A stretch of 64,000 nucleotides of DNA, from the sequence record MT939241.1; one strand, 5' to 3'. The stretch is from Enterococcus phage 9183. Shown here one piece after another: positions 1-64,000 of this stretch (within the stretch, counting starts at the first letter, position 1; each line of letters opens with the position of its first letter). Below the pieces are notes generated by a model. That model saw only the letters and a list, made by a program, of their open reading frames with translations, did not search any database and was not told the origin of the DNA. Both the position numbers and the translations under genes were made by a program.

Positions 1-1
1 G

Positions 2-130
2 GGCACAATGAGAGAGGAAGTTCTTTTTGTCACTGATTATGATTATAATTTGATAGAAATTGATGGAACAGAAATTGAGTTTGAAGATGTTGATGCAGTT
101 GATGAAAATGAAGAAACTGTTTCATTTTAA
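2..130 (+). CDS. hypothetical protein, possibly 5'-truncated at window edge (acidic C-terminus ...EIEFEDVDAVDENEETVSF)
   Basis: Open frame from the window edge to TAA at 128-130. An internal ATG at 8 has no visible RBS. Confidence 0.3.
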   Translation, partial: GTMREEVLFVTDYDYNLIEIDGTEIEFEDVDAVDENEETVSF

Positions 131-142
131 GGAGTGAAATAA

Positions 143-1192
143 GTGGACGCAAGAAAAGTTGTAGGAATGTTGAGTGATAGAGACGTTTTTGATTTAATGG
201 ATGAACTTGATGCTCAACCAATTTCTAAGGGTAATACTTTTGAATGTAGGACAGTTTGCCATGATGGTCATAAACATAAGCTGATTTATTATAAAGATAG
301 TAAGTCATTTTATTGTTACACAAATTGCGGACACTTATCAATTTTTGACATGTTAGGTAAAGCTCTTGATTTGGAATTTATTGATGCATTAAAATATATC
401 GTTAAGAAATATAACTTGCATGACTCTGATCATATTGAAGGATTTACATATGAAAAAGTAGTGAATCCAGGAGCTTTACTTAAACAAAAATTAGAGAAAG
501 TAAAGGCACCAGCTTTCGAAAAATTAGATGAACACTTACTGCTTGACTTTTATCCATATTATCATAAATCATGGATTGATGAAGGTATTTCGATCAGTTC
601 GATGATGAAGTATAATATAAGATATTCAATCGTTGATAATCAAATTATCATTCCACATTATGACGAATATGGAAATTTAATAGGTGTTAGAGGACGTAAT
701 TTAAATAAAGATAAGGTTGATGAAGGTAAAAAATATATGCCAATCTTTTATGAAGGCAAAGTTCTTAAGCATTTAACAGGAGCAAACTTGTATGGCTTGG
801 ATAAAAATAAAGAGATGATTGAAAAACATAAAACGATGATCTTATTCGAGTCAGAAAAAAGCGTTCTTCAATTAGATAGTATGATGCCTGATCATTCAAT
901 AGGAGTTTGTGTATCGGGATCGTCTTTAACACAATATCAATTGGAGCTGATCAAAAAATTACGTATTGATGAAGTAATAATTGGCGTTGATAAAGAATTT
1001 GAAAATATAGGTGATGACAAAGAAAAACGATATGCTGAAAAGATTATTAAAGTATTTCGTAATAAGTTAGCTCCCTATGTTAGAGTAAGCGTGTTATGGG
1101 ACTTGAAAAATGAGCTTAATGAAAAGGATAGTCCAACTGATAGAGGTGTTAAAATCTTTAAAGATTTATATGAAAATAGAATTTATATATAG
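143..1192 (+). CDS. DNA primase (zinc-ribbon + TOPRIM, DnaG-like)
   Basis: GTG start 8 nt after AAGGAG. N-terminal Cys/His cluster (CRTVCHDGHKH...CYTNCGH) and a TOPRIM-like acidic core (LFESEKSVLQLD ... GVDKEF). Confidence 0.75.
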   Translation: MDARKVVGMLSDRDVFDLMDELDAQPISKGNTFECRTVCHDGHKHKLIYYKDSKSFYCYTNCGHLSIFDMLGKALDLEFIDALKYIVKKYNLHDSDHIEGFTYEKVVNPGALLKQKLEKVKAPAFEKLDEHLLLDFYPYYHKSWIDEGISISSMMKYNIRYSIVDNQIIIPHYDEYGNLIGVRGRNLNKDKVDEGKKYMPIFYEGKVLKHLTGANLYGLDKNKEMIEKHKTMILFESEKSVLQLDSMMPDHSIGVCVSGSSLTQYQLELIKKLRIDEVIIGVDKEFENIGDDKEKRYAEKIIKVFRNKLAPYVRVSVLWDLKNELNEKDSPTDRGVKIFKDLYENRIYI

Positions 1193-1203
1193 GGAGAGAT
1201 TTA

Positions 1204-3027
1204 ATGTTTAGTTTTGTAGAGAAAGAAAAATTTGAAGTAAGAAGTAACCATTTCGTCGAAGACATATTAAGTAACGCTGGTATAGAAAGCCCAGAAATGT
1301 TTTTAAACGGTAAACAATACAGTGATGAAATTGAAACGACACCAGAATGCTTATTTGGAATGACGGAAGCTGTCATTATGGTAAAGGATGCTATTAAGAA
1401 TTATCGGAGCATAGGAATTCTTGTTGACGATGATGCCGATGGTATGACTTCGTCTGCAATCATTTATAAGGCATTAAAACATTACAAAGCGAGATATTTA
1501 ACAACGATATTTCACGATCAAAAAGGTCATGGTTTAAGTGGTGAAATTGATAAGATCAAAAAAGGTGATTATGACTTAATTATCGTTCCTGATGCAGGAT
1601 CAAATGATTTTTACGAACATGAAATGCTGCTTAAAGAAGGAAAACAGCTTATCATTCTTGATCACCATGAAATGGATAAACCTGAAAAAATGCTTGACTT
1701 GAAAGAAAAATATAAAGGTAATTATGTTTTAGTAAATAACCAATTGGAATATAATACTGAAACGAATAAGAATTTCGTAGGAGCGGGTATGGCATACAAG
1801 TTCGTTCAAGCTTACGATAATTATGAAGGTGATAACTTTGCGGAGCAAGTATTAGATTTGGTGGCTGTAGGTCAAACAGGGGATGCTTCGGATATCTCCG
1901 ATTATGAAATTCAATATCTTGTTCGTTTAGGATTGGACAACATTAAAAATGGATTATTGAAGGAAGCTCTTAACAGTCGTATTGAAAAAGGGCAAAAATT
2001 GGCACCAGTGAATTTATCGTTTGACATTATTCCCTTCATTAATGCTGTAACACGTGTGGGAACTTTGGAAGAAAAAGAAGAATTGATTAAAGGCTTAATT
2101 GGTCATTATCCAACTGATGGTTTAATTGAAGTTGAAAAACGACGTAAAAATAAAGAAACAGGTAAATTTGAAAAACGCAAAGAGCTTTGGAGCCCATATG
2201 CAATTTTAATGGATAGTCTATCAAAAATCAAAAATCGTCAAAATAAAGAAGTTGATAAAATTTTGAAGCTTATCAAAAATCCATTTTTAGATGGTGTCGT
2301 GATAGCAGAAATCAAGAAAGATGAAATTGCTTATCGTTCAATCACAGGTTTAATTGCGAATAAACTTGTTTCAAAATATAATATGCCTGCTTTAGTCTTA
2401 GTTGAAAATGAAGATGGAACATATAGTGGATCAGCTCGAGGATATGAAAAGAAATTTACTTCATTCCGTCAATGGTGTTTAGACACTGGTAAATTTGATC
2501 TTGCGCAAGGACACGATAATGCGTTTGGTGTTATCATTAAAAATGAGAAATTAGAAGAATTAAAAAAATGGTTAACATGTTATGACTTACATGATGAAAA
2601 TATCGTTTATGAAGTAAATAAACTTTATGAAGGCGAAACCAATTTAGATGAAGTTCGTTTGATCAATGATCATGCTTGGATGTTTGGCGGAAGATTACAA
2701 ACACCAAAATTTGGTTATAAAGATCTAATAATTACGCGTAACTGTGTTTCACAACGTGGTTCAGTCGTAACGTTCTTTAATCAAGGTTTGGAATTTATTA
2801 TGTACAAACAAGAACCTGGTATAATTGATGAATTTATGTCAACAATGGGATTCGAACAAGAGATCGTTGTAAATCTTGTAGGACGTCCTTCTCGTAGTGA
2901 GTGGACTGGAAGAATTAAAGAGCAAATCGTTCTTGATGATTTCTCTATGATGCCACTATCAAAAACGAACGTTCAAAAGAAACAAGAAAAGACTTGGAAA
3001 GACGAAGATGAAGAATTAGAATTTTAA
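1204..3027 (+). CDS. DHH-family phosphoesterase (RecJ-like ssDNA exonuclease)
   Basis: Motifs DDDADGMTS, IVPDAGSND and LDHHE match the DHH phosphoesterase signature. 607 aa. RBS GGGAGAG. Confidence 0.6.
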   Translation: MFSFVEKEKFEVRSNHFVEDILSNAGIESPEMFLNGKQYSDEIETTPECLFGMTEAVIMVKDAIKNYRSIGILVDDDADGMTSSAIIYKALKHYKARYLTTIFHDQKGHGLSGEIDKIKKGDYDLIIVPDAGSNDFYEHEMLLKEGKQLIILDHHEMDKPEKMLDLKEKYKGNYVLVNNQLEYNTETNKNFVGAGMAYKFVQAYDNYEGDNFAEQVLDLVAVGQTGDASDISDYEIQYLVRLGLDNIKNGLLKEALNSRIEKGQKLAPVNLSFDIIPFINAVTRVGTLEEKEELIKGLIGHYPTDGLIEVEKRRKNKETGKFEKRKELWSPYAILMDSLSKIKNRQNKEVDKILKLIKNPFLDGVVIAEIKKDEIAYRSITGLIANKLVSKYNMPALVLVENEDGTYSGSARGYEKKFTSFRQWCLDTGKFDLAQGHDNAFGVIIKNEKLEELKKWLTCYDLHDENIVYEVNKLYEGETNLDEVRLINDHAWMFGGRLQTPKFGYKDLIITRNCVSQRGSVVTFFNQGLEFIMYKQEPGIIDEFMSTMGFEQEIVVNLVGRPSRSEWTGRIKEQIVLDDFSMMPLSKTNVQKKQEKTWKDEDEELEF

Positions 3028-3045
3028 AAAATATGAGAGGATTGG

Positions 3046-3074
3046 TTTACAGTTCTCTCATATCTTAATATAAT
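3046..3074 (+). promoter_or_regulatory. sigma-A-like promoter (TTTACA-N17-TATAAT); -35 lies inside hairpin 3031-3063
   Basis: Hexamers tttaca and tataat with a 17-nt spacer. The downstream leader ataatatataagtaataaataaa is nearly identical to the leader at 18505-18530. Confidence 0.55.
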
Positions 3075-3111
3075 ATATAAGTAATAAATAAAAAGAAAAG
3101 AGGAAATTATT

Positions 3112-3687
3112 ATGGTAAAAGTAAAATATTCAAAATATGATGTATATGATTTTTTAACGGAGAAAAGAAACGCAACATTAAAAGCAAAACTTGAGCCTAT
3201 AAACAATCTTAAAGAAGAGATGCGCGAACAAATTAAACATGCACGTTTAACAGGTATTGACTTAAATGATTTTCATGAAAAAATTAATGATCTTCTTAAG
3301 GTGACTGTTGAATTGCAATCACGTATGAATTATTCATATGGAGAATTATATCGTTTAAATTCCGCCTTAGATGATTTATGTACGAAAGAAAATATTGATA
3401 ATGCAATTGATTATCAAATTGACTATAAAGATAATGTAGACTATGATCGTTTACTTGATGAAGCAAGTAACCTACGAAGAGAAATTAATGATGAATTTGA
3501 TAAATTAGAAAAAATGGTTAAAGCATGTTCTGATGGTGCACAAGCTGTTCGTAACTTAAAAAATATTGGGTTTGATGTTTCTTCAATTCCTACGACAAAA
3601 ACAAGAGAAATGATGATCATTGATGCTTCAAATGTAAACACTGATCTTTTAGGTTTACCTGAGGAGAATACAAGTGAAAAATCTTAA
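3112..3687 (+). CDS. hypothetical protein (coiled-coil)
   Basis: 191-aa ORF with RBS AGAGGAAA. Coding-like composition. Confidence 0.55.
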   Translation: MVKVKYSKYDVYDFLTEKRNATLKAKLEPINNLKEEMREQIKHARLTGIDLNDFHEKINDLLKVTVELQSRMNYSYGELYRLNSALDDLCTKENIDNAIDYQIDYKDNVDYDRLLDEASNLRREINDEFDKLEKMVKACSDGAQAVRNLKNIGFDVSSIPTTKTREMMIIDASNVNTDLLGLPEENTSEKS

Positions 3688-3769
3688 GTATATTATTATT
3701 AGTATTATTATGTTATTAATAGTGCTTGCAGCCTATTTAATAACGACAATTTTACAAAAGTATATTTAA
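3674..3769 (+). CDS. small hydrophobic protein (31 aa, single TM)
   Basis: GTG start after GAGGAG. Sequence MKNLKYIIISIIMLLIVLAAYLITTILQKYI. Not in the ORF track because it is under 60 aa. Confidence 0.3.
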   Translation: MKNLKYIIISIIMLLIVLAAYLITTILQKYI

Positions 3770-3859
3770 CAAGAATTATGCAGTATATTATTAGGCTCGT
3801 TGATGATGATACTTATTTTTATATTGCTTATATGTATAGAATAATAAATGTAAACATGA

Positions 3860-4054
3860 TTGGAGGAAAAATCATTGAGTTTAAAGAATAAGATAGGTCT
3901 TGCTATCATTGCAATTATCGTCACAATTTACCTAATCTTTGCTTTTGCATATGTTTATATTTCAATTGGATTAGTACCATTTTTGTTTACAATTGTTGTG
4001 TGTTTATTATTGGTGATAGGTGGAATACTTTTAACATCGGAGGATGACAAATGA
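3860..4054 (+). CDS. small membrane protein (2 TM)
   Basis: Hydrophobic 64-aa ORF. The true start is probably TTG at about 3879, after GGAGG. Confidence 0.45.
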   Translation: MEEKSLSLKNKIGLAIIAIIVTIYLIFAFAYVYISIGLVPFLFTIVVCLLLVIGGILLTSEDDK

Positions 4055-4389
4055 ATAAAGATCAAATTTTAGAAGAAATTGAAGGTCTCCTAATAGTAGG
4101 AGAAATTGGTAAAGACAGTCAGGTTTGGTTTGAAGATGAAAAAGATGTTTTTCCAGTAGTTTCAATGGAAATTGATGAAGATAATGATTTAATCATTAAT
4201 GTTGAAGATTATGAACAAGGAGCAAATATCACAAGTTTTCATAATAATTTTGATAAGATGACGAGCGAACGCGGTGTAAATGAAGTATATGTTTACGTCA
4301 AAGAGGAGGATGAATTTTATCACATTGACGAAGTTTTTGGAGATGATGACAACGATCTTATCTTACTGTCAAAAGAAGGAGAAGTTTAA
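4051..4389 (+). CDS. hypothetical acidic protein
   Basis: 112-aa ORF, rich in D and E. Confidence 0.5.
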   Translation: MNKDQILEEIEGLLIVGEIGKDSQVWFEDEKDVFPVVSMEIDEDNDLIINVEDYEQGANITSFHNNFDKMTSERGVNEVYVYVKEEDEFYHIDEVFGDDDNDLILLSKEGEV

Positions 4390-4390
4390 T

Positions 4391-4906
4391 GTGGTGTGGT
4401 ATGATTTTGAAAGAGTAGGATCAAGAGCAATACTTGATGAAAGTAAATTTCGTCACCCGATTTATAATAGAACATTCATTGATGATGATTGTGAAAAAAT
4501 TATTGATCATGTTGATGTCTATCGTGAAAGAGAAAAAATTCATATAATTCAAAAAGATTTACAGGAACAAAGTAAAAATATAAAATTCATTTATGATTGT
4601 CGTGATGAAACATATTATGTCATTAGGTATGATTTTGAAAATCCTAAAAACACTTTTTATTGTCCAATTAAAGCTTTCTTCATTGAAGAAGAAATTATTG
4701 ATCGAGGCTTCACAAGAAATTATCAAACAGCACAACGAGGCTGTTTCATGCTTCTTGGTTATCATGAGGAAAATGAAGACATAGGATTAACGTCAATTTC
4801 ATGCGTTAAAATAATAGAACATAATAAGAAAATATATTCTTTCGTTGATCAATATGACAATGAAAATCGTATTTACGAATTTAATTATAAAGAAGAAATT
4901 TTATGA
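4391..4906 (+). CDS. hypothetical protein
   Basis: Track ORF 4280-4906 overlaps the upstream gene. The likely start is GTG at about 4391, 9 nt after GAAGGAG. Confidence 0.45.
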   Translation: MVWYDFERVGSRAILDESKFRHPIYNRTFIDDDCEKIIDHVDVYREREKIHIIQKDLQEQSKNIKFIYDCRDETYYVIRYDFENPKNTFYCPIKAFFIEEEIIDRGFTRNYQTAQRGCFMLLGYHEENEDIGLTSISCVKIIEHNKKIYSFVDQYDNENRIYEFNYKEEIL

Positions 4907-5099
4907 AGAAGTGCTCAAAGTTTATTTACTTTGAGCGCTTTTTATGATAAAATTAATTTATCAAATAAATATAGAAAGGAAATACATTATGAAAGACGAT
5001 AAGTATTTCTTTGAACTTCTTCGTAATATAGAACTTGAAGAAATTAAGTCCATTATCGAAAATAATGGAAAAATAATTGGTAAAAGCTTATAAAAATTG

Positions 5100-5128
5100 T
5101 TTACATTTTCTTCATTGCCAGTTATAAT
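5100..5128 (+). promoter_or_regulatory. promoter (TTTACA-N17-TATAAT) with conserved leader atatatataatcaataaacaaa (copy A)
   Basis: About 60 nt nearly identical to 29835-29900. The leader is shared with 60601-60640. Confidence 0.55.
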
Positions 5129-5164
5129 ATATATATAATCAATAAACAAACAATAAAGGAGATT

Positions 5165-5401
5165 ATGAAAATGAAAGAAAAATTATTTGAACTATATGAA
5201 GAAATCACAGGAATGAAAAATAATAATGTACACATTAGTCAACGTGCTATTCATTTCAACGGAAGATTAAACGCAATTGAAAATGAAATTAAAGAAAAAC
5301 ATAGTTTAGGTATTTTAAACGATAAAGAAATTAAAGATCTAAATGGTTTAATTAAAGGACTCTGTGAAGTTTGTTCACAAGAATATTCATACAACAAATA
5401 A
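5165..5401 (+). CDS. hypothetical protein
   Basis: 78-aa ORF with RBS AAGGAG, immediately downstream of the promoter. Confidence 0.55.
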   Translation: MKMKEKLFELYEEITGMKNNNVHISQRAIHFNGRLNAIENEIKEKHSLGILNDKEIKDLNGLIKGLCEVCSQEYSYNK

Positions 5402-5425
5402 AAAAATATATTGGAGGAAATTAAA

Positions 5426-5569
5426 ATGAAAAAATATCAAACTAAAGAACAAGAAATGTTAAACAAGGTGAAAACTGTATCAAAATTGGAGAGTTTATCT
5501 CCAAAAGAAAAGGTTGCTATCATGAAATTTTATGAAAATAAACATTTAAACATGACAACCAATTTTTAA
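5426..5569 (+). CDS. small hypothetical protein (47 aa)
   Basis: Start is GGAGGAAATTAAAATG. Followed by the terminator hairpin at 5581-5610. Confidence 0.4.
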   Translation: MKKYQTKEQEMLNKVKTVSKLESLSPKEKVAIMKFYENKHLNMTTNF

Positions 5570-5580
5570 TCGTTTTTATT

Positions 5581-5610
5581 AAGGTACTCAATTGAGTACC
5601 TTATTTTTTT
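5581..5610 (+). terminator. intrinsic terminator
   Basis: Hairpin aaggtactcaattgagtacctt followed by a T8 run. Confidence 0.7.
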
Positions 5611-5643
5611 TACATAAATAAACGAAATAAAGCTCCTAATATG

Positions 5644-5672
5644 TTTACAATGTCGACTTAGCTTGATATAAT
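5644..5672 (+). promoter_or_regulatory. promoter TTTACA-N17-TGATATAAT
   Basis: Extended -10 TGnTATAAT with a 17-nt spacer to tttaca. RBS AAGGAGG follows. Confidence 0.6.
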
Positions 5673-5702
5673 ATGATCGTAAATAAATAAAGGAGGAAAC
5701 AA

Positions 5703-6221
5703 ATGAGTATTAATATTGTTTTAGATGGTCCTAAAGCATGTGGAAAAAGCACAATTGCGAATATGATCATTAATGAATTAGGAAATTGGAAATATATTCA
5801 TTCGGATTCACAAACGAAAAATGATTTAGAATATCATTTAGATCTTTTAAATCAAGGTGAAAATACGGTATTAGATCGTTTTTCATTCGGTGAGGTAATT
5901 TATTCGAAAGTATATGATCGTAAATGTAAACTTACGCCTAGTGAATTTTTGAAGACAGTGACTAGAGAAAATACGATTTACGTCGTTCTTTACTCAAGCT
6001 CAATGATTCTTTTAGAAGAAAGAATAGTAAGGCGTGGAAGAAAAACTGAAGACGAAGAATTAAGTCTCGTTTCGTCTAGCAACAGTTTATTCATTAGGTG
6101 TGCTACTTGGATGCAAGATCAACCTTACTCAGTAAGAAAAAGATACTTAACTTTTGACGTAGCAAAATACACCGCTGAAGAAATCTTTGAAAAGATAAAA
6201 GAAAAAATGGAGGAATTTTAA
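5703..6221 (+). CDS. deoxynucleoside monophosphate kinase (P-loop NMP kinase)
   Basis: Walker A motif GPKACGKST. 172 aa. Sits in the nucleotide-metabolism cluster. Confidence 0.55.
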   Translation: MSINIVLDGPKACGKSTIANMIINELGNWKYIHSDSQTKNDLEYHLDLLNQGENTVLDRFSFGEVIYSKVYDRKCKLTPSEFLKTVTRENTIYVVLYSSSMILLEERIVRRGRKTEDEELSLVSSSNSLFIRCATWMQDQPYSVRKRYLTFDVAKYTAEEIFEKIKEKMEEF

Positions 6222-7055
6222 ATGCAATCATTTGATAATTTAAATGCAGCTTGGGCATGGTTCGCAACAAAAGCTTTAACAGGAAAAAGAGTTGCGGGCA
6301 CAACCGAATTAAATAATGTATCTTTCACGCTTGAAAATATTAATGAAAATTTACTTACAATTCGTGAAAACTTTTCATTATCATATTATTTAGGAGAAGG
6401 AATTTGGTATGGAGCAGGCTCAAATTCTATGGAGTTCATTTCAAGATTTGGAAAAATTTGGGAAAAATTAAGTGATGATGGTGTTACAAATGAAAGTGCC
6501 TATGGATATATTCTAAAGAAAAAATATGGCTTTGATCAAATTGAAAAAATGGTTGAACTTTTAAGTAAAGATCCAAACAGTCGTCGCGCAGTGATGAACA
6601 TTAATTTCGCTCGTAAAAATGTAATTGAAACGAATGATGAACAATGCACTATTGCTTTGCAGCTTTTGCTTCGTGATGGTGAGTTAAATATGACAGGAAT
6701 TATGCGTTCAAATGATTTATGGACGGGAACACCGTATGATATTTTCTACTTCACGGAAATTCAAAAATATATCGCTAATCGTTTAGGTGTTCAATATGGA
6801 ACTTATACTCATTTCGTTACTTCATTGCATATTTATGATCGTGATAAAACGAAAGTAAGTAAATCGATTTTGAATTACTTAAATGATGAAAAAGTTGATG
6901 TTACTATTGATGGTCAACTTTTATTAGAAAGCGCACCTGACTTATATAAGATAATAGGTAAGATTATAGATCCTAAAGAAGCCAAGAAAAAAGCAATTGA
7001 ATTAGCAAAAATAAGAAATATCGTTGGAGGTAAAGACATTGAAAATCAAAATTAA
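6222..7055 (+). CDS. thymidylate-synthase-family pyrimidine C5 hydroxymethylase/methylase, likely dCMP-specific
   Basis: ThyA core aligns well by eye: DPNSRRAV, catalytic Cys in EQCTIALQLLL, MRSNDLWTGTPYDIFYF against E. coli QRSCDVFLGLPFNIASY, and HIYDRD against HLYSNH. The Asn177-equivalent is Asp (PYD versus PFN). Confidence 0.6.
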   Translation: MQSFDNLNAAWAWFATKALTGKRVAGTTELNNVSFTLENINENLLTIRENFSLSYYLGEGIWYGAGSNSMEFISRFGKIWEKLSDDGVTNESAYGYILKKKYGFDQIEKMVELLSKDPNSRRAVMNINFARKNVIETNDEQCTIALQLLLRDGELNMTGIMRSNDLWTGTPYDIFYFTEIQKYIANRLGVQYGTYTHFVTSLHIYDRDKTKVSKSILNYLNDEKVDVTIDGQLLLESAPDLYKIIGKIIDPKEAKKKAIELAKIRNIVGGKDIENQN

Positions 7056-7455
7056 AATGTTTGAGGATGATCCATTATTTAAACCAAAAAGAGCACATTA
7101 CAATGATGCAGGAGCTGATGTTCGATCAACTGTAGATGCTGTTATCTTACCAGGTCAAACTGTAAAAATTCCATTAGGATTTGGATTGGAATTACCCGAT
7201 GGTTACATGGGTGTAATGATGAGTCGATCAGGCCTCGCCTCTAAAGGTCTTGTTTCACAAAATGCTCCTGTTGACTCAGGTTATAAAGGTCAAGTACACG
7301 CTATCTTGACAAATACGACAAATTTATCTATTACAATCGATCGCTTTACTCGTGTTGCACAATTAGTGATCGTTCCAATTATGGTGGCAGATTTCGTTGA
7401 AGAATTTGGAAATGAAAGAACTTCCGACGGTTTTGGAAGCACAGGTATTAAATAA
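7037..7455 (+). CDS. dUTPase-family dNTP pyrophosphatase (trimeric dUTPase fold; dUTP and/or dCTP specific)
   Basis: Motifs AGADV, VDSGYKGQV and the C-terminal RTSDGFGSTG. TTG start at 7037 after GGAGGT is preferred over the track ATG at 7024. Confidence 0.7.
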
Positions 7456-7799
7456 TGATACTTGTCTTTGATTTAGATGGAACGATTTGTGAGGAGAAAC
7501 CGAAAGGTACTCCTTACGCCGCTTATGCGGACGTTCAACCAAAAAGAAAAATGATTGAAAAGATTAAAGAATATCATGATGCAGGTCATAAAATCATTAT
7601 TTATACTGCTCGTCATATGGTTTCTACCAATGGTGATTTAAAAATGATTGAGGAACGTGTTGGTAAAATCACTCGCAATTGGTTAGAAAAAAATAATGTT
7701 CCTTATGATGAATTAATTTTTGGTAAACCATATGGGGATATGTACATTGATGATAAAGCAATGCAGCTTGATCAATTCTTATTGGAGGAAATGCTATGA
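7455..7799 (+). CDS. small HAD-superfamily phosphatase (capless)
   Basis: DLDGTI (motif I), YTAR (motif II), GDMYIDDK (motif IV). 114 aa. Confidence 0.5.
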   Translation: MILVFDLDGTICEEKPKGTPYAAYADVQPKRKMIEKIKEYHDAGHKIIIYTARHMVSTNGDLKMIEERVGKITRNWLEKNNVPYDELIFGKPYGDMYIDDKAMQLDQFLLEEML

Positions 7800-9430
7800 T
7801 TAATAATATCGCTCTTATTCCTGCAGCAGGTAGAGGAACGCGGATGAAATCAGTCACGGATAAATATCCAAAGGCAATGATTCCACATTTAGGAAAACCA
7901 ATTATAGGCCACCAAATTGAATATTTGATAAAAGAAGGCTTTGATAAGGTAGTTATCGTTGTAGGTTATCAGAAAGACATTCTAATGCAATACGTGATTA
8001 AAAATTATGCGGATAAAATTCGTATTTTATTCGCAAATCAAGACGAATTAGATGGACTTGCGACAGCGATTCTTGAAGGAATCAACGCCTTAAACGAAAA
8101 AGACTTATTATTATCAAATCTCACAATTATTCTAGGAGACATTTTACCTCAAGAAGAAATGCCTTATTTTAATGGAGAAAGTTTCATTTGCTATAAAGAG
8201 GTTGATGACTGGCAACGTTGGTGCATGGTTAAAGAACTTTATTCAGGTCGTTTATGTTTTTATGATAAACCAATTGATAAGCCAAACACCAATAAAGCTT
8301 TAATGGGAATTTACATGTTTAATGATATCGATCTATTAAAAGAAAGCATCGAACATATCAAAGAAAAAAATATTCGAATCAATGGGGAATTTCAATTAAG
8401 CTCTGCAATGAATATCTATAATGAACATGTTAACATTAATTTGAAAAAATATGAAAAATTCATTGACTTCGGTCAAGCTGAAGACATTAGTGCCGCAAGA
8501 AAAAATGCTGCTCGTTACTTCAATGATATTTTAATTGAAGATGAGGTAGTAACAAAAAGAAGCACTGATAAAAGTAAAATGTACGACGAATCAATGTGGT
8601 ACCAATTAGCCAAAAATTACTTAGGTGATTATTTACCTGAATGTTATGGCATGACAAAAGAAAATGATGGATATAAAATGAGTCGCATTAAGCTGCCTTC
8701 TCTCCAAGAACAATTCGTCTTTGGAACATTAAGTAGAGTAGAAGCTTACCAATTGATGATTGACTTAATGAATTATTTCAAAGACACGAAAAAATACGGG
8801 ACTAAGCGCCCAAATTTGATTAAAGCAAATCAAGATATGTTTATTAATAAGACAAGAGAACGTATTGAAAAAATCAAAAATATGTTCGATGAAAAATATT
8901 ATGTAATTAATGGAGAAATTAAAGAAAATCCAATTTTTATATTTGAAGAAAAAATCGTTCCTCGTTTAGAGGAAATTATTGCCGATGATAATTATGCCGC
9001 AATGATTCACGGTGATTTATTCTTTGGAAATATGATGTACGATCCAAAAGGAGAAGATGGGCAACGTTTGAAAATCATTGATCCTCGTGGCAAATATGGA
9101 GAAGATAATCGTCTTATGGGTGATATGCGATATGATTATGCTAAATTAAATCATTCAATTTCAGGATATTATGATTTCATTATTAATGGGCTTTATTATT
9201 TGGAAGATAATGGAACTGTGATCAATTATAACTTTTACGATAGTGAAAAGCAGGTAGAAGTACAAGGTTTATTTGAAGATTTACTTTCATTGTCTCATAT
9301 GAAAAAGAAAGATATTGATATGATCACGGGTATCTTGTTCCTATCGATGATTCCGCTTCACAAAGAGAATAAAAATAATCAAATCATTCAATTTGCACAA
9401 GCAATTAAATTTTTAGAATTAGGAGCATGA
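7796..9430 (+). CDS. bifunctional protein: N-terminal sugar/phospho-alcohol nucleotidyltransferase fused to C-terminal APH/choline-kinase-like kinase
   Basis: N-terminus IPAAGRGTRM...KAMIP...GKPII matches the NTP-transferase signature. The C-terminus has the Brenner motif HGDLFFGNMMYD followed by IIDPRGKYGED. 544 aa. Confidence 0.55.
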   Translation: MINNIALIPAAGRGTRMKSVTDKYPKAMIPHLGKPIIGHQIEYLIKEGFDKVVIVVGYQKDILMQYVIKNYADKIRILFANQDELDGLATAILEGINALNEKDLLLSNLTIILGDILPQEEMPYFNGESFICYKEVDDWQRWCMVKELYSGRLCFYDKPIDKPNTNKALMGIYMFNDIDLLKESIEHIKEKNIRINGEFQLSSAMNIYNEHVNINLKKYEKFIDFGQAEDISAARKNAARYFNDILIEDEVVTKRSTDKSKMYDESMWYQLAKNYLGDYLPECYGMTKENDGYKMSRIKLPSLQEQFVFGTLSRVEAYQLMIDLMNYFKDTKKYGTKRPNLIKANQDMFINKTRERIEKIKNMFDEKYYVINGEIKENPIFIFEEKIVPRLEEIIADDNYAAMIHGDLFFGNMMYDPKGEDGQRLKIIDPRGKYGEDNRLMGDMRYDYAKLNHSISGYYDFIINGLYYLEDNGTVINYNFYDSEKQVEVQGLFEDLLSLSHMKKKDIDMITGILFLSMIPLHKENKNNQIIQFAQAIKFLELGA

Positions 9431-9434
9431 TAAA

Positions 9435-10655
9435 ATGGGTAAAACAATCGTTTTTGGAAAATTAGGAAGAACTATACGATTCAACCGCAAGAATTGGAAA
9501 TCAGGTGCTGGCAATAATGAGCCGGCAACATTGCTTTCAGCTTTAGCTAATGCAAATCCTCAAAATAAATATATTATCATTGGTAGAAGTGATTTCTCTC
9601 GTTGTGATGAAGAAACGATAAACTATTGGTTTAAATATGATAATGTTGAAGATGCTTGGGCAGACTATGACAAGAAAAAACATGATCTTTATAATTTCCT
9701 TTATGAAAAATATAAAGATACTCATATTGATTATGGGATTATCAATGGAGGTATCACAGGTAACACAAACTCTCCAGGCTGCTTTATTAAATATGATAAA
9801 GATGGAAATTCAACTGGAGAAAAATTACGTGTGTTAGATGCTATGGCTATTTACGTTGGCCCAATCATTTGCTTATTTAACAAACGAAAAATAAAATGGG
9901 TAAACTTCCATGCAGATGCTCGTCAGTTTCCTATTAAAGGTAAAGATGTTTTCCAACAGCCTGAACTTACAATTGGGACAAGAAATATTGATCGAGTGAA
10001 AATGACATATAAAGATTATGATGATCAAACTGATATTCCTAGAGAAATGAGTATGAGATATGGAATGACTGAAGCTCTCCTTTTACTTGACCCTGAATAT
10101 AAAGATTTTCCTAAAGTTGAAAAAGATATTAAAGTAGGATTCTTCTTCCATAATTATGAAAAAATCAAAAATCGTACTCATGAATTACTTAATTATATTG
10201 ATCAGTTTGGAGAAGATGAAATTTCAGTTTATGGCAAATGGAAAGGTTTTGAGGATCAACCTAAATTTAAAGGTGAATGTACCTTTGATGAGATGCAAGA
10301 AATTTTACCTCGGATCAAATATACACTTTGCTATCCTATCGTTAAAGGTGATATTAGTGCAAAATGGATTGAAGCTGTAAGAGCTGGTATTATTCCTTTC
10401 TTCGATGAAAAATATGATGAAAATCGTTTGCTCGTTGATATTCACAACGTTCCTTCATTCTTATATGTATCTTCACCTGAAGATATGAAAGAAAAAATTA
10501 ACCTGCTTGAAAAAGATCCTCACATTTACAAATCTATTCTTGATTTATTGACTGATCGTTTAGAATATCTTAAAGAAAATGTTCTTTCAATTTATGAATG
10601 TGAAATTGAGGATGCCATTGAAGGCGGCGTTGAAAGATACGATAAAATTTATTAA
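9435..10655 (+). CDS. hypothetical protein, possible GT-B-type (alpha-glucosyltransferase-like) transferase
   Basis: 406-aa ORF in the modification cluster. Only weak by-eye resemblance to GT-B DNA glucosyltransferases (KWKGF segment), so the function is uncertain. Confidence 0.3.
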   Translation: MGKTIVFGKLGRTIRFNRKNWKSGAGNNEPATLLSALANANPQNKYIIIGRSDFSRCDEETINYWFKYDNVEDAWADYDKKKHDLYNFLYEKYKDTHIDYGIINGGITGNTNSPGCFIKYDKDGNSTGEKLRVLDAMAIYVGPIICLFNKRKIKWVNFHADARQFPIKGKDVFQQPELTIGTRNIDRVKMTYKDYDDQTDIPREMSMRYGMTEALLLLDPEYKDFPKVEKDIKVGFFFHNYEKIKNRTHELLNYIDQFGEDEISVYGKWKGFEDQPKFKGECTFDEMQEILPRIKYTLCYPIVKGDISAKWIEAVRAGIIPFFDEKYDENRLLVDIHNVPSFLYVSSPEDMKEKINLLEKDPHIYKSILDLLTDRLEYLKENVLSIYECEIEDAIEGGVERYDKIY

Positions 10656-10679
10656 AAATAAAAATCACGGGCGAATAAG

Positions 10680-10708
10680 TTTACTATTTGCCCGTGTAAT
10701 GATATAAT
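10680..10708 (+). promoter_or_regulatory. promoter TTTACT-N17-TGATATAAT; -35 inside hairpin 10666-10696
   Basis: Extended -10. The hairpin cacgggc...gcccgtg overlaps the -35. Confidence 0.5.
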
Positions 10709-10741
10709 ATAAAAGTAAAAATTATAAAGGATGGTATTTAT

Positions 10742-11266
10742 ATGAGTACGACTTTTAAAGTTAAAAAACACGAAGATAATATCATTCACCTTTATTCTGA
10801 TGGAGGCTGTCGTTCAACGGCAAAGAAAGGTGAAAAAATTAAAGACACCGATAAATGTGCTTACGCTTTCTTCTTAAAACAAGGAGGACACGAAAAACTT
10901 GATGGATTTGCTTCTTATGGAAAGACAAATAATAATCAAGAAATAATGGGATTGCTCATGGGGCTAAGAGCAATTAAACGTCCTGAGTTTCCAGTTATTG
11001 CTTATCTTGATAGCGCTTACGTTGTTAACTGTCTTCAAGCAGGTTGGTGGCGTAAGTGGGAGCAAAATGGGTGGACGAAGAAAGGTGGCCTTGCAAATGC
11101 TGAAGAATGGAAAGCATTAATTAAAGAACTTAAAAGATTTCCATTTTTCTCCATTGAAAAGGTGAAAGGTCATTCAGGTAATGCTGATTATAATGATCTA
11201 GTCGACAAGCATTTAAACAAATTAATGGATGAACTTGAGGAGAAAGGTAAAGGTAATGTATTATGA
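10742..11266 (+). CDS. ribonuclease H (RNase HI-like)
   Basis: YSDGGCRS...DK.AYAF ... EIMGLLMGLRA matches RNase H catalytic architecture. 174 aa. Confidence 0.65.
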   Translation: MSTTFKVKKHEDNIIHLYSDGGCRSTAKKGEKIKDTDKCAYAFFLKQGGHEKLDGFASYGKTNNNQEIMGLLMGLRAIKRPEFPVIAYLDSAYVVNCLQAGWWRKWEQNGWTKKGGLANAEEWKALIKELKRFPFFSIEKVKGHSGNADYNDLVDKHLNKLMDELEEKGKGNVL

Positions 11267-12234
11267 TTTATTTTGGTAAAACTCGTATTAACCTATTTTC
11301 ATATGACGCGTCAGCAAAGCCAAGATTAGATACTGAAGAAATATTAAAAGGAATGGGTTTCACACCTTTAATTGTGTCAGCTTTTGAAGAGGTAAAAGAT
11401 GTAAAATTACGCGTCGAACAAGAACTGGCAAACATAAAAGAAAATGATATCATAATCGTTCAATATCCTTCTTTTAGTTGGAGAGAATACGAAATAGCTT
11501 TTAATGAACAAGCACATAAACAAGGAGCTAAAGTGTTTGCTATCGTTCACGATCTGGAGACATTAAGATGGCCTGGTGATACGTCAGACTTTGAAGTATT
11601 AAATACTTTTGATGCTATTTCATTGCCTTCATATAAAGCTGCAAGCTTTTTAATGAAGAAAGGTTTGAAAACGCCTTTTTACTTCCAGTTCTTTTGGGAT
11701 TATTTATGTGAAAACAATGGGCAAATGTTAGACTTGAATGCCGATATTGTGTATGCAGGAAATATCATTGAACGTAAAACAGAATTTCTTAATGATGTAA
11801 AATTTCCAATACGCCTTTATGGTGATAATATCGAAAATAGAACATTTAGGGAAAATATCACATATGAAGGTAGACGAACGAATGAGGAATTAGTTTTGGA
11901 AATAGGAGGAAATATTGGCTTATCATGGGATAGTAATAATTATTTAGAATATGCAAAATATAATCTTTCATATAAGCCTGCTATGTATTTAGCCGCAAAC
12001 TGTCCTATTATCGTTCATAATAAAACGAACATAGCAAGAATAGTTGAAGCTTATAATTTAGGTAAAGTTATAGGTGATTTAAAATATGATACAGTTTTAA
12101 AAGCTGTCGTTGATATTAAGAAAGAACGTGAAAGATATGCAGAAGCAACTCTTGCATTTGGACAAAATTTAAGAGATGGAAGATGTTTGAAAAATTTAAT
12201 AGAAAGGATGTTGACTTCACAAGATGCATATTGA
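11263..12234 (+). CDS. GT-B fold glycosyltransferase, T4 beta-glucosyltransferase (Bgt)-like
   Basis: By-eye similarity to the T4 Bgt C-domain: ADIVYAGNIIERKTEFLNDVKFPIRLYGDN against LDVIYGGSFRSGQRESKMVEFLFDTGLNIEFFGN. The N-domain has a comparable layout. Confidence 0.45.
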   Translation: MIYFGKTRINLFSYDASAKPRLDTEEILKGMGFTPLIVSAFEEVKDVKLRVEQELANIKENDIIIVQYPSFSWREYEIAFNEQAHKQGAKVFAIVHDLETLRWPGDTSDFEVLNTFDAISLPSYKAASFLMKKGLKTPFYFQFFWDYLCENNGQMLDLNADIVYAGNIIERKTEFLNDVKFPIRLYGDNIENRTFRENITYEGRRTNEELVLEIGGNIGLSWDSNNYLEYAKYNLSYKPAMYLAANCPIIVHNKTNIARIVEAYNLGKVIGDLKYDTVLKAVVDIKKERERYAEATLAFGQNLRDGRCLKNLIERMLTSQDAY

Positions 12235-12478
12235 AATGTATATTTTTGATCAATGTTTCGTCGATCATGCAAATTATTTAGAGACAAGAGTTGGAGAAGG
12301 TTATAAGGTTTATCAATTCCAACAGTCAGGTGGAAATCCTCCATTTAGTCCTATTTATTCTATTAAATTTAGAAAGTTGCTTAAATATAAATGGTACAAT
12401 AATTTTCATGGTTGGTTATTTAAATATAGGAGAAAACGTTTTGTTGAAAAAGAATTAGGGAGGAAATACGTTGGCTAA
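12224..12478 (+). CDS. hypothetical small basic protein
   Basis: 84-aa ORF filling the gap before tdk. No convincing RBS. Confidence 0.3.
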   Translation: MHIEMYIFDQCFVDHANYLETRVGEGYKVYQFQQSGGNPPFSPIYSIKFRKLLKYKWYNNFHGWLFKYRRKRFVEKELGRKYVG

Positions 12479-13079
12479 ATTAATCTTCTTTTATGGGGCA
12501 ATGAAAAGTGGTAAAAGCATGGAAATTGCTAAGACATATACGAACTACAAAATTAAAGGACAAGATCCAATGGTTTTTAAACCTTCGATCGACACTCGTG
12601 ATAAAAACATTAAGTCAAGATTAGGTATTGAAATTCCTTGTGAAGTTATAAAACCTGATGAAGATTTAAATAGGAAAATTTTTATTGATCGATTTTCACA
12701 AAAATTGCCTCCTGTCGTTTTAATTGACGAGGCGCAATTTTTAAGTGACAAACAGGTTCGTGAATTGGGAGTAATTGTTGATGTAGGCAATATTGACATA
12801 ATTTGCTTTGGTTTAAAAAATGATTTTAAAGGCAAACTATTTGAAGGATCAAAGGCATTAATTGAGGAAGCTGATAAGTTAGTTGAAGTTAAGACATTAT
12901 GTGCTTTTTGTAACCGTAAAGCAACTCATAATCTTTTAACTGAAATTCATGATGATGGAAAAAGATATGCAGTTGACACTTCAGTTGAAGGAAACTTAAG
13001 GATCGGCGACGAAGATTTCTTTCAGTGTTGCCGAAAACATTATTATCAATATTCAACACGCACGCGTGAAATTAAATAG
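12471..13079 (+). CDS. tdk: thymidine kinase
   Basis: FFYGAMKSGKS P-loop and a C-terminal zinc ribbon (CAFCNRKATHN ... FQCCRKH). TTG start after GGGAGG. Confidence 0.85.
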   Translation: MAKLIFFYGAMKSGKSMEIAKTYTNYKIKGQDPMVFKPSIDTRDKNIKSRLGIEIPCEVIKPDEDLNRKIFIDRFSQKLPPVVLIDEAQFLSDKQVRELGVIVDVGNIDIICFGLKNDFKGKLFEGSKALIEEADKLVEVKTLCAFCNRKATHNLLTEIHDDGKRYAVDTSVEGNLRIGDEDFFQCCRKHYYQYSTRTREIK

Positions 13080-13090
13080 GATTTTTAATG

Positions 13091-13118
13091 AAGGTTCGTT
13101 TACATAGCGAACCTTTTT
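13091..13118 (+). terminator. intrinsic terminator overlapping next promoter -35
   Basis: Hairpin aaggttcgtttacatagcgaacctt followed by a T6 run. The loop contains tttaca. Confidence 0.65.
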
Positions 13119-13127
13119 TGATATAAT
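13099..13127 (+). promoter_or_regulatory. promoter TTTACA-N17-TGATATAAT
   Basis: Consensus match. Drives the polymerase gene. Confidence 0.6.
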
Positions 13128-13158
13128 AATATTGTAAGTAAAATAAAGGAGGAAATAA

Positions 13159-16100
13159 ATGAGTTGGTTTAGTATTCATAATCATAGTTATTATTCAAAC
13201 TTTCGTCTTCGTGATGCGACGAATGCACCTGAAGATATCATTGATAAAGCGATAGAGTTAGGCTTAACAGGTATCGTTTTGTCTGATCATGAAACTATAG
13301 CGGGAGCACCAAAATTTCTTGATTATGCAAAGAAATTAGAGAAAGAAAATAAATTGCCTGAAGGTTTTAAAGTAGGTGTTGGTAATGAAGCTTACTTAAT
13401 TGATCGAAAATATGAACAAGCAATGATTGATCAAGAAAAAGTTAAGTATTATCATTTTATCATGCTTGCAAAAAATCAAAGAGGATTTGAGTTTTTGAAA
13501 AAGCAAACAGCTTTAGCTTGGTCACACCGCATTTATTCAAGAGGTATGGAACGTGTACCAACATATAAGCAAGATTTGGTTGAATTAATGAAAGAATATA
13601 AAGGTGACGTTGTTGCTTCAACAGCTTGTATAGGAGGAGAACTACCTCAACTTATTCTTAAATTGGAGGAAGCTACTTTAAATGGAAACGACAACGAAGT
13701 TAAAGAAATCAAACAAGAAATTCACAACTTTATTCATTTTTTGGTTAACACTTTCGGTCATGAAAATGTATTCTTTGAGTTACAACCTTCGTACCAAGAA
13801 GAACAAAAAATCGTAAATAAATGGTTGCCAACGATTGCTGAAGCTTATAAGATTAAATGCATTGTGACAACTGATGCTCATTATCTTACTTTAGCACAAC
13901 AAGAATTTCATAAACAATATCTTCAAGCGTCAGAAGGAGAGCGTGAAGTTGAACAATTTTATGCAACTACTTACATTTTTTCTTATGATGAATTACTTGA
14001 ATATTTTGATCAGGAATTGCTTGATGTTTTAGTTGAAAATACAAATATCATTAAAGATATGATAGAGGAAATTAATTATAAACATGAAACCGTTATTCCA
14101 AACAGTCATATTCCTTCGTTTAAACCTAATATGGAAATTATGAAAAAAATCGACGAAGAAAAATATCCAAACATTTATAAGATGATGAACTCAAAAGTTT
14201 TGGAAGATCGTTATTATCATCACAGGGTTATGCAAGGTTTCATTGATAAGAAACAAGAATTTAATGATGAAAATCTTTCAAGAATTGATTTGGAATATAG
14301 TGAACTTGAAGAAATCAGTGAACAGCTTGGACAACCAATGACGTCATATTTCTTAGCCATGACAGAGTTCGTTGATATTATGTGGGAGCATTCGCTTGTT
14401 GGAGTAGGTCGTGGATCAGCTGTATGTTATTACACGAATTACTTATTGGATATCGTTCAATTAAACCCAATTAAATATGATTTACCATATTGGCGATTCT
14501 TATCACGTGAATATGTTGGAGAGTTTCCTGATATTGACGTTGATGCACAAGGATCACAACGAGCTTCAATCATTGAAGGCGTTAAAGAAAGATTTGGTCA
14601 TGAAAATGTATTAAACATTGGAACATACACAACTGAAGGAGCACGAGCTGCATCGCTTACTGCTTGTCGCGCGTTAGGACTTGATCCTGACACAGCACAA
14701 AACATTACAAATATGATTCCATCGGATAAAGGTAATCCATGGCCATTACATGATGCATTCTTTGGTAATGAAGAAGAAAATCGTAAACCTGATAAAGCAT
14801 TCATTAATGAAGTAAATAATTATGAAGGTTTACAAGAATTGATGCTTCAATCACAAGGATTAGTATCAGGTCGAGGACAACACGCAAGTGGAGTTGTTGT
14901 CTTTCCAAATGGATATACGTCAATGAACACAATGATGAAAACAAGTAATGGTTTACCTATTACACAATGGGATGCAGGTACTACTGAAGCTGCAGGCGGT
15001 ATTAAGTATGATTTCTTATCAATTAATGCTCTTGATCGAATTAAAAGTGCGATGGATATGTTATTGAAAGATGGAAAAATTGAATGGCAAGGATCATTAA
15101 GAGATACATTTAATAAATATTTCCATCCTGACGTACTTGAAATGGATGCAGATAAAATGTATGATATGTTATTCGATGGTGAAATCATTTCAGCATTTCA
15201 GTTTGAAGCAAAAACGGGTCGTCAAGCATTAGAAAAAATTAATGCACGAAACTTTAATCAATTAGTCGCAGCAAATTCATTGATGCGCTTATCATGCGAA
15301 GGTGAACAGCCAATTGATAAATTCATTCGTTATAAAAATGATTTAAGTAATTGGGATAAAGACATGGATGAATATGGTTTGACTGAAGATGAAAAGAAAG
15401 TGATGCATGAATTGCTTGATGCAAGATATGGGGTTTGTGAAACACAGGAAGCAATTATGCAAATTGCAATGCATGAAAAAGTAGCAAAATATAATTTAAG
15501 AGAAGCAAAGGGGTTACGTAAAGCATCAGCTAAGAAGAAACCTGAAATTCAAGAAAAACAAAAGAAACTGTTCTTTGAAAAAGGAACAGCGAATGGTACG
15601 TCAACAAACTTACTAAATTATATTTGGAATGAATGTTACGTTCCAACTTTTGGTTATTCTTTTAGTGCGCCTCACGTTGCAGCTTACACAATGATCTTGA
15701 TGATTGAAATGAACATTGCTTATCGTTATGGAGTTCATTATTGGAAGGCAGCTTGCTTAAATGTTGATGCAGGTATTTTAGATGGTGAAGTAGAAGGCGG
15801 AACAAGATATGGTAAAATTGCTAAAGCTTTATCAGGTTTTCGTGAAGATGTTGTTCCTCCGTCAGTCAATAAAAGTGATATTGGGTTTACACCCGATTCA
15901 AAAACGGGTAAAATTATGTATGGTTTAAAGCCAATCGTCGGTATGAATGGAAAACTCGCAAGACAAATCATTGAAAATCGACCTTATTCGAACATTAAAG
16001 ATTTCATTGAAAAGAATCTTGAAAATGGTGATTTGACAAAAGGTAAAATGGTTAACTTAATTAAGAGTGGAATTTTTGATGAACTTTACGCAAATCGTAG

Positions 16101-17013
16101 AGAATTAATGATTAAGTTTGTTGAATACGTTGAACCTCTTAAAGAAAAATTGACGACCGCGGTTATTCCAAAAATAATTGATCGCGTGCCTGAAACTTAT
16201 AAAGAAGGCGTAACTGCTTACATGTTTCTTAAGGAAGTAAAAGGTAAGAAAAATCATACACAATATTCGGATCATTTCTTTGATAATTATGAAAAATTAT
16301 GTAAAGAAAAAGTAACGAAAAAATATCCAAATTCATATTATTATGATGATAATGGTGAATTAGTAATTGAAGTAAAAGTACTTGAAAAAGTAGTAAAAGA
16401 TAAGATGGAACCAATTAAAGAATGGCTTAAGACTGAAGAGGCTTTACGTGCTGAAGCTGCATTAAGACGAACAGCGTTTTGGAATAAGTATTGTCAAGGA
16501 ACGATTTCTCATTGGGAAATGGAATCAATTACGTTCTACATTTCAAATCACGAACTTAATGAATATCCACTTGATTCATACTTTAACATTGCGTCATTTA
16601 AAGATATGCCAAGAGAACCTGAAATTATTGGTTGGTCAAATGGGAGAGGAAGAAAATGGCCTCAATTAAAAACGGAGGTCATTGCGGGAACCGTCATTGA
16701 TACTTTACCTAAGAAGGGTATCGTCACAATTATTACACAAACTGGAGTCGTCGATGTTCGTGTAGGAAAAGGAAAGTATCAACATTATAATAAGAAAATA
16801 ATGGTTGGCGAAGGTAAAGAACGAGTAAACATTGATGATACTTGGTGGAAACGTGGAAATATGATTGTCGTCGTTGGTTATCGTCGTGAAAATGATTTTT
16901 ATGCTAATGCAAGAAATAGTTCATATCAACATTCAGTGATGCTGATCAAAGGTCACGATGGTAAGAAAGTATTCGTTCAACAGGAAAAGAAAAAAATAGG
17001 AGAAGATTATTAA
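13159..17013 (+). CDS. DNA polymerase III alpha subunit (DnaE-type, N-terminal PHP domain)
   Basis: 1284 aa. PHP motif HNHSYYS at the N-terminus. Length and layout are typical of a polymerase alpha catalytic subunit. Confidence 0.8.
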   Translation: MSWFSIHNHSYYSNFRLRDATNAPEDIIDKAIELGLTGIVLSDHETIAGAPKFLDYAKKLEKENKLPEGFKVGVGNEAYLIDRKYEQAMIDQEKVKYYHFIMLAKNQRGFEFLKKQTALAWSHRIYSRGMERVPTYKQDLVELMKEYKGDVVASTACIGGELPQLILKLEEATLNGNDNEVKEIKQEIHNFIHFLVNTFGHENVFFELQPSYQEEQKIVNKWLPTIAEAYKIKCIVTTDAHYLTLAQQEFHKQYLQASEGEREVEQFYATTYIFSYDELLEYFDQELLDVLVENTNIIKDMIEEINYKHETVIPNSHIPSFKPNMEIMKKIDEEKYPNIYKMMNSKVLEDRYYHHRVMQGFIDKKQEFNDENLSRIDLEYSELEEISEQLGQPMTSYFLAMTEFVDIMWEHSLVGVGRGSAVCYYTNYLLDIVQLNPIKYDLPYWRFLSREYVGEFPDIDVDAQGSQRASIIEGVKERFGHENVLNIGTYTTEGARAASLTACRALGLDPDTAQNITNMIPSDKGNPWPLHDAFFGNEEENRKPDKAFINEVNNYEGLQELMLQSQGLVSGRGQHASGVVVFPNGYTSMNTMMKTSNGLPITQWDAGTTEAAGGIKYDFLSINALDRIKSAMDMLLKDGKIEWQGSLRDTFNKYFHPDVLEMDADKMYDMLFDGEIISAFQFEAKTGRQALEKINARNFNQLVAANSLMRLSCEGEQPIDKFIRYKNDLSNWDKDMDEYGLTEDEKKVMHELLDARYGVCETQEAIMQIAMHEKVAKYNLREAKGLRKASAKKKPEIQEKQKKLFFEKGTANGTSTNLLNYIWNECYVPTFGYSFSAPHVAAYTMILMIEMNIAYRYGVHYWKAACLNVDAGILDGEVEGGTRYGKIAKALSGFREDVVPPSVNKSDIGFTPDSKTGKIMYGLKPIVGMNGKLARQIIENRPYSNIKDFIEKNLENGDLTKGKMVNLIKSGIFDELYANRRELMIKFVEYVEPLKEKLTTAVIPKIIDRVPETYKEGVTAYMFLKEVKGKKNHTQYSDHFFDNYEKLCKEKVTKKYPNSYYYDDNGELVIEVKVLEKVVKDKMEPIKEWLKTEEALRAEAALRRTAFWNKYCQGTISHWEMESITFYISNHELNEYPLDSYFNIASFKDMPREPEIIGWSNGRGRKWPQLKTEVIAGTVIDTLPKKGIVTIITQTGVVDVRVGKGKYQHYNKKIMVGEGKERVNIDDTWWKRGNMIVVVGYRRENDFYANARNSSYQHSVMLIKGHDGKKVFVQQEKKKIGEDY

Positions 17014-17014
17014 G

Positions 17015-17040
17015 GCTGTGTTTACACAGTCTTTTCTTCT
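17015..17040 (+). terminator. intrinsic terminator (hairpin ctgtg-ttta-cacag plus T-rich tract) embedding next -35
   Basis: Seen directly in the sequence. Confidence 0.55.
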
Positions 17041-17049
17041 TGATATAAT
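17021..17049 (+). promoter_or_regulatory. promoter TTTACA-N17-TGATATAAT
   Basis: Consensus match. RBS GGAGG follows. Confidence 0.6.
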
Positions 17050-17079
17050 ATTATCGTAAATAAAAATTGGAGGAATGTT

Positions 17080-17343
17080 ATGAAACAGACAGAAGAAAAA
17101 GCTGAACGCAACAAAGAATTGCTTAGTCATATTTCAGAGGCACAAGCTCAAGTAAATACGCAAATCGAGCGCAAAGAAAATTTAGCCAATCAAGAGGTCG
17201 ACATTGAGGCAAAAATTGGTGTACTCCAAAATAAATTACACACAATTAAAATTAAGCAAAAATATAATGAGAAAGATCTTCAAGATGCAACGAGACAACT
17301 TAATTATATGAAAGAAAAATTCTGGGAGGAAAATTTGGTATGA
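17080..17343 (+). CDS. hypothetical coiled-coil protein
   Basis: 87-aa ORF with RBS GGAGG. Confidence 0.55.
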   Translation: MKQTEEKAERNKELLSHISEAQAQVNTQIERKENLANQEVDIEAKIGVLQNKLHTIKIKQKYNEKDLQDATRQLNYMKEKFWEENLV

Positions 17344-17618
17344 GTATGAAAAATGCATTTATGTTTATGAAATTGGAAAATAAGTTAAAGAAAAGCGAAA
17401 TCTTTATTTTAGGATATATTTTTGGTTCGCGTGACTCAGCTTTGCAGCTTGCACAAAATACTCATAAGCTGACTGACGAACAAATCAATGAATTGGATGA
17501 AGATGTATTTACGCCTGAAGCTCTTGAAGACGCTTGGAATCGTATTGCGGCTGAAATGCAAATCACTGATGCGCGATCATATTTTGATGTAATGGAAATT
17601 TTAGAAAAAGCGAAATAA
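17340..17618 (+). CDS. hypothetical protein
   Basis: 92-aa ORF whose start overlaps the previous stop (ATGA). Confidence 0.55.
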   Translation: MSMKNAFMFMKLENKLKKSEIFILGYIFGSRDSALQLAQNTHKLTDEQINELDEDVFTPEALEDAWNRIAAEMQITDARSYFDVMEILEKAK

Positions 17619-17647
17619 ATATGGGGATTTTACCCCATATTTTTTTA
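17619..17647 (+). terminator. intrinsic terminator
   Basis: Hairpin atatggggattttaccccatat followed by a T7 run. Confidence 0.75.
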
Positions 17648-17689
17648 CATATTAATTTGATAAAATTAGTTAAAATATGCATTCTTATG

Positions 17690-17718
17690 TTTACACATAC
17701 TTTTTCCTATGATATAAT
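17690..17718 (+). promoter_or_regulatory. promoter TTTACA-N17-TGATATAAT with no ORF downstream
   Basis: Consensus match. The next 170 nt contain no ORF with an RBS. Confidence 0.55.
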
Positions 17719-17725
17719 ACTAAAG

Positions 17726-17892
17726 TAGATAAATAGATATACATATTTGTCTGAGGGACTTCGTTAGAAGTTCCGAAGGGCATCAGCTTCGCTGATGTAT
17801 TGCCAAGGTTGTACATATTTTATGTGGTTCCTTACCGAACGAGATAGAACGAAATAGGTAAAAAAAAAAATAGAGGATTTCTCCTCTATTTT
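17726..17892 (+). ncRNA. candidate small structured RNA (promoter-to-terminator unit, about 165 nt)
   Basis: Bounded by the consensus promoter and a bidirectional terminator. Internal hairpins cttcg...cgaag and catcag-cttcg-ctgatg. No ORF with an RBS. Confidence 0.35.
17859..17892. terminator. bidirectional intrinsic terminator (A11 - hairpin tagaggatttctcctcta - T4)
   Basis: Palindromic hairpin flanked by an A-run and a T-run. It terminates the plus-strand unit and the minus-strand gene 17896-18309. Confidence 0.7.
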
Positions 17893-17895
17893 AAT

Positions 17896-18309
17896 TTATT
17901 TTTTATGGAAATTTACTTCTTCAAAGAATCGATCAAGAGGATAAAAATCATCAATTTCAGGATCTTCAATCATGCGATAAATTTCTTCATTTTGAATTTT
18001 ATCAAAGATTGGAAAATATTCATTAGCTCTATACTTATATGATCGTGCAACTTCCTCTTTAACACTTGCATCTAGGTTCGTTGAATTTAATTGTCCTCTT
18101 ACATGATCAATGATAAAATCAATGAATTCATTTTTATTAACGTAAAGATCTTGGAAAAATTCTTTTTCTCTTGAGGCAAAATCTTCAAGTTCGTCGATCA
18201 TTGATTCGTATTGTTGATAAAGATCTTCATTATAATGAGGAATCTCCATTAGCAAATATTGACTTTCTTTAGTTTTCTTTAATAATTCTTGGTATTTTGT
18301 GTTTTTCAT
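17896..18309 (-). CDS. hypothetical acidic protein (only minus-strand gene within the plus-strand module)
   Basis: 137-aa ORF with RBS AGGAGTG. Divergent from the gene at 18549. Confidence 0.6.
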   Translation of the reverse strand: MKNTKYQELLKKTKESQYLLMEIPHYNEDLYQQYESMIDELEDFASREKEFFQDLYVNKNEFIDFIIDHVRGQLNSTNLDASVKEEVARSYKYRANEYFPIFDKIQNEEIYRMIEDPEIDDFYPLDRFFEEVNFHKK

Positions 18310-18397
18310 TATAATTCACTCCTAAAATTTTTGTTATAGTTATTGTTTAACTATAATTATATTATAACCTGTAATGAAGCAGATGTATATAGTAAAT

Positions 18398-18437
18398 TGA
18401 CGAAATATGACGAAATTATCACAAAATATGACGAAAA
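18398..18437. repeat. three direct repeats of TGACGAAA(T/A) at 10- and 21-bp spacing in the divergent promoter region
   Basis: tgacgaaat at 18398 and 18408, and tgacgaaaa at 18429. Confidence 0.6.
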
Positions 18438-18482
18438 TATGCATATTTTTAGAATAAAATTTTGATTTTATTTCGATCAATG

Positions 18483-18510
18483 TTTACATATTTTTATACG
18501 ATGATATAAT
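18483..18510 (+). promoter_or_regulatory. promoter TTTACA-N16-TGATATAAT
   Basis: Consensus match. The leader matches the copy at 3075-3100. Confidence 0.6.
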
Positions 18511-18548
18511 ATATAAGTAATAAATAAATAAACGAAAGAGGTAGTTTT

Positions 18549-19121
18549 ATGATTGAAAACGAAGCTCTAGGAATTGAAAGAACTTTTGTTCTTAGAAAAG
18601 CCTACGAAGAAATTAATCGAGGTGTTGTAGGGGAACCTATCTTAGTAGCATTTAAAGATAATATGACAAAAAAATTTAATAAAGACAATTTATACCTATA
18701 TGCATATGATGCTTTTGGTTTACCCCACTTAACACCTGGTGATCTTGTGTTAGTTCCTGCTATTAAACATGATAATTATGAGGTAGTTAAAGTAATTGCT
18801 ACTTACACTGATATGCTTAATGATGAACGCCTTTTCAACAAAGCGCTTTATTCAATGGAAAAAACAAAAGAAAAAGGTTTGACGGTACGACCTGTTATTA
18901 CTAATATTCAACAATCAATTAGTGATTATCATCGACGTCTTCAAATCACAAAAGAAAAATTGATCAAAATTGAATCATTGAAACGCGAAATTGAAAAAAC
19001 TATCACTTTAGATAAAGTAAAACATTTCGCCAATTACAATCCTAATATAAAAGAAATTATGGATGAATTTAATGAAGATGAATTATTTAATCTTTTAGGA
19101 GGAGACATTGATGTTAAATAA
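18549..19121 (+). CDS. hypothetical protein
   Basis: 190-aa ORF with RBS AAGAGG. Confidence 0.55.
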   Translation: MIENEALGIERTFVLRKAYEEINRGVVGEPILVAFKDNMTKKFNKDNLYLYAYDAFGLPHLTPGDLVLVPAIKHDNYEVVKVIATYTDMLNDERLFNKALYSMEKTKEKGLTVRPVITNIQQSISDYHRRLQITKEKLIKIESLKREIEKTITLDKVKHFANYNPNIKEIMDEFNEDELFNLLGGDIDVK

Positions 19122-19398
19122 AGGCGAAGTTTATGTAGGTAAAGTAGGTACGTCACAAATTTTATTCGAGGTTGCTTTTGCCTACGATAACGATACTTAT
19201 AGCGCAGCACACGCTATTAGACTTGACAACGAAATCAATAATGAAAGCGTCGTTGTCTTTAATCATTCAAACGATGTTGTGATTTCATTATTTGACGAAG
19301 GAAAAGTTCGTGAGGCTACAACTAGAGAAATAATGATTTATGCTGAAGCTGTAAAACTTTACGATAAATTTTATAATGAAACGAGTTTACGAAAGTAA
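19108..19398 (+). CDS. hypothetical protein
   Basis: 96-aa ORF with RBS GGAGG. Overlaps the stop of the previous gene. Confidence 0.5.
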   Translation: MMLNKGEVYVGKVGTSQILFEVAFAYDNDTYSAAHAIRLDNEINNESVVVFNHSNDVVISLFDEGKVREATTREIMIYAEAVKLYDKFYNETSLRK

Positions 19399-19414
19399 CT
19401 CGTTTTGATATAAT
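19381..19414 (+). promoter_or_regulatory. hairpin acgagtttacgaaagtaactcgt plus promoter TTTACG-N17-TGATATAAT (terminator and promoter fused)
   Basis: The -35 lies in the hairpin loop. T-rich run of cgtttt. RBS AAGGAG follows. Confidence 0.5.
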
Positions 19415-19439
19415 ATAAAAAGATTTAAGAAGGAGAGAT

Positions 19440-19661
19440 TTGATGAATTTTAGTCAAGCTTTTGATACCGTCAGTCAACGAGAAGGAACGTTTATGCGTT
19501 TGCCTCAATGGAAAGAGGACGTAAAAATTCGTGCTCAATTTCCTGATGAATACAGTAAAATGAGTCATCCTTACCTATATGTGGAATCGCGTTTTGGTAA
19601 TGTACCTTGGATTCCAACACAGGTTGAAATGTTTTCAAATAAATGGGAGGTAGGAATTTAA
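19440..19661 (+). CDS. hypothetical protein
   Basis: 73-aa ORF. Confidence 0.5.
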   Translation: MMNFSQAFDTVSQREGTFMRLPQWKEDVKIRAQFPDEYSKMSHPYLYVESRFGNVPWIPTQVEMFSNKWEVGI

Positions 19662-20404
19662 TGAGAAAATTTGAAGTAGTAAGTGCCTATAAGGACAAAG
19701 AAATTAATTTGCCAATGCGAGCAACTCCTCATTCAGCAGGTTATGATTTTGAGGCTGCAGAAGATATTGAAATCCCTTCATTCTTCGTGGGTGTTCGTCA
19801 GTTGATGACATATATTGAGGATAGAATCGATCAATCAAATAATCATCCAATGGATGAACGAACATACGAAAGGTTGATGAGATATGAAGAAGAAACTGAT
19901 GAAATATCTAGACACCTATCTGAATATGAACAGCTTCCTGTTGCATATGTTAAAGAGCTTTTATCGTTAATCGATGATATTCTCGACGATGATGAAACTT
20001 CATGCTTAGAAGCTGTTGAAGATTTCCGTAAAAAATTAAAACCTACGTTAGTTCCTACAGGAATTAAAGCTTGCATGCATAAAGATGAATTTTTAGGATT
20101 ATACAATCGTTCTTCAAATCCATTAAAACGAATGCTCGTATTGGCAAATGGCGTTGGAGTTATTGATAGTGACTATTACGATAATGAAGACAACGAAGGC
20201 CATATCATGTTCCAATTTATTAATCTAGGATTCCTTCCTGTAAAGATTAAGAAAGGCGAACGAATTGGGCAAGGTATCTTCCAAAAATTCTTAACAGTTG
20301 AGACAGTTGAAGAAACGCGTGAAGATACAAGAAGCGGTGGTTTTGGTTCAACAGGTGTTGACGACACTATTCCTGGAGAAATGTTTGAAAAAGAGGTGCT
20401 TTAA
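19661..20404 (+). CDS. dUTPase-family dNTP pyrophosphatase with a roughly 100-aa insertion between motifs 1 and 3
   Basis: Motifs SAGYDF, VIDSDYYDNEDNEGHI, RIGQGI and RSGGFGSTG. ATG at 19661 after GGGAGG is preferred over the track start at 19643. Confidence 0.6.
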   Translation: MRKFEVVSAYKDKEINLPMRATPHSAGYDFEAAEDIEIPSFFVGVRQLMTYIEDRIDQSNNHPMDERTYERLMRYEEETDEISRHLSEYEQLPVAYVKELLSLIDDILDDDETSCLEAVEDFRKKLKPTLVPTGIKACMHKDEFLGLYNRSSNPLKRMLVLANGVGVIDSDYYDNEDNEGHIMFQFINLGFLPVKIKKGERIGQGIFQKFLTVETVEETREDTRSGGFGSTGVDDTIPGEMFEKEVL

Positions 20405-20704
20405 TTGGAAAAATTTGTTGTTCATATTTTCTATAATAAAGAATTAATCAAGAAAGATTTAGTATTAGGTATCGCTGATCAAATTTCTAATATAAAAGTC
20501 AAAGACATTGAGCTCGTTCCTAATGTAATGGATATCACTGAAGATGAAGTAATGCGTGAAGCTTATGGAATCTCTCGTGAATTGAAGCGCATTACTGCTA
20601 TCGTTCTTGATGTAAAAAATAATGAATTATTTAGGGCTGAAGGAAATAATTCTACTTCAATTCTTACAACAATTCAAATGGGGTTAAATAATTATGAAAG
20701 ATAA
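20405..20704 (+). CDS. hypothetical protein
   Basis: 99-aa ORF with a TTG start. Confidence 0.45.
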   Translation: MEKFVVHIFYNKELIKKDLVLGIADQISNIKVKDIELVPNVMDITEDEVMREAYGISRELKRITAIVLDVKNNELFRAEGNNSTSILTTIQMGLNNYER

Positions 20705-21293
20705 TATTTGCTTTGTTCTTGCGGGAAAAACACTTTCTGGCAAGACAACTTTACTAAAATATCTTGAAGAGAAAAAAGGTATTAAGCGTTTCATTACGAC
20801 AACGACAAGACCTCCTCGTCCAGGTGAAATAAATGGGGTTGACTATTTCTTCATTAGTGATGAAAAATTTAATTCATTGATGAAAAAAGATTTAATCGTT
20901 GCTCCTAATTTTTACCAACCTGCTGAAGAAACAGGCAGCTCAATTTGGTCTTATGGGCTAGATGCAAATCTTCTTAAAAATAAAGGAAGAACTTTAGTTG
21001 TCACTGAAATCAAAGGAATTATTGACTTGCAAGATTACTTTGGTAAAAAGAACGTATATGCAATTTATCTTGATGTTTCTCGAGAAAAACAGTTAGAACG
21101 TTCACAATTACGTAATGAAAAATTCACTGAAGAAAAAATGCGTCGTATCTTAGCTGATGATGAAGCATTTGATAATATCTTCCAATACGCTGACCTCGTA
21201 TTGAATGCCGATGATTCAATAGAAGTAAATGCTGAAAGAATCGCTTCTTATATTGAATACGTCGAAAATTATTATAGGAAATTTCGCAACTAA
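20694..21293 (+). CDS. guanylate-kinase-like nucleoside monophosphate kinase
   Basis: P-loop AGKTLSGKTTL and TTTRPPRPGEINGVDYFFIS match the GMP kinase signature. Confidence 0.6.
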   Translation: MKDNICFVLAGKTLSGKTTLLKYLEEKKGIKRFITTTTRPPRPGEINGVDYFFISDEKFNSLMKKDLIVAPNFYQPAEETGSSIWSYGLDANLLKNKGRTLVVTEIKGIIDLQDYFGKKNVYAIYLDVSREKQLERSQLRNEKFTEEKMRRILADDEAFDNIFQYADLVLNADDSIEVNAERIASYIEYVENYYRKFRN

Positions 21294-21878
21294 GTGAAAC
21301 AAATGAAAATTGTTCTGCCAATCCCTCCTTCTGTAAATGGATATCTTTACCCTAAAATGATAAGAATGGGCGGAAGAATGATAGGAAGATTGGCAGAAAC
21401 AGTTGAGTCAAAAGAATATAAGGCTCATATCATTCCAATTATTAAGAAAAGAATAAAAGAAGAAAATTGGAAGCAGCCTGAACCTGGAACATTCGTTGAC
21501 GTTAAAATTGATTATTTTTTTCCTCGTAAACGAATGGATCCTTCCAATTATCTTAAGGTACCATATGATGCTTTTACCGCTGCAGGAGTATGGGGTGACG
21601 ATGATATGGCTAAACCTCAAACAGGTTTAGTGATAATTGATAAATTTGATCCTCGCATTGAGATAACTGTTTCAGTTTCTGATCAAAAAGGAATCTTCAA
21701 TAATAAAAAAGATCGTGATAGATTTATAACTAAGTATATGAACATGATCCCTAAACGATCATTTGATGCACTCCTTCGTAAACTTGATGAAGGTCGAGTC
21801 ACTGAAAAGGTATATTTGACGGATAAAAACAAAGTGGAGGTAAGAGATGAATTTCTTAAGGGAATCAAAAATAAGTGA
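21294..21878 (+). CDS. RusA-family Holliday junction resolvase
   Basis: LPIPPSVNGY and the acidic cluster WGDDD match RusA. Confidence 0.65.
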   Translation: MKQMKIVLPIPPSVNGYLYPKMIRMGGRMIGRLAETVESKEYKAHIIPIIKKRIKEENWKQPEPGTFVDVKIDYFFPRKRMDPSNYLKVPYDAFTAAGVWGDDDMAKPQTGLVIIDKFDPRIEITVSVSDQKGIFNNKKDRDRFITKYMNMIPKRSFDALLRKLDEGRVTEKVYLTDKNKVEVRDEFLKGIKNK

Positions 21879-22230
21879 TTACTTTGCGTTTTTTGCCGCC
21901 ATATTCATTACAGCTGCCCTATTGTCTTTTGGTTTCTATAAGCAAAATATAGATGAAAAGATTAAGCAGCTTGAAGACGACAAGACGACTCTTATCTATG
22001 AAAATAAAGAACTTAAAAAGAAAGATAATTATTTAAGTGACACATATGATGATTGGAAAGAGTCTGCTGGAGAAAAATTAGGATATGGTTCTATCTTTCA
22101 GCTTGAAGGAATTGATAGTGTAAAAGATACGACAATTCTTACAGTTAAAGACACAAAATATGGTGGCGAATATATTATAATAACAAACAGCGATCGTTCG
22201 TTTATGCAAATAACAGAGAGAAAAAAATAG
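21847..22230 (+). CDS. hypothetical membrane-anchored protein
   Basis: N-terminal TM (FAFFAAIFITAALLSFGF). 127 aa. Confidence 0.5.
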   Translation: MNFLRESKISDYFAFFAAIFITAALLSFGFYKQNIDEKIKQLEDDKTTLIYENKELKKKDNYLSDTYDDWKESAGEKLGYGSIFQLEGIDSVKDTTILTVKDTKYGGEYIIITNSDRSFMQITERKK

Positions 22231-22252
22231 AGGGATTACCCCTCTATTTTTA
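22226..22252 (+). terminator. intrinsic terminator
   Basis: Hairpin atagagggattacccctctat followed by a T5 run. Confidence 0.7.
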
Positions 22253-22284
22253 TACATATTTTAGTAAAAATGTACAAAATTTTG

Positions 22285-22313
22285 TTTACAAGTCACTCAT
22301 TGATTGATATAAT
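22285..22313 (+). promoter_or_regulatory. promoter TTTACA-N17-TGATATAAT
   Basis: Consensus match. Confidence 0.55.
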
Positions 22314-22319
22314 TATTAA

Positions 22320-22644
22320 GTGGTCAAAATTAATAAAGAAATTAAAGATCCTCGGAACTTTATCCTTCCTACTTAAACAACATTTGATCGCTTTCATACA
22401 ATTCATTTAAGGTTTTAAAATCAACCATTTTAAGTATAAACTTTTCAATTAAAAAACATTAATAAAAGAAAATTTTCTATATACATTGTTCTTAATAAGG
22501 TTTATAATTAATATGTTGGTTAAAAACACAACAAAGCATTACATAAAGAATCAGTCTTGAAAACCTAGCTTTTAAAGAAGAAAGCCAGATTCAGGTGGCT
22601 ATTTTTTATGCACAAAAATACTATATTAAAGGTGGAAAAATAAC
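22320..22644 (+). promoter_or_regulatory. long (about 330 nt) ORF-free 5' leader of the sigma-factor gene, with a terminator-like hairpin plus T-run at 22592-22618
   Basis: No ORF lies between the promoter and the ATG at 22645. agcca...tggct is followed by attttttat. Confidence 0.4.
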
Positions 22645-23274
22645 ATGACAAAAACATTCTTAATGACAACGAAAACAGGTGCAGTGCAAAAAGATTTTAC
22701 ATTTGAAGAATTATACACCCAGTTCTTTAAGATGATTCAAAAAGAAACTTGGTCAATGGTTAAAGTTTATGGAAACATTATGAAACGAGAAGAAATAGAA
22801 CAACAATTCACGATTGAACTTTGGAACTCATATGAAAAATATGACATCAGCCACGGAACTTGCATTTCAACTTACATCTATAATCGTTTCCAAAAAGCAA
22901 AAAGAGATCTTCTTTATCCACTTATTGGTTCAAGTAAAAGCAAATGGGAAAAGAAAAACACAACTTCATTATCAGCAAAACATAATGAAGATGATCGTAA
23001 TGATCAGTCTAATAAGATGTTTACAAACGATAAGACATATAACCAAATAGTTAGCGCAGAAAATCTTCTTGTGAGTCAAGATTTAATTGAAGCAATCATA
23101 AGCGTTTATAATAGAGAAGAAGATCTTGATCTTATTTTAATCTTGATTGATAAGAAGACTTATTCAGTCGCAAATTATGCAGAAAAATGGGGAATTTCAC
23201 GTGTAGCAGCCAATAATAGATTAAGAAAAATTAAGAAAGAATTGGTTAATGTGTTGGAAGATTTCAAGAATTAA
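22645..23274 (+). CDS. phage-encoded RNA polymerase sigma factor (sigma-70 family, regions 2 and 4)
   Basis: Region-2-like segment IELWNSYEKYD...YIYNRFQKAKRD and a region-4 HTH YAEKWGISRVAANNRLRKIKKEL. 209 aa. Confidence 0.65.
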   Translation: MTKTFLMTTKTGAVQKDFTFEELYTQFFKMIQKETWSMVKVYGNIMKREEIEQQFTIELWNSYEKYDISHGTCISTYIYNRFQKAKRDLLYPLIGSSKSKWEKKNTTSLSAKHNEDDRNDQSNKMFTNDKTYNQIVSAENLLVSQDLIEAIISVYNREEDLDLILILIDKKTYSVANYAEKWGISRVAANNRLRKIKKELVNVLEDFKN

Positions 23275-23301
23275 AATTTTCATATTAAAAATAGACGAAA
23301 T

Positions 23302-23341
23302 AAGCCTGGTAGTTTACACACTACTAGGCTTATGATATAAT
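23302..23341 (+). promoter_or_regulatory. stem-loop aagcctggtag...ctactaggctt embedding -35 TTTACA, plus TGATATAAT promoter
   Basis: 11-bp stem and consensus promoter hexamers. Confidence 0.55.
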
Positions 23342-23375
23342 AAAAATGTAAATATTAAATGAAGGTGGAATATGA

Positions 23376-25313
23376 ATGTCTGACAAAATTAGAAAATTAG
23401 ATGATAGAGCACAAGCACGTGAGAAATTAAGTATTTGGTACGGATCACGTGATAACTTCTATCATGGTATTAAAGAGCTTATCGCGAATGCCGCCGATGA
23501 ATTACGAAATCATGCGACAGATCCGGGTAAAATTGAAGTTACACTTTATGAAGGAAATCGTCAAATTATGGTTAGTGATAACGGACGAGGAATTCGTATA
23601 GGTGGTGAAACTGATGGTGAAAAGAATTATGATCTTTTATTTAGAACATTGTTCGCAGGTACAAAATATGACGTCACTGAATCGGTTACGACAGGAACGA
23701 ATGGTGTAGGAACGACTGTCTTAAACTTTACATCGAAGCTGTTCGCAGTAATGTCTCATTACGATGGTTTCGTTCATAAAGTTCGCTTCAAAAATGGTGG
23801 TGAATTAGATGGGGAATACACCGAAATGAAATTAGAAAAAGGTATGAAAGATGTTCATGGTTCAACTTTTGTCGTTGAATTAGATGAAACTATTTATCCT
23901 CATGTCGAATTTTCTCCTGATAAAGTAAAAGAAATCGTTCAACATTTTGCAGCTGCTACATTAGGCGTAGAATTTACATTTAATTATCTTGATCAAAAAG
24001 AAGTATTTAAATATGAAGACATTCGTGAACGTTTCGAAGAAATGATTGGATCAACATCAACTTCAGCGATCTTTACATTGGGTGAAATTGAAAATGTAAC
24101 ATCAGTTGAAATCGTTGATGGAGATAAAGATGTTGAAGAAAAAAATAGTTACAATATTATGTTAACATCAACTCCTGACGTTTACCAAGAATCATACTTA
24201 AATATGACTTGGCTTGAAAATGGTGGAGCTATTAATGAAGGTATTCTTGATGGTGTTCGTTTATTCATGAATAAGTATTGCCGCACCAATAAATTATTTC
24301 CAGGAAAGATCACCGCATTTTCAAAGGATGATGTTGAATCATCAATTTCTTTCTTAGCTTTCACTGAATCAAATATCGTCGAATTTTCTAACCAAACTAA
24401 GTTAAGTACAAATAAGAAAAAATATAGAGACGAAGCAAAAGATTATGTAATGAATTTGCTCACAGCTGTTTCAATGCAACAACCTAAAGATTTCAAAAAG
24501 CTCGTTGATCATCTTCTTATGGTTCAAAAAGCAAATGGAGCTAACGAACGTGCTCGTCAAAAATTAAAGAAACAGTTAACTGAAAAAGTTTCAGGAATTG
24601 GTAATAAAATTGAAAAACTGATCGACAGTGAAAAACATGGATTAGATGCAGAACTCTTCTTAACAGAAGGTGACTCAGCCAATGGGTCGATCGTTGATTC
24701 TCGCAACGATGAGTTCCAAGCTGCATTTCCTTTACGAGGTAAAGTTCTTAACGTTCTTAAAGCACCACTTGAAAAGATCTTTAAAAATGCGGAAATTGTG
24801 AATATGGTAAAAATCATTGGAACAGGTATCACTGATGGAAAGAAAAATGATTTTGACATTAATAATTTACGCTTTGGAAAAATCATTATCACAACTGACG
24901 CGGATGCGGATGGTGGACACATTGCTTCATTATTGATCGCGTTCATCTATCGTTTCATGAGACCTTTACTTGAAAATGGCCATGTTTACGTAGCACAAAC
25001 GCCTTTATATGAATTGAAGTTTCCTGATGATTCAGTTGTTTACTTTTTAACTGAAGATGAAAAAGAAAAGAACATTGGTAAATATGAAGGACAAAAATAT
25101 GTTATCCAACGTCTTAAAGGATTGGGAGAAGTTGATGCTGAAACAATGGAAGCAACAACGATGAATCCTAAGACGCGAAATCTATTACAATTGACGGTCG
25201 CCGATGGAGAAGCAAATTATGCGATGATAAATAATTGGATGGGTGACGATGTAAATCCTCGTAAGAAATTAATTGAAGAGCAACTTCATAATTACATTAA
25301 CGATATTGATTAA
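23376..25313 (+). CDS. type II DNA topoisomerase ATPase/TOPRIM subunit (GyrB/T4 gp39-like)
   Basis: GHKL-type N-terminus (ELIANAADE, GRGI) and the TOPRIM motif LTEGDSANGS. 645 aa. Confidence 0.75.
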   Translation: MSDKIRKLDDRAQAREKLSIWYGSRDNFYHGIKELIANAADELRNHATDPGKIEVTLYEGNRQIMVSDNGRGIRIGGETDGEKNYDLLFRTLFAGTKYDVTESVTTGTNGVGTTVLNFTSKLFAVMSHYDGFVHKVRFKNGGELDGEYTEMKLEKGMKDVHGSTFVVELDETIYPHVEFSPDKVKEIVQHFAAATLGVEFTFNYLDQKEVFKYEDIRERFEEMIGSTSTSAIFTLGEIENVTSVEIVDGDKDVEEKNSYNIMLTSTPDVYQESYLNMTWLENGGAINEGILDGVRLFMNKYCRTNKLFPGKITAFSKDDVESSISFLAFTESNIVEFSNQTKLSTNKKKYRDEAKDYVMNLLTAVSMQQPKDFKKLVDHLLMVQKANGANERARQKLKKQLTEKVSGIGNKIEKLIDSEKHGLDAELFLTEGDSANGSIVDSRNDEFQAAFPLRGKVLNVLKAPLEKIFKNAEIVNMVKIIGTGITDGKKNDFDINNLRFGKIIITTDADADGGHIASLLIAFIYRFMRPLLENGHVYVAQTPLYELKFPDDSVVYFLTEDEKEKNIGKYEGQKYVIQRLKGLGEVDAETMEATTMNPKTRNLLQLTVADGEANYAMINNWMGDDVNPRKKLIEEQLHNYINDID

Positions 25314-25340
25314 GATGGGTTAAAACCCGTCTTTTTCTTT
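25314..25340 (+). terminator. intrinsic terminator
   Basis: Hairpin gatgggttaaaacccgtc followed by tttttcttt. Confidence 0.6.
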
Positions 25341-25346
25341 CCAATG

Positions 25347-25375
25347 TTTACACTTACTCATTTTAATGATATAAT
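25347..25375 (+). promoter_or_regulatory. promoter TTTACA-N17-TGATATAAT
   Basis: Consensus match. Confidence 0.6.
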
Positions 25376-25407
25376 AAGATAGTAATAAATATAAAGGAGA
25401 TTATGAA

Positions 25408-25665
25408 ATGTATTTTGAATCAAAAGAATTGTCTTTAAAACAAAAGACACGACGAGTAATTGAAATGAGCAATGAGATTAATTCAACATTGGACGTTTAT
25501 CGTTCAATCATGGTGAAATATGAATTAAATAAGAAATTGGAAAAAGAAGATCTCGCTCTTCTTGAAGAAACAATTGAACGATTTGATCGTTCACAATTAA
25601 AATTAGAAGATGTTCTCTTCGGCGTATTAGAACAACATCGATTTTTAGGAGGCAACAATGATTAA
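25408..25665 (+). CDS. hypothetical protein
   Basis: 85-aa ORF with RBS AAGGAG. Confidence 0.5.
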   Translation: MYFESKELSLKQKTRRVIEMSNEINSTLDVYRSIMVKYELNKKLEKEDLALLEETIERFDRSQLKLEDVLFGVLEQHRFLGGNND

Positions 25666-27661
25666 TAAAATTGAAGTAGGATCACATTTAAATAGCGCTA
25701 TGATGGGTATGTCTGCTTATGCATTACTACAACGGGCAATTCCCGATTATCGTGATGGCTTTAAACCTGTTCATCGACGAATCATTACTTCAATGGTTCA
25801 AAATAAAACATTAAACTTCACTAAGTCAGCCACAGTGGAAGGAAGAATCATGCAGCTGCATCCACATGGAGGATCATATGGATCAATTGTTGGTCTTGTT
25901 CAAAAAGATAGAAATAATTTACCTTTCTTAATAGGTAAAGGATCTTGGGGACAAAATACATCTAACGATCATACTCCTGCTGCAGCTCGTTACACCGAGG
26001 TAAAATTGGGCGATAATGCTTTAGAAATCACTAAAGAATTAAAAGAAAATAGTGTTGATTATGTACCTAATTATGATGGGACAATCATGGTACCTGAAGT
26101 CTTACCTGTCACATATCCTTCTATTTTAACACAATCACAAAGCGGGATGGCTATTGGTTTTGCATCATCAACATTGTCTTATAACATTCATGAATTATAT
26201 GATGCTATTGAAGATGTACTCATGATGAGACCAATGAAAACAATTTATCCTGATTTTCCAACAGGTGCATCAATCATTGAAGATGATGAAGCTGCAAAAG
26301 AAATCATTCGCACCGGTCGAGGATCTTTAAGAATGAGAGCGAAAATAGAAGTAGAAGGAAATAAAATTATCGTTCATGAAATTCCTTATGGTGCTAAACG
26401 AGAAGCTATCATCAATAAGATCATTGATTTAAACAAGCAAGGAAAATTGAAAGAGGTAACTGACGTTCGTGATGGAACATCATTTAAAGGAATGAAGATT
26501 GTCGTCACTGTTCGTAAGAATGCGGACATCAAAGAGGTAATCGCAAAGCTTTATAAATGGACAGCTTTACAAAGTTCAGTTTCATCCAACTTAAACGTTT
26601 TGATTGATGGGAAACCTCAAGTCGTCGGCGTAGAAGAATTATTAATTAAATGGCTTGGATGGAGAATGAAAGTAATTCGTCGAGGTATGCAAAATAAGAT
26701 CGATAAAATGATGAAAGAATTAAACGTTTTGATCGGACTTCGAAAAATTACGTCAGTCGATGAAGCAATTAAAATCATTCGTTTTTCAAAAGATAATGAA
26801 GTTGAAGAAAAGCTAATGAAAACATTTGACTTGAATTATGAACAAGCTGAATACATTGGTAAAATGACTTTACGTTCATTAAATGAAGAACGTATTCAAA
26901 AGAAAATTCAAGCGATCGACGAATTGGAAAAAGAAATTGATCAGTTGAAGAAAAACGAAAAAAATGACGGATATATCAAGGAAGAAATTAAACGTCGTAT
27001 GAAAGAAACGATTGAAAAAATTAATGCACCTAAACGTCGTACGAACGTAATCACGATCTCTGAAAAAGAAGAGAAAATCGTTAAGAAAGTTGCTAAACAA
27101 GAAAAAATTGGTAGTGATCACGATGTGACTGTCACAGTTACAAAAAATGGATGGGCATACAAAACAGATCGCTCAGGAAAAGAAAGATTCAAGATTCTTG
27201 CGGGTGACGAAATTCGTTATCAAGTACAAATGAAAAACAATGAAAAATTTACTACATTATTAAATGATGCTCTAGCAGGTTTAATTTGTGTAAATGATAT
27301 TGATGAAACTATTGGAATATTCTTGCCGACGTATTTTGAAAAAGAAGATTATATTGCTTGCATTTTTCCAGGACAAGAAACAAACGAATTACTTTTAGGA
27401 TATAATGATGGGCATATTGTTCGTGTACCTATTGAACAATACTCTGAAGCGTCAAGACGGATTTTAAAAAATGCTTACTGGAAAGACGAACCTTTAGTGT
27501 TAGTCCATCAAATTCGATCAAAAGATTCATCTATCGTCATCGAGTATGATGGAAAGGTTAAAAATATTGACATTGACAAAATAAATGTTAAACAATGGAG
27601 AGCTTCAAGAGGTCAATCTATTGTGAAAGTAAAAGAAAAAGTTGTAATGAATGTAGAATAA
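25658..27661 (+). CDS. type II DNA topoisomerase DNA-cleavage subunit (GyrA/ParC/T4 gp52-like)
   Basis: N-terminus AYALLQRAIPDYRDGFKPVHRRII is the GyrA-box region that precedes the catalytic Tyr. 667 aa. Confidence 0.75.
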   Translation: MINKIEVGSHLNSAMMGMSAYALLQRAIPDYRDGFKPVHRRIITSMVQNKTLNFTKSATVEGRIMQLHPHGGSYGSIVGLVQKDRNNLPFLIGKGSWGQNTSNDHTPAAARYTEVKLGDNALEITKELKENSVDYVPNYDGTIMVPEVLPVTYPSILTQSQSGMAIGFASSTLSYNIHELYDAIEDVLMMRPMKTIYPDFPTGASIIEDDEAAKEIIRTGRGSLRMRAKIEVEGNKIIVHEIPYGAKREAIINKIIDLNKQGKLKEVTDVRDGTSFKGMKIVVTVRKNADIKEVIAKLYKWTALQSSVSSNLNVLIDGKPQVVGVEELLIKWLGWRMKVIRRGMQNKIDKMMKELNVLIGLRKITSVDEAIKIIRFSKDNEVEEKLMKTFDLNYEQAEYIGKMTLRSLNEERIQKKIQAIDELEKEIDQLKKNEKNDGYIKEEIKRRMKETIEKINAPKRRTNVITISEKEEKIVKKVAKQEKIGSDHDVTVTVTKNGWAYKTDRSGKERFKILAGDEIRYQVQMKNNEKFTTLLNDALAGLICVNDIDETIGIFLPTYFEKEDYIACIFPGQETNELLLGYNDGHIVRVPIEQYSEASRRILKNAYWKDEPLVLVHQIRSKDSSIVIEYDGKVKNIDIDKINVKQWRASRGQSIVKVKEKVVMNVE

Positions 27662-27667
27662 GGACAT

Positions 27668-27730
27668 TCTGGGATCATGTTTATTTCATAATAATATAAT
27701 TATACGAACATGATCCTAAACTTATTTTTT
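27668..27730 (+). terminator. long hairpin terminator
   Basis: gggatcatgtt...aacatgatcc followed by taaacttattttttt. Confidence 0.6.
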
Positions 27731-27736
27731 TAATTG

Positions 27737-27766
27737 TTGTAATTTTAATGTCAATCATGATATAAT
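27737..27766 (+). promoter_or_regulatory. promoter (weak -35, TGATATAAT)
   Basis: Extended -10 at 27758-27766. Confidence 0.45.
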
Positions 27767-27813
27767 ATAATAAAGGTAGCAATACCTATTAAATAATTGG
27801 AGTGATCATTTTA

Positions 27814-27990
27814 TGGTACAAGTAAAACGAGTAGCAGGTTACCAACAAGAACAAGAAACACCTCTAGGAGTTTCCGAACATAACCTAGGAAAACAAGTAT
27901 TCACTGAAGAAGTAATTGGAAAAGGTGCAAAAGCTGATCAAGAAGCATTACATCCTACAACAACAACTACTTCAACAGTGGGAGCTTAAT
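27814..27990 (+). CDS. small hypothetical protein (58 aa)
   Basis: RBS ATTGGAG. Followed by a strong terminator at 27997-28021. Missed by the track because it is under 60 aa. Confidence 0.4.
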
Positions 27991-27996
27991 AATTAA

Positions 27997-28021
27997 ATAG
28001 AGCTTCGGCTCTATTTTTTTC
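27997..28021 (+). terminator. intrinsic terminator
   Basis: Hairpin atagagcttcggctctat followed by a T7 run. Confidence 0.75.
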
Positions 28022-28030
28022 ATAAAAATA

Positions 28031-28059
28031 TTTACATCCTATATATTAATAGTTATAAT
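28031..28059 (+). promoter_or_regulatory. promoter TTTACA-N17-TATAAT
   Basis: Hexamers and spacer match the family. Confidence 0.5.
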
Positions 28060-28091
28060 TAAATAGTAATCAATTAAATGGTGGTGAATCA

Positions 28092-28322
28092 ATGAATAAG
28101 AAACAGTTTGATTCGTTAAGTCAAGATGGACGAAAAAGATTTTTAAATAATCTTCCTGAAGGACTTACGGAACATGAAAGAACACTATATTTTAAGGAAA
28201 AAAATGTAGTGAAAATTTTATATATACAAGCCTCCGGATATACATCTGAGACGTCATATAATTTAAATGGATTACTTATAGGCCATGAGTTCGGAGGACA
28301 ACCACGAACATCTAATATGTAA
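28092..28322 (+). CDS. hypothetical protein
   Basis: 76-aa ORF with RBS GGTGGTG. Confidence 0.45.
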   Translation: MNKKQFDSLSQDGRKRFLNNLPEGLTEHERTLYFKEKNVVKILYIQASGYTSETSYNLNGLLIGHEFGGQPRTSNM

Positions 28323-28462
28323 TTATGTAAAAATAGACGAATTTCGTCGAATAAAAATCGAATTTTATTTATAAAGGAGAATATAAAATGCATAAGAAAA
28401 TGAAATAAGAAACGTATAATAGAGGAAATTCATCTATTTTTTCATATAAAATATGTAAACAG

Positions 28463-28491
28463 TTTACACTTTCTCCTCCTTCGTATATAAT
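28463..28491 (+). promoter_or_regulatory. promoter TTTACA-N17-TATAAT
   Basis: Consensus match. RBS GAAGGAGG follows. Confidence 0.55.
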
Positions 28492-28518
28492 ATAAACATA
28501 TATGAAGGAGGAATTTTT

Positions 28519-28929
28519 ATGTATATTTTATTAAAAGATTTATTGAAAAACGCTGAAGGGAATTTCTTATATCTAACACTTGATAATAGTGTATGTGTAT
28601 TCTCTTCAAAAGATGAAGCTATTATGAAATATGGAGATAAAGAAGTTATAAATATTGATACGTGTGTAAATAATTTTGGTGCTAGTTTGGTCGTTAAAGT
28701 TAAGACTCATAATGATGTTGAACTTGAACGTAAAATGACTAAAAGAATTGAAAGTCAAGTTGAGCTTTTGGAAGGGTGGCGTAGCGTCACTTCTGATGTC
28801 ATGTTTAAATTATTGGTTAACAATTATATTGAAGGATTCACAGATGCGCTTTATATTTTAGGACTCGACTATTCTAATTTACTTAAAGATGTTGAGAAAA
28901 TAAAGAAAGGTGATATCATTGAGAAATAA
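28519..28929 (+). CDS. hypothetical protein
   Basis: 136-aa ORF. Confidence 0.55.
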   Translation: MYILLKDLLKNAEGNFLYLTLDNSVCVFSSKDEAIMKYGDKEVINIDTCVNNFGASLVVKVKTHNDVELERKMTKRIESQVELLEGWRSVTSDVMFKLLVNNYIEGFTDALYILGLDYSNLLKDVEKIKKGDIIEK

Positions 28930-29230
28930 AATGTATGATACAGTTGATAAAATATGGTCATGGATTGTGGTAGGTGTTGAGGTTTTATGGGAAGCGGCTT
29001 TAAACATTGCCGAGGTGTTAATTCCATTTCTTCTAGCTATAGGACTAGGATCATTACTAATATTATTTCTATCAGTCATTCCTAAAATTTTTAGTGATGT
29101 AATAATGAAGATATTCGTTTTATCATTAATCTCATTGTGGATATTTTTTATATTGAAATCATTTATTGATCGATGTAAAATTGTCAAAAAGCAACATGAA
29201 ATAAGAAAGGATTTGGAAAATAAAAAATGA
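28910..29230 (+). CDS. small integral membrane protein (about 3 TM)
   Basis: Hydrophobic segments. 106 aa. Confidence 0.5.
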   Translation: MISLRNKMYDTVDKIWSWIVVGVEVLWEAALNIAEVLIPFLLAIGLGSLLILFLSVIPKIFSDVIMKIFVLSLISLWIFFILKSFIDRCKIVKKQHEIRKDLENKK

Positions 29231-29799
29231 AAAAGTTTATATTGATTATCTTAGCTATAATTGGAGTGCTATTCATAGGAGGAAAAGATCAAAGAGCCTA
29301 TGCGATGGTTCATTCTTCGTTTCATTCTTCATCGCATTCATCTTTTCATTCATCATCGAAAGTAGGTCGATCAACATTTAAGTCGCCCAGTCGATCAGGA
29401 TCTTCTATTAAAAGTGGATCAACTTACAAAGGTTCGGTTAAAACTCCTAAGGTGTCAGTTCCTAAGACAAATAAATCATCTTCATCTAAAGTGAAAAGCA
29501 ATTCCAATTTTAAAGGTAAACCTATTAAAAATGCTGACATTCCTACGAAAGTTAAGCCTCATTCATCAAGATCATTAGGCTTTAATGAAACGAATTATCG
29601 TCCATCTTATGAATCATCTTTTTCTTCACCGAGATTTTGGATGTGGTACTGGATGTTCAATCATCATGATTATAAAGACTCCAAAGGCGTAATTCATAAG
29701 TCATCAAAAATTAATTGGTTGAGAACTATTATGATGTTCATACTTGGAGCTTCATTATTAATCTTAATATTCCTAATAATATGGGCAATACTTCTATAA
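29227..29799 (+). CDS. secreted/membrane-anchored low-complexity protein with HSSFHSSS repeats
   Basis: N-terminal signal peptide, (HSSFHSSS)x2, a Ser/Lys-rich region and a C-terminal TM helix. Confidence 0.5.
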   Translation: MKKFILIILAIIGVLFIGGKDQRAYAMVHSSFHSSSHSSFHSSSKVGRSTFKSPSRSGSSIKSGSTYKGSVKTPKVSVPKTNKSSSSKVKSNSNFKGKPIKNADIPTKVKPHSSRSLGFNETNYRPSYESSFSSPRFWMWYWMFNHHDYKDSKGVIHKSSKINWLRTIMMFILGASLLILIFLIIWAILL

Positions 29800-29839
29800 A
29801 AATAAATAGAAAAATATGAAGAAATGTGAGTAAAAATTG

Positions 29840-29868
29840 TTTACATTTCTTCATTCTCCGATTATAAT
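29840..29868 (+). promoter_or_regulatory. promoter TTTACA-N17-TATAAT with conserved leader (copy B of the 5100 element)
   Basis: About 60 nt nearly identical to 5095-5160. Confidence 0.55.
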
Positions 29869-29915
29869 ATATATATAATCAATAAACAAATAATAAATGA
29901 AACGAGGAATATGAA

Positions 29916-30104
29916 ATGAAAAAAGGTCAACGCATTATGTTATTAGTAGATGTTAAAACAATGATGGCAAAATTTTCAAAAGGCGAAGAATTATTAATCA
30001 CTAAAGTTTCAATGGCCAACGGAAGAAAATCAATCACAGCGAGAAATGGTTTTGGATCAACTGTCGCTTTAAGAGAAGAACAGTTTAAAGTTTTAAGTAA
30101 ATAA
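29916..30104 (+). CDS. hypothetical protein
   Basis: 62-aa ORF with RBS GAGG. Confidence 0.45.
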   Translation: MKKGQRIMLLVDVKTMMAKFSKGEELLITKVSMANGRKSITARNGFGSTVALREEQFKVLSK

Positions 30105-30129
30105 AAATTAATGAAAAGAGGGAATTAAA

Positions 30130-30603
30130 ATGAAAAAATTAAACGAAATGACAGCAAAAGAACTTAAGGAAATGGCGAAAGAACAAAACATCAAAAATTG
30201 GTGGAAAATGAATAAGGAGCAACTTATCGTTGCTCTTTCTCAAGGAGACAAAGTTGAAGAAACTAAAGAGGAAAATACTAAGGAGGAAACACAAATGAAT
30301 AAAGAAGAAAACATCTCAATCATCGAAAAAGTTTACCAAATGTTAGAAAATGAAAGTGATGAAGTTAAACGACAAATCGCAAATAAACTTCTTAAAGATA
30401 CTAAGAAGAAAAAAGAAAAAATTGAAATCGTCGTTGATGATGAAACATTCACTTTCGAGTCATTACGACAAGCACACATCACTCTTAGCGAGAAATATGG
30501 TTTTACTTACTATGGTATTAAAGCTTTACTTGAAGGTAATGAAAATCATAAAGGTTACAAAGCAATGATGAAAGATCATAAAGTAACAGGAAAATTCTTA
30601 TAA
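30130..30603 (+). CDS. Rho-N/SAP-like helix-extension-helix domain protein
   Basis: N-terminus MTAKELKEMAKEQNIKNWWKMNKEQLIVAL resembles the Rho termination factor N-terminal motif. Confidence 0.45.
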   Translation: MKKLNEMTAKELKEMAKEQNIKNWWKMNKEQLIVALSQGDKVEETKEENTKEETQMNKEENISIIEKVYQMLENESDEVKRQIANKLLKDTKKKKEKIEIVVDDETFTFESLRQAHITLSEKYGFTYYGIKALLEGNENHKGYKAMMKDHKVTGKFL

Positions 30604-30619
30604 GAGAGGAAAGAGGAAG

Positions 30620-30802
30620 ATGTATAAATTCTTAGGTTTATTATTCATATTATTAATTGAGGTTGTAGCGATGCATCTTGTCGCTACGCCTTGGTACGGA
30701 TTAAATGTTTTTATCATAGGACTTATCACAATATTTTTAGGAACAATCGCTATAGGAATTATCGTTTATGATGAAGATGTAGATGAAAGAGTTCATAATT
30801 AA
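30620..30802 (+). CDS. small membrane protein
   Basis: 60-aa ORF with 2 TM. Confidence 0.45.
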   Translation: MYKFLGLLFILLIEVVAMHLVATPWYGLNVFIIGLITIFLGTIAIGIIVYDEDVDERVHN

Positions 30803-30840
30803 AATAAAAAAAAAATGAGGAGCTAAATGCTCCTCTTTTA
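30803..30840. terminator. bidirectional terminator at the strand-switch (A10 - gaggagctaaatgctcctc - T4)
   Basis: Palindromic hairpin between the convergent modules. Confidence 0.7.
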
Positions 30841-31815
30841 TATACCAAAAGCTTCAAATAGAATTTCATCGCTGCGATCCATTAGATATGATTCTGTTGT
30901 AGATACATCCTCATGATGAGCGATTAATTTCAACACTTTCAGGTCTAATGATTCTTTCCCTAATTCTTTCAACACATGATGTGTTCCATTTGAATAGTTG
31001 TCCAATGACGAATGTCGGAAACAGTGAGGATTAATGTCTAATTGAACGCCTGTTTTCTCCTCAAGAATTGTCCTAAATGTTAAACAAAATGAGTACAATG
31101 ATTCATAAGAACGAGCTCGTTTGTTTTCTCCTTTGCCCGCTACCCACAACGATTCAATATCATCTTCTCCTCGTTGATCAAACCATTTCTTTGCAATTTC
31201 ACGTGTACGATCAAAGTATAATAATTGGAATTTCTTTCCACGTTTACCAACTACTTCATTAGTCATCTTACCTTCTAAGAAACCTTTCTTATTTACCTGT
31301 AAGATTTCATTTCTCCTTGCAGCAGAATCGTATGATAATGAAAGGTAAAGAGCCATTTCATATCGTTCTTCCGCCAATAATTGATCAAGGATCACATTAA
31401 TTTGATCATCTGTTAAGAACACAATATCACGTACTTTTTCTCCTTGCACGCCCTTGATCGAACGCATTACATTTTTATCATAATCATATTCGTCCTCATC
31501 ATCTTCAGCGAATGTTAAGAGGTTACGAATTGAGCTTTGGAATCGATTAATGCGTGCTGCACTAGTCCCATTATCTTGAAGCTGTAAGAAGAAAGTTCGG
31601 AACATTCTTTTCTTTAGGTCTAATATAGATTTGTTTCCTGCATTATCATGAATCCAACAAAAGAAAGCACGAATGTCTGCCACATACTGATAAATCGTTT
31701 TCTCTGCTCGTCCTTTACTTTTAAGCTCTAGAACATAATCTTCTAAAAGCATTTTGTTTTCAGTGTTGACAGTCTCCCAAGTCTTTTCATTAAATAAGTT
31801 ATTACGTTTGCCCAT
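30838..31815 (-). CDS. tyrosine site-specific recombinase/integrase (XerC/D-like)
   Basis: C-terminal HCFRHSS (HxxR) followed by HHEDVSTTESY (nucleophile Tyr), with upstream ARR. 325 aa. Confidence 0.7.
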   Translation of the reverse strand: MGKRNNLFNEKTWETVNTENKMLLEDYVLELKSKGRAEKTIYQYVADIRAFFCWIHDNAGNKSILDLKKRMFRTFFLQLQDNGTSAARINRFQSSIRNLLTFAEDDEDEYDYDKNVMRSIKGVQGEKVRDIVFLTDDQINVILDQLLAEERYEMALYLSLSYDSAARRNEILQVNKKGFLEGKMTNEVVGKRGKKFQLLYFDRTREIAKKWFDQRGEDDIESLWVAGKGENKRARSYESLYSFCLTFRTILEEKTGVQLDINPHCFRHSSLDNYSNGTHHVLKELGKESLDLKVLKLIAHHEDVSTTESYLMDRSDEILFEAFGI

Positions 31816-31839
31816 ATTATTATCTCCTTACTTTATATA

Positions 31840-31867
31840 TGTAAAAGGAGAGGAATGAACCTCTCCT
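31840..31867 (-). terminator. terminator after endolysin gene
   Basis: Hairpin ggagagg-aatgaac-cctctcc with a T-run on the minus strand. Confidence 0.55.
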
Positions 31868-31874
31868 AAATTAA

Positions 31875-33038
31875 TTAATAGAAAGAACCATGTGCGATCC
31901 CAGTATTAGCATTACGAACTGCTACCCAACGATCTTGTCCTGAATATGATACGTAATGTGCCCAAATATATCCATCAGCCTTTACATATCCATCGTAATG
32001 GAATGATTGTCCTGTATAATATTGTCCTACGACTCCAGCGTTCACTGAAGGATTTGAACGAATGTTCACAGTTGTTCCAGCAACGAACGTTCCGTTTTCT
32101 TGATGGAATGTTGGAGTTGGAGCTACATTTTGTGTTTCAGTTACCAATGCGCCTGATACCCAACCAGCGCCATTTACTTCAAACCAAGTTGTGTAACCAT
32201 TTACTGATTCACCATTACGAGTGATACGTGTTGCTGTAAAACGATCGCCAGCTTTTAATTGACCAATAATTTTTGCTTTGGTGTTTTGGGCTGCTCGAAT
32301 ATTCACAGTTGTGTCGGCTACTTGAGGTTTGTTCCAAGCTGCGATATTGTAAGGAGAAGTTGGTGTAGGATTTGGATTTGGTTTTGGATTAGGATTTGGT
32401 GTAGGAGCGACAGGATCTTGTGAATCTCCAGCGACGCCATATTTCAAATCATTAGCCAGTTTTTGTTTGCTTACGCCCATTTCAGCTAAATATCCATAAG
32501 GATCAGTGTGATCGCCCCAGATATTTTGTGTTACCCACAAATGAGACTTAATACCAGGTGTTCCTGCGCCACCTTCATCTAACGTCAAAGGAATGCCATA
32601 AGCTTTAGCAGCAGCACGAGCCAATTCTACATAAGCATTATAGTTTTTCTTAAATAATGCTGGGTCAGATGTGTGCTGCAACTCAATTTGCACAGGTGCA
32701 TAAGGATTAGCATTTCCGGCTCCCCATGACACGTAACCCCATTGACCTACACGATAGTCAATTCCACCGTCACCGATGATGTCAGTCGTATAAGCACTTT
32801 GCCAGTTGTTTCTCATATACGTAGCTTCATTGCGGCCCGTTGCTCTAGGATTGGCTGTTTCATGCAAGATGATGTATTTATTTTGAGCAATACGACCATC
32901 TCCAGCTCCGGCAGGTAAATTAAATTCATTGTTCACTGTATAAAGAGCGGCTGCATCAGCTTTATCTCCTGCGAACAAACCTCCTACGCCTAAAGCGACT
33001 GTTGCGGCAACGATAGCGATAATTTTCTTAATTTTCAT
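31875..33038 (-). CDS. endolysin: Sec signal peptide + N-acetylmuramoyl-L-alanine amidase (Amidase_2/PGRP-like) + two C-terminal SH3b-like cell-wall-binding repeats
   Basis: N-terminus MKIKKIIAIVAATVALGVGGLFAG. YIILHETANP...YMRNNW resembles the PlyG-type amidase_2 core. Tandem repeats of about 70 aa (TTVNIR...). Confidence 0.7.
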   Translation of the reverse strand: MKIKKIIAIVAATVALGVGGLFAGDKADAAALYTVNNEFNLPAGAGDGRIAQNKYIILHETANPRATGRNEATYMRNNWQSAYTTDIIGDGGIDYRVGQWGYVSWGAGNANPYAPVQIELQHTSDPALFKKNYNAYVELARAAAKAYGIPLTLDEGGAGTPGIKSHLWVTQNIWGDHTDPYGYLAEMGVSKQKLANDLKYGVAGDSQDPVAPTPNPNPKPNPNPTPTSPYNIAAWNKPQVADTTVNIRAAQNTKAKIIGQLKAGDRFTATRITRNGESVNGYTTWFEVNGAGWVSGALVTETQNVAPTPTFHQENGTFVAGTTVNIRSNPSVNAGVVGQYYTGQSFHYDGYVKADGYIWAHYVSYSGQDRWVAVRNANTGIAHGSFY

Positions 33039-33079
33039 AAATTAAGTACCTCATTCTTTCTTTATTTTGTTTTTATATG

Positions 33080-33140
33080 TATAATCTATTGTCAGTAAAA
33101 CGAACATGTCATTAGAATGTCCTTCTGACAATAGATTATA
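33080..33140. repeat. perfect 16-bp inverted repeat (tataatctattgtcag / ctgacaatagattata) separated by 29 nt, between holin and endolysin
   Basis: Seen directly in the sequence. Confidence 0.8.
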
Positions 33141-33149
33141 CTTTACATT

Positions 33150-33509
33150 TTATTTGTCTTTGTTGCTACCATTTAATTTTCCGTCATCTAAGATATCTCC
33201 TACACTATTCCAGTCTTTGATCTTACCCGTGAATAAAGCAACAATTAAAGTAAGTAAATCTTTACCTCCAGCTGCGATAAGACCAGCAATTACACCATCA
33301 TAAATTCCTAAAGCGATTGATTGATCAGTTGCCCAAGTAGCAAAAACTCCAATTACGACCCCAACTCCACATGCAATTAAAGGTAAAAATCGATTGTCTA
33401 CTTTTTCAACATTTTTAAGAATGTACGTTACTAGAAAGACTCCTAAACCAATCATTAGGATGTAATTATTGTGAAGCATATTCATAGCATTTACGATTGT
33501 ATCAATCAT
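33150..33509 (-). CDS. holin
   Basis: 119 aa, 2-3 TM. Charged C-terminal tail. Lies directly upstream of the endolysin. Confidence 0.65.
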   Translation of the reverse strand: MIDTIVNAMNMLHNNYILMIGLGVFLVTYILKNVEKVDNRFLPLIACGVGVVIGVFATWATDQSIALGIYDGVIAGLIAAGGKDLLTLIVALFTGKIKDWNSVGDILDDGKLNGSNKDK

Positions 33510-33880
33510 TAAAAGTTCCTCCCATTAATTTTATTTCTTTCTTTTTCTCTTAAGGCTCTAGATAACTCTACGATTTGTTGTTCTTTTTCCTCTAGGAGTG
33601 CATTCATTTCTTTTTCTTTTAGTTCCAGCTTATCTAATAATTCTTGTGATTGTGCAAGCTGTAACCGAAGTTTTTCAGCCAAATCTTCCAATCGTGAAAT
33701 TTCCAAATCCTTTTCTCGATTTTGTTCCTTTAGTTCTTGAATGATATTACGAATCTCAGTTGTGTAAATTCCAGCGGCATCGGATTTGCTTTTCCTAGCA
33801 ACTCCAAGGTAGGTCATTAGTCCGCCAAAGATGGCCGTGACTAGACCAATAAAAACTTCATTCGTGAGCATTTCTTTCAT
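33509..33880 (-). CDS. membrane-anchored coiled-coil protein (lysis-cassette associated)
   Basis: N-terminal TM followed by a long heptad-rich helix. Confidence 0.45.
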   Translation of the reverse strand: MKEMLTNEVFIGLVTAIFGGLMTYLGVARKSKSDAAGIYTTEIRNIIQELKEQNREKDLEISRLEDLAEKLRLQLAQSQELLDKLELKEKEMNALLEEKEQQIVELSRALREKERNKINGRNF

Positions 33881-34259
33881 AAAGCCATCTATCTCCTTTG
33901 TATCTTATTGAGAAAATTAGTAAGAAGAAAAGAGTGAATAAAAGAATCCATGTAATGTTATGGTATCCACTTACTGATCTTACCAAATAAATCGTCCCCA
34001 ATGAAAAATACAAAGCTCCTAATAATACTATACAAATTTTCTGCAGCTTGGTTTTAATTCGCCAAAAAGAGTAAGCTAAAACCAATGAGAAAACTATGAT
34101 GATAGCACCAGTGATGTTGTCATCTATCCATTGAAAACTTTTTGGTAAAGTTAGAACTCCTCTTTGAACCAAATAGTCATCGTTGACTATTTGGAACAAT
34201 CCGAGGACGAAGGTTGAGATGACTAACGTATAAGCGTATTGCTTTTTGATAATCATCAA
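33858..34259 (-). CDS. integral membrane protein (4 TM)
   Basis: 133-aa hydrophobic ORF. Confidence 0.45.
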   Translation of the reverse strand: MMIIKKQYAYTLVISTFVLGLFQIVNDDYLVQRGVLTLPKSFQWIDDNITGAIIIVFSLVLAYSFWRIKTKLQKICIVLLGALYFSLGTIYLVRSVSGYHNITWILLFTLFFLLIFSIRYKGDRWLYERNAHE

Positions 34260-34262
34260 TTT

Positions 34263-34398
34263 TTATACCTCCTTGGCACCTTCAATAATTTCTCTAACTT
34301 GATCTTCAGTGATAGACTCTGGTACGAACATGTAAAGCTCTTCTTCCTTCAAGAATCCAACATTATACATATCTTTAATCAAATCAAATTCATACATA
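34263..34398 (-). CDS. small hypothetical protein (about 45 aa)
   Basis: ATG after AAAGGAG overlaps the stop of the upstream gene. Coordinates are accurate to within 1 nt. Confidence 0.3.
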
Positions 34399-34399
34399 C

Positions 34400-34885
34400 T
34401 TATTCATCTCCTTTAAGAGTTGTCGTTGTCGTAAAAGGTAATGTTCCATTTTCAACTGTTGTTGATGTAGTTGTCGTAGGTTCAACAGTCGTAGATGTTG
34501 TCGTTGTTGCGGCTTTAGTGGTTGTCGTTGTCGTTAATCCATCAAGTAAAGGTTTTACTTTTCTTTCAAGATTAATTGTTGCTAACATTGCTTTTGATGA
34601 TGCCGATCCAGCAATAGCTAATTTTGCTTGATTTTCCGACAATTCTTGATTTGCTTGCGCTAAATCATTTTCTAATCCTTCATAGCGAGCACGAAGATTA
34701 TCAAATTCATCCTTCAAAGCTAAGTCTCCAATGAATACCCATTTCCCTTCAGTTGGAACAAACGTTTGTTGTCCCAAAGGATAATCTTCTAAAGGAGCTA
34801 CGTCAGTGAATGGAAACATCACTGGATATCCTTCACTGACTTCAAATTCTTGTCCGCCTACTTCTTCAAATTTCCAAATTTTCAT
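34400..34885 (-). CDS. tail-associated protein with Thr-rich C-terminus
   Basis: 161 aa. The C-terminus TTTTTKAATTTTSTTVEPTTTTSTTV is a low-complexity Thr tract. Confidence 0.5.
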   Translation of the reverse strand: MKIWKFEEVGGQEFEVSEGYPVMFPFTDVAPLEDYPLGQQTFVPTEGKWVFIGDLALKDEFDNLRARYEGLENDLAQANQELSENQAKLAIAGSASSKAMLATINLERKVKPLLDGLTTTTTTKAATTTTSTTVEPTTTTSTTVENGTLPFTTTTTLKGDE

Positions 34886-34905
34886 AATATGATCTCCTTT
34901 TATAT

Positions 34906-37788
34906 TTAAACTTCTTCGTTTATTTCTGGTAATGTAGGTGTATCAATTTCTGTAACGTGAACATTTATTAATTGACCTTGTACGTATTTTCCTGATGCCA
35001 TTTCCCAACCAAAACTTAAATTATCGCCTTTCTTACCATTAATTAAAAATGTATGATTAATAGAATTACGATATTGAATATCGCTAGTTGCTAATCCCAT
35101 ACCATTACTTTCACGCCATTGAATTGTTTGTTCTGTATCTTTCCAGGCACACAGGTAAACATATCTTCCTGTCGTGGCAGCCAGCCCATTTGCTTTAGCT
35201 GTGACTTCAACTAATAATGTTGCATCACGATTAAATGTTTGATTCCATCGCCCACTATTGAAATCAAGCGGACAAGGTTTCATCTTAACACCTAATCTTT
35301 GACCAATTGTTCCAATTTCATTACCCCATCCCATGCGACCTTTATTTGGCATGTTTGATGTGTGATTTGTTCCAAGATAGAAGTGACCTTCATAAGGATA
35401 TAACTTTTCTTCCAAAATAGTGATACGTTTTAATGCGTCTTGTAATGAAGCCATGTCTGCTACTTCCACCCAAGGTTTTGCCACATTAGGTGATACACGA
35501 CGAAATGCCATTCTTTGTTGAATTGAATCATTAGCTACGTTCGTATATAATATTTGAACGGAGCTGCCTGTGTCAATATCAGGAGTATTTTGTAGGATGT
35601 AACCAACTGTGTTAGCTTTCATCGATTCAGGAATATTTGCGTAATCCGTCATCGCTTGCATCTCTGCGCCGGTCAAATATACATATCCTTTTCTTAATCT
35701 TAGATCAGCCAAGGATGCTTTTGCTGATGTGATTTGTGCAAGTAAAAATGCATTTCCATCATCATTGGTTAATTTTGCTTTTTGCCACAAAACTGTAAGA
35801 TTATCAAAATCTGCTCTCCTAAACGTTTCATTCCATCCTGTAGCTGATCCGCCATATATGCGACGAAATGCAATTCGTAGGTTCGTAGCAGCATAAGCCA
35901 TTGCATAAACGAATTGAATTGTTCGATCTGGAGAAACGTCAGGAACATTATGAACGACGTAGCCTGAAATTTGAGATGCATCACCACTAGGAGTTCTTAA
36001 TGTTGAAGGCAATGTGTTGTAATCGGTCATTGCTTGAGCTTCAGCTTGTGATAGCATAATATATTTCTTATGAATTTTCAAATCAGCAAAAGAGGCTTTT
36101 GCTCCTTCAATATTTACTAAAGGAACAGCGTCACCATCATCCATCGTCATTGGATAATTTTGAACATTGTTTTCAAGATATTGTCTACTTAAATTCCAAA
36201 CATAGTCTTTAGGACTATCACTGTCTTGGAAACCAACACCTTGATATTTTAACATGTCTACATTAGGAGAACGTGTATCACCTTTTTCAATCTTAAGCCA
36301 TTCAATTTGACAAGCGCCTACTGTTGATTGCGGATACTGAAAAATACGCAATTCTTTAGGTACGTTTGAAGAAACATGATTTGGTGTAAATGTTAAAGAC
36401 CACACATCAGTTAATCCTTCTACTGGTTTTAAGTTTCCATAATTAGTAGTTCCTGATCCATCGTTATACACCATAAATGTTTGACCTGAGGGTTTTGTTC
36501 CTTTAAGCGTGATAGTATATGTTTGACCTACTATAAACTCTTTTTCCATGTTAGCTTTATATATTAAGTACTCACTAGAATTAATTGGAAATTTAACATC
36601 TTTATTTGCAAGATTTTTTCCAATTTCTCTTTTACTTAAATTCCAAGGCTCACCTAATAAATTAGGCTGATATGGTGTGGCTGTTGAGCCTTCTTCAATC
36701 TTAATATCACTGACAATCACACTACCGTTTATTTTAGCGCCTACTTCTGTGTCAATAGTTAAATAGAATCTTAATAAATCTGTGATTTCATAATTAACTA
36801 TTCCTGTACCCTTGATTGTTATTTCTTTTCCTACTACTGCATCTATAGTTGTAGCATACAATAAAATAGTACCACCGTTGGTTTTACGATAAGATACTCT
36901 CAACTTATCAATATTTCCAGTTGTACCTTCCTCTATTTTAACTTTTGCGCTTATAGTATACGTTTTACCACTAACTAAACTAGGTATGTTATTTGAAGTA
37001 AACGCACTAAGGCGGTTGACCCCCTGAGAAGTTAAACGTATGCTGTTATATCCTACATCTAAGACTGAGACGTCACTCTCTTTATTAAAATCAGAAGCTT
37101 TAATTACATGCATTAGATTGGAATTTCCACTATAATCATAGTCCCCGAAGTCTAATGAATTAGAATACATTACATGCAAATTTCCTAATGCTTCAATTGC
37201 CTTACGAATTTCTTCTGATTTTTGAGCTAAAGAATTATAACTTGTATTTAATGTATTTAACTTACTTTCCAAAGTTCCAATCTTCGTTTTCAGATCAGCT
37301 AACATTGCGTCTCCTGCTTTAGTGTAATTTGCTAAAGCGTCGTTGTAGGCTTTATTCAATTTATCGATCAGCTTATTGTATTCTGTGATAATTGTTTCAG
37401 CTTCATCTGCTGTAATGTCGGCATTATCAAGAACGATAACTTGGAAGTTTGAAGTTGTACTTCTTTGTTTAGTTGTGATGTTCGTTAATGAGAAATAAGC
37501 TCGTTCATATTCTCCTGGAACGCCAAAAGCCATATTAGGAAATGTATAATCAAATTTTCCTTGATTTGCTACGATTCCTGATACTCCTTCTGTGTCAAGA
37601 ACGACCGTCTTATTTCCACTTGTGTTTCCTTCAAATGTAATTGTGTAACCCGTCAAATCAATTGGTTCGTCGTTGGCTGTAAGGTAGACGGTAACTTTTT
37701 GAACGCTACCGTCTCCAACACGACCATAGATTATAGGAGTTAAACGTGGCTGTTTGAAAATATCAAAACGCATTTCTCTATTTGCCAA
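34906..37788 (-). CDS. tail fibre / receptor-binding protein (BppU-like N-terminus, internal duplicated domain)
   Basis: The first 200 aa or so are paralogous to the 37802-41833 product. There is a TTG start. Two internal repeats of about 110 aa (ADLKIHKKYIMLSQAEAQAMTDY... and ADLRLRKGYVYLTGAEMQAMTDY...). Confidence 0.65.
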   Translation of the reverse strand: MANREMRFDIFKQPRLTPIIYGRVGDGSVQKVTVYLTANDEPIDLTGYTITFEGNTSGNKTVVLDTEGVSGIVANQGKFDYTFPNMAFGVPGEYERAYFSLTNITTKQRSTTSNFQVIVLDNADITADEAETIITEYNKLIDKLNKAYNDALANYTKAGDAMLADLKTKIGTLESKLNTLNTSYNSLAQKSEEIRKAIEALGNLHVMYSNSLDFGDYDYSGNSNLMHVIKASDFNKESDVSVLDVGYNSIRLTSQGVNRLSAFTSNNIPSLVSGKTYTISAKVKIEEGTTGNIDKLRVSYRKTNGGTILLYATTIDAVVGKEITIKGTGIVNYEITDLLRFYLTIDTEVGAKINGSVIVSDIKIEEGSTATPYQPNLLGEPWNLSKREIGKNLANKDVKFPINSSEYLIYKANMEKEFIVGQTYTITLKGTKPSGQTFMVYNDGSGTTNYGNLKPVEGLTDVWSLTFTPNHVSSNVPKELRIFQYPQSTVGACQIEWLKIEKGDTRSPNVDMLKYQGVGFQDSDSPKDYVWNLSRQYLENNVQNYPMTMDDGDAVPLVNIEGAKASFADLKIHKKYIMLSQAEAQAMTDYNTLPSTLRTPSGDASQISGYVVHNVPDVSPDRTIQFVYAMAYAATNLRIAFRRIYGGSATGWNETFRRADFDNLTVLWQKAKLTNDDGNAFLLAQITSAKASLADLRLRKGYVYLTGAEMQAMTDYANIPESMKANTVGYILQNTPDIDTGSSVQILYTNVANDSIQQRMAFRRVSPNVAKPWVEVADMASLQDALKRITILEEKLYPYEGHFYLGTNHTSNMPNKGRMGWGNEIGTIGQRLGVKMKPCPLDFNSGRWNQTFNRDATLLVEVTAKANGLAATTGRYVYLCAWKDTEQTIQWRESNGMGLATSDIQYRNSINHTFLINGKKGDNLSFGWEMASGKYVQGQLINVHVTEIDTPTLPEINEEV

Positions 37789-37801
37789 ATTTATCGTCTC
37801 C

Positions 37802-40800
37802 TTATAAAAAATCTAAATTAGGATATAGTTGATCAGTTTCGATCATAGGAACACGCATTAATCTACATGTTTCATAATCAGCTTCAGTCTGAACACCATA
37901 AACCTGATAATAAACACCTGATGCTTGAATGTCTCTCATAGATGTATCATCATTTAAGACAGCCATAGGAATTGAAAGGAGTGCTCCTCCATGTTTTCCA
38001 TATGCATAAATTTCATTTACTGTTCCAGCAGCTCTAGATCCTGGGCTATTCCAAAGCCATGAAACAGGATATTGAGGATAAAGCTTATGAAAAGCATCTC
38101 GTTGTGTTTTATTATTGATAACGAAGAATACTCGTTTTTCTAAACCATAACTTACAATCATATCATGAATCATTTTTGCAGTTGATGCAACGCTTAAGTC
38201 AATTTTACTTCCATCGAAATTAATTGTTAAATCTGTTCCTCTCAATGCTAAAAGAACAGATGATAATGAAGGAACTTTAAGTGTTTGACCAACAAGGTTA
38301 GGATATTTTACTGGATCGATTTTAATATTTAACGCTTTAACTTGAGCTTCTGTTAAATCGGCAAAATTGCCTGTTCCATTAGTTGTTCGATCAACAGTGT
38401 CATCATGCATTAAATATAATTTTCCATCGCTAGTTAAACGAGGATCCAATTCTACTCCGCCATAACCTAAGTCAATCGCAGCTTTAAATGCCTCAAGAGT
38501 ATTTTCAGGATATGACACCGTAGCTCCTCGATGAGCCATCATTCGCTCAGTTACTTCATCAGTAAAACTTGTTGGGTAAGGATCAGATGTTTCCCATTCT
38601 CCATACCAATAAGTATTTCCTGTGTAAGTTGCTGTACCAATTTTAATATTGTTTGTACCCAGTCGTTCAACGAAACCTTTATAATTAATGCGTTCTGGAG
38701 CATTAAATTGAACACATGTTAAAGGAACATTCCAATAAGTATATTTTGCTGCATTGCTTAAGCGAAAACCAGTAGGAACTTGCGCAAAAGTAGCAACATC
38801 TGTTCCTGTGGCACTAGTAAATTTAATTCTGGCAAAGAATTGTACTTTCCGTCCTTTTCTAATGAATTGATAATTAGTGATGTCAGCATCTGTTGTTGAG
38901 TTCGTTTGAATGTATTGCTTAAATCCTTCGTCAATATCATTCGCTGATCCTTCACCCGTTCCAAACCAACCAAATGTTTTCATCCAAGGTAAACGTCTTT
39001 GCATAACTCTCATTGAGCGTGCTGTCATAACTTTAGTAAAATCACCAGCGAAGTTAAAATCTGATGGGCGCATTGCTTCATCAGTAAGAGCATACATTAA
39101 AGCATCATTTTTTCTTGGATCACTGAAATTTTTTGTTCCTACAACATTTTGATTTCCAATAGTTTTTACGAATGTATTTTCTTGTGTTTTTGGAATGTAT
39201 TTTGAATCGACTTCAGTTTTCGTATACGTTTCAGTTTTCGTATATGAATCACCTTTTTTGGCAACTTCTACTCCGCTGCTTTGGAGCGTACCTGTAAAGT
39301 TTTTAAGGCCGGTAATATTTTGATTACCTGAAGTTTTCACTACATTCTTATCAATTTCATCAATTTTTGCTTCATTTGAAGCTGCATTTTTTTCAATGAA
39401 ATCTACATTTTCGGGAGCACTGTTCCAATTATAATCTTTAGGATTAGATGACTTAGTAAAACCAATTCCTTTATATTTAAAAGGGGCATTTAAATTAGGA
39501 GTTCGTGTGTCACCTTTTTCGATTTTGAGCCAGTCAATTTGGCATGCACCAACACTTGACGCTGGAGATTGGTAAATGTACACAGCATTTTTCTTTTCTC
39601 CTAAAATATCTATTTTTAGGGTAGCCGTCCATGTATTATGCAGACCCTCAACCGGTTTGAATATGGTGTGATTTTTTAACGCTAAATATACTCCAAAAGA
39701 TTGAGCGGAAGGTTTTGTTGCACCTATGGTCACAGTGTACGTCTCCCCTTCAACGAAATCTTCAGGAGTTCTACCTGAGTATAACGTTTCAACACTTGAT
39801 GTTATAGGAAACTTCACTGCAGGGTCAATAAGATTCTCACCCCACACCGCCTTACTCAAATAATATGGCTCATCTAGTAAATTAGGCTGATAAGGCGTTG
39901 CTGTCGAACCTTCTTCGACTTTGATATTTTCGATTAAAACAGTTCCGACAAAAGGCTCTGTTGATGTTGTATTGATCGTGAAATACATTCTATCGAAAAT
40001 CGATGGATCGGTTGCCGAACTCGAATTTGCCGTGATGAATATTTTCGTCTTCTTTCCGACTTGCGCATCTTTAGCCGTCAATGGCAATATGATTGTCCCG
40101 TTAGGGCTTTTTCTATATCCTAACCTTAAATTTTCTAACTTCCCAGAATAACCTTCCGTAACCGTAACATCTGCACTTAACGTGTATTGTTTGTTAGGAA
40201 GTAAAGCTGGAACACTCTTCATAGTTTCTAAAAAAGTAGCACCATCAGTTTTTGTGAAAGTTACTTTTAATGCATTTCCTATATCTTCTATAGTACCACC
40301 AGTAACTTTATAAAAATCACTAGCTTTTAGAGGAGTCATTAAGTTAGCATTTCCTGAATAATCATAATTGCCAAAATCCAATGAGTTAGAATATAATGAA
40401 TGTTCAGTGAATGCTTCATTCATTTCATCCTTAGTGTAATACTTACTTAAGTCAGGCTTAGGAATTAGGTCGTTAATGTTTAAATTTAAAGTTATTTCAC
40501 AAACGAAATAATCTAAATTAGTTCTTAACATTTTTGTTCCATCTGATGGGGTAGGTACGCCCATAATAAAAGCCATTACACCATTTTGATCCATTATTGT
40601 GTCAACGGATCCAACACCTGCTGTTACAGGATCGGGTTTGGAAGAACTGTGACTATTATTATCAATGCCCCAACCAGTCCAACCTTGCCAAGTCGTTCCA
40701 GTTGTCGTCCAGTTAGATCGGCCAATTGTATATTTATATACATCTCCTACTGATCCGAAGCCATAAGCAGTTGCACTAACAAAAGTAGCTTTCTTTATTA

Positions 40801-41833
40801 ATTGTTCTTTTTGTTGTGAACGAGTAGTCGCTCCTACATTGATGAATAAGTTTGGAAAACGACGACTTATTTCTGACACTGCATCAATTCTTGCTAAATG
40901 AAAAGTGACTTGACCATTTAGCGTTTGTTGTGCTTGAGCAAGTTTTCCATCTAATGCAGAAACATTTTTATAGTTCTTCCACATTGTTGCTGCTACATCA
41001 TCAGAAATTAATTCCGTTCCATCGTTCACTGTTCCTACAGAGTTTATATTCGCTGCGGGTATTGTGCCAAACTTCATTACGTTAGGATTTTCTGCAGTTG
41101 AACCTGAAATTTTTCCAGCGAAATCGATAGGAACCTTAATTTTAACATTTTTACCAGCTAAAAATGAAAGCACATCTTCCATTTTTAGTAACCCATCATT
41201 CACTAAATCGTTCATTCTTTCTTCTAGATCAGTGAGTTTTGCGTTAGTTTTCTCGTAATTACTGTTTAAAATATCGATTTTATTCTGAGCCGCATTAATC
41301 TTATTCGTAAGATCAGTAATGTAGTTATTGTACCTCGTATCGTAATTTTTCTTGAACTCATCGAAGTCTTGTTGTAATTCAGTTTGTGCTTCCAAGAAAA
41401 TACGATTTAATTCATCAACCAATTCTTCATATTCTGTAATGACTGTATGAGCTTCCTCAACAGTGATGTCTGCATTTTCGAATACTTGAATGTTAAAGTC
41501 TGAAGTCGATTCTCTTTGATCTCCTTTCACAAATGAAAAATATGCTCGTTCATATTTTCCAGCTGTTGAAAAAGCGATCAGTGGAAATGTGTAAGTAAAA
41601 TGACCTTTTGTGCGATCAACCATAACGATTCCTTCAAGATCTTTTACATATGTTCGGTTCCCACTTGTGTTACCTTCAAAGTTAATGACCCAACCTGTTA
41701 GGTCAAAAGGCTCTCCATTATTCGTGACATATACATCAACAGTTTGGACGAGTCCATCAGCGACCCGCCCATAGATGATAGGAGTCAAATCTGGAATTTT
41801 TGAAATGTCAAGACGTAATATCTTATTTGCCAT
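37802..41833 (-). CDS. tail fibre/baseplate protein with C-terminal glycerophosphodiester phosphodiesterase (GDPD) domain
   Basis: The N-terminus is paralogous to the previous gene. The C-terminus has the GDPD signature HRG...PENT...E.D...DG...HD (MMAHRGATVSYPENTLEAFKAAIDLGYGGVELDPRLTSDGKLYLMHDDTVDRTT). Confidence 0.7.
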   Translation of the reverse strand: MANKILRLDISKIPDLTPIIYGRVADGLVQTVDVYVTNNGEPFDLTGWVINFEGNTSGNRTYVKDLEGIVMVDRTKGHFTYTFPLIAFSTAGKYERAYFSFVKGDQRESTSDFNIQVFENADITVEEAHTVITEYEELVDELNRIFLEAQTELQQDFDEFKKNYDTRYNNYITDLTNKINAAQNKIDILNSNYEKTNAKLTDLEERMNDLVNDGLLKMEDVLSFLAGKNVKIKVPIDFAGKISGSTAENPNVMKFGTIPAANINSVGTVNDGTELISDDVAATMWKNYKNVSALDGKLAQAQQTLNGQVTFHLARIDAVSEISRRFPNLFINVGATTRSQQKEQLIKKATFVSATAYGFGSVGDVYKYTIGRSNWTTTGTTWQGWTGWGIDNNSHSSSKPDPVTAGVGSVDTIMDQNGVMAFIMGVPTPSDGTKMLRTNLDYFVCEITLNLNINDLIPKPDLSKYYTKDEMNEAFTEHSLYSNSLDFGNYDYSGNANLMTPLKASDFYKVTGGTIEDIGNALKVTFTKTDGATFLETMKSVPALLPNKQYTLSADVTVTEGYSGKLENLRLGYRKSPNGTIILPLTAKDAQVGKKTKIFITANSSSATDPSIFDRMYFTINTTSTEPFVGTVLIENIKVEEGSTATPYQPNLLDEPYYLSKAVWGENLIDPAVKFPITSSVETLYSGRTPEDFVEGETYTVTIGATKPSAQSFGVYLALKNHTIFKPVEGLHNTWTATLKIDILGEKKNAVYIYQSPASSVGACQIDWLKIEKGDTRTPNLNAPFKYKGIGFTKSSNPKDYNWNSAPENVDFIEKNAASNEAKIDEIDKNVVKTSGNQNITGLKNFTGTLQSSGVEVAKKGDSYTKTETYTKTEVDSKYIPKTQENTFVKTIGNQNVVGTKNFSDPRKNDALMYALTDEAMRPSDFNFAGDFTKVMTARSMRVMQRRLPWMKTFGWFGTGEGSANDIDEGFKQYIQTNSTTDADITNYQFIRKGRKVQFFARIKFTSATGTDVATFAQVPTGFRLSNAAKYTYWNVPLTCVQFNAPERINYKGFVERLGTNNIKIGTATYTGNTYWYGEWETSDPYPTSFTDEVTERMMAHRGATVSYPENTLEAFKAAIDLGYGGVELDPRLTSDGKLYLMHDDTVDRTTNGTGNFADLTEAQVKALNIKIDPVKYPNLVGQTLKVPSLSSVLLALRGTDLTINFDGSKIDLSVASTAKMIHDMIVSYGLEKRVFFVINNKTQRDAFHKLYPQYPVSWLWNSPGSRAAGTVNEIYAYGKHGGALLSIPMAVLNDDTSMRDIQASGVYYQVYGVQTEADYETCRLMRVPMIETDQLYPNLDFL

Positions 41834-41862
41834 TGATTATTTTCTCCTTTATTACTTTATTT

Positions 41863-44193
41863 TCAAATACCGTTCTTATGATATTTTCTTTTGTTTAGTT
41901 TTGGTTTTTCAAGTTTTTGCTCAAGTTCTTCAACTCGTTCAATAAGCTGTTTGTTCGTCATGCTGTTCAACATGATTTGCTTATTGACGTTTAATGTTAA
42001 GTAATGAGAATTATCTTCTTTTTGAGCAAGGAAAGGCGTGTATTGTGCAATTAGGCCAAGTTCACGATCTGCATTAGGTTGTGCTTCTGCTTGTCTACTT
42101 GAATACATTTGCTTACGATCAAATTCATAAAACTCCAATTTCTTCGTTTCTTTAATCGCATCAATTTTACTCTTTTCAATGTTTTCTTTTAAACGAATAT
42201 CTGATTGGTTTAAAATTGAAAAACCATGCATATTTAAGTTTGCATAAAAATCAAGAATTGCATTGTTGTATGCCGTGAAAGAGTCGTTTCCTCCAACTTT
42301 CATGTTTTTTAAATAACCACCAGAAATAGCATAGTTATTCATGCTTACACCACGATAAATACTCATGTCTCCCGAACCCGTCGACGGAAAATGAACACTA
42401 TTTATTGTTATTTTACCAGTGCTTCCATTAATATTAAAACGGTTAGTGAAAACCTTTTCACCAGTTCCATCCCACGTTGATATTGAAAAATCATATCCTC
42501 TTTCAACTGCAATCATCGTACCTAACTCACCATTAGTTTGATCCCGCGAACGAGAAAAACCTGCCATTTGTCTACTTTGATCATCATAAAAAGCTAATGA
42601 TCCAGCACGAAATTGAGCAAAAGTAGAATTGTCTGAAGAATCTATAATTGTAATCGTTCCTCCAACGATCACAGTTCTTGTACCTGAACCTATTGTCTCG
42701 AAACGTGCACCCGTGATAGTAACACCGACGATGTCAATTGCTCGAAGAGTACCAGTTGAAATTAGATCAGCTACAATTTGTCCTTCTTTATTCATACCTA
42801 CGACCCAAGGACCATTTCGTCCAGTTTTTGAATAAGCTAGACCTGCCTCATTCCATCTCCACATCTTTTTAGCTGTGTTAATGTTTGTCGTATCCATGAT
42901 ATAAATTTCTTGAGGATCAGCTAATGACGGATAAACAACTACGTGCCCTTCACCAGGATTATTAATAACGTCACCAAAATGATCAATATCTTCTTGAAGA
43001 TTGAAATATTTATTTTTCCAATCGTCGGTTATATCTTTAATTTTGTCATTCCATTCATCTTCGTCCATCGTATTATCACTGATGACGTCGCCTAAATTGG
43101 TGCGAGCATCACCAAGCTCTACAGTTTCAAATTGATCCAAATCAGGTCGCCAAACTACCTTTGTTACTTGTGCAACCGCATTAATTCCTAATTCATTAAA
43201 TGCAACAGTGATGTAATCACAAAGATCAATTTCTTCTAATCTTGAAATGTCTCCACTTTGAACGGATTTAGTTAGATCAACGAATTTCGTTTTAATTGAA
43301 ACTTTAGGAACACCAACATTATTACTTTTAACATAACTTTGGGCCATCGCTAAAAGTTCAGCCTTGTTCGTAGGTTTCTTATTAGAAAAATCTACGCTTT
43401 CAATACGCCGAACCCTATATTTTGAAACGTGTTCGCCGTCTACATAATCACCATCAACTGTGATAATTTGTTCTTCTTGTTCTTTTCCATCTTCAACTTC
43501 AGGAGTATATTTTGCCCAAGGATAAATAGATGTAAAAGTATTTTCAATACTTTCTTCCTGTGAAATATCAAGCAAATTTTTTCCATAAGCTACTACGATG
43601 CCAGTCTCTACACCTGCTTTTTCAGGAAGTTTAATCTTATTATTGTCGAAGATATATTCTCCTCCAAAGAGATCAAGTACAGAGCCAGCAGTTCCACCAA
43701 AAGCTTCCATTGTGTTAGCAAATTTTGCAGGATCAGTTAGTGTAATTTCTTTTTCTTCCAATCGTTGTGATGGATCTATTACAAAATCGTACTTAGGAAT
43801 TGAAATGTTTAAAAGAGCTTTCATTACGTCATCAGCTTTACCTTTTACGTTAGCGCTTTTCTTTACAGCTGAACGAAGTAATTGATAACGATAATGTTCA
43901 GCATAAACTGAAACGATTCCATTGATAGGTTTCGTTACTGTTTGAATTTCAAATCGTTGGTTTTCTGTGTACGATTTTGTTCCTGCGTTTGTTACAACCC
44001 AGTTACCGGTTTTTATTTGGTCGAATAAAACTCCTTTCACTGGATATTGAAATTCCAAAGTATATTCAGCATTTCTGCCTCGTGTCACACGAGGCAAAAT
44101 TGCATCATTAAGAGGACCATATCCAAGAGAGTTCCATTCGGTTTCAAATTTGTCATGTAAAACAAGTTTGCTCATACTGCTAACGTCCTCCAT
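41863..44193 (-). CDS. tail-associated lysin / tail endopeptidase (Tal)
   Basis: 776 aa. Positioned after the TMP and Dit in the siphovirus gene order. Confidence 0.6.
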   Translation of the reverse strand: MEDVSSMSKLVLHDKFETEWNSLGYGPLNDAILPRVTRGRNAEYTLEFQYPVKGVLFDQIKTGNWVVTNAGTKSYTENQRFEIQTVTKPINGIVSVYAEHYRYQLLRSAVKKSANVKGKADDVMKALLNISIPKYDFVIDPSQRLEEKEITLTDPAKFANTMEAFGGTAGSVLDLFGGEYIFDNNKIKLPEKAGVETGIVVAYGKNLLDISQEESIENTFTSIYPWAKYTPEVEDGKEQEEQIITVDGDYVDGEHVSKYRVRRIESVDFSNKKPTNKAELLAMAQSYVKSNNVGVPKVSIKTKFVDLTKSVQSGDISRLEEIDLCDYITVAFNELGINAVAQVTKVVWRPDLDQFETVELGDARTNLGDVISDNTMDEDEWNDKIKDITDDWKNKYFNLQEDIDHFGDVINNPGEGHVVVYPSLADPQEIYIMDTTNINTAKKMWRWNEAGLAYSKTGRNGPWVVGMNKEGQIVADLISTGTLRAIDIVGVTITGARFETIGSGTRTVIVGGTITIIDSSDNSTFAQFRAGSLAFYDDQSRQMAGFSRSRDQTNGELGTMIAVERGYDFSISTWDGTGEKVFTNRFNINGSTGKITINSVHFPSTGSGDMSIYRGVSMNNYAISGGYLKNMKVGGNDSFTAYNNAILDFYANLNMHGFSILNQSDIRLKENIEKSKIDAIKETKKLEFYEFDRKQMYSSRQAEAQPNADRELGLIAQYTPFLAQKEDNSHYLTLNVNKQIMLNSMTNKQLIERVEELEQKLEKPKLNKRKYHKNGI

Positions 44194-44963
44194 CTTGGTT
44201 TAATCATTACATTTGTCATGTTATCAAAACTTATCGTGTTTCTTCCAACTTCCAAAATTAATGGTGAATAACCTGCATTCGTCATCATGATCGAACTAGT
44301 TACATTTTCACCAGTTGTTTCTGAATAAGCGATTCCTAATTCATTATCTACAACGTAAGTTCCTGCTTTTAATTTACCAGCTTTAAAAGTAAACTGACGA
44401 CCATTAATGTAGAAATGAGCGTCATTTGTTGTGCTGCTTATTGTAAACTTGATCAAAGGAAGACTTTCAAATTCTTCTGGGTTGGTAAGAACAGTATTAT
44501 TATAAATTACTTTTTCTTCTTCTCCATCAACTCTAAAAATAAAAGGTTGTGTTTTGAAAGTTACGTCAAAGTCGATCCAAAGACCATTTACGTTGTTGTC
44601 CGTCGCTGATGTTCCTGAGTAAGCAAATCCTTTATAGTAATATTCGCTATATTCACTAAAAATAATTGGCGTATATTCTTTTGATCCATAAAGCCAAGCG
44701 GCAACCTCACGAAGAGATTGCGCTATATGCTTTTCAGGATTTTTATAAAGTCTTACAGGAAATACTTTATCGATGTCTTTATATTTCTGCCTATCTGAAA
44801 TAATATCAGAATTTCGACCATCAACATCTATCGTATCAAAAACGGACTCGGGCACGACTAATTCCATGTCTTTGCGTATACGCATTCCCATTTCGTTAGA
44901 CTTGCGCCCAAGATATTGAAAATAGGGCATGTCACTTAAATCAAATTGACTTTTTAGTGCCAT
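44172..44963 (-). CDS. distal tail protein (Dit)
   Basis: 263 aa, immediately downstream of the TMP. Confidence 0.6.
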   Translation of the reverse strand: MALKSQFDLSDMPYFQYLGRKSNEMGMRIRKDMELVVPESVFDTIDVDGRNSDIISDRQKYKDIDKVFPVRLYKNPEKHIAQSLREVAAWLYGSKEYTPIIFSEYSEYYYKGFAYSGTSATDNNVNGLWIDFDVTFKTQPFIFRVDGEEEKVIYNNTVLTNPEEFESLPLIKFTISSTTNDAHFYINGRQFTFKAGKLKAGTYVVDNELGIAYSETTGENVTSSIMMTNAGYSPLILEVGRNTISFDNMTNVMIKPRWRTLAV

Positions 44964-44975
44964 AGTTTCACGCTC

Positions 44976-47900
44976 CTATTTTTCTAATTTTCCTCTAATT
45001 TTACGTTCAGTAGAGATTGCGATTTCTTCAGCTAAATCTTCAACATCTTCGCCATTGTTAACGACTACTTCTTCAATATTGATGTTAAACACCATAGGAG
45101 AAGTTCCTCCAGTAGGAGATGCAACCGCAGCATTTGCTAAACCTGCAAGTGATCGATTTTTACCTGAGATTGAGCCAAAAGTATTCATTGTGGAATTTAC
45201 TCCTGACGTAATAGCAGATGAAGCACGACCAATTGCAGCCATTGATGAAGAAATCATTCCGCCAAATCCACCAAATCCGCCTCCAGCAGGAAATGGTCCA
45301 TTCGCAGGATTATAAGGATCATCATCGGAGACAACCTTAATTTCTCCTTCAGATTTAAACGGATTAAACTTGTCGATGATCTTACCAGCTTTATCCCATG
45401 CATTTTGAATCGTACGAACGATTCCTCCAAATACATCAGAGACTGCTTGCCATAAGTTTTGGAATGCGCCTATTACATTATTGACGACTCCGCTAATTCC
45501 ACTGATGACACTCTTAATCGTTCCAACAGCACTACTAATAGCACCTGAAATTCCATTCCAAACGCTACTTGTCACGTTCCTAATTGAGTTCCAAACGCTT
45601 GACGTAACACTGCTTACTGCGTTCCAAACATTTGAGATTGTATTTCTAATGTTGTTAAAGATTGGAGATGCTATACCTGAAATACTATTCCAAATTCCTG
45701 AAAGAACACCTTTAATACTATTCCAAACTCTTGATGTTACTCCACTAATTGCATTCCAAACCGCAGAAATATTATTCTTAAGATTGTTCCACCAAGTTGT
45801 GGCAATACCAGTGATTGTGTCCCATACAGCTTTTAATGCGTTTTTAATTGTGTTCCAAACGCTTGAGGTAACACTGCTAATAGCATTCCAAATCGCAGTG
45901 ATGTTATTTTTAAAGTTATTCCACCAAGTAGTAGCGATACTTGTGATCGTGTCCCACACGGCTTTAAGAGCATTTTTGATTCCATCCCATACTTTAGATG
46001 TTACATCTTTAATGCCATTCCAAAGTCCAGTGAAGAAATCTTTTAATGTATTAAATACATTTTTCGCCGCGTCAACAGTTGCATTCCAAATTCCTGAAAC
46101 TGTATCCTTAATCGCATTCCAAACGTTCGTCCAAATTGTTGAAATTGTGTTCCACAATCCAGTGAAGAAATCTTTAATTGCGTTCCATGTTGTTTCAGCA
46201 ACGCTCTTAATTCCTTCCCATACTGCAGAAAGTGCTTCTTTAACAGCATTCCAAACTGTGTTCCAAGTATCAACGACTCCGTCCCATACTTTCATAACTG
46301 TGTCGCCAATGACAGACCAAATTGCTTCGGCTGTTGCTTTCAATCCTTCCCATAAAAGAATGATTGCAGTGATAGCAATTTGGAGAGGTAATGTAATGAC
46401 TTGCCAAATTGCGTTCCAAGCTACATTAATGACATCTTTAAGTCCTTCCCAGAATGCGGAAGCTTTTTCTTTAAAGCTGTCCCATATACCTGTCACAGAT
46501 TCTACGACACCATTCCATAGGCCAGAAAACCAATCAGTGAAACCATTCCAAACATTCTTAATTGGTTCAACTACTTTGCTCCAGGCTTCGGATGCTTTAT
46601 CCGCAATTCCTGACCACCATTGACTTAGACTATCAGAGATACCTGTCCAAAATTCATTAAACCAGTCTGTGAGTCCACCCCACACCTCTTTAATCTTATC
46701 TCCAGCAGCGCCAAATTTTTCGCCTGCCCACGATGAAATCTTATCCCATATTCCACCAAGCCAATCAGTAAAGACTTGCCATTTTTCTTTGACCCATTCG
46801 ACGATTTCGCCCCAGTTCATAATAACGATTATTATTCCTGCAATAGCAGCAGCCACTCCAGCGATTATTCCTACTAATGCGCCCACTGAAATTCCTAAAC
46901 CTGCTGCTAATGGAGCAATGAATGTTAGTGCTGCTCCTAAAGCTACTAAACCAGCAACGAATGGTGTAACTACTGCGACAGCAACACCTAATGAAGCAAT
47001 AAATTTTTTCATTCCTGGACTTAACTTATCGAATTTTTCCCCAATTGAAGTTAAGCTCTTCACAAGAGGTAATAAGACTTTTGCAAGTTCTTCACCAATA
47101 GGAGCAAGTCCAGTTTTTAAATCTTGCATTGCCCCATTAAGTTTATCCATATTTGTTACGCTGTCTTCTGATGCTTTCTTAGCCGCACCACCAACATCGT
47201 CATACGCATCTGACGTTCCATTTAAGGCCTTGATAACTTTCATGGAATTATCTTCACCGAGTGCTGACCAAACGGTAGAAGCTCTATTCAATTGTTCATA
47301 TTGGCCGTCCATTTTTCCAAAATCATCAATCATACTTTTGATGACTTCTTTTTGTGATCCGCCGCCTTTTTTCCATTCTTCAAAGGCTGATTTTGTACTA
47401 TCACTAAACATATCCATGTTTTTTTCAAAACGTCCATCAGCTAATGAAATACCCATTTCTTTTACTAGGTCATTTACTTTATCCAAATTATAGGCACCAG
47501 CATCTAAACCGTTTTGAAGCATTGTGAATGTATCTTCTGCAGAAAACCCCATTTGTGACCAAAGTTGGCTATATTCCGCCATGTTGTCACCAAGTTCGTG
47601 GGTCTTATCAAGTCCGTTTTGAGCACCGACAGTCATTAGGTCCATTGCCTCTTGGGCTGTTAAACCAAAGTTGCTCATTAAACCATTTACGCCTCGCATG
47701 GTTTCATCCATATCCATGCCAAAGACTTTTTCTAAACCTAATGCTTGTTGTGTGATTCCTTGAAGTTGAGAATCATCTAAGTCTTTAATATTTGACTTAA
47801 CAGCTTGGATCGCATTTGTAGCTTCTTCCATTGAAGGAGCAAAACCATCACGAGCTAAACCTCTTGCGGTTTCTTGAAGTTTTTTAGCTTCTTCGTCGGT

Positions 47901-48818
47901 CAAACCAAAAGCAGCTTGTAACTTTCCTTGACTTGCTTCAACTTGACCAGCTGAATCCATCGCCGCCGCACCAAATTCTTTTAGCTTATCAGCCATTTGA
48001 CCAATTTTATCTGCAATTTCTAAACCTGCAAGGATTTTACCAGATTTCGCAACGCTTTCCATTCCGTCGCTTGCTTTTTCAGCAGGTTCATCCATTTGGT
48101 TTAATTCATCAGCTGTTTTGTTAATTGCCGCTCTTGTGCCATTCATTTCGGCAGCAAGATTATTCATTTTTGTTTTTAATTCTTGTGCAGCATTAGAACT
48201 TTTTCCTGATGCGGATACTTCTTCTTTATAAGCACTCTCAAGAAGTTCCATCTTATCAGCTTGTGCTTTATAAAGAGATTCCAATGATTGAATTTTATTT
48301 CCAACAGTTTCAGCATTTGTTCCAAACAATTTCATTTCTGAACTTGCTTTGTTTACTGCGGATTTATAACCAGAAATCGCAGTATCTGCTTCTTTCATCT
48401 GTTGATTAAAACTCTTCGTGCCGTCTCCTGCTTTATTTGCGTCTCCGCCAAATTCTTCAAGTTCACGGCTGACCGAGGCAAGTTCGCCTTTATTCCTAGC
48501 GATTTGAGCTGCCAAAGTGTTCATTGATTTCTCTAAATATAATGCCTCTTTAGAACTTTTTCCTGAAGCTTGAACTGTCTTTTCGTAGGCAACTTTTAAA
48601 GTTTCCAATTGTTCTTCTTGTTTATCAATCGTTCTAGTAAGTGCATCGTGTTTAGATTGTAATGTTTCTTGAGATTTACCGTAAGCCTTTAATTCAGCGT
48701 CGGTTTTTCGTACCTCAGATTGAAGAACGCCAAGCTCCGTTTTTGTTTTCTTAATGTTCTCATTAAGCTCGGACGTATTCATTCCGACTTTAATGTCTAA
48801 TCTTCTTTCGTCAGCCAC
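44976..48818 (-). CDS. tape measure protein
   Basis: 1280 aa. N-terminal coiled coils, TM segments and a long array of roughly 11-residue repeats of W-N-x-I-K/S. Confidence 0.85.
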   Translation of the reverse strand: MADERRLDIKVGMNTSELNENIKKTKTELGVLQSEVRKTDAELKAYGKSQETLQSKHDALTRTIDKQEEQLETLKVAYEKTVQASGKSSKEALYLEKSMNTLAAQIARNKGELASVSRELEEFGGDANKAGDGTKSFNQQMKEADTAISGYKSAVNKASSEMKLFGTNAETVGNKIQSLESLYKAQADKMELLESAYKEEVSASGKSSNAAQELKTKMNNLAAEMNGTRAAINKTADELNQMDEPAEKASDGMESVAKSGKILAGLEIADKIGQMADKLKEFGAAAMDSAGQVEASQGKLQAAFGLTDEEAKKLQETARGLARDGFAPSMEEATNAIQAVKSNIKDLDDSQLQGITQQALGLEKVFGMDMDETMRGVNGLMSNFGLTAQEAMDLMTVGAQNGLDKTHELGDNMAEYSQLWSQMGFSAEDTFTMLQNGLDAGAYNLDKVNDLVKEMGISLADGRFEKNMDMFSDSTKSAFEEWKKGGGSQKEVIKSMIDDFGKMDGQYEQLNRASTVWSALGEDNSMKVIKALNGTSDAYDDVGGAAKKASEDSVTNMDKLNGAMQDLKTGLAPIGEELAKVLLPLVKSLTSIGEKFDKLSPGMKKFIASLGVAVAVVTPFVAGLVALGAALTFIAPLAAGLGISVGALVGIIAGVAAAIAGIIIVIMNWGEIVEWVKEKWQVFTDWLGGIWDKISSWAGEKFGAAGDKIKEVWGGLTDWFNEFWTGISDSLSQWWSGIADKASEAWSKVVEPIKNVWNGFTDWFSGLWNGVVESVTGIWDSFKEKASAFWEGLKDVINVAWNAIWQVITLPLQIAITAIILLWEGLKATAEAIWSVIGDTVMKVWDGVVDTWNTVWNAVKEALSAVWEGIKSVAETTWNAIKDFFTGLWNTISTIWTNVWNAIKDTVSGIWNATVDAAKNVFNTLKDFFTGLWNGIKDVTSKVWDGIKNALKAVWDTITSIATTWWNNFKNNITAIWNAISSVTSSVWNTIKNALKAVWDTITGIATTWWNNLKNNISAVWNAISGVTSRVWNSIKGVLSGIWNSISGIASPIFNNIRNTISNVWNAVSSVTSSVWNSIRNVTSSVWNGISGAISSAVGTIKSVISGISGVVNNVIGAFQNLWQAVSDVFGGIVRTIQNAWDKAGKIIDKFNPFKSEGEIKVVSDDDPYNPANGPFPAGGGFGGFGGMISSSMAAIGRASSAITSGVNSTMNTFGSISGKNRSLAGLANAAVASPTGGTSPMVFNINIEEVVVNNGEDVEDLAEEIAISTERKIRGKLEK

Positions 48819-48845
48819 GAGTTAACCACCTACCCTTGCTTTTAA

Positions 48846-49105
48846 TTAAAAGAAGCTTACTTTATCTATTGGTATTAAACCAATTGCTTTGGCTTTTCCT
48901 TTAGCCAATTTTTTCCTACGTTTCTTAGCGAGCTTTTCATTGTTCATTGCGCCATGAACTTCTGCTAGGTCATTTATTTTTATTAAGGTACTATCCCAAA
49001 ACTCTTCTTCGGAAAGTCCTATTACTTTTCGCCCGATGTAATAAATTTGAGACCAATCAAAGTTGACGGGCTCAACTGGGCGAGTTAGTATTTCCTTCTG
49101 CGCCT
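48846..49105 (-). CDS. frameshift extension of the tail assembly chaperone (gpT-like, +1 frame)
   Basis: An 82-codon open frame opens just before the gpG-like stop and runs to TAA at 48846. Its composition is coding-like (EEEFWDSTLIKINDLAEVHG...KRRKKLAKGKAK). Confidence 0.45.
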
Positions 49106-49404
49106 AATAATTCTTGAAGAGCTTCTGATAGAGGTTCCAAATCACCAATGTCAATTCCATTTGCTACTTCGTCTTCAGTAAATTCTCTACCAGGGTTCCC
49201 TGCATTTAAAGCAGCTGTCGTAATAGAGATCAATGATTTAATTTGACCATTTTGGATTTTTTCCAATGCTTTATTAATATCGCCATACTGTTTTTCTAAA
49301 AAGTAAAGTGCGTTAAGATTAAATTTTAATGTTAAAGTTTGATCAAAACCTGATAGGTAAATAGATTGTCCTTCATTTTTTAAGTTCTTTGCTGTAATTG
49401 CCAT
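49072..49404 (-). CDS. tail assembly chaperone (gpG-like)
   Basis: 110-aa acidic protein between the major tail protein and the TMP. Confidence 0.6.
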   Translation of the reverse strand: MAITAKNLKNEGQSIYLSGFDQTLTLKFNLNALYFLEKQYGDINKALEKIQNGQIKSLISITTAALNAGNPGREFTEDEVANGIDIGDLEPLSEALQELLGAEGNTNSPS

Positions 49405-49444
49405 ACTTAATTTCTCCTCATCTTAATCTAGATTTTATTTAACT

Positions 49445-49463
49445 TCTCTATAATATATAGCCA
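49445..49463 (-). promoter_or_regulatory. candidate late promoter motif (minus strand TGGCTATATATTATAGAGA), copy 1
   Basis: 19/19 identical to 60498-60516, about 40 nt upstream of the chaperone start. An A-run lies upstream. Confidence 0.45.
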
Positions 49464-49510
49464 ATGTGGCCCTATTTTTTTATAAAAACGAAGAAGCAAA
49501 TTGCCTAATT

Positions 49511-49551
49511 TACATAAAAAAAAATAAGGAGGATCAATTAAGACCCTCCTT
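49511..49551 (-). terminator. intrinsic terminator after the major tail protein gene
   Basis: Hairpin aaggagggtcttaattgatcctcctt followed by a T9 run on the minus strand. Confidence 0.7.
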
Positions 49552-49570
49552 ATTTTTACTTTATTTTATT

Positions 49571-50179
49571 TTACTGCCGCGTTGTGCTAGTAGTCGTTAC
49601 TGGATCAGTAGTAGTTGCACCATAAACTTTAGTGAACCATTCACTAATAGTTGCTGTATCCACACCAGCTCCATCTTCATTGACTGAAGCACGCCAGTCA
49701 CCATTAAAGACTGTAGGTAAGAATGTACCTGTAATAGTCGTAGTTTGGAATGAGATAGAATCTTCTTTAGTTGCGTATTCATCTTCACCGGCTCCAAATG
49801 AACCTTTGTAAAGTACGACGTATTTATATTTGTTGTTAGATTTCAATGAGCGGAATGCCAAAGCAACCTTAGGAGCAACTTTATTTACGTTGTCGTGAAC
49901 GACGCCTTTTTCATCGATTTCTAATCCCATTAATTTTGCTACGATTTCATCTTTGATGTCAGCTGTTTCCAATTCAACAGCGATAGATGAAATTGTTTGG
50001 TTAGAAATTAATGCAATATCGTCTGCATAAAAAGCATCATCTGAAGTAGATGGTGAAATTGAGGCAGACACGGCTGGAGCAATTTTAAATGGAGCTCCAT
50101 ATGCTAAATTTCCTTTTTCATCATTTTTTAGTGGAAATGCATATAAGTCGGATAAACCAATGCGTACTGTATCTTCCAT
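49571..50179 (-). CDS. major tail protein
   Basis: 202 aa. Position and strong downstream terminator fit the role. Thr-rich C-terminus. Confidence 0.65.
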   Translation of the reverse strand: MEDTVRIGLSDLYAFPLKNDEKGNLAYGAPFKIAPAVSASISPSTSDDAFYADDIALISNQTISSIAVELETADIKDEIVAKLMGLEIDEKGVVHDNVNKVAPKVALAFRSLKSNNKYKYVVLYKGSFGAGEDEYATKEDSISFQTTTITGTFLPTVFNGDWRASVNEDGAGVDTATISEWFTKVYGATTTDPVTTTSTTRQ

Positions 50180-50202
50180 GTTTGTGACCTCTCTTTAATA
50201 AA

Positions 50203-50580
50203 TTATTCCTCGTCGAACGAGTTGAAAAAATAGTTCTTATTATAGTAAAGCACCCTATGATAATCATAAGGTTGTTCAGTTTCCGCGTATTCTTCACCAT
50301 TACGATAGTCAAATTTATTTGCTTCTAATAGTTCGCGGATCTTTCGTTCAGCTTCGGTGAATGAAGCTCCATTCCTAGCGATAATATCGATTTTTAATCT
50401 ATAAGTTACTTGAGCAATTTTATTTTCTGCTCTTCCACTTACATCATCTTGATAAGGTAGATAAACGGCATAAACAGGTTCCTCACCTGTACCAATGAAA
50501 TACCCCTTACCAGCTGGAAAGTCAAGTTTGCTGAACATTTCATGTAATTCTTTATGAATGCTAAATTCTGTTTTTGGCAT
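50203..50580 (-). CDS. tail component / tail terminator-like protein
   Basis: Assigned by position in the neck and tail module. Confidence 0.45.
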   Translation of the reverse strand: MPKTEFSIHKELHEMFSKLDFPAGKGYFIGTGEEPVYAVYLPYQDDVSGRAENKIAQVTYRLKIDIIARNGASFTEAERKIRELLEANKFDYRNGEEYAETEQPYDYHRVLYYNKNYFFNSFDEE

Positions 50581-50582
50581 AA

Positions 50583-51032
50583 CTATAACCCCATTGCACT
50601 AAAGACAATATCGGAAATTGCTTTCGTCGCATCTGATTGGCCTCTCTCAAAAGCGGGCTGCATAAATGGACGAGCTGTTACATATCCAACTACTTTGCCT
50701 TTTTTAGTCTTGATGACGTGACCACCTTCGACAATATGGCCCCAATAAACACCATTACGATATTTTCCTCGGCCCATATATGTACCAACAGATACATACC
50801 AGTTTCCAGTTTCATCACGTTTAGCGCTGCTAACTTTTATTGCTTCTTTTAAATGCTTGTCACTTTTTCGTCTTGAGGTATGAACGCCCGAACGAGCTAG
50901 CCTAAGAAATACGTCTCCTCCAGCTTTAAGAGCTTTCTTAGCACTCTTCTCACCTTGAGTGCCCATATTGCTAAGCTGCTTAAATAGTTCTTCGAAGCCT
51001 TCATCCTTGACGTAAAATCCGCCTCTAGCCAT
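50583..51032 (-). CDS. HK97 gp10-like neck/tail-completion protein
   Basis: Assigned by position and size (149 aa). Confidence 0.45.
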   Translation of the reverse strand: MARGGFYVKDEGFEELFKQLSNMGTQGEKSAKKALKAGGDVFLRLARSGVHTSRRKSDKHLKEAIKVSSAKRDETGNWYVSVGTYMGRGKYRNGVYWGHIVEGGHVIKTKKGKVVGYVTARPFMQPAFERGQSDATKAISDIVFSAMGL

Positions 51033-51378
51033 CTACTTTAATCTCGTCTCCTCGACTATTTTCATGGCTTGCGGTGAGAATTAAATATTCATTTCTAAAC
51101 TCAGGATTGAAAATTCCATTTACTTGGTAGATTTTACCTTGGAATTTAATGAGCATTGCTTTCGTTACTCCTGGCCTGTAATAAATTTCAAAAGTAACAC
51201 GTTCACGAGTGATGGTTTCTTTACCATCATTAATCTCCACAGGTTCCTCCTGATTTTTAATTTTTGCCCAAGGTTTTGCGAAAGGAACGAATACTTGTTT
51301 TTGGAAACCTTCTTCATCAGTTACCCATTGAATGTTACCTAATTCGATCTTACGATCCATTGCTCCTGATTGAGTCAT
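51025..51378 (-). CDS. head-tail adaptor (head closure) protein
   Basis: Assigned by position and size (117 aa). Confidence 0.45.
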   Translation of the reverse strand: MTQSGAMDRKIELGNIQWVTDEEGFQKQVFVPFAKPWAKIKNQEEPVEINDGKETITRERVTFEIYYRPGVTKAMLIKFQGKIYQVNGIFNPEFRNEYLILTASHENSRGDEIKVDG

Positions 51379-51381
51379 AGG

Positions 51382-51774
51382 CTATTCTCCTTCGTATTCA
51401 ACCATTGCTACTTGCCAATTGCGATGCATATCCAAGATACCTGAAAAGACAAAAGGTAATTCTTCTTTTGATGTATCCTCAGATAGGATGCCTCGATTCT
51501 TATACCAATGTTCGGCAATTGCCAATGTAGCGATCGTGATTTCAGATGGAACGTCACCATCAGTCCACTCAGCAAATGTCCATCCTAAATAAGTTTGGAC
51601 AAAAGACTTAGCTGCGACTAAAATTGTATCAATGAATCTGTCATTATCGACGTCATCAAAGTCGATTCGCATATAATCTTTTAAGTCTTGACGTGTAAGG
51701 TCTTGCGGTAGTGTAGATTTAACTATTTCTTGGAGCGTATTTTCGTTTTTTTCTTCCAAAACTAACACCTCCAC
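51382..51774 (-). CDS. head-tail connector (gp6-like) protein
   Basis: Assigned by position. The start is probably TTG at about 51759, after GGAGGTG. Confidence 0.45.
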   Translation of the reverse strand: MEVLVLEEKNENTLQEIVKSTLPQDLTRQDLKDYMRIDFDDVDNDRFIDTILVAAKSFVQTYLGWTFAEWTDGDVPSEITIATLAIAEHWYKNRGILSEDTSKEELPFVFSGILDMHRNWQVAMVEYEGE

Positions 51775-51898
51775 TAGTATAAAAATATAATTTTATTTAC
51801 ATAAAATTACGTTCTTATACCAATGGGAGAGCTGACCAGGCTCTCCAAGGTGTAAATGGATATAGGAAAAATCTTAGCCACGATAAAATAGGCCTCGA

Positions 51899-52771
51899 TT
51901 ATAATACTTTTTTAATTGCTTCTACATATTTATATGAACAAAAATCTTTATTTACGAAGGATAAATCGTCATTGAAAGGCGTTTCATGAACGTATTTTCC
52001 TTTGAAAAATAGATCTTCGCGATCTTCTGTCACTCCAGCATTATGATAAATTTTACATTTTTCCCAATTTTCTATAGGATCAGTTGCCCATACAAACTCA
52101 AATTCCTTAGAAACTACAGGTTTATAACCAAATAATGGCATATTCCATATTTGAGACCACATTTCTGCCGTCCATATTTGGAGATTTGTGTCCTGGAGGA
52201 TGAAATAATCATACATTTTCACACAATCGTAATAAACTTTCTTCCAATAAGCAGCTTTTGGGCGTTTTACGTATACTTGAGCACCAATTGATGCATCAGA
52301 TATGTCCTCTACTTGCTTTCGATCAATTCCAATAATTTCCATCATACGTTTGGCTATGTTTTTACCATTTTTGCAACCTTCAATGTAAGGTAAAGATAGA
52401 TATCCTGAACAATCTGATCCGATCCACTCAGAATCGTCAGTTTCGTCAATGTTTGGAATTTCTCTAAATATTACGTCGGAATCAATGTAAAGAAAATCTT
52501 CATTTTCCATTTCTGGATTGGCTTCAAGAAATTTCCACCAAAGGTAAGGACGAATAGATGGAATGTAAGCTTTATTCGTTCGGAGGTCTTCATGCCGGTG
52601 AATGGTTATTGATGGATATTTTTCTTGAAGCCTATTAGAAATGGAAGGGTCAAAACTTGCGAAAAGTATTACGATGTCTTTAACTCCTAAATCAAGAAGG
52701 TTTTTAATAGATACCTCTAGCTCCCATTCAAATCTAACTATTTCTGGTTGCGCATATAATACTTTCATCAA
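51899..52771 (-). CDS. hypothetical protein (moron between capsid and connector genes) with DSD motif; possible GT-A-type glycosyltransferase
   Basis: 290-aa ORF flanked by stem-loops (52811-52840 and about 51820-51845). Motif FLYIDSDVIF resembles the nucleotide-sugar transferase DxD motif. Confidence 0.5.
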   Translation of the reverse strand: MMKVLYAQPEIVRFEWELEVSIKNLLDLGVKDIVILFASFDPSISNRLQEKYPSITIHRHEDLRTNKAYIPSIRPYLWWKFLEANPEMENEDFLYIDSDVIFREIPNIDETDDSEWIGSDCSGYLSLPYIEGCKNGKNIAKRMMEIIGIDRKQVEDISDASIGAQVYVKRPKAAYWKKVYYDCVKMYDYFILQDTNLQIWTAEMWSQIWNMPLFGYKPVVSKEFEFVWATDPIENWEKCKIYHNAGVTEDREDLFFKGKYVHETPFNDDLSFVNKDFCSYKYVEAIKKVL

Positions 52772-52876
52772 ATTCTCACCTTTCCATTCCTAATTATTTT
52801 ATATGTAAATGGAGAGGAATCCGAAGATTCCTACTCCTCGATCTTTATTTATGATACTTCGTTAGGCCAACTTGAC

Positions 52877-52974
52877 TTAACCTTCAGCTAACGTTGTTGT
52901 CGTCGTAGATGTTGAAGTTGACGTTGTCGTCGTTGTAGCTTTCGTCGTTGAAGTAGTCGTCGTTGGCTCTACCC
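52877..52974 (-). CDS. candidate -1 frameshift C-terminal extension of the major capsid protein (Thr-rich, about 31 aa)
   Basis: Slippery heptamer C_CCA_AAA sits 2 codons before the capsid stop. The -1 frame then reads RVEPTTTTSTTKATTTTTSTSTSTTTTTLAEG*. Confidence 0.4.
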
Positions 52975-54192
52975 TTTTGGGGCTGCAACTACGATAGCGT
53001 TAGGGTTGTAAACTTCTCCATCCATGTAAGTATCTAGAATAGACAATTGACCACCAGCTAATGCTTGAGTAGTATCTTGAGTAACGTTGATCATGTTCAT
53101 ACCTTTTTTGATCAACATTCCGTAACCAGCTTCGAAGTTACCGAAGACGATTTTGTTTTGATGATCAGCTCCGTTAAGAACATCTGATACATGAACAGGT
53201 GCGCCAAACAATGAGAATCCAGGTTTGCCGTCAACTAGTCCACGGAAGATTAGGTAAGTGCCGTCTCCATCTTTCAATTGCATTACTTTGTTGAACATTG
53301 GACGAGACATAATCCACATTGCTCCACCAAGGTAGCCAGGATTTAATGTTCCATAAATTGTCAATAGATCAGGAACATCGATCGCAGCATTAATTTCTGC
53401 TTTAAGAACATCTTTGTCACCAATGATTGGACGGAATACGTTAGATGCATCTTCACCGTCTTTAGCACCAACTAGAATACCGCGTTCAATTGTTTTAGCA
53501 ACTGAACGAGTCAAACGTCCTTGTGCGTAACCTACGATATCAACACCTGCATCATTGATTAATTGGTTAGTTAATTGAATAGCAGCACCGACACGTTTTT
53601 GAGTCAAAGTAACAGCTTTCAATTTAGGTTGTAATTTGTTTGCATCAACAGTTTCACCGATGAATCCTTCATCAAAGTTTTCAGTTTCACGAGCAATTTT
53701 TAGGTTACCTGTAACTGAAGTAAATTTACGTACTGCATTAAAGATTGGAGAAGTTTCGCCTAACAATTCAATGATTTCACCATAAATTGTTTCAGGTACT
53801 AAAAATTCTCCTAGAGGATTAGCGCTGTTAATTGTAGCTTCATTTGAGTTAGAGAAAGTGATATCACGTAATTCTTGACCTTCTTGACGACGCAAGAATT
53901 GCTCCATTCCTCGTAATTCTTTTTCTTCTTTTGAGATAACTTTATCTTCCATTGTTTCTGCTCCTTCTTCATCAGCTGCCGCTAATGATCGTAATTCTTT
54001 TACTTGTTCCATAGATGCATCAAGTTTTGATACTTCTTGCTTAATTTCTGAAATGCGACTTAATTCAGTTTCTTCAAAGCCACGTGTTTCTTTTTCAACA
54101 GTGTCAGCCATTTCTTGCATTTCTGCCACTAATTTATTACGTTTTTCTAACATTGCTTTTAAATTAGTTTCCATGTTCAGGAACCTCCACAA
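52969..54192 (-). CDS. major capsid protein (HK97 fold)
   Basis: 407 aa. The order protease, capsid is conserved. Confidence 0.75.
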   Translation of the reverse strand: MWRFLNMETNLKAMLEKRNKLVAEMQEMADTVEKETRGFEETELSRISEIKQEVSKLDASMEQVKELRSLAAADEEGAETMEDKVISKEEKELRGMEQFLRRQEGQELRDITFSNSNEATINSANPLGEFLVPETIYGEIIELLGETSPIFNAVRKFTSVTGNLKIARETENFDEGFIGETVDANKLQPKLKAVTLTQKRVGAAIQLTNQLINDAGVDIVGYAQGRLTRSVAKTIERGILVGAKDGEDASNVFRPIIGDKDVLKAEINAAIDVPDLLTIYGTLNPGYLGGAMWIMSRPMFNKVMQLKDGDGTYLIFRGLVDGKPGFSLFGAPVHVSDVLNGADHQNKIVFGNFEAGYGMLIKKGMNMINVTQDTTQALAGGQLSILDTYMDGEVYNPNAIVVAAPKG

Positions 54193-55372
54193 TTTTATGA
54201 TTTTCTAACCAAGCACGAATTTCAGTTGCTTGTTTTTTCTTTTCTTCATCTTCGTCGTCAGTAGGTTTAGCTTCTTCAGCAGGTTTTTGATCGACGGGTT
54301 TAGCAGCTTCTTCAGTTGGTTTCTCAACTGGTTTTTCGTCTGCAGGTTTAGCCTCAGGAGCGGCTTCTTCAGTAGGTTTAGTATCTTCATCAACTTCTGG
54401 AGCTTTTTCCTCAGCTGGTTTTTCTTCAGCTCTTGTTTCTTCTCCTTCTTTAGGAGCAGGTTGTTCATCAGCAGGTTTTTCTTCAGCTGGTTGACCTTCA
54501 ACAGGTTTAGCTTCAGTTGTTACTTCTTCACGAACTTCTTCGCCAGGTTGAGCAGTTTCAGCAGGCGGAGTCATTTGATCAGCAGGCAATGCAGGTACTT
54601 GAGCGGAAGCAACTTGTTGTACTTGCTCCATAACTTGCTTAGCCATTTCTAATCCTTCGAAAGCTGACTTATCAACGATTTCTTGAAGTAATTTATTTGT
54701 TTCTGCTTGATTCATTGCAAGAGTTGAAATAGCATCGTAAACCATTTTAGGTGTTACTTCTTGTTCGTTGTTCATACTATTTCCTCCAATTAATGATCGT
54801 AACTCATTATCTTTAGTTTCGATTTCAGGAACTTCTACATCAGCAACTTCAATTCCTCGAGCCTCCAACAATGTTGTAGGATAAGCTGGAGTTTTTAAAG
54901 CAGAGATTTCATATAGTTCAATTTCATGTATCGTACGTAAAGGCATCCCATCAGAGGCTAAGCTCCAATTTTCATCCAATACTTTCATACCAAAAGACAA
55001 ACCTTTAATGATTCCGTCTCTTACTAATACATATAGATCTTTACCAAAACTAGTTTCAGAAATCTTAGCGTCGAAGTAAAGTCCTACTTCATCTTCTTCT
55101 AAAAATAGTGAATCATTTTCAGTTGAGGCTAAAATTTTCTTTGTGTCGTGATCGACCAAAAGGTCAATCGATTCTTTTAAGCGTCTTGCTTTAGCAATAG
55201 CTTTTTGGAAAGTGCCTGGTGCGATAACTTCACGCCATTTTTTCTTTCCTTCTTTACCGAGAATATGACTAGCTGCATCAGTAGCAACATAACCATGTAA
55301 TCTTAGACCATCAATCTCCTCCAAATCAGGATTGAGTTCGAGGTCAAGAGCTCTTAACTCGATTTCCTTCAA
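54164..55372 (-). CDS. prohead serine protease (HK97 family) with C-terminal Pro/Glu/Lys/Ala-rich low-complexity domain (scaffold-like)
   Basis: N-terminus resembles an S78 protease (HGYVATD...DHD). The C-terminus is PAEEKPADEQPAPKEGEE.... Confidence 0.7.
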   Translation of the reverse strand: MKEIELRALDLELNPDLEEIDGLRLHGYVATDAASHILGKEGKKKWREVIAPGTFQKAIAKARRLKESIDLLVDHDTKKILASTENDSLFLEEDEVGLYFDAKISETSFGKDLYVLVRDGIIKGLSFGMKVLDENWSLASDGMPLRTIHEIELYEISALKTPAYPTTLLEARGIEVADVEVPEIETKDNELRSLIGGNSMNNEQEVTPKMVYDAISTLAMNQAETNKLLQEIVDKSAFEGLEMAKQVMEQVQQVASAQVPALPADQMTPPAETAQPGEEVREEVTTEAKPVEGQPAEEKPADEQPAPKEGEETRAEEKPAEEKAPEVDEDTKPTEEAAPEAKPADEKPVEKPTEEAAKPVDQKPAEEAKPTDDEDEEKKKQATEIRAWLENHKIVEVPEHGN

Positions 55373-55386
55373 GATGTATCACTCCT

Positions 55387-56664
55387 TTATGTTTCTTTTT
55401 CAGCAGCTTCAACTTTAGCAGCCGCTGCACTATCCATCGTATTCGGAACAATAAATTTATCTTCACTAGGACGATAAAGAACTGAACCCAAACTAAATTT
55501 ATAGAAATCAGGAATCTCTGTGTTTGATCTATCGATTTCTGCGCGTGCTTCGTAGAATGAAATTAAGTTTCCATCGAAGGCAGCTGAAACTGCTTCTGTC
55601 TTTTCTTTCATTGTAAGTTGCACAAGTTTAGTTGTATCCATTTTAAATGAATATCCTTCGTCTTTCTCCTCTTCAAGAAGTAGTTGTTTATTTACCGAAT
55701 TTTCGATAGCTGAAACGATTGGGTTGATACATTGCTGTAGGAAAGCAATGTTTCCTTGTTCACTTGAACCATATTTGTTAGCATCAGCACTAATCATAAA
55801 TTCTGGAATGTTAAAGATTTGTGAAATAGCACGAGTAATGTATGCTCTTAAATCTTTCATTTGGAGTTTTTCAGGATCTAAAGAAACTGGAGAATATTGT
55901 AAACCTTCTTCTAAGATAATGGTTTTACCAGCATTTTCTGAACCTGCATACAAGTTCGAAAACGAACTCTTCAAATTCATAAATGCTTTTTCACTAAGTT
56001 TCTTCTCTGTCTGAAGCACAGCAATAGGTGCTGATCCATTCTTCATTACAGCTTTAGAAAATGCTTGTTCTGCTAAGGCTAAGCGAAGCAAGTCTTCATT
56101 TTGTTTTAGGACGCCTCGTCCTGTCAGGCCATCTTTTGAATCACGAAGAACTGTTAATAATTGCCATGAATCGAATGTTCTCGATCCACCGAAATCATTA
56201 ATCGTTGTTCGGGCGAATTTCTTATAAACGTCTCTCGCAAAAACTTGTGTTGTAATCTTTTTACTTTCCAAGAGATAAAGAGCTTTAATAGTGTTTAAAT
56301 TTCTTTCGATTACAGAATTAGAAACTCCGTAAAGTAAATAGTCACGTGCAAGTGCGCGTTTAAAAGTATATGCATCCATATTTTCGTTAGGTTGTTTATT
56401 TAAAATTCGTAAACGATTATCGTCATGTTGACGAACAACCTCACCTGTTTCAGGATTTCGTTTCACCAGATCAAAAGGTAATTGCCCAATCGCTGACGTG
56501 ATTAAGTCAACAGCTGAAGCAATGGCAGGAATGGAAAGCGCTTCTTCCTCGGTAATGGCAGTTTCTCCACCAAAGAAAGAAGAAAGGGCAGTTTGACCAT
56601 AGCTTACTGAATTACCAGCAATTGGTCCTTGGTTTTCTTTTTTGAACATATCAAATAAGCCCAA
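55387..56664 (-). CDS. portal protein
   Basis: 425 aa, located between the terminase and the protease. Confidence 0.7.
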   Translation of the reverse strand: MGLFDMFKKENQGPIAGNSVSYGQTALSSFFGGETAITEEEALSIPAIASAVDLITSAIGQLPFDLVKRNPETGEVVRQHDDNRLRILNKQPNENMDAYTFKRALARDYLLYGVSNSVIERNLNTIKALYLLESKKITTQVFARDVYKKFARTTINDFGGSRTFDSWQLLTVLRDSKDGLTGRGVLKQNEDLLRLALAEQAFSKAVMKNGSAPIAVLQTEKKLSEKAFMNLKSSFSNLYAGSENAGKTIILEEGLQYSPVSLDPEKLQMKDLRAYITRAISQIFNIPEFMISADANKYGSSEQGNIAFLQQCINPIVSAIENSVNKQLLLEEEKDEGYSFKMDTTKLVQLTMKEKTEAVSAAFDGNLISFYEARAEIDRSNTEIPDFYKFSLGSVLYRPSEDKFIVPNTMDSAAAAKVEAAEKET

Positions 56665-56676
56665 TTTGCTACCTCC

Positions 56677-58389
56677 CTATAAAATATATAATCCTCGGTT
56701 TTCATAAGAACTTTTGCCTTCGTCTAATTCTGTTTGCCATAAGGTCACAGCATCAATCGTTGCGGCAAGCATATCTATTTTACCATTGGATTTTTTCTTA
56801 TTTACGTAACTATTTAAATTAGTATCAAATACTTCACGAGCATTTGCTACATTTCGTTCAAATAGACTGTTTGGTTCATAACCAACTTTTTGTTGGATAA
56901 CATACTCTTTAAATAATTTCGTAGGAGCGTGTAAAACACTAGAATGCTGCTTAACTTCAATAACGTCAAGACCACCTTCATCGTTCCATCTATTTACTGA
57001 AGAAATAGCATTATACTTATCATAACCAATTCCAAGTATTTTTACACCATATTCTTTTTCAATATTTAATACGAAATTTTCTATAAAGCGATATGAAACA
57101 ATTCTATCGCCACATGCAAATGCATATCCGTTTTCAATCATCATACGATAATCAATTTTTTCAATCTTGCTTTTTTGTTCAATATTTTCTCCAGGAATAA
57201 ATGCCCAACTTTTAACATAGAACTTATCCTCGTAGAAATCATAATGAACCATAGAGACAGCAGTGTTATCATCTGACATCGCTAAGTCGACGCCAAGATA
57301 CACTTCTTTACCTTCCCAGTCATAAGGACCGTCGAGTTTGTTTTTGCGCAAGTCTTCCGTACTAATGTAAACCTCAGAATCATCACCATCAACGAAGATG
57401 TTCATGTGCTTTGTCTTAAAGTTCTTCTGAGCGGATGGTACTTCTAGTGCTTTCTTACGTTGCTCTTTCAGGTAATCGAAGTTTGCCTCAATATCTATAG
57501 CAAGTGGATTAGCTTTTAGCAATTCATTATCGTCAGTCCATTTTTTATTATCATCAGGACGGTATAACATTGCAAATAACTTATCGTCATCAACTTGTCC
57601 ATGAATAACCTTAGTAGCATAATCAACTTCTTCAGTCATCGGATTATTTAATGATTCATAAGCAGTGGAAATTAAGATTCCAGTACGATTGACCATGTTC
57701 ATCTGAGAAGACTTCATGGCATCAATCGGATAACGAGTTCTTAAAGCTCCAACTTCATCCGCAACGAACACATTGGCTTTACGACCATCCATACGGTTTT
57801 CTGACGTTGCTAATGGAACAAATTTACTTTTAGTTAGTAAACAACGTACTTCACCGCGAACGATTTTGAAGTGCTTACTAATTAGAGGACTCTTTTCAAT
57901 TTGTTGCTCCATTTCTTTTTTAACGATAGATGATAGTTCTCTATCGGGAGCGACAGAGTAAAACTCTGAATACTCAGGTTCGATAAGTAACAATAGGATA
58001 AATAGTAAAGCGACCAAGAATGTTTTACCACTCTTACGTCCAATTAATAAAATAGATTGTTCGTATCTTCGCTTTTCATGATTATCTTTATACTTCCAAC
58101 ATAAAACATTCATAATGAAGAACCATTGGAAAGGAGCCAATGAATCATGAACAGGTAAACCTTGACGAATACCTGACGCCATGTTGATCAGCTTCGTTAA
58201 GTTAGTAATCTTTTTCGCTAACTCAACATCAAAGAAGTAAGAAAAGTTAGGATTGTCCTCTTGTTTCAAATCTTCTAAGAATGATTCGCAAATTTGATGA
58301 ATATCTTTGTTTGTTGGAAAATTATCATCTATAACATCGACGGCATATTTATAAGCAGGATGGTCTTTAAACCAATCGCTCATAATCAT
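56677..58389 (-). CDS. terminase large subunit
   Basis: 570 aa. N-terminal ATPase followed by a C-terminal nuclease layout. Confidence 0.8.
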   Translation of the reverse strand: MIMSDWFKDHPAYKYAVDVIDDNFPTNKDIHQICESFLEDLKQEDNPNFSYFFDVELAKKITNLTKLINMASGIRQGLPVHDSLAPFQWFFIMNVLCWKYKDNHEKRRYEQSILLIGRKSGKTFLVALLFILLLLIEPEYSEFYSVAPDRELSSIVKKEMEQQIEKSPLISKHFKIVRGEVRCLLTKSKFVPLATSENRMDGRKANVFVADEVGALRTRYPIDAMKSSQMNMVNRTGILISTAYESLNNPMTEEVDYATKVIHGQVDDDKLFAMLYRPDDNKKWTDDNELLKANPLAIDIEANFDYLKEQRKKALEVPSAQKNFKTKHMNIFVDGDDSEVYISTEDLRKNKLDGPYDWEGKEVYLGVDLAMSDDNTAVSMVHYDFYEDKFYVKSWAFIPGENIEQKSKIEKIDYRMMIENGYAFACGDRIVSYRFIENFVLNIEKEYGVKILGIGYDKYNAISSVNRWNDEGGLDVIEVKQHSSVLHAPTKLFKEYVIQQKVGYEPNSLFERNVANAREVFDTNLNSYVNKKKSNGKIDMLAATIDAVTLWQTELDEGKSSYENRGLYIL

Positions 58390-58450
58390 ACCTCCAATTA
58401 AATAAACTTAGAAAAATTGGTTTTCTAAACAGCAATTAATCTAAGTGATA

Positions 58451-58521
58451 CAGGCTACCAAGGATTCGAACCTTGACTAATGGTTTTGGAGACCATTGTG
58501 CTACCTTAACACTTGTAACCT
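58451..58521 (-). tRNA. tRNA-Trp (anticodon CCA)
   Basis: Manual fold. T-arm CAAGG-TTCGAAT-CCTTG, anticodon stem ATGGT/ACCAT with loop CTCCAAA, and a 7-bp acceptor containing one G-U pair. Boundaries are accurate to within 1 nt. Confidence 0.55.
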
Positions 58522-58651
58522 AAGGTACTCCGACTTTCGTCGGAGAGTTTATTTATGAAAAAACTTAGTAAATAAATAAATAAAAAGAAAAAAGAAAAAG
58601 GAAGTTATGACTAGAAAAAGGTGAATACACAGGTGAGTCTTTACGACTCAA

Positions 58652-58738
58652 CGGAAGCAGTAGGACTCGAACCCACAAGCCGACCAAACGACTAACCGCT
58701 TTCAATGCGGGTGCAGTACCAATTATGCTTATGCTTCC
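58652..58738 (-). tRNA. tRNA-Ser (anticodon TGA), type II with long variable arm
   Basis: Acceptor GGAAGCA/TGCTTCC, anticodon loop ATTGAAA, long variable arm stem AGTCG/CGGCT, and T-arm GTGGG-TTCGAGT-CCTAC. Confidence 0.7.
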
Positions 58739-58813
58739 TATATGTTAAGGAGGCTCAAAACCGAAACTCTCCTCCTAAGTTTTTTGACTACGCCGGTATC
58801 CAGTTTTCAAAGA

Positions 58814-59305
58814 TCAGTTTCTTAAAGCTTGTAGCAATGGATCCTCTTCCTCCTGTTTAGCTTCAACTTTCATTTGGCTTAAACTTGCCCTTGCTGAAGG
58901 AGATAATCCAAGCTGTGTACACAGTGCTCTATACTGACTTAAATATGCTAGTTTAGTTTTTACCATTGGGTGTTCTTTTGGAATTGAGTTTCCAAATTTG
59001 TCATACGTATCATACTTGATTCCTTCTAATGCCAAGATTTCATCAGCCTGTTTCATTTTAGATAAACAGTCGGCTGTTTGTGAAAGAATAGGAACGTCTA
59101 AATTTGATAAGAAATTAGATTCACTAAATTCGTTAATTAAAAATTCATAATATTCTTTTGCATACTCGTCGAGATCATCAGGTACGATCCAAACTAAATT
59201 ATCGTTTCCTGCCATTTGTTCTTCGACTTCAGCACGTTCATTTAAAGATTCTTGTGTTTCGCTTTTTCCTGCTTTAACTATTGCAGGTTTTCTGGGACGA
59301 CCCAT
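58814..59305 (-). CDS. terminase small subunit
   Basis: 163 aa. Position and P27-like composition support the call. Confidence 0.55.
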   Translation of the reverse strand: MGRPRKPAIVKAGKSETQESLNERAEVEEQMAGNDNLVWIVPDDLDEYAKEYYEFLINEFSESNFLSNLDVPILSQTADCLSKMKQADEILALEGIKYDTYDKFGNSIPKEHPMVKTKLAYLSQYRALCTQLGLSPSARASLSQMKVEAKQEEEDPLLQALRN

Positions 59306-59307
59306 AA

Positions 59308-59919
59308 TTATATCACCTCTTTCATTGGATAAACTCTTTTCATTATGTAATCATGATAAGGTTTTTCTTCCAATGAATATCTTTTTACACAAGGATAGGA
59401 AATGTTTAAACCTTCAGCAGCTTCAATCATGCTATCGTATATAGTAACTTTTTTAGTTTTAATATTTGTTACTTCTATTTTTTTCGATTGTGAATTTTTA
59501 CCGCCTTTATGTTTGCCAATATTTCCTTCTTTAATTTTTAACTTTGTATCTTCATTTAATTTTGAACCTTTTCTAGCTTTTGACATTCTTTCTTTAGCTT
59601 CCTTACTATGAGTCTTTCCAAAGAAACCATTATTTTCTCCAAAAGCTTTATAACCAAAGGCTTTATTTAATAAATTATAATTTTCATTATCTTTATTATC
59701 TAATGAATATTTTGTTTCAAAATCATAAGCTTCTTTTCTATCATCAAACATCTTAACGATATTTACTTTCAATAGATCTAAATCTTTAACGATATTTTTA
59801 TAATCGTCATTTCTTTGTTTAAAATCAAAAGCTCTTGATATTGTGCCGCTTCCAATATATATAATTTCTTCATTATATATATGTTCATATACTACATAGG
59901 TTTTTGCTTTTATGATCAT
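59308..59919 (-). CDS. GIY-YIG homing endonuclease (free-standing) with C-terminal NUMOD-like DNA-binding repeats
   Basis: YVVYEHI...IYIGSG. Confidence 0.65.
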   Translation of the reverse strand: MIIKAKTYVVYEHIYNEEIIYIGSGTISRAFDFKQRNDDYKNIVKDLDLLKVNIVKMFDDRKEAYDFETKYSLDNKDNENYNLLNKAFGYKAFGENNGFFGKTHSKEAKERMSKARKGSKLNEDTKLKIKEGNIGKHKGGKNSQSKKIEVTNIKTKKVTIYDSMIEAAEGLNISYPCVKRYSLEEKPYHDYIMKRVYPMKEVI

Positions 59920-60338
59920 AGCTTAAATTCGTCCTCCTCTTTTAAAGAAGGTACTTGCCATTCGAAGTCCAATTTATCATCTATTCCTAACTGAACGTTA
60001 CACGTTTTACATAATGTAATTGTGTTATTGTAATCATACATAAGATGAGGAAAATGAATTCTACTTTTAATGTGGTGAACTTGTAATTCATCGCCATTAA
60101 TAATTCCATATTTAATGTAGCAACGTTGACACATATGATCATCACGATCAATGATACGTAATCTAAATCGTTGCCATTTCTTACTCATTAAAGGAGCAAG
60201 TGTTTCCTTATTCTTTTGATAATATTGTCTACGTTTAGCATTTCGAATTTCTCGATTCTTTTCCATACCTGGGCATTTATGATCAGGACCAGCAATTTTT
60301 CCACAGTATTTACATACATATTTCCTTGTCGTCATCAA
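59916..60338 (-). CDS. HNH endonuclease
   Basis: Cys pairs CKYCG and CQRC, and HHIKSR...N.T.LC..CN. Confidence 0.7.
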   Translation of the reverse strand: MMTTRKYVCKYCGKIAGPDHKCPGMEKNREIRNAKRRQYYQKNKETLAPLMSKKWQRFRLRIIDRDDHMCQRCYIKYGIINGDELQVHHIKSRIHFPHLMYDYNNTITLCKTCNVQLGIDDKLDFEWQVPSLKEEDEFKL

Positions 60339-60468
60339 TGATCAACTCCCAGTTTATTTCCTCGTCAGTCTCATCTAATAAAATAGAATGACCACAATTA
60401 GGACATTCATCATTAATAGAATAGTCAATAGGAAAATCGCAGTTGGGACATACAATAATATTTTCCAT
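60310..60468 (-). CDS. small zinc-ribbon protein (about 52 aa)
   Basis: ATG after AGGAG. CPNC...CPNCGH. Overlaps the start of the HNH gene. Not in the track. Confidence 0.35.
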   Translation of the reverse strand: MENIIVCPNCDFPIDYSINDECPNCGHSILLDETDEEINWELIIDDDKEICM

Positions 60469-60497
60469 AAGCTAAACTCCTAAAGTTTAACTCTTTA

Positions 60498-60516
60498 TCT
60501 CTATAATATATAGCCA
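60498..60516 (-). promoter_or_regulatory. candidate late promoter motif TGGCTATATATTATAGAGA, copy 2 (upstream of packaging operon)
   Basis: Identical 19-mer to 49445-49463, about 30 nt upstream of the start codon. An A-run lies upstream. Confidence 0.45.
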
Positions 60517-60577
60517 TTGTAACTTCATTTTTTTATATATATTGATGAAGTTTTTTCATTTTTTCTTTAAAAAACTA

Positions 60578-60606
60578 TATACATATACATGTAGAAAGTA
60601 TATAAT
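60578..60606 (+). promoter_or_regulatory. promoter (TATACA-N17-TATAAT) with conserved leader ataatcaataaacaaa (copy C)
   Basis: The leader is shared with 5129-5150 and 29869-29890. Confidence 0.45.
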
Positions 60607-60653
60607 ATAAATATAATCAATAAACAAATAAAAAACGAAAGAGGTAAAATCAA

Positions 60654-60911
60654 ATGAGAAAAACTTTATTATCATTAAACATTGACGGAGCATTCTGTGA
60701 TATTGATGTAATCTTCGAAGAAGGTAACGAACAAGAAACTTATTTAGAAATGGTCGACGAAATGGGGGATTCCTTTTACATTAACGCTGGTGAGAAAAAT
60801 GAAGAAGTAGGAATCGAGTTCATAAACATCTATAATGATGCTTACGCAGGAAGTTGGACAGCTCATTTAAACATCAACGGAATGGAAATGAAATTTTACT
60901 TGGAGGACTAA
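60654..60911 (+). CDS. hypothetical protein
   Basis: 85-aa ORF with RBS AAGAGG. Confidence 0.5.
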   Translation: MRKTLLSLNIDGAFCDIDVIFEEGNEQETYLEMVDEMGDSFYINAGEKNEEVGIEFINIYNDAYAGSWTAHLNINGMEMKFYLED

Positions 60912-60912
60912 T

Positions 60913-61356
60913 ATGTTCGTAATTAAAAAAGATTACGACAATGTCATTAAGAGAAACCTCGAACTCAAGGAAACGATTCGAGGTCTCCAAAATGACGTCG
61001 TAAGAATCACAAGACAAAAAGAAGCTGCCTATAAAGATGTTAGTCTTTATCGTCGAGGTTGTGAAAAGATATCTAATGACTTACAGGCAATCTCATCGGA
61101 TCTTAATAAGGAAATAGATAATCTTAAGGAAAAACTTGAGAACGCGAATAACATTTCTTTAAGAGGAAAAGATCTTTACGTAATTCATTATTACGACTCT
61201 AAAGATAGAATGTATCGTTCTTTTAATGTTCTTACTACTTCACAAAGAAAAGCAATCTTATGTTTTCGTAAGAATAAACCTAAGAACATTGCAGACATAG
61301 AAGATATCGTCGTGATGTCTGACATTATTATTTATGAAGGAGAGGATGACAAATGA
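60913..61356 (+). CDS. hypothetical coiled-coil protein
   Basis: 147-aa ORF. Confidence 0.5.
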   Translation: MFVIKKDYDNVIKRNLELKETIRGLQNDVVRITRQKEAAYKDVSLYRRGCEKISNDLQAISSDLNKEIDNLKEKLENANNISLRGKDLYVIHYYDSKDRMYRSFNVLTTSQRKAILCFRKNKPKNIADIEDIVVMSDIIIYEGEDDK

Positions 61357-61730
61357 AAATTGTCGAAGGTGATACATTAATAGGAAGGAAATCTAATTGG
61401 GATGTAGGAATCACAAAAGGAGATCTTTACTTAGTGGAGAAAGATGTGTATGGTCTTTACATTAGTCTTGGATATTCTTATCTTTACTTTGAAGGAAATG
61501 AACAAGTGTTTGACGAACTTCTTAAGAAGATTAATGATATGAATAGTCCTAGAGAGTTATATGCTGTAATCTTCATAGAAGATGGAACTTCTTTTCTATT
61601 AGGTGCTTATACTTCATTAGGAAAAGCTAGAGGGTCTATGTCTAATTCAATGCGGCAACATAAGTTACGAGTAGGTGCTCGTGAAAGAGAGTATCATATA
61701 AAACGATATGTATCGGAGGACTATGTATGA
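61353..61730 (+). CDS. hypothetical protein
   Basis: 125-aa ORF. Confidence 0.5.
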   Translation: MKIVEGDTLIGRKSNWDVGITKGDLYLVEKDVYGLYISLGYSYLYFEGNEQVFDELLKKINDMNSPRELYAVIFIEDGTSFLLGAYTSLGKARGSMSNSMRQHKLRVGAREREYHIKRYVSEDYV

Positions 61731-61918
61731 AAGTAGGAACGAAAGTAAAAATTCTTCGTGAACTCGATGATGTTTATTGTAAAGATTGTGAAGGAGTAAT
61801 TATTTCAATAAACCAATATGGAGGAGAAATTCTTATCTTTAAAGTTGAATTTATTAATAATAAAGGAGAAAAAGATGTTTGTCTCTTTTTTGATCAAGAA
61901 TTGGAGGAGTTAAAATGA
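61727..61918 (+). CDS. hypothetical protein
   Basis: 63-aa ORF. Confidence 0.4.
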   Translation: MKVGTKVKILRELDDVYCKDCEGVIISINQYGGEILIFKVEFINNKGEKDVCLFFDQELEELK

Positions 61919-62196
61919 AAATCGTAAAAGCAACATTTTGTATAATCTTATTAGTAATGTCTAACATCGTACCTTTCTTAGGACCTCTTTTAATGTTGGT
62001 TATCATTATGGGAGTCTATGGTCATAGTGCAAAGAAAGAGATGTTACGAATGATGGAGGACGACGATCCTAGTCGTCTCATCGAATTTAAAGTTCGTTAT
62101 CGTCGTATGAAATACATTCATCTTAATGAAGAAATGAGAATTAAATGTGAAGAAACAATTGATCGTTGGGAAAGAATGAAATTAGCTAACGCATAA
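61915..62196 (+). CDS. small membrane protein
   Basis: 93-aa ORF with 2 TM. Confidence 0.45.
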   Translation: MKIVKATFCIILLVMSNIVPFLGPLLMLVIIMGVYGHSAKKEMLRMMEDDDPSRLIEFKVRYRRMKYIHLNEEMRIKCEETIDRWERMKLANA

Positions 62197-62224
62197 ATAA
62201 ATATGAAGACAAGGAGAAATAGTA

Positions 62225-63097
62225 ATGACAGAAGAAATGAAAAGAACTGCTAACCTTAGACATGGAAAAGGTAGAAGAAATTTCCGTTGTGTAATTGGAG
62301 AAGATAGATATGACGGACGTTGGCTTCGCTTTAATGTGGATGGAACGATTACGCGTGTACAGAAATCAAGTCGTGCTACGATTTTCTCTTCAATCCAAGC
62401 TGCAGAGAAAGCTATGGAAAATTATGGGGTAGAAGATTTTGGTTTAACATTCTTTCCTGTGACCAATTATAGTGGATTTACTTCAGCGAATCGTAACCAA
62501 GGTAGAGAACGATTACCTCAAATTATCATTGATGAAATAAGCAGTGAGACTGTGAAAGAGTGGATTTGGCAAGATCCTACATTTTCATTGAACGATTTAG
62601 AGGATGAATACATTGTGAAACATAGTAGAGAATTAAAGAGCGAAATCATTACAAAAATTAGTAAGTTGATTGATGTTCATCAAGTCGCAGACTATTTCTA
62701 CGCAAAGTCTAAAAGTAGCACGGATTCTAATATAGAATATTTGAAGGCGCATGAATGCCAAGGATGTAACATTTGCGATGAAATCCAGGAGATGGCAGCT
62801 TTCCTGGATCGTAAGGAAATGTCGAAATTCTTCCATGTGATTACTCTCCAAGATACGAATCGTAAAGAAAGATATGACACAGATGACATTGAGGAATTGG
62901 CACATATGTATAAAGATTTCGTTCCTCTTCGCTTATCGGGTTATAGTATGAAAACGATAGGTAAGTTTTACGGTCTTTCGGAAGATGAGCATCGTGCATT
63001 CTTCGATAGGTTGGCAAATAGCTCCTATCACGAAGTCATAGGACGAAATAAGCGAGGACTTAAACGAGGAGACAAAAGAACTTTAGTTGAAACGTAA
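62225..63097 (+). CDS. hypothetical protein
   Basis: 290-aa ORF with RBS AAGGAG. Confidence 0.55.
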   Translation: MTEEMKRTANLRHGKGRRNFRCVIGEDRYDGRWLRFNVDGTITRVQKSSRATIFSSIQAAEKAMENYGVEDFGLTFFPVTNYSGFTSANRNQGRERLPQIIIDEISSETVKEWIWQDPTFSLNDLEDEYIVKHSRELKSEIITKISKLIDVHQVADYFYAKSKSSTDSNIEYLKAHECQGCNICDEIQEMAAFLDRKEMSKFFHVITLQDTNRKERYDTDDIEELAHMYKDFVPLRLSGYSMKTIGKFYGLSEDEHRAFFDRLANSSYHEVIGRNKRGLKRGDKRTLVET

Positions 63098-63122
63098 GCC
63101 ATTAAGGTTTACGTTTTTTATA
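63090..63122 (+). terminator. intrinsic terminator
   Basis: Hairpin aaacgtaagcc...ggtttacgttt followed by a T-run. Confidence 0.55.
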
Positions 63123-63129
63123 TTTTTAG

Positions 63130-64000
63130 ATGAAATTTTTATTAGTAAAATTTTTTATAAAATTTAAGTTTTTCTTATAAAATTCTTTAAGACAGGTGTC
63201 AAAAAATATTTCGTTTTGGTACTTTTAGTGAGATCTGACGTCAACAACGTATTATCTACATTTCTCCATTTTTTTCTGACGGATAGGCCGGCTATAGAGA
63301 GAGACGGAGTCGGGTGGCTGGTTCCGCGAGGTCGTGCATTGATGCTGCATATAACACTCATATCTTCACTCATTACATTCATTGATGTAAAATGTGACGA
63401 AATATTGTGCACAAATATATGATCACTCATTCATATATAATGCATTACACACTCACACTCATGCATACATATCATACACTCCTATCATACAGCTTATACA
63501 CTACTCTATATCCTTCTATATCTATCTATCTATAATAGAGCAAATATAGTGCTAAAAATAGTGTCAAATATAGGTTAAAATAGCACTAAATATCGTCAAA
63601 TATATGTACTATTTCTATATTATTTACCTTATATATTCGTCTATATATTCGTACCTATATAATAGACGTATAAAATAGTGCCATAATATTGTGCTTATAT
63701 TTTATCCCTATTATTTATCCTATTATAACTGCCTTATATAATTGCCTGTAGAATAGTCCTATCTATTAGTCCTTCTATTTATTACCAGTCATATATGGTC
63801 AACAATTTCTATCTCTCTATTGTCCATTCATTTATATGGATAGTATATGGACCAATTGGCTGGCTGTCTATATCTATCTATATTGGCTGGATATATAGAC
63901 GGATATATTAGTGGATATATATGGCAGCTATTCTATCGGCTATTCTATCGGCTATCTAGGCTATCTATTATATATTATTATTTATATTATTATTTATATT
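63130..64000. repeat. ORF-free repeat-dense region running to the window edge: 12-bp tandem repeats, dispersed ATAGTG(C/T) motifs in both orientations, G-depleted strand asymmetry
   Basis: ggatatat x3 at 12-bp period (63889-63920), ctattctatcgg x2 (63928-63951), tattatttatat x2 (63973-63996), tatatattcgt x2 (63630-63653), and atagtgcta/atagtgtca/tagcacta (63546-63588). Confidence 0.7.

Follow-up and report, generated by a model that had tools for sequence, protein, structure and literature searches.

The window analysed here, the whole 64,000-nucleotide stretch of Enterococcus phage 9183, contains on the plus strand an ORF (positions 22645–23274) for a 209-aa protein with a sigma-2 domain, a sigma-4 domain, and a disordered linker at residues 95–143. 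The Shine–Dalgarno sequence AAAGGTGG is located 9 nt 5′ of the sigma ATG. The upstream operon, comprising the genes of guanylate kinase, RusA, and a 127-aa ORF, ends with the intrinsic terminator T0 (22228–22251, plus strand), in which a hairpin (22228–22246; ΔG −9.8 kcal/mol) is followed by a T-run with the tail TTTTTATACA; in alignment A1 the stem of T0 is kept and its loop is variable. The gap 5′ of the sigma gene is 414 nt long and holds two promoters, P1 and P2, and, between them and the coding start, a hairpin with a U-run that sits 36 nt before the start codon. The main lineages used for comparison were L006, whose sigma protein is 83% identical, and L012 and L027, with sigma proteins 46% identical; the segment with the ribosome binding site AAAGGTGG and the start codon (22628–22647, plus strand) shows 100% identity with L006.

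The sigma factor belongs to the SigN subgroup

With the phage sigma sequence alone, the Pfam match to Sigma70_r2 was under threshold (E = 0.06), while the same domain is annotated for several members of the sigma family. The NCBIfam model TIGR02937 (sigma70-ECF) was matched by all 14 of the 14 family members, the best at E = 2.8e-13 and the phage 9183 protein at E = 2.9e-6 over residues 24–202. A profile of the sigma family searched against PDB matched region 2 of FliA (E = 9e-5), and this alignment together with TIGR02937 identifies the sigma-2 domain (region 2) in the phage protein. The C-terminal sigma-4 helix-turn-helix is identified by the extension of the TIGR02937 match to residue 202, by the helices at residues 158–208 of the AF2 model (pLDDT 77–92 there), and by Foldseek, in which the best 50 matches of this model (pLDDT 71) were sigma factors throughout, full-length matches included. 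In PHROGs there was no match for the sigma protein or for the upstream 127-aa protein.

BLASTP against SigN of the Bacillus subtilis plasmid pBS32 gave 32% identity with E = 6e-28, and tblastn with the phage sigma matched 40 Bacillus plasmids of ~84 kb, pBS32 among them. The order guanylate kinase–RusA–gap–sigma is common to phage 9183, pBS32, GR1, and L012, and the likeness to pBS32 extends over a gene order that runs from dUTPase through guanylate kinase and RusA to a long gap and the sigma gene. The ORF at 22645–23274 is a diverged sigma-70-family factor of the SigN (ZpdN) subgroup, a homologue of pBS32 SigN; its initial annotation as a sigma-70-family protein is borne out by TIGR02937, the FliA profile, Foldseek, and the SigN alignment. 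The best explanation of the 414-nt gap is that it is the control region of this SigN-family sigma gene.

Two promoters of different classes precede the gene

Promoter P1 (22285–22313, plus strand) is of the type that we call class A, GTTTACA-N15-TGATATAAT, with a predicted start at ~22320, some ~325 nt before the sigma ATG. Read as a sigma-A promoter, it is TTTACA-17-TATAAT with an upstream TG and has 11 of 12 matches to the consensus; it is kept in L006 (83% across the core) and in L012. Exact TTTAC-N16-GATATAAT sites occur nine times in the 64-kb window, P1 included, against an expectation of 0.01. All nine are on the plus strand and within the replication module, where they head replication genes and, in the case of P1, the sigma gene; each is at the same time a near-perfect sigma-A promoter of the extended −10 type.

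The SigN regulon of pBS32 consists of replication and nucleotide-metabolism genes, with promoters of the form TTTACG-N14-GATATAA (PMC6751061). P1 (TTTACA-N15-GATATAA) resembles this form, and in both systems the type heads replication or nucleotide genes; the class-A spacer exceeds that of SigN promoters by 1 nt. From this resemblance, the TTTACA-N15-GATATAAT promoters of the replication genes, P1 among them, are probably targets of the phage sigma. An early-to-late switch had been proposed for this gene; given the SigN homology and the nine class-A promoters in the replication module, it is more likely to be a middle, replication-gene sigma with positive autoregulation.

Promoter P2 (22480–22508, plus strand) is of class B, CTATATACAT...TTTATAAT, without the TG, and has a predicted start at ~22515, which gives a leader of ~130 nt. 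It reads TATACA-17-TATAAT with 10 of 12 matches, and its hexamers and spacing are identical in L006 despite diverged flanks; L032 has a TATACA-17-TATAAT promoter at the equivalent position, L012 has a poor −35 element, and L027 a broken −10 element. Further promoters of the P2 type are found in the window at 5100, 18389 (minus strand), 28031, 29840, and 60578. Many sigma transcripts would thus have only the ~130-nt leader that starts at P2. The consensus early promoter initially assigned to the gene is real and corresponds to P1, but it is not the sole promoter, since P2 is conserved inside the leader. Likewise, the 330-nt leader described as free of ORFs is essentially so, but in place of a single leader of this length there are two conserved tandem promoters of different classes.

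The P1–P2 spacer (22314–22479, plus strand) is unconstrained in sequence except for a small conserved island, CATTTTAAGTA, at 22426–22436. Against L006 the 165-nt spacer shows 43% identity with 22 gap columns, compared with 67% at the third codon positions of the sigma gene; helices predicted in it are broken in L006, and it contains no small ORF with a Shine–Dalgarno sequence. The scan found no plus-strand promoter-like site in 22509–22644, that is, 3′ of the hairpin as well, so the sigma mRNA has to read through the hairpin. A gene or antisense RNA on the minus strand was considered and is not credible, as only a promoter-like site with 9 of 12 matches was found, and the leader hairpin is 16 nt downstream of it.

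The control region of sigN (zpdN) on pBS32 is likewise a multi-promoter region (Burton et al. 2019, PMC6751061), with several promoters in a gap of 400–500 nt. The two regions differ in that the SigN-type promoter is distal in the phage and proximal in pBS32, and in that pBS32 has a LexA box and lacks a terminator-like leader hairpin, whereas the phage shows the reverse. With one mismatch tolerated, no LexA (Cheo) box GAAC-N4-GTTC was found in 22231–22644; in the same comparison, exact boxes were found in pBS32, L021, L022, and L026.

Structure and strength of the leader hairpin

The leader folds into a long imperfect hairpin (22542–22610, plus strand), in which the A-tract at 22542–22551 pairs with the U-tract at 22601–22610 and an extended stem occupies 22553–22600. 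Its GC tip, AGCCA/UGGCU, lies at 22583–22600 and is followed by A at 22601 and U6 at 22602–22607. This arrangement (AGCCA-N8-TGGCT, then ATTTTTTATG) has the stem-loop and U-tract of an intrinsic terminator. The hairpin and U-run initially reported at 22592–22618 are therefore real, although that interval covers just the 3′ arm, the U-run, and the following bases, and the correct positions are 22583–22600 and 22602–22607. A small 5′ stem-loop of the P2 transcript (UGUUGGUU...ACAACA; 22514–22533, plus strand) appears in the minimum-free-energy fold, and a function for it is only surmised; a 5′-proximal hairpin is also predicted in L006, L012, L027, L032, and L034. The fold of the 100-nt P2 leader has z = −3.1.

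The calculated energies are −6.0 kcal/mol for the tip, −10.5 to −11.3 kcal/mol for the extended stem, and −19.8 kcal/mol for the whole hairpin. Ten intergenic terminators of the same module range from −9.8 to −15.5 kcal/mol, so that the leader hairpin, at −6.0 or −10.5 kcal/mol, is of lower or equal stability, which fits a leaky site. The tip is short (5 bp), encloses a loop of 8 nt, and is set off from the U-run by an A; the hairpin may for these reasons terminate poorly or not at all. Terminator-like sites numbered 4 in the 3.5 kb scanned, against 1.2 expected.

In the finished RNA, the U-tract of the hairpin is paired with the upstream A-tract, and a structural or processing hairpin fits this state equally well. 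The hairpin could accordingly be a 5′ UTR element of RNA processing or stability, such as a protective stem or a site for cleavage by a double-strand-specific enzyme of the RNase III type, which would set the half-life or translation of the sigma mRNA. RNase III cleaves early RNAs of Bacillus phage SP82 and RNAs of phage T7 at hairpins of this kind. Pairing of the two tracts gives an imperfect duplex of ~30 bp at −19.8 kcal/mol, the tip by itself is weak (−6.0 kcal/mol), and the clearest compensatory change, from A-U through G·U to G-C, is in the base helix rather than the tip; in addition, an extra 5′ end in the pBS32 sigN leader has been considered a possible specific cleavage site (PMC6751061). 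On the other hand, three lineages retain the exact U6 after the GC stem, whereas an A-U helix would permit many sequences, and an A-tract, a hairpin, and a U-tract in succession are the usual layout of an intrinsic terminator. We consider a processing element rather unlikely.

Conservation of the hairpin in related phages

In the comparison with L006, the island GTCTTGAAAA is 91% identical, the U-run and ATGCACAAA are identical, and the tip is kept with a compensatory change of A-U to G-C (TGGCT to CGGCT). L012 and L027 have at the same position an unrelated tip, GGAGAGA/UCUCUCU (−8.4 kcal/mol), followed by AUUUUUUACG, and their base helix reads CGU..ACG in place of CAU..AUG. The consensus fold across lineages retains just the leader hairpin, and 96% of its cells are paired, compared with 34–53% in slid controls. 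The case for conservation is made by three lineages only, and covariation within the close lineage plus L006 is statistically weak, at 1 pair altered on both sides, with 106 of 500 shuffles equally good. Between the U-run and the ribosome binding site, conservation with L006 is lost; L006 has a 10-nt insertion in this stretch.

A covariance model of the window lineage placed the L012 element at the correct position, but short of significance (E = 3.1 over 225 kb); it detected no further copies in the window, VPE25, GR1-like loci, or pBS32. The hairpin is absent from the VPE25-like, L014, L016, L032, L033, and L034 relatives and from pBS32, so that sigma control can dispense with it. The order in the L012 lineage is P1, a Shine–Dalgarno sequence, a 13-codon ORF, a strong terminator, and then the leader hairpin element, which indicates that terminators recur in sigma leaders. 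The 98.6% identity of the leader with that of Planchet was set aside as uninformative, the genomes being a mosaic of 60–100% blocks. A scan of genome contigs found no relatives.

These comparisons bear on three other explanations of the hairpin. P2, the hairpin, and the U-run could form a separate small-RNA gene of ~95 nt, with the sigma gene expressed by incidental read-through. A 5′ stem-loop, an A-rich single strand, and a terminator are the typical layout of a Gram-positive small RNA, the conserved single-stranded island GTCTTGAAAA could serve as a seed, and the phage has another ORF-free promoter-to-terminator unit at 17690–17893 (z = −6.1). P2 is degraded in L012 (−35) and L027 (−10), yet the RNA element is kept in both, which argues for the element as part of the P1-derived leader; moreover, the sigma gene has no other transcription route, and under either interpretation the element is physically an attenuator. 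A dedicated small-RNA gene is thus an unlikely account in our estimate.

We are more doubtful still that the hairpin and U-run are a functionless remnant, such as a terminator left by a small gene that once stood between P1 and sigma. VPE25-like phages do have small genes with their own promoters at the equivalent position, the P1–P2 spacer resembles decayed or replaced DNA, and several lineages lack the hairpin. It nevertheless stands as a conserved block with compensatory changes between flanks that have diverged past synonymous-site levels, and it is still kept where the sigma proteins are only 46% identical.

Finally, the block GGCTATTTTTTAT could act at the DNA level as a promoter element akin to the putative late promoter TGGCTATATATTATAGAGA, from which the sigma gene would be transcribed in dependence on sigma or on a late factor. 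It shares 14 of 19 bases with this motif, found twice upstream of late operons; GGCTATWTWTTAT has 5 occurrences when at most one mismatch is allowed, where 0.93 are expected, and the homologous sigN has an autoregulatory promoter near the gene (PMC6751061). The pattern was, however, picked post hoc in AT-rich sequence, and a stem followed by TATTTTTTAT is the ordinary appearance of a terminator in this phage. The late motif of VPE25, TACTTATATATAATATAGA, has no counterpart 5′ of the VPE25 sigma gene, and a start at this site would leave almost no space before the ribosome binding site. Since the pairing, and not the motif, is what persists through the compensatory change of L006 and in the unrelated stem of L012, we rejected the likeness, and a promoter function of this block is very improbable.

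Search for a regulatory switch in the leader

Between the P1 start and the sigma ATG there is no ORF of at least 25 aa with a ribosome binding site. The sole short leader ORF with a Shine–Dalgarno-like motif is an 11-codon candidate, MHKNTILKVEK (22608–22643, plus strand), which ends 1 nt before the sigma ATG and has AGGTGG 9 nt upstream in this window only, the close relatives having AAGTGG. L006 has it shortened to 6 codons, L012 and L027 have ACG in place of its start codon, and it is probably non-functional, judging by this comparison; the only small RBS-bearing ORF found in the leader is therefore an unconserved one. No conserved upstream ORF was found 5′ of the hairpin in the window.

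In tblastx and blastn searches of the leader against the upstream regions of relatives, only L006 blocks were matched. No Rfam family reached the gathering score in the leader; the best sub-threshold match was Thr_leader (E = 0.98), and such matches were dismissed as chance, driven by the terminator. Nor did the leader yield a conserved antiterminator, a leader peptide, a ligand-type fold, or a sensor of protein, tRNA, or ligand. An alternative, extended stem shares its terminal base with the tip and for this reason is not an antiterminator. Sequestration of the ribosome binding site by an anti-Shine–Dalgarno sequence CCUUCC (22365–22370), seen in one fold, is not conserved in L006, and pairing of the P2 −10 region with 22426–22444 is not kept in the L006 row of alignment A1. 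Structure prediction thus recovers a conserved hairpin with a U-run but no conserved alternative fold. Regulated read-through, as first suggested for this leader, is thus unproven for want of a conserved antiterminator, leader peptide, ligand fold, or Rfam family, and a constitutive leaky terminator accounts for the data equally well.

One pairing could in principle make the leader a promoter-selective switch. The island UUUUAAG (22428–22434), present only in P1 transcripts, is complementary to CUUGAAA (22556–22562) and might block the extended terminator stem; a U-to-C change in L006 converts a G·U pair to G-C, and L012 has no counterpart. Read-through would on this scheme be confined largely to the autoregulated P1 transcripts, most early P2 transcripts would end as a small RNA of ~95 nt, and the leader would convert a weak early pulse into a sharp, self-locking sigma switch. 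Read-through could also be timed by a factor, of the phage or of the host, that binds the hairpin. We give little credence to a switch of either form.

Discussion

We propose, at about even chances, that the leader hairpin is a weak, leaky intrinsic terminator, that is, an attenuator that throttles sigma synthesis. Transcripts from both P1 and P2 would cross the long hairpin at 22542–22610; some polymerases would stop at ~22605–22610, releasing RNAs of ~95 nt from P2 and ~290 nt from P1, and the remaining ones would read through to give the sigma mRNA. The effect would be to limit a sigma factor that competes with the host sigma-A. The phage sigma probably activates its own promoter P1, which is of the type that heads the replication and nucleotide-metabolism operons of the phage and resembles promoters recognised by SigN, while P2 is of the type preceding small, presumably earliest, genes. 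That termination occurs here and is partial, which sigma factors use P1 and P2, and what purpose the arrangement serves, we infer from the sequence and its comparison.

The leader resembles the attenuators of Firmicutes (trp/TRAP, pyr/PyrR, T-box, and riboswitch platforms) in having a stem-loop and U-run between the promoter and the ribosome binding site, with expression by read-through. It differs from them in lacking a conserved antiterminator, a protein or ligand signature, a leader peptide before the terminator, and an Rfam match, and it may be constitutively leaky.

In phage lambda, the gene of the late activator Q lies behind terminators and is reached by N-dependent antitermination. The phage 9183 locus is similar in that a regulator of the next stage lies 3′ of a terminator, so that its synthesis would be delayed or limited. 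Unlike lambda, phage 9183 yielded neither a nut-like site nor an antiterminator protein, and the regulator is a sigma factor, probably for middle (replication) genes.

Andrewesvirinae of the VPE25 type have an orthologous sigma with 53% identity and a class-A promoter directly upstream. Their leader, in contrast to that of phage 9183, is ~50 nt long and lacks the hairpin and U-run; the −10 element lies between inverted-repeat arms (CTACTGTGGATAT/ATATCCACAGTAG), and where phage 9183 has the P1–P2 spacer, they have small genes. In RNA-seq of VPE25, the sigma gene orf_79 peaks at 10 min (PMC7064774).

A leader terminator is a familiar mechanism, and what is new here is a further, proposed example of it, in the leader of a phage sigma gene. 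The analysis connects the uniform class-A promoters (TTTACA-N15-GATATAAT) found in Andrewesvirinae with the SigN regulon of pBS32, which has been defined by experiment, and gives a testable cascade model, in which class-B promoters would lead to the sigma factor, the sigma factor to class-A promoters, and these to the late genes. The phage sigma probably drives the replication module as a whole, and an excess of it may do harm, as an excess of SigN does in Bacillus. Attenuation by the hairpin, if real, would be the way in which a lytic Enterococcus phage, from a group used in phage-therapy work, limits its own sigma factor.

Sigma Gene and Its Neighborhood

Enterococcus phage 9183 is close to phage Planchet (Denvervirus, Andrewesvirinae), with 94% identity across 21800–23400. 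In a simple ORF map, the + strand carries replication and nucleotide-metabolism genes between about 0.1 and 30.8 kb and another block starting at 60.6 kb; the structural genes, between 30.8 and 60.3 kb, are on the − strand. In the replication block, guanylate kinase (20694–21293), RusA (21294–21878), and a 127-aa ORF (21847–22230) are followed by a 414-nt intergenic gap, the sigma-like ORF (22645–23274), and a GyrB/ParE-like gene (23376–25313), all on the + strand; the terminator of the upstream operon (hairpin 22228–22246, then a T-run, −9.8 kcal/mol) was graded good. Elsewhere, genes for tRNA-Trp(CCA) (58450–58522, −) and tRNA-Ser(TGA) (58652–58738, −) occupy the gap that precedes the structural module. 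The stretch 63400–64000 contains few ORFs and many short direct repeats (units of the GGCTATTCTATC type, units of GGATATAT, and runs of CTATCTAT); it may be an origin, packaging site, or terminal-repeat region close to where the right-hand early block begins.

The assignment of the protein to the sigma-70 family in the initial annotation is borne out. Pfam Sigma70_r2 on the single protein stays below threshold (E = 0.06); NCBIfam TIGR02937 (sigma-70/ECF superfamily) is matched by every member of an alignment of 14 relatives (E = 2.9e-6 for the phage 9183 protein, residues 24–202; 2.8e-13 for the best member), and the family profile aligns to region 2 of FliA from the PDB (E = 9e-5). In the AlphaFold model (pLDDT 71), a disordered linker (95–143) connects two helical domains, and sigma factors make up all 50 of its 50 best Foldseek hits in the PDB. 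A homologue, in phage VPE25, of SigN (ZpdN), the sigma factor of Bacillus subtilis plasmid pBS32, was pointed out by Burton et al. 2019 (PMC6751061). A tblastn search recovered pBS32-type plasmids, the phage 9183 protein is 32% identical to SigN by BLASTP (E = 6e-28), and pBS32 shares the local order dUTPase...guanylate kinase–RusA–[513 nt]–sigN, its gap lying at 1943–2455 of the locus compared (L031). On the basis of these matches and the common gene order, the protein is, as judged from sequence and modeled fold, a SigN-family sigma factor, and the 414-nt gap corresponds in position to the experimentally characterized sigN control region. The model also places a beta-hairpin (residues 2–19, 22645–22701) before the sigma-2 helices; this N-terminal stretch, MTKxFL..., is kept across the family and lies outside the canonical sigma-70 domains.

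Promoters and Hairpin of the Leader

The gap had been read as a 330-nt leader served by one promoter, with a hairpin and U-run at 22592–22618. Promoter P1 (22285–22313, +; TTTACA-17-TATAAT, TG upstream) and the lack of ORFs of at least 25 aa with an RBS in the gap agree with this, but an extra promoter, P2 (22480–22508, +; TATACA-17-TATAAT), lies inside. The terminator-like hairpin found by the scan is at 22583–22600 (+; AGCCA-N8-TGGCT, then ATTTTTTATG), the earlier interval spanning just its 3′ arm and downstream sequence. The observation holds once its coordinates are corrected and the additional promoter is taken in. The sole short ORF in the gap with an SD-like motif (22608–22643) is unconserved: its AGGTGG is found in phage 9183 alone, the version in the relative L006 is cut to 6 codons, and the start is ACG in the relatives L012 and L027.

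The scan gave no + strand promoter-like sites between P2 and the sigma ATG, so that sigma can be transcribed only through the hairpin and U-run; provided that it causes any termination, the hairpin is therefore physically an attenuator. Its GC tip tops a longer imperfect hairpin in which the A-tract CAUAAAGAAU (22542–22551) pairs with AUUUUUUAUG (22601–22610). The extended stem (22553–22600, about −10.5 to −11.3 kcal/mol) and the tip share their last base, and the whole element reaches −19.8 kcal/mol. At −6.0 or −10.5 kcal/mol, the predicted strength is lower than or equal to that of ten intergenic terminators within this module (−9.8 to −15.5 kcal/mol), and one A stands between stem and U-run. 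For the 100-nt P2 leader, the folding z score is −3.1.

Conservation of the RNA Element

Planchet, an IMG/VR contig, and Logan contigs are nearly identical in the region and carry little information; the genomes are mosaics of blocks 60–100% identical. In L006, whose sigma is 83% identical, the P1–P2 spacer retains 43% identity, with indels, against a baseline of 67% at sigma-gene third codon positions. The blocks kept are the P1 core (83%), the island GTCTTGAAAA (91%), both P2 hexamers, the hairpin tip with an A-U to G-C change, the U-run with ATGCACAAA, and the RBS (100%).

In the L012 and L027 lineage, sigma is just 46% identical, and the gap after RusA (~415 nt) opens with a homologous P1, downstream of which come an SD, a 13-codon GTG ORF that is conserved, and a strong terminator. 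The stretch 3′ of that terminator is alignable to the P2-to-hairpin segment of phage 9183 and closes with another stem, GGAGAGA/UCUCUCU (−8.4 kcal/mol), then AUUUUUUACG. The −35 element of P2 is poor in this lineage and the −10 is broken in L027, so the RNA element is kept independently of P2. In L012 (2644–2830) and L027, AGGAG precedes the GTG ORF (VGNFETVEMINCS / VGIFETVENINCS) and a 12-bp terminator hairpin directly follows its stop codon; this leader-peptide-like unit has no counterpart in phage 9183.

At the second pair of the base helix, phage 9183 has A-U, L006 has G·U, and L012 has G-C. With RNAalifold on the entire P1 leader, just this hairpin stays intact in L006. In the alignment of the phage 9183 lineage plus L006, 96% of cells are paired versus 34–53% with slid partners; formal covariation is weak (one pair changed on both sides, equalled by 106 of 500 shuffles). 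A covariance model from this alignment locates the L012 element correctly, yet with E = 3.1 over 225 kb, and found nothing elsewhere in those 225 kb; Rfam gave no match at its gathering threshold. Taken together, the evidence for a conserved structure is real but confined to three lineages.

Promoter Classes and the Probable Sigma Regulon

The motif TTTAC-N16-GATATAAT occurs in 9 exact copies against 0.01 expected, all on the + strand of the replication module. These very uniform class-A (P1-type) sites, GTTTACA-N15-TGATATAAT, lie at 5644, 10680, 13099, 17021, 17690, 19386, 22285 (P1), 23313, and 25347, with further family members at 18483 and 27737; some precede the genes for PolIII-alpha (13099), GyrB-like (23313), and GyrA-like (25347) proteins, and VPE25 has more than 20 such sites. 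Their −35 is often wrapped by the terminator hairpin of the preceding gene (for example 13092–13114, 17012–33, 19386-, 23302–23331). SigN-dependent promoters, TTTACG-N14-GATATAA(A/T) by Rend-seq and in vitro transcription, head the DNA gyrase, PolIII, and nucleotide-synthesis genes of pBS32 and sigN itself (PMC6751061). The class-A family is a close likeness of this consensus: both elements are similar and the genes headed are orthologous, although the class-A spacer is 1 nt longer. Together with the sigma homology, these likenesses make it likely that class-A promoters are the regulon of the phage sigma and that P1 is its autoregulatory promoter. A caveat, besides the longer spacer, is that the same sites are also near-perfect extended −10 sigma-A promoters.

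Class-B (P2-type) promoters, A-rich upstream with T(T/A)TACAT and TTATAAT without TG, stand ahead of small genes and where the right-hand + strand block begins, and are good candidates for host-dependent earliest promoters. The structural operons bear a different motif, the 19-mer TGGCTATATATTATAGAGA. Its two identical copies (49445–49463 and 60498–60516, −), each preceded by an A-rich tract, lie ~45 nt before the first gene in two leftward operons; at both of these gene positions VPE25 has the equivalent TACTTATATATAATATA(A)GA, and the 19-mer is likely a late-promoter element. The VPE25 sigma homologue orf_79 peaks at 10 min in RNA-seq (PMC7064774). The promoter classes, SigN likeness, orf_79 timing, and separate structural motif therefore make the proposed early-to-late switch less likely than activation of middle (replication) genes and of sigma's own promoter.

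A candidate phage non-coding RNA was predicted at 17690–17900 (+), where a class-A promoter (17690–17718) is followed by ~165 nt without an RBS-bearing ORF; the stretch forms five hairpins (−56.3 kcal/mol, z = −6.1) up to a bidirectional terminator (17866–17893) shared with the convergent gene 17896–18309(−); Rfam gave no above-threshold match for this stretch.

Control Regions of Other Sigma Genes

In VPE25 and vipetofem (sigma 53% identical), small genes occupy the spacer position, a class-A promoter flanked by 13-nt inverted-repeat arms lies ~50 nt upstream of sigma, and a hairpin with U-run upstream of the gene is absent. The VPE25 arms (CTACTGTGGATAT / ATATCCACAGTAG, L002 2925–2965) surround the −10 element, another class-A promoter (L024 14860) bears similar GGATAT/ATATCC arms, and both sets of arms look like putative operators of some regulator. 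Gaps are short in L014, L016, L025, and L033. Tandem promoters and a 5′ stem-loop occur in L032 and L034, whose sigma is 47% identical; one of the L032 promoters is TATACA-17-TATAAT, and neither leader has a U-run. GR1-like phages and pBS32 have gaps of 500–700 nt with LexA boxes and an exact SigN-type promoter adjoining the gene, and no leader terminator in these gaps. In Geobacillus GR1-like phages (e.g., L004 2303–2997), the promoter ATTTACGTTTT...CAGATATAAATA stands next to the gene for a SigN orthologue (61% identity). Exact LexA/Cheo boxes (GAAC-N4-GTTC), one or two per gap, lie upstream of sigma in L021, L022, and L026, as in pBS32, and suggest SOS-linked control of sigma in these phages.

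From this survey, the long multi-promoter control region before the sigma gene is general, and the terminator-like hairpin is particular to some lineages.

Model of Sigma Expression

The best-supported reading, with chances that we consider about even, is that the element is a leaky intrinsic terminator throttling sigma synthesis from P1 and P2 and damping a probable positive-feedback loop. Less likely readings are a hairpin for RNA processing or stability, an independent sRNA transcribed from P2, a promoter-like element acting as DNA, and a relic without function. Two strong promoters would fire, part of the transcription would stop at the hairpin, limiting sigma, and sigma would act on its own promoter P1, this feedback being damped by the leaky terminator. 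The spacer's only conserved island (22426–22436) complements the extended stem along its 5′ strand; this pairing, which a U-to-C change in L006 supports, could make read-through dependent on the promoter used.

The earlier interpretation is partly supported: read-through is required, as no promoter lies downstream, and regulation does not follow, as no conserved antiterminator or sensor was found in the leader. A leader terminator, the mechanism proposed here ahead of a SigN-family sigma gene, is familiar in kind.
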